Assembly (NCBI GenBank): GCA_020348985.1
Contig: CP070761.1
Span: 630,354 to 663,022 of the forward strand
Direction: 5' to 3'
From: Candidatus Thorarchaeota archaeon
GTDB taxonomy: Archaea; Asgardarchaeota; Thorarchaeia; Thorarchaeales; Thorarchaeaceae
DNA length: 32,669 bases
Made by a program: the position numbers and the translations under genes. Of this stretch, positions 1-32,669 are shown one piece after another (positions within the stretch are counted from its first letter, which is position 1; each line of letters opens with the position of its first letter). Under the pieces are notes generated by a model, which was not told where the DNA came from, did not search any database, and saw nothing but the letters and a program-made list of their open reading frames with translations.

Positions 1-2327
1 CCAGTGTACACAACGACAAGCTGATCACTCCCATGACTCATGTTTCTGAATCTATGAATTTCACGTGGCATATCATTTGGCGTTGCTCCAGGCGAAGCGT
101 AGTTTAATGTCTTGATCATTGTAAGGTTGTTCGATTCATAGAGATTCAGACTTCCGTTGTCCCTGAGTATCCCAATCTGCGGGTCTACTCCATAAAGATT
201 CGCAACAGCATAATCCACGATTCTAGGACTGCCACTAAGAGTAGTGTTCGACCAAGAACTGAAGGCATTGTCTGCTCTAATCAAATAGAATACGGTATCA
301 TTGACTCCAACATAGACCATCTCGTCTATGCCATCTGAATCATCATCAGTAACTATCATTGCATGTTCTGTCATCACAGGCTGTATAGGATAGGATGCAT
401 TCTGCCAAGATGTAATATTGATGCCATGAAATGCGAAGACTCGAGTCATCGACCCATTGTATGAAGTTAGGACAGGATCGACCACACTGTCTCCATCAAG
501 ATTGCCCACATATACCTCAAAAACCTCGCCAGTGGATGTGTCAGTGAGGATAAACTCTGAGAGAAGCGTCCCATTTGGTGCAAAGGTCTTCAATGCAGCT
601 GTTCGTTTGATGGCATCGACAGCAACCATATAGATCTGACTGGTTCCCGCTGAATCATTTCCAACATCCATCACGTGGTGCATTGCATGGTCAAATGTGG
701 CATTGAGTGAGGCTCCCGAGAAAAAGTGTCCCTCGACAGTCAATGTTCTCGGATACGTCTCATTGCCGTAGAAGTAGCTGTTCAAGTAGGGGTCACTAAC
801 TTCAATGTAGTATAAGTAGTCACCAGGCTGCAGGGCCGTCTCAATGAATATGTACTTGCCATTCGGTGCTTCCGTCATTTCATTCGCCTGGAACAATGGT
901 ACTGTGGTTGCCGCAGGACGAATGTAGAGCGTAGCCCGTTCGATGTACATTTCGTCAGTCGCAGTGAGTTCGACCTTCAGATAGGGGTCGTAAAAAGTTG
1001 GATGTGAAGGATATATTGGGTCGAGACTAACACTTGGGGGGTCTTTGTCGCTTAGCAGAATGTTTACTTGGTCTGACAAGGCCACGATGTCTTCTCTGTC
1101 GTCTCCGTTTATGTCAAACGTAAGCACTTGTTCAAATGGACTCAGTATTCTTGGGTCTTCATAACCAATCAATCCATTGCTGCCCCTGATGAGAGCAATT
1201 TGCCCCCGGGGCCCCTCAATAGCGACATCAGTATACATATCAGAGTCCAACATTGCTGTTGAGAATCCCCTCGACCCCCTCGCTACTGAATAATCATCGG
1301 TGTACCAGAGGACTTTCCCATCAAATCCATCAACAAAGCAAACGGACGCATGGATGCCTCGCGCAACGACTAGATCTTCTTGCTGGTCATCTGTAAAATG
1401 ACCAACCTTCACATATGAATCACTAAGGACCTTCTGATCCCGCACTTCGAACCTTTGTGTCAAGTTGCCGTTCAAGCCCTCCAGGACGTTTTCCGCCTTG
1501 GAATGGTCCAACATTGTGACTGCAACATTGTCGAAGTCGGTGCCAAATCCGAAGCACTCGATATCAAACCCTCTTACACCAACAGCTGACTGAATTTGGT
1601 CAATGGATGTACCGTTACCATACATGGTGTGGATATTGGTTACTGGAGCACTGACAATGTTCCCTGTAAGAAACATGATTGCAATCTCGTCACCTATCTC
1701 AAGTGAGAAATTGCCCGGGCTTGCGTCAACCACTTCTCCTGAAGGAGGAGAGAAGAATCCAATAGGTGAACCATCACTCAAGTCCATCGTTATCAGACGA
1801 CCAGGCCCAAAAACTCCGGCGTCCATATCACCATCACCATTGAAATCGCCTATTATGACACCTAATGGATTGGAGACCGGAAAGAGGTACTCTGTCGAGG
1901 TAGTTGTATCGAAGTCTGCCACAACCAGAATCATGGTGGTTTTGTTGTCTAGCATAAAGAGAAACTCCGAGCTACCGTCATCATCGATATCGGCAGCAAC
2001 TAGAGTCTCGTGAAAGACAGTCCCATCACTGATCGGAATTGACGAATCAATTAGGCCTACTGGGTCCTTGAAGCGGATGAGCCCTTCGTGAACCCAGACA
2101 ACTCCTCGACCCAGTGAAGTGTTTCCGGCTGCCATAAATTTGACATCGTATGGTAGGTCCAGTCTGATGAGATTCGACGCGGGCATGAATTGCTCACTGG
2201 GATTCGTGACGTGAAGGGTCACGGATTCTTGCTCGGAATAGCTACAGCTAATGGGCAGAACTATGAGAGTCATGACCAAAAGAAATAGCGACATCTTCAC
2301 TACAGTGACCGTTCCTTTCGAATACAT
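1..2327 (-). CDS. Large secreted FG-GAP/VCBS-repeat (beta-propeller) surface protein; 3' end runs off the window, >775 aa
   Basis: Absent from the ORF track because it has no stop in the window. Manual translation from ATG 2327 gives MYSKGTVTVVKMSLFLLVMTLIVLPISCSYSE (signal peptide). Ca-binding FG-GAP-like motifs follow: AADIDDDGSSEFL, IGDFNGDGDMDAG, VGHFTDDQQEDLVV, FDINGDDREDIVA, VGNLDGDSVVDPV, DDDSDGIDEMV. An Ig-like segment (DKDPPSVSL...YLYYIEVSD) lies in the middle. The same frame reads FRNMSHGSDQLVVVYT at the window edge. Confidence 0.85.
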   Translation of the reverse strand, partial: MYSKGTVTVVKMSLFLLVMTLIVLPISCSYSEQESVTLHVTNPSEQFMPASNLIRLDLPYDVKFMAAGNTSLGRGVVWVHEGLIRFKDPVGLIDSSIPISDGTVFHETLVAADIDDDGSSEFLFMLDNKTTMILVVADFDTTTSTEYLFPVSNPLGVIIGDFNGDGDMDAGVFGPGRLITMDLSDGSPIGFFSPPSGEVVDASPGNFSLEIGDEIAIMFLTGNIVSAPVTNIHTMYGNGTSIDQIQSAVGVRGFDIECFGFGTDFDNVAVTMLDHSKAENVLEGLNGNLTQRFEVRDQKVLSDSYVKVGHFTDDQQEDLVVARGIHASVCFVDGFDGKVLWYTDDYSVARGSRGFSTAMLDSDMYTDVAIEGPRGQIALIRGSNGLIGYEDPRILSPFEQVLTFDINGDDREDIVALSDQVNILLSDKDPPSVSLDPIYPSHPTFYDPYLKVELTATDEMYIERATLYIRPAATTVPLFQANEMTEAPNGKYIFIETALQPGDYLYYIEVSDPYLNSYFYGNETYPRTLTVEGHFFSGASLNATFDHAMHHVMDVGNDSAGTSQIYMVAVDAIKRTAALKTFAPNGTLLSEFILTDTSTGEVFEVYVGNLDGDSVVDPVLTSYNGSMTRVFAFHGINITSWQNASYPIQPVMTEHAMIVTDDDSDGIDEMVYVGVNDTVFYLIRADNAFSSWSNTTLSGSPRIVDYAVANLYGVDPQIGILRDNGSLNLYESNNLTMIKTLNYASPGATPNDMPREIHRFRNMSHGSDQLVVVYT

Positions 2328-2698
2328 ACATACAGTAGACTTGTTGTCCACACGATTTTGGCTGGCTTTCATAAACATCATTCCAGTGAATTTGTTGTAT
2401 CCTATTTCGCCAGGGGACCGCTGTGCAAACCACTCTGATATCCTGCGGCGTGCATCTATGAATGACATCGAAGATATTTCAGGCTTAATATGACCTGATT
2501 CCTACGAAAAATCGAAAAGTTGACCAAGTTGGGCTCCTTTTCGCGAAAGGTCTCTACAGTTACCATCAAGAGCTCCCAATCGGTTCTGGGTGCCTCGTGA
2601 GCCAATGGTCGGCATACGTTAAAAGGCGGTGACCGTTCTGACCAACTGCAAGGATTGACATTCCACAAATCCTGAAGAGAAGCATCGCTGGTGATAGC

Positions 2699-3424
2699 TT
2701 GGCCGATAAGAAGTTCTCTCGTGATATGAAGGAGCTCCTGAGCCAGCTTGAACCAATAACAGACTCAGAAACCGTGCACCAACTCATCGAAATCAAGGAT
2801 CGCTTGGTCGAATTGAATCGAAAGAGACTCGTCAAGATAAACCATAGCGTGATGCAGGTTCTCTGTGCAAAGCACCTTATTGAACAAGGATACGATGTGA
2901 CGGTTGAACACCCTCTTGTTGGTGGGCAACTGAATGCAGACCTGTTTGCGATACGCGACCGAGAGCCTGAACTGGAACACAACATCGAAAGCGTCTTGAT
3001 ATCTGAACGTCTTGGACTTCCTGTGGAGAAAGAGGCTCTGGTCGTTGAGGTGGAAACAGGCTATGTTCCACCCAAGGCTGCGCTATATCCCTCACGATAT
3101 CGAAAAACCAGGATCGCTGCAAAGATTGCACGCTACTGTAGGTACAGTCACAGATTTGGCCTTGCTACGCCAAACTATCATGTTCTACAGATTCCGGAGA
3201 TTCTGCTCAAACCTCCAGAGCTTCGAGACATTGAGGAAATCCGACGCATTAAGGAGGAGTGCGATCAGATTTACAAGTCACCTCCCATTCTCCTCGATGC
3301 CCTTGCCATGTCTGAGACTGATTATGTCTACATAATCAATGTAGACCAAATCAATGTGACTCAATTGCCTCCACACGAGTATCTTGACACAGTTCTCCCG
3401 ACAAGGGGGCTGACATTTCACTGA
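2699..3424 (+). CDS. Conserved archaeal hypothetical protein, probable PD-(D/E)XK nuclease-like fold
   Basis: 241-aa ORF with TTG start and GGTG upstream. Motif order H..(helix)..GYDVTVEH..ADLFA..VVEVETG resembles restriction-endonuclease-like cores. Confidence 0.6.
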   Translation: MADKKFSRDMKELLSQLEPITDSETVHQLIEIKDRLVELNRKRLVKINHSVMQVLCAKHLIEQGYDVTVEHPLVGGQLNADLFAIRDREPELEHNIESVLISERLGLPVEKEALVVEVETGYVPPKAALYPSRYRKTRIAAKIARYCRYSHRFGLATPNYHVLQIPEILLKPPELRDIEEIRRIKEECDQIYKSPPILLDALAMSETDYVYIINVDQINVTQLPPHEYLDTVLPTRGLTFH

Positions 3425-3769
3425 CGAGAAGGCCGGAGACCTTATTACAATACTTGTATAATATTTTGAAGGCCGTCTGAGGAGTACGCTAACGATAGCG
3501 TCTAGGCTTGATGTGTTGAGCGGAGCCATAAATACAATCGAAAGTTGGCCGAGCGATTGAGACGACACATTGGGCAGATTGGCGAACGGTGACCCTGAGC
3601 GATGAAGTACCCGTTCAATGGTGCTATTCGCGACAAAGACAGTGTTGCCGGGTGAGAAGAATTGAGCCACTGTCGAGGCTTAGACTCAGGCGGCTTTCTT
3701 GCTTTTGCGTGACCTCCTGAACTTTGGGAAACACTAAAGCACTCGGTCGACCAGAGAAAATGAGTTTCA

Positions 3770-4078
3770 ATGTCCGATGAAGTGGAACTGATTGACGAAT
3801 TGAGAGAAGTCGCCACCCGGATCTTCACGGCCATCTTCGATGGTTCAGACTCAGTCGAAGTAGATGGCGAGATTTATCCAATTCGAAAGACGTCAAAGAG
3901 CAAGGTCAGACTTGTTGAAATCAAAGGATACACCTACATCGAACAGAATCCGCACAAGGACTCAAGATGGGCCAAAATGGCACAGGAAGGCCATCAAATC
4001 ATGTGGGTAATGCAAGGGCGCAGGTATCTAGTACGTATCATGGATGGGAAATTCCTGAACCTGAAGAGGAAGAAGTGA
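3770..4078 (+). CDS. Small hypothetical protein (IEQNPxKxSRWAK motif)
   Basis: 102-aa ORF, ATG start, protein-like composition, basic C-terminus. Confidence 0.75.
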   Translation: MSDEVELIDELREVATRIFTAIFDGSDSVEVDGEIYPIRKTSKSKVRLVEIKGYTYIEQNPHKDSRWAKMAQEGHQIMWVMQGRRYLVRIMDGKFLNLKRKK

Positions 4079-4316
4079 CAGACTCGATTTTCAAGAGTGA
4101 CAGATTATACCTTATTCAGCCGGTGACCACAAACTTAACAACAGGGAATGTTCTAGAATTCAATTGGTCATTTCATTTGCTTCTCTCGCTCTCTGGCTTA
4201 CCAGGTGACAGATGTGCATATCCCTGTTTGTCTTGTCTGAAAGGCAGAAGGCCAATTACAGCTGTCTTATGTGCTTGCGCGTTGTCAGTATACTATACGA
4301 ATTTGGAGCCAGTCTA

Positions 4317-5018
4317 ATGGATTTTCCCGATGATTTGAGGTCTGCAGAGGAAACTGTGAAGAAGGCAGAGATAGAGTTTCTTGCTGGAAATGATGGAATA
4401 GCTGAAGCACTGTTAGTAGAAATATCAACAGGAACCTTTGCCACTGATGCCGAGACAGCACGAGAACGGATGCAGAATCTGGACGAGTCTCGCTATGTGA
4501 AATGGAGTCGCTGGGAGAAGAGATTTGAATTCTCAGCTGCATTCTGGAAGGATGAGGGATATCCGAGGATTGACACCACGACACTTCAAGCTAGAAATCC
4601 CGATTGGTATTCAAAGAGAACAGGAACTGCAGCATTCGTGAAAGATCTAATGATTCATCGAGATGTATTGGCACCTACTGTTGATGGCACGCAGAAAGGA
4701 ACTCCGACACCTCCAGGTGAACCATCTAACAGATGGTTGCTTGATTTTGTAGCTCTCTCCAGCCTGCGTCTATCTTTTAAGAGCCATTGGGAGCAGTTGG
4801 TAGGAGATATTGTGAAGAAACGATCCCAGACCAGCTTGGTGCTCGTAGCCGAACGGCTAGGTCTGACAATCTCAGAGATTCTTGATATCGCCCGTAGAGT
4901 CAGGGATTTTGATGACCGGGTTGTTGAGCGTGATGTGGGCGATTCCACCAAGAATCTGATGTATCTATGTAGAAAACCCGACCCCAGTTTGACCCCTCTG
5001 GTAGACATAACCGGGTGA
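4317..5018 (+). CDS. Hypothetical protein
   Basis: ORF 4212-5018. The likely start is ATG 4317 (MDFPDD), preceded by GGAG. No recognisable family. Confidence 0.7.
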   Translation: MDFPDDLRSAEETVKKAEIEFLAGNDGIAEALLVEISTGTFATDAETARERMQNLDESRYVKWSRWEKRFEFSAAFWKDEGYPRIDTTTLQARNPDWYSKRTGTAAFVKDLMIHRDVLAPTVDGTQKGTPTPPGEPSNRWLLDFVALSSLRLSFKSHWEQLVGDIVKKRSQTSLVLVAERLGLTISEILDIARRVRDFDDRVVERDVGDSTKNLMYLCRKPDPSLTPLVDITG

Positions 5019-5084
5019 AACTTCACATCCTGTTCTAGGCGCATCTGCAAAAGAAGAATCTACATCGTTTCTCCTCTAAACAAG

Positions 5085-5315
5085 GCAAGCACGTCCGAAG
5101 AAATTGCCAATGGTCTCCGCGAAGATGGCGTTGATGTTCACATTTCAAATGCGAAGACGGAGAGAGTAGAAACCATCTCTGACTCTGAACTTGTTATTGT
5201 TGGGAGCGGCATGCAGGTCATAACGAAGGAAGGCATTCCTCTTGACGAAGAGACAGTTGCGCTTCTGGCCCAGTATTCGGAGGCTTTCGAGATGGTCTTT
5301 GATTTCAGTGTGTGA
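5085..5315 (+). pseudogene. Chimeric remnant: flavodoxin (Flavodoxin_5/HemG-like) fragment joined to an Ldh_2-like C-terminal tail
   Basis: Manual translation with no upstream start: ASTSEEIANGLREDGVDVHISNAKTERVETISDSELVIVGSGMQ (flavodoxin alpha1 to beta3), then ITKEGIPLDEETVALLAQYSEAFEMVFDFSV*. Confidence 0.6.
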
Positions 5316-5496
5316 ATCAACAAGAGTATGTGACCTGTCTTTCCTAAGAATGTCTACCTTTCATCCAGATGTAATAAGGAACGATTGGCAGAAGCTGCTC
5401 TCCTCTTTGAGACTCCAGACACACCAAAAGGAACGAACTTCCCTTATATGGTCTCTAAAGGAATACCGTCCTTTGGGCACAAGGGACGGATGCGGA

Positions 5497-6741
5497 TTGT
5501 CTAATCAAAAGAGCCCAATAGAGAGGGCAAAGAGGCTATGGACACTTCTTACTGAACCTCATTCCTCAGTGCAGGGTATGAGGAAAAGACAGCAGGCAAG
5601 GCTACTTTCAACACTACTCTTGCTGGCAATCCCAGTCTTCGCCTTTGTCCAATTCACAAGTGAGCTCATCGTTGAGGCCACTCTAACCTACCTCGGCGCC
5701 TCGATTGCTGTGTTCATCATCTATCTAGGGACAAGAACCCGATACTATGACTTATCGTTAACCCTGACATTGATTGGCTTCACCATCGTTCCAACTCTGA
5801 TTTTTCTGTTTGGGACACGTTGGAGCCCTAATGATTTGCCTCGACTGATGGTATGGTTCTTTGTGGCACAAGCAGGGGGCCTGTTGCTCACTCGAACCTT
5901 GGTTGTCCTCCTGCAAGGGATTACGATGACATCTATGATGTCATTCATAGTGTTGGTGGTTTTTGGAGTTCCATTCAATGAGTTCGACAATCATCTAGGC
6001 ACCTCAATCATAATCACTTCCTTCTTGCTGGTTGCATCCTACATGCTCGAATCTTATATCAAGCAACTCGATTATCACAGGGCCGAATCGGATCTCAAAG
6101 CAAGAGAACTGGAGGTGTACACTCAACTCCTTCGACATGATCTTCGAAATGACCTTCAAGCTATACTGAACTCAATCGAGCTTGCCGAGATGCTCCTTGA
6201 GATAAGCGAGGACCAGGTAAGAACAAACCTTACACAGTCTCTCAATCTGGGAAATAGAATGGCTCAGCTGTTGCAGATCTTCTCCATGCCTCTTGAGCAG
6301 CCCGGCTTGAATCTGTTGGAGCACATCAAAGAGATGGCTATGCAGTCTCAAGAAACCTATAGCAATCTTAAGATTGAGATTCATTGTACGAATGATGTTC
6401 AGAATAGAACCTTCACTGCTAGTAGACTCCTGCCTATGGTATGGACGAACATCTTTCGTAATTCTGCTCAATACTGTGGGGATCCCTCCATTGTCAATGT
6501 CACGGTGTCAGTCGACGAGGACGCTTTCCTGATATCGATTAGCGATAATGGGCCAGGAATACCAGAAGGAGAGAAGGAATGGCTTTTCAAGAGGGGTTCG
6601 AATTCAAATTCTGGCGAGGGTGGCGTAGGCCTATATCTCTCAAGAATCGTATTGGAATCCCACAACGGATCGATTCATCTGGCCGAGAATAAAGGAAATG
6701 GTGCTGAGTTCATAGTTAGAATTCCTTTCAGTCCTCTCTAG
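5497..6741 (+). CDS. Membrane-bound sensor histidine kinase (HisKA + HATPase_c)
   Basis: About 6 TM segments; H-box LRHDLRNDLQ, N-box NIFRNSAQY, G1 DNGPGI, F-box LFKRG, G2 GGVGLYLS. The ORF track start is 5242; TTG 5497, downstream of a TTATA box at ~5444, is more plausible. Confidence 0.9.
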   Translation: MSNQKSPIERAKRLWTLLTEPHSSVQGMRKRQQARLLSTLLLLAIPVFAFVQFTSELIVEATLTYLGASIAVFIIYLGTRTRYYDLSLTLTLIGFTIVPTLIFLFGTRWSPNDLPRLMVWFFVAQAGGLLLTRTLVVLLQGITMTSMMSFIVLVVFGVPFNEFDNHLGTSIIITSFLLVASYMLESYIKQLDYHRAESDLKARELEVYTQLLRHDLRNDLQAILNSIELAEMLLEISEDQVRTNLTQSLNLGNRMAQLLQIFSMPLEQPGLNLLEHIKEMAMQSQETYSNLKIEIHCTNDVQNRTFTASRLLPMVWTNIFRNSAQYCGDPSIVNVTVSVDEDAFLISISDNGPGIPEGEKEWLFKRGSNSNSGEGGVGLYLSRIVLESHNGSIHLAENKGNGAEFIVRIPFSPL

Positions 6742-6765
6742 TTGCCCATCTCGGACCCCTAGGCG

Positions 6766-6995
6766 TCACCTATTTCGCATAACAACCACGGCAATTGCAA
6801 TGATGGCCGCTATGTCAACACCTCTAGTCAATAGGATAAGTCATAGACGTTTGACCGAATCGCACCAGAGTCATGTCCCACGTAATTGTAGTGAGCGTAG
6901 GCCTTGTTGCCTGTATAGCTCGGATCCATTTCCATCATATACTCATGATTGTCCTCATAGCAATCTGGGACACAAGCAGTGCTGTCTTCTGCAAT
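6766..6995 (-). pseudogene. Remnant of the 3' end of a membrane-anchored surface protein
   Basis: Minus strand reads IAEDSTACVPDCYEDNHEYMMEMDPSYTGNKAYAHYNY..., then in another frame LLTRGVDIAAIIAIAVVVMRNR* (TM helix plus basic tail). No convincing start. Confidence 0.4.
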
Positions 6996-7841
6996 TCACT
7001 CTAGCATGTCGATGTAGAACTTGTACCTGAAGTACTCCTTGAAGCCCAGTCTTGGATAGACTTTCATCCCCATCTCAGTAGAGCAGAGCGTAGCAATCTC
7101 GTACCCCTTTCTCTGTCCATCCATTATGGCAGCGAGAGAAACAAGGGAGCCAATACCCTTGCCCCTGTGTTTTTCCATTGTTCCAACAGAATAGAGACCC
7201 ACAACTCCATTCCGCAGGACCGAAAGCGAAGCTCCGACTGGCTCATCATCAATCTCAGCCAGGATGACATTAGAGTATTCTGTGTCAGTAAGCAGGCGTT
7301 TGCACGACTTTTGATATGCGGAGCAGGCTTCCTCTGTCCATCCAGAAGTCCCCCTGAAGACCTCCATCCACTCCTCAAACTTCGTATCCGTTGTCACTTT
7401 CGTCACTGTGGCTCCGGATCTACTCATCAAGTCAGAAATGTGGGTTTCGTCCAATCGTCGCAAGTCCATAGCCATGGCCGGACTGTCCCATTCCCCCTTG
7501 ACTAGTCCATTCTCTATGAGCAGATTCTCAATCTCTGGAGGTGAGCTAGAGGCACTAATCCACCACATATGAGGGACTTTTCGGGATCTGAAGAACTCAA
7601 TCTGTTCATCCACTCTGCTCTCCAGCTCATTTGGTGGAACACTCAACACATAGACACCATTCTCCACTGGGAACATGATGCCAGTGTAGTATCGTACCAT
7701 GTCCTCGCGCTTGTCAATCTGTGGTTTGTACGGCTCGGGCACATGACTCATATCTTCATCGATAAGCGTGAGCAAGTTGCCTTCTATGCCGCTGATGATT
7801 GCCTCATCAGAATGGTCTTCTAAAATATCGTTTGAAGTCAT
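6996..7841 (-). CDS. GNAT family N-acetyltransferase
   Basis: Acetyl-CoA motif A VGTMEKHRGKGIGS and motif B GMKVYPRLGF. Confidence 0.9.
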   Translation of the reverse strand: MTSNDILEDHSDEAIISGIEGNLLTLIDEDMSHVPEPYKPQIDKREDMVRYYTGIMFPVENGVYVLSVPPNELESRVDEQIEFFRSRKVPHMWWISASSSPPEIENLLIENGLVKGEWDSPAMAMDLRRLDETHISDLMSRSGATVTKVTTDTKFEEWMEVFRGTSGWTEEACSAYQKSCKRLLTDTEYSNVILAEIDDEPVGASLSVLRNGVVGLYSVGTMEKHRGKGIGSLVSLAAIMDGQRKGYEIATLCSTEMGMKVYPRLGFKEYFRYKFYIDMLE

Positions 7842-7963
7842 TTCTGATTCACTTCTCTAACCATCCAAAAGAGTAAATGAAAACCATCTAATCAATCATA
7901 CCCAAATTCTCCTCACAGATTCCGAGCTAGACATTCTTAGCAAGGCCACAATTCAACCTGATT

Positions 7964-8518
7964 GTGATGAACATGGACTTGGATGAGGCAATCAAGGGCA
8001 GACGAAGCATTCGAGTGTTCAAGAGTGATGATATACCTGTTGAGCACATAGAATCCGTTTTGGAAGCGGCTACCTTTGCGCCGTCAGCCAAGAATGGTCA
8101 GCAATGGAGGTTTACAATCCTTAGAGACGAAGCGAAGGACAAATTCACAGATTGGTTCATGGACCATCTTCTAAGTATGAGAAAGAAACATGGTGACACG
8201 TTCATGGGCTCTGCCATTCCCTCCTGTGAGATAATGAACGAGGCTCCAGTTTCAATCATCGTATGGAACACGAACGAGTTCGGATGGCTCACAGAGCATC
8301 AGAGTGTTGCAGCAGCTATACAGAACATGCTCTTGAAGGCGTACTCTCTTGGCATTGGATCGCTTTGGATTGGTGACATCTTCTATGCCGAACGAAGGAT
8401 ACCTGGCTACTTCAACAAGAGTTGGGCACTAGCTGCGGCAGTTGTCTTGGGGTGGCCTGCTGAGAATCCTGGACCAAGACCAAGACTCAGTGTTGACGAA
8501 GTTGCTGAATTCCTGTAA
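7964..8518 (+). CDS. Nitroreductase family protein (FMN-dependent)
   Basis: RRSIRVF, APSAKNGQQWRF, AAIQNMLLKAYSLGIGSLWIG. Confidence 0.93.
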   Translation: MMNMDLDEAIKGRRSIRVFKSDDIPVEHIESVLEAATFAPSAKNGQQWRFTILRDEAKDKFTDWFMDHLLSMRKKHGDTFMGSAIPSCEIMNEAPVSIIVWNTNEFGWLTEHQSVAAAIQNMLLKAYSLGIGSLWIGDIFYAERRIPGYFNKSWALAAAVVLGWPAENPGPRPRLSVDEVAEFL

Positions 8519-8520
8519 TT

Positions 8521-9135
8521 TCATGACTTCAGTATTTCGAAGAATATGCCTAGAGCGAGATTGACAAACTCATCGTCATCTCCAAAATACCCCGGGAAGA
8601 TGATTTGGTAGGTCATCAGCAGCCCAACCAGCCTCTGAATTACTTCTTGCTTGTGCGCCAGCTTGCCAAGAGTGGCTGCTCTTGACTCCGATGCTTTCAA
8701 CATGACGTCAGAAAGCACTCCCATTGCCTGCTGTAGTCCGTCCGTATTCTGGTACTTCTTGACAAACTCTAGGTATTCGTCTGGGTTTGCAAACATCTCA
8801 CTTTGGATTGCAGAAAGAAAATGTCGGTCTGGCCTACGAAGTTCTATGACTTTCTTGAAGATCCAACGAAGTACATCATCAAGGCTCCTGCCTTTCTCAA
8901 TGATTTCGTCTACACTTGACTGTCGCTGAAACTCCTCCACAAATCCCTCAGTTCTTCGAGACATGATCTCAGCAAGAATGTCAACCTTTCCTTTTGGGAA
9001 GTGATAGTAGAGCGTTCCTACGCTCACCTTCGCAACGTAGGCCACCTCGTTCACGTTGAGTTCGAAGTAGCCTTTCTTCTCGATTAGTTCCTGAGCAGTC
9101 TCAACAATCGATTGCCTGGCCTTAGATTTCCTCAT
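8521..9135 (-). CDS. TetR/AcrR family transcriptional regulator
   Basis: N-terminal HTH GYFELNVNEVAYVAKVSVGTLYYHFPKGK; divergent from the amidohydrolase. Confidence 0.93.
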   Translation of the reverse strand: MRKSKARQSIVETAQELIEKKGYFELNVNEVAYVAKVSVGTLYYHFPKGKVDILAEIMSRRTEGFVEEFQRQSSVDEIIEKGRSLDDVLRWIFKKVIELRRPDRHFLSAIQSEMFANPDEYLEFVKKYQNTDGLQQAMGVLSDVMLKASESRAATLGKLAHKQEVIQRLVGLLMTYQIIFPGYFGDDDEFVNLALGIFFEILKS

Positions 9136-9170
9136 TTTCGACGTTGGATACTGCTCATATCGATATAAAG

Positions 9171-9255
9171 AACTCGAATTCGAGTCATATTCGAAAACCC
9201 TATAAGCCTTGGAAGTGGATACTAGTATGAAATCGAATTCGAGTCGAACTCGAAC
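9171..9255. promoter_or_regulatory. Twin palindromic operator (probable TetR sites) in the divergent promoter
   Basis: TTCGAGT-N3-A(C/T)TCGAA occurs at 9179-9195 and 9238-9254. The 13-mer TCGAATTCGAGTC is repeated exactly at 9174 and 9233. A perfect palindrome ACTCGAATTCGAGT spans 9172-9185. TATA-like boxes lie at ~9200 (+) and ~9163-9169 (-). Confidence 0.75.
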
Positions 9256-9271
9256 ATTATGGTGAAAGATA

Positions 9272-10264
9272 ATGTCAGATGACTATGATTGGATTGATTT
9301 GCATCATCACTTTCTTCCAGACGTCTGGTTGAAATCCCTCGCAGAAATTGGAATTACGGAGATATCGGGAGTGCCTCTTCCGAAATGGAGCCCTGATAGA
9401 GCACTGAAGGATATGGACAACCTGGGAATAGACAAGGCAATCCTCTCACTACCTCTCGTCTACTTCAAGGATGATGAGTTCTCCAGAGGACTGGCAAGGA
9501 AGGTCAACACCTACCTCGCTGAGATGATCAGGAAACATCCCTCTCGTTATGGTGGGCTTGCGTCTATACCTCTTCCCGACATAGATGGGGCGTTTGACGA
9601 GCTCACATTTGCGTTAGACGAGCTCCATCTTGACGGAGTCACACTCATGTCAAACTCTGAGGGTCTGTATCTGGGAGACCCCGAGCTTGAGGAATTCTTT
9701 GCCGAGCTAAACAGACGCAGGACAGTGGTCTTCATACATCCAGGTGATCCGCCATTTGCACACATGAGGAAGCCTGACGTCCCAATTCCTTTCATCGAGT
9801 GGCCCTTTGACACGACACGAGCCGTTGCAAACATGGTATACGGCGGTGTACTTGACAGGTATCCGAATATTCGGTTCATCCTCTCGCACGGTGGCGGGGC
9901 AGTCCCATATCTCGCTTGGAGAATCAGCATACTTGAATACAGACAACGGGACAAGGTCAAGAAGTTCCGGTCTCTGTACGACCTAATCCTCCGTAAACAA
10001 GGACCCTCGACAGGATTGAAACTCTTGAAGAAGATGTACTATGACACAACTGCTGTGACTACCCAGAGTTCCCTGACTACTCTCAAGGCGCTACTAGATC
10101 CATCCCACATTGTTCTCGGGACTGACCTGGGCATGGCTCCGAAGCTGATGGCATCTCTTGTCTTGAGTGATCTGAAAGGCTTCGAGGGATTTGGCGAAGA
10201 GGATTTGAGGGCAATTGCACGAAAGGGAGCCTTGGAGCTGTTCCCAAGACTAGAATCTGTCTGA
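9272..10264 (+). CDS. Amidohydrolase family 2 protein (ACMSD/aromatic-acid decarboxylase-like)
   Basis: DLHHH metal motif, FIHP, LSHGGGAVPY, YYDT, GTD; GGTG RBS upstream. Confidence 0.9.
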   Translation: MSDDYDWIDLHHHFLPDVWLKSLAEIGITEISGVPLPKWSPDRALKDMDNLGIDKAILSLPLVYFKDDEFSRGLARKVNTYLAEMIRKHPSRYGGLASIPLPDIDGAFDELTFALDELHLDGVTLMSNSEGLYLGDPELEEFFAELNRRRTVVFIHPGDPPFAHMRKPDVPIPFIEWPFDTTRAVANMVYGGVLDRYPNIRFILSHGGGAVPYLAWRISILEYRQRDKVKKFRSLYDLILRKQGPSTGLKLLKKMYYDTTAVTTQSSLTTLKALLDPSHIVLGTDLGMAPKLMASLVLSDLKGFEGFGEEDLRAIARKGALELFPRLESV

Positions 10265-10344
10265 AGGCTTGGCTCTCTAACCCTATGGAACATTCTCCCA
10301 CAGTTCATTATATACTAACCAAGCGTTGCTCTGTATGAAATAAC

Positions 10345-10554
10345 ATGGACGAATTCAATGAAATGCAATTATTTGTTGCAGTCACAGTAATGATTGTGGC
10401 AGCGTTGTTGATGGCAGATGGTCGGATTCTAGGCGAAGCTTCAACCAGCCTTGGCAGGATTCTGTTGATTGTAGCAATGCCTATAGTTGTCAAGAGCAGG
10501 AAGTCCCGCATTGTGACTGATGCTCAAAGAGAGACACTAAAAGAGGGTCAATGA
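10345..10554 (+). CDS. Small putative membrane protein (2 TM)
   Basis: 69-aa ORF with two hydrophobic stretches and a TTATATA box at ~10308. Confidence 0.4.
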   Translation: MDEFNEMQLFVAVTVMIVAALLMADGRILGEASTSLGRILLIVAMPIVVKSRKSRIVTDAQRETLKEGQ

Positions 10555-10649
10555 CCCTCCGCTCTTTGAGCATTACTTCCTTTTGGACTCATCCCATCGA
10601 GTTATATCCTGCCTAGTTTCAAGCTTCCGCAGACATTGGGTGTTGCAGG

Positions 10650-11390
10650 TTGGAATCCAGTCAGCATGATCAAGAAGAGTTAATGGCCAGTCAGAGAAGG
10701 ATTCTACGCTTGATGCGCAGAAGTCACCGTTTCTTGATGGGTCACATCTTCTCTACAGTGTTCGGAATGTACATTGTGATGCTGTGGGTAGTCCTGGTCA
10801 TTGCAATGATGGATCTCCCTCTCGAACACCTCTCTATTGCGTTTGTAATAATCGTCCTCCCGATTCTTATTCTTCCTCTTCAATACAAATCTGCCAAAGA
10901 CAAATTCGGAGCTCTCCAGCAGGCTGGAGATGCCCTCAATGAGATTCAGGACACACTTGATGAGAGGCAAATTGCTTCAGGTTTGACATCGTATATCTTC
11001 CTCATCTTTGATGTAATTAGACCCGGCGACACTTTGGATGACATTTCCTCAAAGAATGATGCTGAGCATCTTAGGAAAAACCTCTCTGACTTGACAAGGC
11101 GTGTGATTACTGAGGTCATCTTTCTTGGTGCGATGTATACGTATCTCATCGTCAATTTCTTGATTCCAGAGTTCATCTCTGCCATTGAACAAGGGGGGCA
11201 GCTGCTTTTCCCACTCGCATTCCTTTGTGTGATTATTGCTGTAATGGTAACAAGGTGGTTCATTTTCTTCTACTGGCGGCTCCTAGTAGGCCGATGGCTC
11301 AAGTTCTATCAAGGCTTCATTGCCTGGGGCGAAGAACTGGAACGAATGTTCACAGGTGCTGCAAAAGATAATCATGGGAGGACACACTAG
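10650..11390 (+). CDS. Hypothetical membrane protein (about 4 TM)
   Basis: 246 aa with two hydrophobic hairpins; its stop overlaps the start of the next gene (TAGTG). Confidence 0.75.
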   Translation: MESSQHDQEELMASQRRILRLMRRSHRFLMGHIFSTVFGMYIVMLWVVLVIAMMDLPLEHLSIAFVIIVLPILILPLQYKSAKDKFGALQQAGDALNEIQDTLDERQIASGLTSYIFLIFDVIRPGDTLDDISSKNDAEHLRKNLSDLTRRVITEVIFLGAMYTYLIVNFLIPEFISAIEQGGQLLFPLAFLCVIIAVMVTRWFIFFYWRLLVGRWLKFYQGFIAWGEELERMFTGAAKDNHGRTH

Positions 11391-11734
11391 TGGAACCTCC
11401 TACAATTCGCCCTCGATCATGGACGCCGGGTCCGAGAAGAACTAAGTACGAGCGATGGGTGGAACTTCTTGAAGCCTGCGTATGGCAGTCCAGAACTCAG
11501 AGCTGGTTGATGCGTCACTTGGGATTGAAGACACAGATGATCAAAGAAGACCTTGATTTCCTGGTCGCTGCTGGACTCTTCAAACAGGTCGACGAACCAG
11601 AGGCTGGCATCTACGTATTCAGGACCACTGAAAAGGGCCGGGAAGCCTTGGAGCAGTTCTACACATTAGTGACACAATTCTTCACTGGTGGGCCGGACTC
11701 AACAAAACTCGCGGCCTTCTTAGTCATGACATAG
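11390..11734 (+). CDS. Winged-helix DNA-binding protein (archaeal HTH_45-like)
   Basis: RRTKYERWVELLEAC...LMRHLGL...LDFLVAAGL...YVFRTTEKGREAL. Confidence 0.8.
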   Translation: MEPPTIRPRSWTPGPRRTKYERWVELLEACVWQSRTQSWLMRHLGLKTQMIKEDLDFLVAAGLFKQVDEPEAGIYVFRTTEKGREALEQFYTLVTQFFTGGPDSTKLAAFLVMT

Positions 11735-11799
11735 ACTATGGACCTTTTTCCCACAGTCCATTATATAGTAAATCTTCATTGTCTTTCATGTGAATAGTC

Positions 11800-12570
11800 A
11801 TGAAAGATGATGTACTTTCGATAACTACCAAAGGACTCACGAAGTCCTTTGGGTCAGTGATGGCTGTGGCTGGATTGGACCTCATAGTTCCAGTTGGTAC
11901 ACGCTTTGCACTTCTTGGCCCAAACGGGGCAGGCAAGACGACCACGGTACGGATGCTCACTGGTCTGATGAGGCCAACAAGTGGGAGAGCTTCAGTTTTT
12001 GGCCATGACATCGTTTCCCAAAAGGACGAGGTCAAAGCAATAACGGGCCTCTTGCCAGAGACGCCAGGACTCTACTCAAAGCTCTCTGCTGCTGAATTCC
12101 TGGAATTCATTGGTGCGCTCAATCGCTTGCAGGCAGATGTTCTCTATGATCGGATAGACTCCCTACTCTCGATTCTGGGACTAGAAAGTAGACAAGACGA
12201 CCTTCTTGAATCATACTCCTCTGGAATGAAGCAGAAGGTCCTGATCGCCTCAACCCTGCTCCATGAGCCAAAGGTCGCGTTCCTAGATGAACCGACTTCA
12301 AGACTTGATCCGTCAGCCAGTGTACTGGTGAAGGAACTAATCCTTGCACTCGCGGAGGAGACCAAAACGACTTTCTTCATTTGCACTCACATGACGAGCT
12401 TTGCACACGACATCAGTGATGTCATAGGCATCCTTAACGAAGGAGAGCTTGTGACTGTAGGGTCGCCAGACGAGATTCTTGAATCAGCTCGTGCTTCAAG
12501 TCTCGAAGAGGCGTACTTGAAGATCGTTGGTAGAAAAGTAGACCGCGAAGCACTGCTCTCATGGAGGTAA
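11800..12570 (+). CDS. ABC transporter ATP-binding protein (ABC-2/drug-exporter type)
   Basis: Walker A GPNGAGKTT, signature YSSGMKQK, Walker B AFLDEPT, H-loop CTH. Confidence 0.95.
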   Translation: MKDDVLSITTKGLTKSFGSVMAVAGLDLIVPVGTRFALLGPNGAGKTTTVRMLTGLMRPTSGRASVFGHDIVSQKDEVKAITGLLPETPGLYSKLSAAEFLEFIGALNRLQADVLYDRIDSLLSILGLESRQDDLLESYSSGMKQKVLIASTLLHEPKVAFLDEPTSRLDPSASVLVKELILALAEETKTTFFICTHMTSFAHDISDVIGILNEGELVTVGSPDEILESARASSLEEAYLKIVGRKVDREALLSWR

Positions 12571-14216
12571 CCAAGGTGACTAGAAACTGGTTCCACATTG
12601 CGAAGGCCGAGTTTCAGGTCCAGACAAGCGGCTTCAGGTTGCATAGGAAGTCAGTCGTACTCGGCTTTTTCTCACTAGGGGTTGTCTGGGCCCTCATTAT
12701 CGCACCGTATCTGATGGCCTTCGTACTCACTGAGACCCTCGGAATTCCTCAACAGGTTCTTGTCATGATCATGCCAGGACTTCTACGTGCGGGCGTCATG
12801 TTAGTCTGGGTTATACTCCTGATTCTGCCTCTATCAAACGCTTTGCAAGAAGTCAAGCTAGGTCAGTGGGAGATTCTACTTAGCAACAATGTCAAAACCC
12901 GTGAAATCCTTGTCGGCTCGTTTGTTGGAAAGCTAACTGTCTATGGGATCTACGTACTTTATCTCGCTCCACTCTTGGTAGCACCATTTGCTCATGTCTT
13001 GGATGTCGCCCCTATTGGACAGGCACTCATGTACTTCACAGTGTTTCTGACAACTGTGGGTACTATTTGGCTGTCTCAGCTTCTGGTAACTGCGATTCAA
13101 TCAAGGCTAGGAGCTTCACCTAGAGGGAAGGATATTGCTAACGCAGTAGCGATTGCACTTAGTTTTGTGGCAATTCTACCACTCGTGGGTCTACAGCTCT
13201 TCGCACCCTTGATGTCTGAGATTCTGGGAATGAATGTGTTCTTGGTTTTTCCGTTCACATGGAGTGCAGATCTCATGTCACAGATAGCAGTCGCATTCAA
13301 CGGAATCGGATTGGCCGCTGGAGGTCTAGACATGGCTCTAGGTCTTCATTGGTCTAGCAATGCTTTGCTTCTCGGATTATTCAGTATAACATTGATCGTT
13401 CTAGGACTGGTGTCTGCAGATCATCTGTTCACAATCCGAGTAAGCACCAAAGCCAAATCTGTGGCAAACAAACAGAGTGAGAACGTCATACTGCGTGGAG
13501 TTCGCAGAGTTGCAGGGGTCTCGTTTGGAGTGCTTGTCGTGACTGGCTTCAAGGACTTCGCACGAAAAGCCCAGAACCTATCTCGCCTGGCCCTGTTGCT
13601 GCTCCTCGCCTCGATAGCTCCGGTCTTCATCCACGTAAGAGGTGGGGAACTTGACCTGACATCAGTCAATGTGATGATGTCATTGATGCTTGGTTTCCTG
13701 GGTGCACAAGTCTTTGGCGGTACTGGTTTCCTCGAGTCTAAGGATCAGCTATGGATGATTCAAGCAGCCCCACATGGTGTGAAGAGATACATGGAAGCAA
13801 AGACTGTTCAGTCTATCCTTCTCATTGCTCCTATTGTTCTTGTCCCAGCTTTGCTTTACACGGCGCTGCTTGGACTTTCGGCAAGTCAAGTCCTCTTCCT
13901 AGTGTCAACCTCATTCATGAGCTGTGTAGGTGGGGCCCTAGTAGGCATAGGAATCGCAGCAAGCAACCCTACATATGAAGACACCAAGAGTGGGGCTTAT
14001 ACAACCAACAACATCAGAGCCATGGGGTTGGTAGCTGTATCGTTCATGTGGTACTTTGTCGCCGATATGGTTCTATCCATACTCGGCTTCAGTGCAGTGA
14101 TGAACTACATCTGGGAATCGCAAGTCCTTTCCATTTTGGCTCAGGTCATGCCTCTACCGATTGTTGGACTGGCCGTAGTCCTTGTGGGTTCCGTTCGATT
14201 GTCAAACCGAGAATGA
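12561..14216 (+). CDS. Putative ABC exporter permease (about 12-14 TM)
   Basis: Highly hydrophobic 551-aa ORF directly behind or overlapping the ATPase. The true start may be the GTG at ~12576 after GGAGG. Confidence 0.85.
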   Translation: MEVTKVTRNWFHIAKAEFQVQTSGFRLHRKSVVLGFFSLGVVWALIIAPYLMAFVLTETLGIPQQVLVMIMPGLLRAGVMLVWVILLILPLSNALQEVKLGQWEILLSNNVKTREILVGSFVGKLTVYGIYVLYLAPLLVAPFAHVLDVAPIGQALMYFTVFLTTVGTIWLSQLLVTAIQSRLGASPRGKDIANAVAIALSFVAILPLVGLQLFAPLMSEILGMNVFLVFPFTWSADLMSQIAVAFNGIGLAAGGLDMALGLHWSSNALLLGLFSITLIVLGLVSADHLFTIRVSTKAKSVANKQSENVILRGVRRVAGVSFGVLVVTGFKDFARKAQNLSRLALLLLLASIAPVFIHVRGGELDLTSVNVMMSLMLGFLGAQVFGGTGFLESKDQLWMIQAAPHGVKRYMEAKTVQSILLIAPIVLVPALLYTALLGLSASQVLFLVSTSFMSCVGGALVGIGIAASNPTYEDTKSGAYTTNNIRAMGLVAVSFMWYFVADMVLSILGFSAVMNYIWESQVLSILAQVMPLPIVGLAVVLVGSVRLSNRE

Positions 14217-14235
14217 CCCTCCACGTGTAGTCTAA

Positions 14236-14260
14236 AGGGGGCGCAGTCCCCCTCCCTTTT
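14236..14260. terminator. GC hairpin between convergent genes
   Basis: AGGGGG-cgcagt-CCCCCT followed by CCCTTTT. Confidence 0.5.
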
Positions 14261-14293
14261 CAAACGACCCTGTCTCTCATTAGAGGGGACGCT

Positions 14294-15472
14294 TCACCCA
14301 AGTACACGAGAGAAATACGGTATCTTTCTGATTAGCGCACTTAGAAAGAAGATCAAAGGCACTCCTACAAGAGCAACAATGAAGAATTTCACCATTGCGG
14401 GCAGAGCTACTGGGATTAGAAGAATCATTAGACATACGACAACGATTGCATGGATTATGTAGGCAGTATATGCACTGCCTCCCATATTGCCTGCAATCCT
14501 GTTAGTTCGATTCAACCTGGTCTTAAAAACATGGAGCACTCCAATGGATATTGAGATTAGTGCTATTCCCTCCCAAAAAGAGTAGACCAGCGATTCCAAT
14601 GTTAATCCGCCCATGAATGGAGCAAAATCTGGGCTTTCCAAGTTGACAAAGGCCACAACAATAAGAGGCAGCGTGACCAGCGTAAGGACCGCTACTCCTA
14701 TCCATCGCGTGGCTTGAGACCTTGACAGACTGTCAAACCATCCCCCATAGTATGCCAAAATACCAATCCAGAACATGAACACATAGTGAGTGAAGTGTCC
14801 TAGCTGGAAATTGACGACAAATGTCACTCCAATAGGGCTAACTGTCCTAACCACGAACGAAATCCCGCCCAATGCGACAGTCGCTAATATCAGTATTCTA
14901 TCTCTTGGAAATGAATTCATGTACCAAGGAGTTGACTCTGTTGAAGGACGATAGCTTCGATAGATAACATACATTCCAGAAAAGATCAGTAGCGCCATTA
15001 GAAACCATAGATGATCTACACCAATGACTAGGTTGCTCATGCGATTCACCATAATCTCTGCAAAAGTAATGTTCAAACCATATGCATAATTCTTGGCAGC
15101 AAATTCCACTATGGGGGAGACAATCGCGGCATAGACCACCAATGGAATGCCCAATCTGACTAGTCTACCTCTGAAGAAGTTTCTCCCACCTTTCTTCTCA
15201 AATGACGGTGGCGTGAAGTATCCTGCCAGCAGAAAGAAGAATGCCATGAAGTATGACTGATTTATGGCATTGAAGAGTGTGAACAGAATTACCGTCATAT
15301 TATCAATCGGATTGAAATCGGCTTCATAAAGCAGCCATCCACCTGCCCCTCCATAGCCAATAGAAATGTGATGTAGAATCACTAGGATTGTCAGATAGGT
15401 TCTAATGTTGTCCATATAGAAAACTCTGGAAGACCTTGGGGAGTTTGTGGGTGACGCTCCAAATTCTGTCAA
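14294..15472 (-). CDS. Acyltransferase-3 family (OpgC/NolL-like) membrane acyltransferase
   Basis: RVFYMDNIRTYLTILVILHH, FMAFFFLLAGYF, RLVRLGIP, HLWFL. Start reassigned to TTG 15472 (GAGGA upstream, TATA at ~15520). Confidence 0.88.
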   Translation of the reverse strand: MTEFGASPTNSPRSSRVFYMDNIRTYLTILVILHHISIGYGGAGGWLLYEADFNPIDNMTVILFTLFNAINQSYFMAFFFLLAGYFTPPSFEKKGGRNFFRGRLVRLGIPLVVYAAIVSPIVEFAAKNYAYGLNITFAEIMVNRMSNLVIGVDHLWFLMALLIFSGMYVIYRSYRPSTESTPWYMNSFPRDRILILATVALGGISFVVRTVSPIGVTFVVNFQLGHFTHYVFMFWIGILAYYGGWFDSLSRSQATRWIGVAVLTLVTLPLIVVAFVNLESPDFAPFMGGLTLESLVYSFWEGIALISISIGVLHVFKTRLNRTNRIAGNMGGSAYTAYIIHAIVVVCLMILLIPVALPAMVKFFIVALVGVPLIFFLSALIRKIPYFSRVLG

Positions 15473-15530
15473 ACTGTTATCCTCGACCAAAGCCACAGCG
15501 GAAGGAAACCGTCTGATAAGTATAAAGATA

Positions 15531-15560
15531 GGGAGGGAGCACAAAGGACCCCCTCCCCTT
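15531..15560 (-). terminator. GC hairpin downstream of the CPBP protease gene
   Basis: GGGAGGG-N13-CCCTCCC inverted repeat, about 26 bp past the stop codon. Confidence 0.45.
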
Positions 15561-15585
15561 GACATCACTTTGATTGACAACGGGT

Positions 15586-16485
15586 CTAGCTCGTCGCGCC
15601 AGTCGTCAAAGATCTTCCATATCTCCTTATGACGATTGAAGCGACAATCCAGAGGACAACTGCGAGAGTTAAGAACCAGGTTGTTTCAGTTACAGGTAGT
15701 TGAATAACCGGAGTAAGGGCCAACAGAAATCCCGTAGAGCTTCCATGCATTAGCTGTATCATCAAGACGCTCTCGTCTGTGTTATTGTAGACCCAGACTT
15801 GAAGCACTCTCATGGCGGTCATCCCGACCATCCACATTGAAATGAAATATGGAATAAAGTAGATTCCAAGAGATTGACTAGACCCAAGAATGCCTGCCAT
15901 AAGATGCCAGACTCCATGTATTAGTCCAACACCGACAGCGGCATTAAACGAGTCAGTGTTGGCTCGCAGTGTTGGATACAGGAATCCCATCCATCCAATT
16001 TCCTCAAAGAAGCCCGTAATTAAGCCTAGGATGACTCCAAGCGTAAAGAATCCTGGGGCATAGACAGGAGAAAGTAGGATTGATAGGCTCGTGAGAACGA
16101 ACAGGATTAGAATTGGAGGCAGGAATAGTGCAACTGCGTACCAGGAGATGCCATTTCTCCAGCGTTTCATTCGTGAGAAAAGATTGGTGAGTCCATCCTT
16201 TCCATCAACAATGTATGTTACGGAGATTCCTGCTACACTTGGACCTGCTAGCATTGTCAGCCACATGTACAACCCATCGAGGAGCGTTACAATCTCGCCA
16301 CTCAGGAGTTTCGGGCCTGCAATCAAGAAAGAACCAATCCACGGTATCAGATACGCCACTAGGGTGTAATAGACAACTGGATGTCTTCTGATGTGATTGA
16401 CGATTCTATTCGAGTTGCTTGCACTTACCTCATCAGGATCTGATTCAACTGTAATTGCTATTCTCTTCATGTTGTAATTCACCAT
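15586..16485 (-). CDS. CPBP family (CAAX/Abi) intramembrane glutamic protease
   Basis: EEIGWMGF, HGVWH and LMHGSST motifs in a multi-TM protein. Confidence 0.9.
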   Translation of the reverse strand: MVNYNMKRIAITVESDPDEVSASNSNRIVNHIRRHPVVYYTLVAYLIPWIGSFLIAGPKLLSGEIVTLLDGLYMWLTMLAGPSVAGISVTYIVDGKDGLTNLFSRMKRWRNGISWYAVALFLPPILILFVLTSLSILLSPVYAPGFFTLGVILGLITGFFEEIGWMGFLYPTLRANTDSFNAAVGVGLIHGVWHLMAGILGSSQSLGIYFIPYFISMWMVGMTAMRVLQVWVYNNTDESVLMIQLMHGSSTGFLLALTPVIQLPVTETTWFLTLAVVLWIVASIVIRRYGRSLTTGATS

Positions 16486-16631
16486 TAGTATTGATTCAAG
16501 TATTGACCTGAAGAGAAGATAGAAGAAACATTGGCCACAAGTGACTGAAGAAATCCACCCAAATTATAAGACCCCTTTTCTGATTCTGAACCAGCTCCTT
16601 TACATTCTGAAAAAACAGGTGCGAAGATCGT

Positions 16632-17555
16632 ATGGATGCCTTGGACCGGCTCATTTTGAATGAGCTTTCATATCGATGTAGAATCTCATTCTCAAAATTG
16701 GCTGAGAAGTTTGATGTTTCTCTGACAACAATAAAGAATCGAGTTGAAGCACTTGTTGAAGAAGGAGTAATCCTACGATTCGTTGTACAGCTCCCCCTTG
16801 AGATAGTGCATGCTAACTTTGCAGTCGTCGTACTTGACATCAAGCCGAATACGATGACTGAAGACCTCAGAAGCCTAGGTACTAATCGTTTCATAATGGC
16901 CTTGGGTGCAGGTTATGAGCCACAGGGCTTTGCCATTGCTGTCTACAGGACAAATGATGAACTCATTCATGCCGTAGACCATCTACAATCCTCCAAATAT
17001 GTGGAGAACGCGCAAGCCTTTCCCGTCGTTGGTCCGCCAATGCCAATCGATAGGAGCCTGTCAAAAGGGTTCGAATCCTTGAAGAAGATTGATTGGAAGA
17101 TTCTGAAATCACTTCAATCAGATGGACGAAAAACACTAAGTGACATTGCATTGGATGTTGGTGCATCGGTACCGACAGTCCGAAAACGACTGACTTTCAT
17201 GAGAGAACACAACCTCATCCATGAAACCATTCAGATAAACCCCGCAGCAACAGAGCGACGGTTTGTTGTAATGTTTGTGATAAGAAGTTCCTTCTTTGTT
17301 GAGATGGACCATTTTGAATTGGAGAAGAAGTTTCGAGAGAAGTTTGGTGAGAACTATTGGATTAGCTTCAGGATGGCGAACAGTCCTGAACTCGTGCTTA
17401 CATTTGTCGTTGACTCATCGAAGGAAGTGGTTCCCCTTCGGTCTGGGCTATTGTCATTGTTCGACGACGCTGAGATTACTGGTCAGATGATTGTCCCAGA
17501 ATGGGTGTATTTCCCAGATTTTAGAGATGACATTATTGATGAACATCTATCTTGA
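16632..17555 (+). CDS. Lrp/AsnC family regulator with tandem duplicated HTH-RAM units
   Basis: Two HTH units: MDALDRLILNELSYRCRISFSKLAEKFDVSLTTIKNRV and KIDWKILKSLQSDGRKTLSDIALDVGASVPTVRKRL. Confidence 0.9.
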   Translation: MDALDRLILNELSYRCRISFSKLAEKFDVSLTTIKNRVEALVEEGVILRFVVQLPLEIVHANFAVVVLDIKPNTMTEDLRSLGTNRFIMALGAGYEPQGFAIAVYRTNDELIHAVDHLQSSKYVENAQAFPVVGPPMPIDRSLSKGFESLKKIDWKILKSLQSDGRKTLSDIALDVGASVPTVRKRLTFMREHNLIHETIQINPAATERRFVVMFVIRSSFFVEMDHFELEKKFREKFGENYWISFRMANSPELVLTFVVDSSKEVVPLRSGLLSLFDDAEITGQMIVPEWVYFPDFRDDIIDEHLS

Positions 17556-17583
17556 CCGAGTTTTGAATCCAACAAGCACAAGT

Positions 17584-17858
17584 CTCGTGGGGCAGAGGCC
17601 GTCACCAGACCGCGACTCTTGAGGAATCTGCGTTATGACACAGCGGCAATGATTACACCCAGCTCTTTGAGAGCCCTCAAGGAGCAGATGAAGGTGTCCA
17701 AGATTGCGCTCGGGACCAACCTGGGTGCAGCTTCGAGGTTGATGGTCTCTACTGTCCTGAGCGACTTGAAGTCCTTCGATGTTTTTTATGAAGATGACAT
17801 GAGGACAATCTCACGAGCGGGAGCTCTAGAGCTATTTCCCAGACCAGCATCCGCTTGA
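17584..17858 (+). pseudogene. 3' remnant of an amidohydrolase paralogous to 9272-10264
   Basis: 79 aa (17619-17858) align without gaps to the last 79 aa of the intact gene, 44/79 identical by hand count. The metal-ligand motif GTD has become GTN. Weak frameshifted similarity extends to ~17584. Confidence 0.85.
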
Positions 17859-17954
17859 ATACAGAAAAGGCTCTGACCCAATGATTTCTGCTCGAAGTGA
17901 CACCTGGAGATGGAAGCACTAAAGAGAAGTGGATGTCTTATCCTAGTGGGTTTT

Positions 17955-19076
17955 ATGCCTCAAGAGCTGAATGACTGCGTGCAAGAGCTTCTTGACCGAC
18001 TAGTCGCGTCGGGTGAGGAGATTGGCCTACAAGTGGCGGCCTATGTTGACGGCGAGCTTGTCGTCGATGCATGGGCTGGGGTCACCGATGAAGCCAGCAG
18101 GCATGCAATTGACGGCAATACGCTCTTCACCTCGTGGTCGACGACAAAAGGATTCGTTGCTACCTGTCTACACATTCTAGTCGATCGCGGCCTTGTGGAC
18201 TATGATACTACAGTGGCGATGTATTGGCCTGAGTTTTCAGTCAGCAACAAGGACAAGATTACTGTTCGGCATGTTCTTACTCATTCCGCCGGCATACCAC
18301 ACATGCCTGAAGGCGTGACTCCCGAGATGATGACTGACTGGGATGCCATGTGCTCTGCAATTGCGAAACAGGAGCTACTTTGGACGCCCGGGGAGAAGAC
18401 GGGCTACCACTTCTGGGTTTTCGGTTGGATCATAGGTGAGATTATTCGTCGTGTCGATGGACGACCAATTGCTCAATTCGTTCAAGAAGAGGTCTGCCAA
18501 CCTCTTGGAATTGAGGGCTTCTACCTAGGTATTCCCGACGACGTGGAACACCGTGTCGCTCCACTTAGGGAAGAACACCGGCCTGCTGAAGGGGCGTCCG
18601 AGACTGACGACTTACTTCAACGTGTGGAACCACCACGAGTTACGTGTGCTGAAGTAATCAATCGACCTGATATACGTCGAGCATCTATCCCTGCCTGCGG
18701 TGGCATCATGACCGCTCGGGCTATTGCTCGTCACTACGCAATGCTAGCAGGTCACGGAGAGTTGGATGGAACGCGGATTCTCTCAGCAGCGCGGGTCGAT
18801 GTTATTCGTGCCCTGCAAACCGATGATCTGGATGAGGTGTATGGAGCACGGATACGAAGAGGGCTTGGGTATTTTCTTGGCGGTGATGTCAATCTGAACT
18901 GGAGTATGGCTATGGGCCGAATAGGCAGAGAATTCGGTCATCCCGGATGGGGAGGCTCTATTGGGTTTGCGGATCCAGAAGAACGACTGAGTTTCGGTCT
19001 CACAAAGAATCTGATGAAAGGAGACCACAATACTGCGCTGGTCGTTGCTGAAGAAATCAGGAAGCATTTGCAATGA
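17955..19076 (+). CDS. Serine hydrolase, beta-lactamase class C/EstA family
   Basis: SxxK (WSTTK), LTHSAG, PGEKTGYH, FGHPGWGGS. Likely start is ATG 17955. Confidence 0.92.
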   Translation: MPQELNDCVQELLDRLVASGEEIGLQVAAYVDGELVVDAWAGVTDEASRHAIDGNTLFTSWSTTKGFVATCLHILVDRGLVDYDTTVAMYWPEFSVSNKDKITVRHVLTHSAGIPHMPEGVTPEMMTDWDAMCSAIAKQELLWTPGEKTGYHFWVFGWIIGEIIRRVDGRPIAQFVQEEVCQPLGIEGFYLGIPDDVEHRVAPLREEHRPAEGASETDDLLQRVEPPRVTCAEVINRPDIRRASIPACGGIMTARAIARHYAMLAGHGELDGTRILSAARVDVIRALQTDDLDEVYGARIRRGLGYFLGGDVNLNWSMAMGRIGREFGHPGWGGSIGFADPEERLSFGLTKNLMKGDHNTALVVAEEIRKHLQ

Positions 19077-19122
19077 CAGAGACATGCACAGAACATCAGG
19101 AGGATTTGTGTAGCTATCCCGC

Positions 19123-19293
19123 CCTGAACTCGCGCTCACGTTTGCTGTTGAATCATCAAGGCAGGCATGTCCTCTTCGGTCTGGATTGTTGTCATTGCTT
19201 GAGGAATCTGAAATCGCTGGTCAAATGATTATCCCGGAATGGATGTGTTTTCCTGATTTCAGAGATGATATGATTGATGAACGTCTATCGTGA
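19123..19293 (+). pseudogene. 3' remnant of an Lrp/AsnC gene, a diverged direct repeat of 17385-17555
   Basis: PELALTFAVESSRQACPLRSGLLSLLEESEIAGQMIIPEWMCFPDFRDDMIDERLS*, 39/56 aa identical to the intact C-terminus. In-frame TAG just upstream and no start codon. Confidence 0.9.
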
Positions 19294-19315
19294 CTTGGTT
19301 TCAATCAATTGATAA

Positions 19316-20857
19316 TCATTCATTGTTGTTGACTAGAGGAATCCTTGCGTCCGTCGTCAGAATCAGACCAAGCTCTTTCAGAGCTTTCTCGCACCCGCTT
19401 CCGCTAAGATGAGTACTATGCATATCGCATCCATGAAGATCGGGCAGAGCCTTAACGCACTCCGCAGCGTTCGGATTGAAAACTGCACTCACGGCCAGAG
19501 CATCAAGAACCTCCTTAACATCGAGACTAGTGTCCGATACCTCCATCTGTTTCTTGAGTTTGATGATACTCTCTATGATGATGGGCGAAAGGACGTCGAT
19601 CTCATCTGGAATGCCCGCAAGGTATTTGACTGAGTTCAGAAGTGCAGCAGACTCCGAACTAAGGATCTTGGATCGCTTCCCTGTGAGAATCATAGGAGCG
19701 CCGTCGCTTGTGTATAGTTCGATTGCGGCGCCAGTGAGCATTCTTCCTGCCAGGACCCCAGATCTCGTCAGGCTCTCTTCCAAAGCTCTGTTTGCCTGAA
19801 TTGCTACAACTCGGTGCCCGGGTTTTGCCTTCACAAGGCCCATTATTCTATCCATGCGCTCCAATGTATCGTGTGTGACATTACCTTCGACGAAATCTCT
19901 TCGGTACTGGAAGTGCCTTCGTACAATCTCATCGATGCCCGCCTGTCGTACTACACTGTCATCCACAATTCCTTCCTTGGCCATATTGACTCCCATGTCT
20001 GTAGGGCTCTTGATCTCAGCTAATGGGTCTCCGGAAGGAGTGATTTTCTCAATGATTTTCTTTATGATAGCGAAGTTCTCCACATCTCTGTTGTAGTTCA
20101 CTGCATCTATTCTGTAGGCCTGCTTGTGAAAAGGATCAAGGCAATTGTAGTCGCCAATGTCAGCTGTTGCTGCTTCATACGCAATATTCACAGGATGATT
20201 CAGTGGTAAGTTCCATATTGGAAAGGTTTCAAACTTGGCAAAATTGCTCATTACATCCTCTTTTCTGTCATGGTAGATTTGGCTCATAGCGAAGCTCATC
20301 TTTCCACTGCCAGGTCCCGGTGCTGTGATGATGACAATCTTCTTTTGAGTGTCTACATAGCTGAATCTCCCATAGCCCTCATCACTGACCACTGTCTCCA
20401 GATCTGTGAGATAGTTTGGAATCTCATATGTGGTGAAAACCCTAATTCCCCTATTCTCAAGACGTTGTCTGAACTTGTCAGACGTGTGTTGTCCGCGGTA
20501 TCTACTAATCACCACCGCAGAAACATCAAGTTCCAGTTGCCTGAGGTCACCTATGTCCTTGAGTATTTGGTCGTCGTATGTTAGCCCGAAGTCTCTTCTT
20601 ATTTTTCGTCGCTCGATGTCCTTTGCGCTGATGCAGTGGATGATCTCGACATCATTGCCCAACTTCTTGAGCATCTGGATCTTAGTGTCGATCGCAAAGC
20701 CCGGAAGAACTCTTGAAGCATGATGGTCATAACGGAGCTTCCCTCCAAACTCGAGGTAGAGCTTATCGAACTGGTTCACACGTTCCATAATCCGTTTTAC
20801 CTGAGCCGAGAGATATTTCGAAGTATCAAAACCAATCCTTGGAATCATTTGTCTCAC
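19316..20857 (-). CDS. DUF1846 (UPF0371) family protein
   Basis: IGFDTSKYL, KLYLEFGGKL..DHHASRVLPGF, TAPGPGSGK, AKFETFPIWNLPLNHPVNIAYEAATAD, SPTDMGVNM. Confidence 0.92.
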   Translation of the reverse strand: MRQMIPRIGFDTSKYLSAQVKRIMERVNQFDKLYLEFGGKLRYDHHASRVLPGFAIDTKIQMLKKLGNDVEIIHCISAKDIERRKIRRDFGLTYDDQILKDIGDLRQLELDVSAVVISRYRGQHTSDKFRQRLENRGIRVFTTYEIPNYLTDLETVVSDEGYGRFSYVDTQKKIVIITAPGPGSGKMSFAMSQIYHDRKEDVMSNFAKFETFPIWNLPLNHPVNIAYEAATADIGDYNCLDPFHKQAYRIDAVNYNRDVENFAIIKKIIEKITPSGDPLAEIKSPTDMGVNMAKEGIVDDSVVRQAGIDEIVRRHFQYRRDFVEGNVTHDTLERMDRIMGLVKAKPGHRVVAIQANRALEESLTRSGVLAGRMLTGAAIELYTSDGAPMILTGKRSKILSSESAALLNSVKYLAGIPDEIDVLSPIIIESIIKLKKQMEVSDTSLDVKEVLDALAVSAVFNPNAAECVKALPDLHGCDMHSTHLSGSGCEKALKELGLILTTDARIPLVNNNE

Positions 20858-21008
20858 TCACAGAGTGTCTGTTGGAACTCGTGAAGCCAGTTTCATTGTC
20901 AGGGATGGTTGCTTGTCTTTCTATTAAACCTTCTAATGTGAAGTGGACTTTTTTCGAGTACTCGCGGCTTTGGAGCTATGACCTAGATTCGTTTCTTCCT
21001 AGCCAAGA

Positions 21009-21140
21009 CTATACTGCTATACCATTCAGTATTTCTTCGAGTACTTTGGTAAACCCCTTCGGTTTCTCCAGAAAGGGAAAGTGAGCAACGTTTTCGATAT
21101 ACACAAGGGAAAGCTGGATTCTCAGTCGCTCTTTTCTGGT
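21009..21140 (-). pseudogene. 3' remnant of an alpha/beta hydrolase
   Basis: ...LSLVYIENVAHFPFLEKPKGFTKVLEEILNGIAV*: the catalytic-His strand-loop-helix typical of AB hydrolase C-termini. No convincing start. Confidence 0.65.
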
Positions 21141-22490
21141 TCATTCATTTTCATGAGGGATTGTGCTCTTCGAATGTTGGTCTGTTGAATCAGCTCCCAA
21201 TAGGAGTCCGATTCCCAACAGTATTGAACCAATGAAGCTCACGGCAATTAGCCAATAGAAACTTCCTACAAAACCTCCGAAATCAGTTACAAAGCCTGTG
21301 ATAACCACAAATGGAATCCCAAAAAGTCGAGCTAACGTGGGCAACAATGAATAGAGGGAGTTCCTGTGCTCATCCGGAATGAGATCCAGATTGATGCGCT
21401 GCTGTAGCGTGCCCTGAAGACTCTCCCATGCTGCAGGAATCTGGTAGAGGAGAATGATGCCGACTGCAGGCAATATGTCCACTCCCGTAGGAGGAACTAC
21501 TTGATAGTAGACAAGAATCATTGCAAAGAACATAGCATTGCTGACGACCGATGACAAGAAGACCCAGAGATGTGGCCTCTTGAATCGATGTATGAATTTG
21601 ATAACAAGAAGTTGCCAGAGAAGCGCACTAGCGAAGACTGCAGAGCGTATGATCCCTGCACCTGCGTCAGAGCCGGTATACTCGATGTACACTCTAATTG
21701 AGATGAAAGTATGCCAAACTGACTCATTAGCAGCCCAGATTGCCGCAATCCCGAGGAAATAGAAGAAGATCGTCCTTGAGTTTATGAAGATTGAGAGGCT
21801 CTCACGTACTCTCTGAAGATAGTCACCGAAATCTTGATCGGTCTTCTCTACGGTTTCCCACAACACCTGCCGAATCAGTATCAGCACTAAGACAAGGAGA
21901 ACCGCGTAGACCGCGAAAACAGTCTGTCTTGAGATTTCTGTGGCAATGAAACCTCCAGCTATAAAGCCACAGATTGTGCTAATGTTGTAGAGAGGACTTG
22001 CCCGCGCAACGAACTGGGTATAGACTTTCCTGTCAGGATCCTCAGTTTCAGCTCTTGGACGATAGTAGTTGTCAAACCATGCCTCAAGTGCACCGCTTTC
22101 TTGGGAATCTCCAACCGCGAGAAGTATCATGAAGAAGAAGTACCAGACAAACGAATCTCCAAACAACAGGAAGGGCGTGGCAATAATCTTGGACAGATAT
22201 GCACCCATTAGTACCCGCTTGTATCCTATTGCATCACCAAGTGTGCCCGAAACATAGTCAAGAAGGGCAAGTGTCGTAAAGTATACACTCCATACAGCCC
22301 CCACCTCTAATGGGTTCAGTGTATCGAGGAAGAAGAGAGTCAGAGTAATGATTAGGAAGCTTCCAGCGAAAAACCTTGGGAGATTGATAATCAACCTTGC
22401 GCGGATGCTCCTTCTAACATCAACACTGAGGGATTCAACACCTAGCCAAGCATATACTCTGCTTATCGATTCTTGCGCTTCTTCTTGCAT
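21141..22490 (-). CDS. MFS transporter
   Basis: About 12 TM; motif A-like SGTLGDAIGYKRVL; SGALEAW; IPDEHRNSLYS. Confidence 0.9.
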   Translation of the reverse strand: MQEEAQESISRVYAWLGVESLSVDVRRSIRARLIINLPRFFAGSFLIITLTLFFLDTLNPLEVGAVWSVYFTTLALLDYVSGTLGDAIGYKRVLMGAYLSKIIATPFLLFGDSFVWYFFFMILLAVGDSQESGALEAWFDNYYRPRAETEDPDRKVYTQFVARASPLYNISTICGFIAGGFIATEISRQTVFAVYAVLLVLVLILIRQVLWETVEKTDQDFGDYLQRVRESLSIFINSRTIFFYFLGIAAIWAANESVWHTFISIRVYIEYTGSDAGAGIIRSAVFASALLWQLLVIKFIHRFKRPHLWVFLSSVVSNAMFFAMILVYYQVVPPTGVDILPAVGIILLYQIPAAWESLQGTLQQRINLDLIPDEHRNSLYSLLPTLARLFGIPFVVITGFVTDFGGFVGSFYWLIAVSFIGSILLGIGLLLGADSTDQHSKSTIPHENE

Positions 22491-22676
22491 CCTTGAAGTA
22501 CCCTTCTACCTGATATTGTGGAGTCGCTGTGACACAAAACCACACGGCAATTTCATCAATACTTAACATTGGTGCAATAAGCAAGTTCAGTTGAGGTTAG
22601 ACTGAACGCCCAAAGACTGCGCGCAAGGTTCCGAGAGAAGTCTGTGTCCTCTCTAATCAACGCGTTGGCCTATGTT

Positions 22677-23672
22677 TTAATCGACATAGATGATTAACCG
22701 AGGCCAACTGCTAGTCCCGTCACGGAACGAGTTGTCAGTTTTGATTTGCCGATTGCCGTCAATATCTGTGGCTCTGACTTGCAGAGTTATCTGGCCCGAG
22801 TTGGCAAAACCAATGTGAATCTCCCAGAACACCCACACGTTGTCTGCGTCCATCTCTTGGACTATGGTTGCATTATTCCATGTCGCCCCGTCATCAATTG
22901 TGTACTCTACAAACGCGACACGAGTGCCACCGAATGCGCAGCCTCCAACTCTTAGGTCTTCATTCACACCTACAGCAGTAGTTCCTTCCGGGAAGAATAT
23001 CTTTGAATCGATATCCATTGGTGGTGAAGTATCCCACCCGCGGTCCTGCCAGTAATCCTCCAACGGCCTGTCAATTACTTCAATCCCGGTTACCCACGCA
23101 GGCTGTTTGACACCATAATACCCTGGATTCAGAATTCGCAGGGGGAATCCGTGCAATGGAGGGATTTCTACGTCATTCATGTACAATGCTCCGATCACTC
23201 CATTATTCCTCAGTTGATCCAGAGTATGTGATGCGTAGTACCCGTCAGCGGCTAGGTACTTGACTCCAGTTGCATTCTCAGGGATGCCTAACGTCTCCAA
23301 GAGATTGAACAGATTGAAACCCCTCCACACCGCGGTTGACACTAGTTTTCCATATGGACCGTTGCCTATGCATTCGATGGTGAGGGGCAGATCAGTCAGG
23401 TTCAATGACTGCAACTCCTCCAAAGTGAAACTTGTAGGGTTCTCGACCAGCCCCGTTATCTCAAGACGATACATGTCCCTGTCGATAGTAGGGACCTGCC
23501 CAATTCTTGTAACAAAGTAGTCTTCGTTTTTGGTAATGAAGTCGGGAAACTCCGAAGAAACATCTTCTTGTGGTACTTGCCATGGATATGTGCTGACCAA
23601 TACCGCAACAGAAATGACTGCTATGATCACTAGTCCAGACACTACTCTTCGGTCTTTGCCTACTCTCTTCAT
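22677..23672 (-). CDS. Sulfite-oxidase-family molybdopterin oxidoreductase with N-terminal signal/anchor
   Basis: TIECIGN (Mo-ligand Cys), HGFPLRILNPGYYGVKQPAWVTGIE, YWQDRGW and a C-terminal Ig-like dimerisation domain. Likely start is ATG 23672. Confidence 0.88.
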   Translation of the reverse strand: MKRVGKDRRVVSGLVIIAVISVAVLVSTYPWQVPQEDVSSEFPDFITKNEDYFVTRIGQVPTIDRDMYRLEITGLVENPTSFTLEELQSLNLTDLPLTIECIGNGPYGKLVSTAVWRGFNLFNLLETLGIPENATGVKYLAADGYYASHTLDQLRNNGVIGALYMNDVEIPPLHGFPLRILNPGYYGVKQPAWVTGIEVIDRPLEDYWQDRGWDTSPPMDIDSKIFFPEGTTAVGVNEDLRVGGCAFGGTRVAFVEYTIDDGATWNNATIVQEMDADNVWVFWEIHIGFANSGQITLQVRATDIDGNRQIKTDNSFRDGTSSWPRLIIYVD

Positions 23673-23834
23673 TCTTGCCTTCAGGCTTTGGCATTCTGAC
23701 TGTATTATCCGTTTTGTAGCAGGCACAAGATCCAATGATCAACCATCAGCATCTTTTTTTTTCATTTGGTGTGTGACACTCGCGTTCTCTCCATCTATTA
23801 ATCAACAGAAGAGAGAGTGCTAGCAGGAATTATC

Positions 23835-23990
23835 ATGGGCCCGCCAGAATCAGAGTGGAGACAGGTGATTCTGATTACCGGTGCTGGTACTGGCATCGGA
23901 CTATTCATAGCAGAACGCATCGCAATCTATGTGAACACGAACATCGCCATACCACCAAAGAAATATCCGTCTTTTGGAAAGAGAATCTAA
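23835..23990 (+). pseudogene. 5' remnant of a short-chain dehydrogenase/reductase
   Basis: MGPPESEWRQVILITGAGTGIGLFIAERIA: a Rossmann TGxxxGIG motif, truncated at 51 aa. Confidence 0.7.
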
Positions 23991-24037
23991 TGTAACCAGA
24001 AATCCAAGTCTCATTTCTGTTTCATGTGGTGCCGTAA

Positions 24038-25654
24038 ATGAATATCGAACGCGAAACATACGATCATCCAGAAATGAGCTCTGATTTAGACATGAGCCGG
24101 TTTCGTATGGCGAAGTATCCTCCGAAGCAGTTGCCTTATACTACCAAATCGATTTGCCCCGTTTGTCTACTTGACGAAAGGGAGGTCAATGTCATTGATG
24201 CGACAGTCTTTGAGCGTGACGGCCAAATCATGTTTGAGAAAGAGTGTCCGAATCACGGGGTGTTTGAGGATATCTACTGGTCAGATGCAGCAATGTTCGA
24301 GAGGGTAATGAACTACTGGTATATGTCTCTGGGACTAGACAACCCAAGAACACAGTCAATTCATGGTTGTCCAGAAGACTGTGGACAATGCACCAATCAC
24401 CTTGGACACACTGCATTGGGATTGATTGATGTTACAAGCAGATGCAATCTGTCTTGCTCCATCTGCTTTGCGAACGCTGAGGGATCCGGTCGTACATACG
24501 AACCTGAGCCCGACCAAGTTCTTGAAATGTTGAAGAACCTGAGAAGCAATCTGCCAGCACCATGCCCCGCAGTACAGTTTGCAGGGGGTGAACCAACTCT
24601 TAGCAAGAACCTACCACAGTACATCAAGTGGGCAGACGAGCTAGGTTTCAGACATATCATGGTAGCAACAAACGGAATTCGTATCGCGAAGAATCCCAAG
24701 TACTTGCAGCAGCTTGTTGACGCCGGATTGAAGACGTTGTATCTTCAGTTTGATGGAATCACCGAAAAGCCCTACATCACTGCTAGGAATATTGACCTCC
24801 GCGAAGTCAAGAATCAGGCCCTTGACAGTGCCAGAACTGCGAATTTGGATGGTATCATACTTGTGCCTACAGTTGTCAAGGGTGTTAACGACCAAGAACT
24901 TGGTAGTATAATCCGATATGCACTTGACAATCGAGACATTGTGAGGTGCATCAACTTTCAGCCAGTTTCTATCACAGGAAGAATAGAACACGAAAAGCGA
25001 ATGGCAATGCGGATAACTACTCCTGATGCGATAAAGCTGATAGAAAAGCAGACAAATGGAAGGATAAGGCAGTCTGATTGGTATCCGATTTCCTCGATGA
25101 TGGGCGTTGGACGTGCAATTGGACTCATGAGAGGCGTAAACCTCTTTGAGCTTCATTCTCATTTTGCGTGTGGCATGGCAACGTTCCTTTTCATCGGAGA
25201 AGATAACACCTACTACCCGATAACCGAAGTTGTCGATTTGGAGAAGCTCCTAATCACACTTGAGGAAATCTGTAACCTTTATGCTGATGGAGCAAGATTC
25301 CCAGGACTCCGTTCGAAAGTCAAGCTGATGAAATTCCTGAGACATGTTAGGAAGAAGAGCTTCATGAAGCCGGTGATTTCCTCCTTCCTGAGAAGCGGTT
25401 CATACAGTTCTCTAAAGGTATTCATGAGCAAAGTTATCATGCTGGGTATCATGCACTTCCAGGATCCATGGAACATCGACTTAGAACGTATGAAGCATTG
25501 CACAATCAACTATGCTTCTCCTGATGGACGGATCATTCCCTTCTGCACATACAATAGCATTCACAGGGAGAGAATTGAATCTGTATACGGATTGGATGCC
25601 CAGATGCCATTGGAGAAGAAGATCCGGACCGAAATGGTGACTGAAATGGACTAA
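24038..25654 (+). CDS. tes: Tetraether lipid synthase (Tes / GDGT-MAS, MJ0619 family radical SAM)
   Basis: Rubredoxin-like CPVC...CPNH, auxiliary cluster GCPEDCGQCTNH, SAM motif CNLSCSIC, QFAGGEPT, YLQFDG, NFQPVS, HFACG, MHFQDPWN...HCTINY...IIPFCTYN. Confidence 0.88.
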   Translation: MNIERETYDHPEMSSDLDMSRFRMAKYPPKQLPYTTKSICPVCLLDEREVNVIDATVFERDGQIMFEKECPNHGVFEDIYWSDAAMFERVMNYWYMSLGLDNPRTQSIHGCPEDCGQCTNHLGHTALGLIDVTSRCNLSCSICFANAEGSGRTYEPEPDQVLEMLKNLRSNLPAPCPAVQFAGGEPTLSKNLPQYIKWADELGFRHIMVATNGIRIAKNPKYLQQLVDAGLKTLYLQFDGITEKPYITARNIDLREVKNQALDSARTANLDGIILVPTVVKGVNDQELGSIIRYALDNRDIVRCINFQPVSITGRIEHEKRMAMRITTPDAIKLIEKQTNGRIRQSDWYPISSMMGVGRAIGLMRGVNLFELHSHFACGMATFLFIGEDNTYYPITEVVDLEKLLITLEEICNLYADGARFPGLRSKVKLMKFLRHVRKKSFMKPVISSFLRSGSYSSLKVFMSKVIMLGIMHFQDPWNIDLERMKHCTINYASPDGRIIPFCTYNSIHRERIESVYGLDAQMPLEKKIRTEMVTEMD

Positions 25655-25768
25655 TTCCTTCTCCAGACCAGAATTGCGACTTTGGTATTGCATCCGACTA
25701 GTTTCGACTGCCATTTCAATCAGCAAATATACCATGCCTAGGATCCCAACTCAAACGGAGTTCAAAGT

Positions 25769-26767
25769 ATGAGAAGAATCTGGAAGCCCGAGATGCCTCA
25801 AGTCAAGTTCGGCAAAGCAAACCACTTCGAAGGTTGGTACTTCAAAATGGTTGACTCTTCCGAGAAGAATGCGCTTGCAGTGATCCCAGGAGTGTCATTT
25901 GGTGCCAATAGAGAAGATAGTCATTCTTTCGTCCAAGTCCTAGATGCTCGGAACTATCAATCCCATTACTATAGGTTCTCTGTTGACCAATTCTCGAGCT
26001 CATCTCGGGAATTTGACATCTCAATCGGACGGAACAGGTTTGCAATGGACGGAATAGCTCTCACCCTGGCTGACAGAAGCGGGTCTGTTCATGGAGAACT
26101 CAGTTTCGGAAACGCCATACCTTGGCCAGTAAGACGACTTAGTCCTGGAGCAATGGGGCCATTTCGATTCGTGCCCCGTTTACAGTGTCTTCATGGAATT
26201 CTCAGTTTTGATCACGAAGTCCAGGGCAGCATGACTGTAGATGGAAGAGACATCGACTTCTCCAATGGGCGTGGATACATTGAGAAAGACTGGGGTCGTG
26301 AGTTTCCGAGCGCGTGGATTTGGATGCAGTCAAACCACTTCGAGGAAACAGGAATCTCCTTTACATCCTCCATTGCAAGCATACCGTTCGGCCGTGGAGC
26401 TTTCACAGGACTTCTAGCCGGACTAATGTTCAATGATGAAATCTACCGCTTTACCACCTATACAAGAGCCAAGATTTCCACACCCGAGGTCTCAGATGAC
26501 CGGGTAGCCTTCAAGATTGAGGACAAAAGGTACTTGATAGAAGTCGATGCGGAACGTGCCCATGGCACCTCACTCCGATCTCCAGTTGGAGGGCTAATGA
26601 CTGGAAGGATCCTTGAAAGCCTTGATAGTTCCATTCGCTTGAGGTTCTACAGATTGACGAAGACAACAAAAGAGCTGCTATTCGAAGGAGTAGGGCGGAA
26701 TGCAGGACTCGAAGTTGTGGGAGACCTTGAAGAGATTGGAGCCATCTCTGTTCACTCGCCCGGCTAA
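25769..26767 (+). CDS. Tocopherol cyclase family protein
   Basis: FEGWYFK, QCLHGILS, GYIEKDWGREFPSAWIWMQSNHF, C-terminal AGLEVVG. Confidence 0.88.
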   Translation: MRRIWKPEMPQVKFGKANHFEGWYFKMVDSSEKNALAVIPGVSFGANREDSHSFVQVLDARNYQSHYYRFSVDQFSSSSREFDISIGRNRFAMDGIALTLADRSGSVHGELSFGNAIPWPVRRLSPGAMGPFRFVPRLQCLHGILSFDHEVQGSMTVDGRDIDFSNGRGYIEKDWGREFPSAWIWMQSNHFEETGISFTSSIASIPFGRGAFTGLLAGLMFNDEIYRFTTYTRAKISTPEVSDDRVAFKIEDKRYLIEVDAERAHGTSLRSPVGGLMTGRILESLDSSIRLRFYRLTKTTKELLFEGVGRNAGLEVVGDLEEIGAISVHSPG

Positions 26768-26965
26768 TCTGGAAACTCGTGATTGAAACATCTGCCGTAT
26801 CCTTCTCTCGAAAGTCATGGATTATTGGATTGTACTCCTCCGATGGGCCTGAAAATCATCCTCTACGATTGCTTTGCAGGACAGGAAAAGACCCAATTCG
26901 CTTCACAAAGGTATCTTCGTAAATGGTTATTAAGTCCGGAATCTCTGACGTGCTGTTTTCTCGTG

Positions 26966-29266
26966 CTAACCGACAGAGTCTAGCCTCAGGAGCTCCAAAT
27001 AATACTCCAAATACTCCCTCCCTATAGACCCAATATCCAATCGCTCTCTCGCAAACTGTTTTCCTCTGGAAGCAATCTCATGCAGTGAATCTTTCCTTTC
27101 ATAATGTTGAAGAACTGCTTCGATATCTGTGCGAATTGACTCAGCATCGTCTGTACGAATGAGAAAGCCATTATTCCCATCCTTGATATAATCTGAAACA
27201 CCCCCGCGTCTGGGGGCGAATGTCAGAAATCCTGCAGCCATGCCCTCCAGAATAGAAATACCAAACTCCTCCTTGAAACTACTGCACACATAGAGGTTTG
27301 GCAAGTCATTCTTAATGCTGCTCATGATACTTTGCTCCAATAGACGCACTTTGGGATTTTGAACAGCTGGAATGTGACAGAACTGACCTTTGAGTTCAGG
27401 TCTGCTCTCCATCAATTCCTCAATTCGTTTGATTATTGAAAGCTCTTCCGGAGTTGGGTTATTGAGATTCCCCCCTACTAGCACTAGATTGTAGGACTGA
27501 TTCAGAGAAGACCTAATCCAAGCTTCTACTAGATAGTGTTGCCCCTTCATTGGGTGCAGGCGACCCGCGTTGAGAATGATTGGGCGGCCCAATTGTGATG
27601 GGTTCAATTGATAGTCTCCTTCGTGAGAGATGAGGAGATCTGGGTATATGCTTGCGTCCTCCTCCCGCAGACGGAATTCTGGGCGTACACCCTCAGCCAC
27701 AATTCTGAGGGGCTTGTTCCTTATGGTACTGTCCAACAAAAGCTGAGGGAAATAGGGAAGAACCTGCGAGTTCTTGCGCTCGAATCCTATCAGCAGAAGC
27801 GCATCGACCCCCTCGATAATCTTGTCTGCAATGAAGACCTTGTTCAGATTACGAAGGAGCTGAGATTCACTCATGGGCCTGAAGTCCTTATCATTCTGCA
27901 TGAAGGTCCCATGAGGATCCGGTGTGAGTGTGAAGACTACCTTCTTCCCTAGTCTCTTGGCAAGACTGAGAACGGCCTTGGATGCATTGTCTGTGTACCG
28001 AATATGGAAGATGTCTGGGTCAATGTCGTAGCGTTCGAGTGTTCTCCTTACGGCTCGCATGATTTCATACTCATTTTCAAGGAAGTCGAGTGCTTCATCG
28101 CACAACTCGAATGATACAGGAATGCGAACCAGCTTGTGGTTATCTCTCAATTCCTCCAAGAGTGGTTCTGTCATGGCTCTATCCATGGGGAGAAGATTGA
28201 ATGTATAGACATCCGCGATCTCATCGTTCTCTGTCAAATAGTCTCCCAACTCACGAAGGAATGTGCCCAAGCCCCCTCCACTCAACACCCCTGGACGGGT
28301 CAAGTCGCCATAGAAAGCACATTGCACTAGTGTGATTCCTTCGGACCTTTCGCTCTTTCTCCTCTCCTTGCCACGTTCAAGCTCTATCACGGAAGCACGA
28401 ATGAATTCTGAAAGTGTCAAAGAGTCGCTTGCGTTGAGATTGCCCAGCACCTTCGTGGATGCAGAGTCGCCCAATTGTGCAATAACATCAACTAGCGTGT
28501 AGAGTATTGATGGTTCCAGTGATGGCTGGCGGAGTAGTCGATTGAGAGAAGGAGTCAGGGAGGTCTTACCTTTATCACCGACATATCGAAGCAATGCACA
28601 GAGAGCCGGTGCCTCCAATCTATCACTCTCAAGACATTCTCTCAGACTTGCTTCTGTCAATCCATCTAGTCCGTGTTCAGCTGATAGATCTAGGAAGAAT
28701 CTCATTTGACGCTCATCGACAGTTGCAACATCTAGAATGCCACTTGGGATATCTATCAGGTCTTGAGGATCACCAGACTCCCCAGCGGTACGAAAGAGAT
28801 CAGCAACCAGCGCGTCGATATAGGGCGAGCTACCAACAAAATCGAGGAGACGCGCATGATTGTCTTGTGGTTGGACTTCAAAAAGTGAAATGAGGGCGAG
28901 ATAAAGGTCGATTGTTGTCCGAGTTTCTTCGAAGAGTGTCGTCACACTTTCTTCTCCGCGTAGCAGCAAGATGTTTCGAGCCAATACTCGACTGGCCTCA
29001 CCCATATCGCGAATAGATTCTAGTCTAGGACTGTCGAATACTATTGGCACTTTGAGTCTACTTAGAAGAAACAGACAGTACCGGAAGAGTGAGTAGGTGT
29101 CGGTTGCACAAATGATAACTCTGGGTAGGGAATCGTACAGATACTCGACTACATTGTCATAGGTGTGCTTCTTCGGGTCCCGCTCAATCTCATCTAATAT
29201 CTCCTCTATTTCCGATTCATTGAACGATTCGAGAACAGTGCGGTAGTCGGACGTGTGCAGAACCAT
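26966..29266 (-). CDS. GT-B (GT4, sucrose-phosphate-synthase-like) glycosyltransferase with N-terminal helical/HEAT-like region
   Basis: GGLGTFL acceptor loop, GRLHPMKG, EEFGISILEGMAAG (E-x7-E), DGNNGFL. The ~300-aa Leu-rich helical N-terminus includes a HEAT-like VIAQLGDSASTKVL. Confidence 0.87.
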   Translation of the reverse strand: MVLHTSDYRTVLESFNESEIEEILDEIERDPKKHTYDNVVEYLYDSLPRVIICATDTYSLFRYCLFLLSRLKVPIVFDSPRLESIRDMGEASRVLARNILLLRGEESVTTLFEETRTTIDLYLALISLFEVQPQDNHARLLDFVGSSPYIDALVADLFRTAGESGDPQDLIDIPSGILDVATVDERQMRFFLDLSAEHGLDGLTEASLRECLESDRLEAPALCALLRYVGDKGKTSLTPSLNRLLRQPSLEPSILYTLVDVIAQLGDSASTKVLGNLNASDSLTLSEFIRASVIELERGKERRKSERSEGITLVQCAFYGDLTRPGVLSGGGLGTFLRELGDYLTENDEIADVYTFNLLPMDRAMTEPLLEELRDNHKLVRIPVSFELCDEALDFLENEYEIMRAVRRTLERYDIDPDIFHIRYTDNASKAVLSLAKRLGKKVVFTLTPDPHGTFMQNDKDFRPMSESQLLRNLNKVFIADKIIEGVDALLLIGFERKNSQVLPYFPQLLLDSTIRNKPLRIVAEGVRPEFRLREEDASIYPDLLISHEGDYQLNPSQLGRPIILNAGRLHPMKGQHYLVEAWIRSSLNQSYNLVLVGGNLNNPTPEELSIIKRIEELMESRPELKGQFCHIPAVQNPKVRLLEQSIMSSIKNDLPNLYVCSSFKEEFGISILEGMAAGFLTFAPRRGGVSDYIKDGNNGFLIRTDDAESIRTDIEAVLQHYERKDSLHEIASRGKQFARERLDIGSIGREYLEYYLELLRLDSVG

Positions 29267-29275
29267 CCTTATTGA

Positions 29276-29701
29276 CTAGCCCAGCCAGTCAGGCACTTCA
29301 TGATCCAGCCAAACGGGATCTGGCGTGACCTCGTCTTCTGTGTCCTTGCCGCGATTATCGTGGATTATTTCATTGAACTCCTCCGATGGGCACACTTGCA
29401 TGTCATTTTCAACAATCACTTGACAAGACAGGTGCACCTGAGGAGCGTCGAACTGGGGCTGACCAGTTCTCACAAACCTTTCAAAGAGGTCCTTCTGTGC
29501 CTGAGTCACTTTGCTAGGTGTGCCCTTGTCAATAGTACATCTGCAGGTAGTGCATTTTGCCCATCCTCCACAAGTGTGGACCAAATCGATTTCATGTTCT
29601 ATGAGGGCCTTGAGCAGTTTCGTCCCACTCTCCACCTCAAACTCCTTCACTACTTCTCTCATTGGATCTACTACTGTAACCTTTGGCATGGCTAAGGCCA
29701 T
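29276..29701 (-). CDS. [2Fe-2S] ferredoxin (adrenodoxin-type)
   Basis: HTCGGWAKCTTC...LSCQ; ends 9 bp upstream of the glycosyltransferase start. Confidence 0.9.
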   Translation of the reverse strand: MALAMPKVTVVDPMREVVKEFEVESGTKLLKALIEHEIDLVHTCGGWAKCTTCRCTIDKGTPSKVTQAQKDLFERFVRTGQPQFDAPQVHLSCQVIVENDMQVCPSEEFNEIIHDNRGKDTEDEVTPDPVWLDHEVPDWLG

Positions 29702-29852
29702 GGCGCGTTCTCACTAAAATGCGTTCCGCGAGAGCGTGTCAGAGGGCCCTCTTTCTGTGTATTATGAAAACCACCAATGCGACTATTGTTATAGTGGCTA
29801 ATGTACTTCTGAAGACAACAATTGTTTAATGTCCACGACGCAAGCACAACTC

Positions 29853-30056
29853 ATGCCAACTGTTGACGTTAAGATGTGGAAAGGTGTATCAGAAGCGGCT
29901 GCGGAACGAATCATCTCAGGTATTACGAAGGTCTTTGTTGATTTAGGAATTCCAGAACGGGCTGTCGAAGTCCTAATTCTAGAAATTCCAAAGACCCATT
30001 GGGGAATCGAAGGGAAGCCCGCCTCGAAAGTGATGCCAGACGCAAGGTCTCCCTAG
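29853..30056 (+). CDS. 4-oxalocrotonate tautomerase family protein
   Basis: Start reassigned to ATG 29853, giving M-P (catalytic Pro1): PTVDVKMWKG...ITKVFVDLGIPERAVEVLILEIPKTHWGIEG. Confidence 0.9.
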   Translation: MPTVDVKMWKGVSEAAAERIISGITKVFVDLGIPERAVEVLILEIPKTHWGIEGKPASKVMPDARSP

Positions 30057-30069
30057 GGGAGCTCATGTT

Positions 30070-30381
30070 TCAGACTTCATCGTCACTTGTCCGGGATCTA
30101 CCTAACAACCGTGGGAGTTCATCCTCGAGCACAATGCACAACGCGTAAGGCGAGGCTAATATGGCTGGCAGTGAAAAGTAGAACATAGCGATTACGAGCG
30201 GGTTGTCAGGGTAGGCAATCCGGAATATGAAGTGGTAGAGGAGAAAGAGTAAGATGCCAACAATCACGTATGCTATGACGATTTTTCGGGCCTTTTCCCT
30301 TACGGATGTGCCCATCTGAGAACCTTCTTCCATCTCCATCATTCTCCAAACCACGAGAGCTTCAACGATGACGGCAGGCAC
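30070..30381 (-). CDS. Small hypothetical membrane protein (2 TM)
   Basis: Two hydrophobic segments; start uncertain, probably one of the internal ATGs. Confidence 0.55.
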   Translation of the reverse strand: MPAVIVEALVVWRMMEMEEGSQMGTSVREKARKIVIAYVIVGILLFLLYHFIFRIAYPDNPLVIAMFYFSLPAILASPYALCIVLEDELPRLLGRSRTSDDEV

Positions 30382-30471
30382 ACCTGCGCGTTTACAATGG
30401 ATTGTACTTCCGTCTAATCAGTATTCCTGAAATCCGTCTTGAGAGAAACCTCTCTAGGATGTTATCCAACG

Positions 30472-30876
30472 CTACTTCTTTTCCCTTAATCTGACAATGC
30501 AGAAATCAAAGAAGAGAAGAATCGGAGTTGGCAGAAGGAGTCGAGAATCGATGTCCGGGGGAACAATGCTGATGATGACTTCGGGCGCCGTATCCAAAAT
30601 GATGCTCGCAGTGTATAACCCTAGAAACATCCAGGCAATCACAAGAACAACTGGGACGACCGCAGCATCAACATAGTCACTGCCTATCCTGTCAGCATCA
30701 TACATGGAAACTACACTTGCGAAAAGGAGACGATGAAGAAGAAGCACAGGCAAGATTTCGAAGGCTGCCGCCGGACTTGCTTCCCAAAACGAGAAGACAC
30801 TTGCCGAAAACCACGAGCCATCTGTCCGATCAGAGTCTACGATTGGTCCCATCCCCGTACCTATGAACCAAGTCAT
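30472..30876 (-). CDS. Hypothetical membrane protein, possibly 5'-disrupted
   Basis: Three hydrophobic segments ending PTPILL. The frame stays open upstream (AFLLALFGPFLIG, a further TM) to a TAG at 30961-30963 with no start codon. Confidence 0.45.
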   Translation of the reverse strand: MTWFIGTGMGPIVDSDRTDGSWFSASVFSFWEASPAAAFEILPVLLLHRLLFASVVSMYDADRIGSDYVDAAVVPVVLVIAWMFLGLYTASIILDTAPEVIISIVPPDIDSRLLLPTPILLFFDFCIVRLREKK

Positions 30877-31118
30877 GTGAGAAGATGAGATGTGATGCCA
30901 TTCAAGATACTGATAACCTATCAGAAAGGGTCCGAACAGTGCTAACAGAAAAGCAGAATTCTACGATGGACTCTGAGTCGCCGTCCTTTCTCAACATGTG
31001 AATCCTGGCTCACAGAATCGTACCATCTCCCCTAGACTATATTGCCGGATTCTCCGATGAATGAATCCAAAGCCGTATGAACGTACCAGATTGAACAGGG
31101 ATGGAAGAAGGGAAGATT

Positions 31119-31400
31119 TCAGCTAATTCTCTCAATCACTTGAAGCATTTCGTCTACTCTCTCAGAAGAAAGGATTGTCCTGATAGCATCAAGTTCGCTC
31201 TGATTTCTTATCAGAACTCCTATCTTGTTCATTGGATTTCCGCTTTTGCCAATCGGATTGATCTCAACAGCTAGATAGGCTGGACCCTCCTTTGATTGAG
31301 GTATCTTCCTGATGAATATCCCCGGTTCATCAGTCCTCAACCGTTCAAACCTCCTTCCGTGCTTGAGCATATCTCTCAGTGATTCTTCCATTCGGGTCAC
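31119..31400 (-). CDS. Conserved archaeal hypothetical protein (LAVEINP motif)
   Basis: 93 aa with GGAG upstream; PGIFIRKIP...YLAVEINP. Confidence 0.75.
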   Translation of the reverse strand: MTRMEESLRDMLKHGRRFERLRTDEPGIFIRKIPQSKEGPAYLAVEINPIGKSGNPMNKIGVLIRNQSELDAIRTILSSERVDEMLQVIERIS

Positions 31401-31440
31401 CCAGTTCTCCTAATTATGGAAAACCTCTCAAAATCATCGC

Positions 31441-31995
31441 TTAAAGGCTTGCTCCACAATTCCTACACTGGGGACTTAGTCCTATGTTGTCGTAATTGCA
31501 GAACGGACACTCAGTTGTCTGCCCTATCCTCTCGAAAGCTCTGGTGGATGAGCCGTCAAGTCCCTGCAGTTCAAACACATCATCAGTAACTGGGTCATAG
31601 ACTCTAATTGTATAGATTGGTCTATTGTTGACCTGGTGTGTGACCTTTGCTTCAAGAAACTGGCTAAGAGGTCTTCCTGCAAAGTGCTCAAGAGGCACCT
31701 CTTTGATTAGGGTCCCTCCTCGAGCCTCTATGATTCTCTCGGTAGTTAGATAGTATCTTGTTCTTCTCTCACGGATGAAAGCTACGGCTGTGGCAATGAA
31801 GATGATGAACAATAGAAACACGACCGGAGGCACCATACTCATACCGTACAGGTTGTACACTCCTGCAAGAGACACAGGTCCAAATATGAACAAAAGGAAG
31901 CCTGACGCAATGACTTTCCCGCTAGTCCCCTCTCTCCTTGTCCAGACGATACTCTCGCCTGCGTGTAGTCCCTGTCTGGGAGGATTAAATCGCAT
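31441..31995 (-). CDS. Membrane protein: 2 TM + PH-like domain + C-terminal zinc ribbon (paralog A)
   Basis: GESIVW, two TM helices, TRYYLTTERII (bacterial-PH-like entry motif), CPFC...CRNCG. Likely start is ATG 31995. Confidence 0.8.
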   Translation of the reverse strand: MRFNPPRQGLHAGESIVWTRREGTSGKVIASGFLLFIFGPVSLAGVYNLYGMSMVPPVVFLLFIIFIATAVAFIRERRTRYYLTTERIIEARGGTLIKEVPLEHFAGRPLSQFLEAKVTHQVNNRPIYTIRVYDPVTDDVFELQGLDGSSTRAFERIGQTTECPFCNYDNIGLSPQCRNCGASL

Positions 31996-32119
31996 ATACT
32001 TACCTTGTGGAATGCAAGGATGTCTTTCAATTTGAGGATTCTTTGTCTGTGTGTAGAGTCCAGCCAAGACGAAGAAATGTCATATAAGTTCTAGACAGTT
32101 GTCAAAGCAATGTGTCAAC

Positions 32120-32669
32120 ATGAACGAAGTCGAAATCTCTACCGGTGGACGTTTTGATCCTCCAGATGTGGGAATGCTCCCCGGAGAGAGCATCGTATGG
32201 AGTCGAAGAGCAGGAACCGGCTTCTGGGTTATCTTCTTCGGCGCTTTGATACTCATGGGAGGTCCAGTACTTTCCTTGGTCTCAATCGATGCATTTGGAT
32301 TATCTGTTGGCATCATATTTGGAATATTGACTCTCGTGGGAATCATAGCACTGATGGGCACTTTGATTAATGTCAGAAGAACCAGATACTATCTCACCAC
32401 TGACAGGATACTAGAGGTGAGGGGGGGAAAGATCCAAAGAGCTGTTCCTCTGGACCACTTTGCAGGACGCCCTTTGGGTCAATTCATTGAGTCAAGAATC
32501 AGCCACACGAGTAACAACCAACCTGTCTACGAGATTCGCATCTACGATCCTGTTTATGATGAGGTAATTGAGCTGAAGGGGCTTGACCCCAACTCGGCAA
32601 GGGCTTTTGAGAGAATCGGAGATATTGTCGAATGCCCGTATTGCGGTTACGATAACTCAGCGATGCGTT
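32120..32669 (+). CDS. Membrane protein: 2 TM + PH-like domain + zinc ribbon (paralog B); truncated by the window end
   Basis: Absent from the ORF track. Manual translation: MNEVEISTGGRFDPPDVGMLPGESIVWSRR...RRTRYYLTTDRILEVRGG...VPLDHFAGRPL...RAFERIGDIVECPYCGYDN. Confidence 0.85.
   Translation, partial: MNEVEISTGGRFDPPDVGMLPGESIVWSRRAGTGFWVIFFGALILMGGPVLSLVSIDAFGLSVGIIFGILTLVGIIALMGTLINVRRTRYYLTTDRILEVRGGKIQRAVPLDHFAGRPLGQFIESRISHTSNNQPVYEIRIYDPVYDEVIELKGLDPNSARAFERIGDIVECPYCGYDNSAMR

What the first reader, a model, noticed from the sequence alone, without database searches (positions are those of the whole stretch)
24038..26767. Tetraether synthase directly followed by a tocopherol-cyclase-family gene: candidate new archaeal lipid-tailoring step
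Seen: a full-motif Tes/GDGT-MAS gene and, 114 bp downstream on the same strand, a tocopherol cyclase family gene. No other tocopherol-pathway gene (HPPD, homogentisate prenyltransferase, methyltransferase) is in the window. Known: Tes couples phytanyl chain termini to form GDGTs and macrocyclic archaeol. Tocopherol cyclase protonates an isoprenoid C=C and adds an oxygen nucleophile, and belongs to the same broad fold group as CrtC-type hydratases. Archaea are not known to make tocopherol. Inference: the enzyme may hydrate, cyclise or bind isoprenoid ether lipids or their geranylgeranyl precursors, giving for example hydroxylated or ringed lipids by a route other than GrsA/B. It might instead act on a prenylquinone.
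Basis: partly seen in the sequence, partly recalled or inferred. Interest (0 to 1): 0.75.

Follow-up and report, generated by a model that had tools for sequence, protein, structure and literature searches.

The report
Second tetraether synthase with barrel enzyme
An Asgard (Thorarchaeota-like) archaeon carries an extra copy of the enzyme that makes membrane-spanning lipids next to a barrel-shaped enzyme of the kind that adds water to or closes rings on isoprenoid double bonds; the two genes are inherited and lost together across their family, so they probably form an uncharacterised lipid- or pigment-tailoring step.

Summary
ORF 24038-25654 scores above NCBIfam's Tes cut-off. ORF 25769-26767, 114 nt downstream on the same strand, is a PF14249 (tocopherol-cyclase family) protein.

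- **The tes is a paralogue.** It is not the housekeeping copy. It belongs to a faster-evolving clade ("Tes-B") found in 16 of 86 genomes of this family.
- **Co-occurrence.** The PF14249 gene occurs in 14 of those 86 genomes, all of which have Tes-B. The two gene trees have the same shape.
- **Carotenoid link.** Both gene sets sit almost entirely inside the 21 genomes that carry a bacterioruberin-type carotenoid cluster. In three relatives Tes-B directly follows that cluster.
- **Adjacency.** It is recent and narrow (about 80 % identical relatives only). The cyclase-like gene keeps its own conserved promoter-like block.
- **Fold.** The model is a double barrel of the AttH/CrtC/kievitone-hydratase type (Z 17-23).
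- **No tocopherol pathway.** No HPPD or homogentisate prenyltransferase was found in the closed genome.
- **Precedent.** A 2025 preprint shows that an AttH-like hydratase (Hgs) works with the radical SAM enzyme Ted to make hydroxy-GDGTs.

Best reading: an accessory isoprenoid-tailoring pair. Whether the substrate is an ether lipid or a carotenoid is open. The scan has noted this protein family in other archaeal genomes. I rate it a new variant of a known kind, interest about 0.6.

The parts
24038..25654 (+). tes-B: second, specialised paralogue of tetraether synthase (radical SAM, 538 aa)
   Evidence: NF045702 588 bits (cut-off 450), PF23545 and PF04055. It is 57 % identical to the other Tes of the genome at C1:2543026-2544540. 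It falls in a separately supported clade (SH-aLRT 99), sister to the housekeeping clade.
25655..25768 (+). 114-nt spacer between tes-B and the cyclase-like gene; no run of T after tes-B
   Evidence: Read directly. The spacer is 77-135 nt long in relatives.
25706..25733 (+). Promoter-like block that is almost invariant among relatives. It contains the TATA-like AAATATA at 25725-25731, about 41 nt before the ATG. A conserved GGAG lies at 25757-25760.
   Evidence: Nearly invariant in six spacers that are otherwise divergent, with exact matches in L056, L059 and L060. It is also kept upstream of the orthologue in G194, where the upstream gene is an aldo/keto reductase rather than tes-B. Promoter function is inferred.
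25769..26767 (+). PF14249 (tocopherol-cyclase family) protein, 332 aa, soluble double beta-barrel of the AttH/CrtC superfamily; candidate isoprenoid C=C hydratase or cyclase
   Evidence: PF14249 72.6 bits. AlphaFold model pLDDT 93.7. Z 17-23 over residues 3-319 to CghA/Fsa2/Phm7, AttH 2ich, kievitone hydratase 7a0q and 25-phosphosteroid lyase, then a drop to Z 7. The family is highly conserved, with 44 invariant columns in 42 sequences.

Best explanation
The pair belongs to a patchily inherited accessory set of isoprenoid-tailoring genes in one Thorarchaeota-like family.

Tes-B is a duplicated tetraether synthase that keeps every conserved cysteine, so it should still join isoprenoid chain ends by radical chemistry. 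It evolves about twice as fast as the housekeeping copy and is dispensable in most relatives.

The downstream protein is not a tocopherol cyclase in function. It belongs to the barrel superfamily whose characterised members (tocopherol cyclase, CrtC, kievitone hydratase and, per the 2025 preprint, Hgs) add a proton and then water or a hydroxyl oxygen to a trisubstituted isoprenoid C=C. Other members, the decalin-forming cycloaddition enzymes, fold a polyene instead.

Most likely mechanism: it acts on a membrane isoprenoid that only Tes-B-bearing cells contain. That would be an unsaturated or otherwise special tail-linked ether lipid made by Tes-B, which it converts to a hydroxylated or ring-bearing chain. 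This is the logic of the Ted-Hgs pair, but with a different radical SAM enzyme and a different branch of the barrel superfamily.

Shown: gene identities, paralogy, fold, absence of the tocopherol pathway, strict co-occurrence and matching trees within the family, and the narrow and recent adjacency.

Inferred: that the coupling is functional, the chemistry, the substrate, and the order of steps.
For: 1. In 86 genomes of the family the PF14249 gene is found in 14 and Tes-B in those 14 plus 2 more. Seventy genomes lack both.
2. Presence and absence change together inside three genera: g1 (1 of 3 genomes), g3 (2 of 3) and g12 (3 of 17). In most genomes the two genes lie on different contigs, so physical linkage does not explain this.
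3. The Tes-B tree and the PF14249 tree share the same branching order of genera.
4. Tes-B moved into the cyclase locus. L056 and L127 are syntenic, but only L056 has tes-B in front of the gene. The pair then appears as a unit in a different context in the window.
5. The fold matches enzymes that hydrate or cyclise isoprenoid and polyene chains.
6. A radical SAM lipid enzyme with an overlapping AttH-like hydratase has been shown to make OH-GDGT (bioRxiv 10.1101/2025.10.20.683597, section 10).
7. A second Tes copy of unclear role has a precedent: MA_1114 gave only trace macrocyclic archaeol (PMC8941075).
Against: - The adjacency is limited to relatives about 80 % identical. Even G194, which is 81 % identical for both genes, has them apart.
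- The cyclase-like gene has its own conserved promoter-like block, so an operon is not indicated.
- Outside this family the PF14249 gene occurs without Tes-B or without any Tes: f5 8 of 13 genomes with no Tes, f22 3 of 7 with no Tes, f12 G096 intact with only the ordinary Tes, plus Methanosarcina mazei and Methanobacterium lacus.
- Three genomes have Tes-B without the gene (G160, G170, G028).
- Genomes of one family are not independent, so the Fisher value overstates the case.
- The same genomes also carry a carotenoid cluster, which offers another substrate.
Confidence: 0.45

Rival explanations
1. Carotenoid tailoring. The PF14249 protein acts on the C40/C50 carotenoid made by the co-varying bacterioruberin-type cluster (CruF, UbiA-type elongase, CrtID, CrtB, CrtI). 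It would work as a CrtC-like hydratase or an ether- or ring-forming cyclase. Tes-B travels with it because it belongs to the same accessory isoprenoid region, or itself works on a non-GDGT isoprenoid.
For: - In G155, G160 and G194, tes-B directly follows the crtB-crtI genes on the same strand, with gaps of 0-47 nt.
- The window's genome has the cluster at C1:595061-600475, 54 kb from tes-B.
- 13 of 14 genomes with the PF14249 gene carry crt genes, against 8 of 72 without it. The sets are nearly nested: crt 21, Tes-B 16, PF14249 14.
- In family f9 the single genome with the PF14249 gene (G135) is also the single one with a phytoene/squalene synthase.
- CrtC is a relative by fold (for the fold; the paper cited above for the family).
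- PF14249 genes recur near rhodopsin genes in other prokaryotes (bioRxiv 10.1101/2021.02.16.431466).
- Haloarchaea that make no GDGT have Tes homologues of unknown role (PMC8941075).
Against: - The PF14249 gene is never adjacent to crt genes in any locus examined.
- f5 (8 genomes with the gene), the Freyarchaeal genome G038 and G136 have it without a phytoene/squalene synthase.
- The bacterioruberin pathway as known needs no further hydratase (own knowledge).
- Eight crt-bearing genomes lack the gene.
Confidence: 0.27
2. No functional link. The adjacency is a recent rearrangement in a variable region. The co-occurrence reflects shared descent and loss of an ancestral accessory region. The PF14249 protein does in Thorarchaeota whatever it does in Tes-less Heimdall-like archaea and in methanogens.
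For: - The family is broad and about 45 % identical across Asgard archaea and methanogens irrespective of Tes.
- The gene has its own promoter-like block.
- The window's flanking genes (GT4 glycosyltransferase, Mo-oxidoreductase) are not found in the two congeners, and one crtI gene of the genome is truncated, which points to a rearranged region.
- The adjacency is absent in G194.
Against: - In the clade g3/g10/g11/g13 the three gene sets lie on different contigs, yet G027 (98 % complete) lacks all of them. One deletion does not explain that.
- No genome of the family keeps the PF14249 gene without Tes-B.
- The pair moved together into a new context.
Confidence: 0.23
3. True chromanol-forming cyclase acting on a prenylated quinol (tocopherol- or plastochromanol-like chemistry).
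For: Membership in PF14249 above the gathering score. A UbiE/COQ5-like methyltransferase lies two to four genes from the orthologue in several relatives.
Against: - No HPPD or homogentisate prenyltransferase is above cut-off in the closed genome.
- The methyltransferase and SDR neighbours are kept in the window's genome at about C1:1156-1158 kb without the PF14249 gene, so they are plain synteny.
- Only the C-terminal half of the Pfam profile is matched.
Confidence: 0.05

Closest known systems
Ted-Hgs pair (B12-radical SAM tetraether desaturase plus AttH-like hydroxy-GDGT synthase; Ca. Bathyarchaeota B1_G15 and a Guaymas Basin scaffold; bioRxiv 10.1101/2025.10.20.683597)
   Same: A radical SAM enzyme of archaeal tetraether metabolism is genomically tied to a non-radical barrel enzyme of the AttH/CrtC fold group that adds water to an isoprenoid C=C.
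   Different: - The radical SAM partner here is a Tes paralogue, not a B12-binding Ted.
- The barrel protein is of the PF14249 branch. PF07143 (CrtC) is not detected in it or anywhere in the genome.
- The genes do not overlap and probably have separate promoters.
- The authors report no Hgs homologues in Asgard archaea.
- No activity is known for the proteins here.
Tes / GDGT-MAS (MA_1486, Maeo_0574, MJ0619) and the second copy MA_1114 (PMC8941075)
   Same: Score above the equivalog cut-off, the same domains and conserved cysteines. As with MA_1114, it is a second copy beside a housekeeping one.
   Different: It belongs to a distinct clade restricted to 16 of 86 genomes of its family plus two Freyarchaeal genomes. 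It evolves faster (64-81 % identity against 77-85 % for the housekeeping copy). In three relatives it is appended to a carotenoid cluster.
Tocopherol cyclase VTE1 / slr1737 (PF14249)
   Same: Same Pfam family by score. The proposed chemistry is the same: protonation of a C=C followed by attack of an oxygen nucleophile.
   Different: No homogentisate or prenylquinol pathway in the genome. The host is an uncultured sediment archaeon. The protein is shorter (332 aa) and only the C-terminal half of the profile aligns.
Kievitone hydratase (PDB 7a0q), AttH (2ich), CrtC, and the decalin-forming cycloaddition enzymes CghA/Fsa2/Phm7
   Same: Full-length double-barrel fold, Z 19-23, rmsd 3.2-4.0 A over 258-286 residues.
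   Different: Sequence identity is only 9-14 %. Catalytic residues were not compared. These enzymes act on flavonoid prenyl groups, carotenoids or polyketides.

Membership tests
Tetraether synthase Tes (NF045702) | Score above the curated equivalog cut-off | tested here: met
   588.4 bits against a cut-off of 450.
Tetraether synthase Tes (NF045702) | Radical SAM CX3CX2C motif, N-terminal zinc ribbon and further conserved cysteines | tested here: met
   CNLSCSIC at residues 136-143. PF23545 matches residues 34-82. C40, C70, H73, C111, C115, C118, C378, C488 and C503 are invariant in 37 sequences.
Tetraether synthase Tes (NF045702) | Being the lineage's vertically inherited (housekeeping) copy | tested here: not met
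   It falls in the separate Tes-B clade. The genome's other copy sits in the clade shared by nearly all family members.
Tetraether synthase Tes (NF045702) | Forms GDGT or macrocyclic archaeol from archaeol-type lipids | not testable with these tools
   Needs heterologous expression and LC-MS.
Tocopherol cyclase (PF14249, VTE1-type function) | Pfam gathering score | tested here: met
   72.6 bits against a cut-off of 26.6, but only profile positions 166-335 are matched.
Tocopherol cyclase (PF14249, VTE1-type function) | Substrate pathway present (HPPD, homogentisate prenyltransferase) | tested here: not met
   TIGR01263 best hit 28.9 bits (cut-off 277). NF009525 best hit 45 bits (cut-off 226). 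Both in a single-contig genome.
Tocopherol cyclase (PF14249, VTE1-type function) | Chromanol ring formation | not testable with these tools
   Enzyme assay needed.
AttH/CrtC-like hydratase superfamily (includes Hgs and kievitone hydratase) | Double beta-barrel fold over the full length | tested here: met
   Z 17-23 with 258-286 aligned residues; the next unrelated folds score Z 7.
AttH/CrtC-like hydratase superfamily (includes Hgs and kievitone hydratase) | Sequence membership in the CrtC/AttH Pfam family (PF07143) | tested here: not met
   Only PF14249 is reported for the protein. PF07143 finds nothing in the genome, while two control genomes give hits.
AttH/CrtC-like hydratase superfamily (includes Hgs and kievitone hydratase) | Catalytic acid/base residues as in CrtC or kievitone hydratase | not tested
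   No residue-level structural alignment was available. The invariant polar residues of the family are listed.
Ted-Hgs type two-gene module | Overlapping or operonic radical SAM and hydratase genes | tested here: not met
   114-nt spacer with a conserved promoter-like block of its own. The adjacency is present only in close relatives.
Ted-Hgs type two-gene module | Co-occurrence of the two genes across genomes | tested here: met
   Within the family, 14 of 14 genomes with the PF14249 gene have Tes-B and 0 of 70 without Tes-B have it. This does not hold outside the family.

The most novel reading that the evidence does not exclude
Tes-B is not a plain GDGT synthase. It is a radical C-C coupling enzyme recruited to a different isoprenoid, either a special unsaturated or hydroxylated ether lipid or a carotenoid-derived chain made by the adjacent bacterioruberin-type cluster. 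The PF14249 barrel enzyme then closes a ring or adds a hydroxyl on its product. Together they would give a so far orphan sedimentary lipid made by Asgard archaea. This would also explain why GDGT-free haloarchaea keep Tes homologues.
Probability: 0.15. Interest if true: 0.85.

Novelty: new variant of a known kind. Interest (0 to 1): 0.6.

Why it matters
Asgard archaea are the closest known relatives of eukaryotes. Apart from a few cultured strains their membrane lipids are unknown, and this Thorarchaeota-like lineage has no culture. Many sedimentary tetraethers (hydroxylated, unsaturated, oddly ringed) have no known producer or gene.

A second tetraether synthase that is gained and lost together with a hydratase/cyclase-type barrel enzyme, and with a C50-carotenoid cluster, gives three concrete genes to express in existing archaeal hosts. 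It would extend the newly shown radical-SAM-plus-AttH-hydratase logic to a new enzyme pair. It would give the first function for the widespread archaeal branch of the tocopherol-cyclase family. It may also explain Tes paralogues that make no GDGT.

Tried and rejected
- **Complex prediction** of Tes-B with the PF14249 protein: no verdict (score 0.00, controls not run).
- **RNA evidence:** no RNA holder is listed among public runs, so co-transcription could not be examined.
- **Sequence search of solved structures** with the family profile: no hit.
- **SDR, methyltransferase, PadR and CopD-like genes beside the orthologue** in nine relatives. I rejected these as partners because the window's genome keeps the SDR and methyltransferase (and the downstream LRR gene) at about C1:1154-1158 kb without the PF14249 gene; PadR gave no hit and CopD only a weak hit elsewhere. 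The SDR cluster also mixes paralogues.
- **Remnant of the truncated crtI gene** upstream of the window's tes-B: none found.
- **B12-radical SAM candidate for a Ted-like partner** (C1:227911-229566): present in 35 of 86 genomes and missing from all g3/g10/g11/g13 genomes that have the PF14249 gene, so it does not co-vary. Ted itself could not be searched because no sequence or model was at hand.
- **Rhodopsin families** PF18761 and PF01036: nothing was found in the genome or in any control genome, so this is uninformative.
- **DNA-level comparison with congeners:** only tes matched, which is too divergent to define an island.
- **Stops reported inside matches.** Those in G096 and G160 lie outside the coding regions. 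G067 has a real frameshift.
Full report
**What is there.** The window holds two co-oriented ORFs exactly as described: 24038-25654 (538 aa) and 25769-26767 (332 aa), 114 nt apart. The first scores 588 bits on NCBIfam NF045702 (tetraether lipid synthase Tes, cut-off 450). It carries the HMPTM-type zinc ribbon, the radical SAM domain and the CNLSCSIC motif. The second matches PF14249 (tocopherol cyclase) at 72.6 bits, on the C-terminal half of the profile only, and no NCBIfam model. The window lies in a single-contig 3.16-Mb genome. Its nearest database proteins are labelled Thorarchaeota or Promethearchaeota. A short-read contig from a public sediment metagenome bridges 25256-26861 without a difference.

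**The tes is a paralogue.** The genome has a second Tes at C1:2543026-2544540 (620 bits), 57 % identical to the window copy.
- In a tree of 56 Tes sequences the window copy falls in a clade of 16 sequences (SH-aLRT 99), which I call Tes-B. This clade is sister to the clade holding the single Tes of nearly all family members, including the genome's other copy.
- Tes-B is found in 16 of 86 genomes of the family and in two Freyarchaeal genomes, whose own Tes branches elsewhere.
- Tes-B diverges faster than the housekeeping copy: 64-81 % identity against 77-85 % over the same genomes.
- It keeps all cysteines that are invariant across both clades.

**The downstream protein.**
- Its homologues number in the thousands and are well conserved. 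About 45 % identity links Asgard lineages, Methanosarcina mazei and Methanobacterium lacus, and 42 sequences share 44 invariant columns.
- The AlphaFold model is confident (pLDDT 93.7).
- It is a full-length double beta-barrel. It matches the decalin-forming cycloaddition enzymes CghA/Fsa2/Phm7, AttH (2ich), kievitone hydratase (7a0q) and 25-phosphosteroid lyase at Z 17-23, with the next folds at Z 7.
- The closed genome has no HPPD or homogentisate prenyltransferase above cut-off, and no PF07143 (CrtC) protein.
- So the protein is a member of PF14249 by score, but tocopherol synthesis is not its role here.

**How far the adjacency goes.**
- Twenty other Asgard genomes with a homologue have no Tes within 8 kb of it.
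- Methanosarcina mazei, Methanobacterium lacus and a 66 % identical metagenomic relative also lack the adjacency.
- The order tes-B then PF14249 gene is found only among relatives about 80 % identical: L056, L057 (=G199), L059 and G200.
- In G194, which is 81 % identical for both genes, they lie on different contigs with other neighbours.
- L127, a 70 % identical orthologue, is syntenic with L056 on both sides but has no tes-B. So tes-B moved into the cyclase locus, and the pair sits in yet another context in the window.
- The window's flanking genes (Mo-oxidoreductase, GT4 glycosyltransferase) are not found in the two congeners.

**Transcription.** No run of T follows tes-B. A 28-nt block at 25706-25733, which contains AAATATA about 41 nt before the ATG, is almost invariant in six spacers that are otherwise divergent. 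A GGAG lies at 25757-25760. The same block precedes the orthologue in G194, where the upstream gene is an aldo/keto reductase. I infer that the gene has its own promoter. Read-through from tes-B cannot be excluded, and no RNA data exist.

**Phyletic coupling.**
- In the 86 genomes of the family, the PF14249 gene is present in 14 and Tes-B in those 14 plus G160 and G170. Seventy genomes lack both. Fisher's test gives 2.6e-14, which overstates the case because kin are not independent.
- Presence and absence change together inside three genera: g1 (the window's genome against two congeners), g3 (G037 and G098 against G027) and g12 (3 of 17).
- In most genomes the two genes are on different contigs. 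In the complete Freyarchaeal genome they are 1.2 Mb apart.
- The PF14249 sequences of the family form one clade whose branching order mirrors the Tes-B tree.
- Outside the family the rule fails. Family f5 has the gene in 8 of 13 genomes and no Tes. Family f22 has it in 3 of 7 and no Tes. G096 of f12 has an intact copy, nested in the Thorarchaeal clade, with only its ordinary Tes.

**An unexpected third partner.**
- In G155, G160 and G194, tes-B directly follows the crtB and crtI-family genes, which sit back-to-back with a divergently oriented CrtID gene and a UbiA-type prenyltransferase, with a Caroten_synth (CruF-type) gene further on in G155. The gaps between crtI and tes-B are 0-47 nt. This is the gene content of a bacterioruberin-type C50 carotenoid cluster.
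- The window's genome has the cluster at C1:595061-600475, 30 kb upstream of the window. Its crtI-family gene is cut after about 310 residues by a 1274-aa ORF on the other strand.
- Crt genes occur in 21 of 86 genomes. These include 13 of the 14 genomes with the PF14249 gene (the exception is only 62 % complete) and 14 of the 16 with Tes-B. The sets are thus nearly nested: crt, then Tes-B, then PF14249.
- Across the phylum the link is partial. In f9 the one genome with the PF14249 gene is the one with a phytoene/squalene synthase, but f5 has the gene without such a synthase.

**Literature.**
- Zeng et al. (PMC8941075) found two Tes copies in 22 of 322 methanogens. The second copy of M. acetivorans gave only trace macrocyclic archaeol. 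Tes homologues also occur in haloarchaea that make no GDGT.
- Garcia et al. (bioRxiv 10.1101/2025.10.20.683597) showed that an AttH-like hydratase, Hgs, whose gene overlaps that of the B12-radical SAM desaturase Ted, makes OH-GDGTs. They report Ted but no Hgs in Asgard archaea.
- Chazan et al. (bioRxiv 10.1101/2021.02.16.431466) list tocopherol cyclase among families that recur near rhodopsin genes.
- No paper in the library links PF14249 with archaeal lipids.

**Reading.** The strict dependence of the PF14249 gene on Tes-B within the family, the matching trees, and the move of tes-B into the cyclase locus followed by joint relocation argue for a functional tie. The fold and the Hgs precedent argue for proton-initiated hydration or ring closure at an isoprenoid double bond.

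I put 0.45 on an ether-lipid tailoring step downstream of Tes-B, 0.27 on carotenoid tailoring, 0.23 on no functional link, and 0.05 on chromanol chemistry. Compared with that reading, the adjacency is weaker evidence, the phyletic pattern is stronger evidence, and the carotenoid connection is new.

Noticed in passing
outside the window: G000:C1:595061-600475 (locus L121:3062-8476): Bacterioruberin-type carotenoid cluster (Caroten_synth/CruF, UbiA prenyltransferase, CrtID, CrtB, CrtI-family) in an Asgard archaeon. The last gene is truncated after about 310 residues, where a 1274-aa ORF with no Pfam match runs in on the other strand. In relatives G155, G160 and G194, tes-B sits at exactly that end of the cluster.
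   Followed up: partly
window 26966-29701 (- strand): A 766-aa protein (N-terminal part without a Pfam match, fused to a GT4 glycosyltransferase domain) follows a 2Fe-2S ferredoxin gene 9 nt upstream. Both converge on the pair. The glycosyltransferase is not found in the two congeners and is not next to the pair in L056, so no conserved link with the pair was seen.
   Followed up: partly
L001:4068-6008 (Methanosarcina mazei, GCA_019669945.1): The PF14249 gene of M. mazei overlaps by 8 nt the end of a 646-aa gene with no Pfam or NCBIfam match. This may be a partner in methanogens.
   Followed up: no
L041-L054 (family f5 genomes, no Tes): In Heimdall-like genomes the PF14249 gene sits in a conserved block with hydantoinase/oxoprolinase, an aldo/keto reductase and an aspartate-dehydrogenase-like gene. 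An aldo/keto reductase also precedes the gene in G194.
   Followed up: partly
L053:8083-9071 (G067): The PF14249 gene of this f12 genome, which has no Tes-B, is frameshifted after about residue 154. This is either a pseudogene or an assembly error.
   Followed up: partly
window 25705-25735, run X1: One contig of the best DNA holder matches only the conserved spacer block. Its flanks are those of the L057/L059-type relative, so a second strain carrying the same gene pair lives in the same sediment sample.
   Followed up: partly
L074, L043 (G038, complete Freyarchaeal genome): This genome holds a Tes-B that branches with the Thorarchaeal clade, next to its own Tes, which suggests transfer. It also holds a PF14249 gene of a different clade, 1.2 Mb away.
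   Followed up: partly
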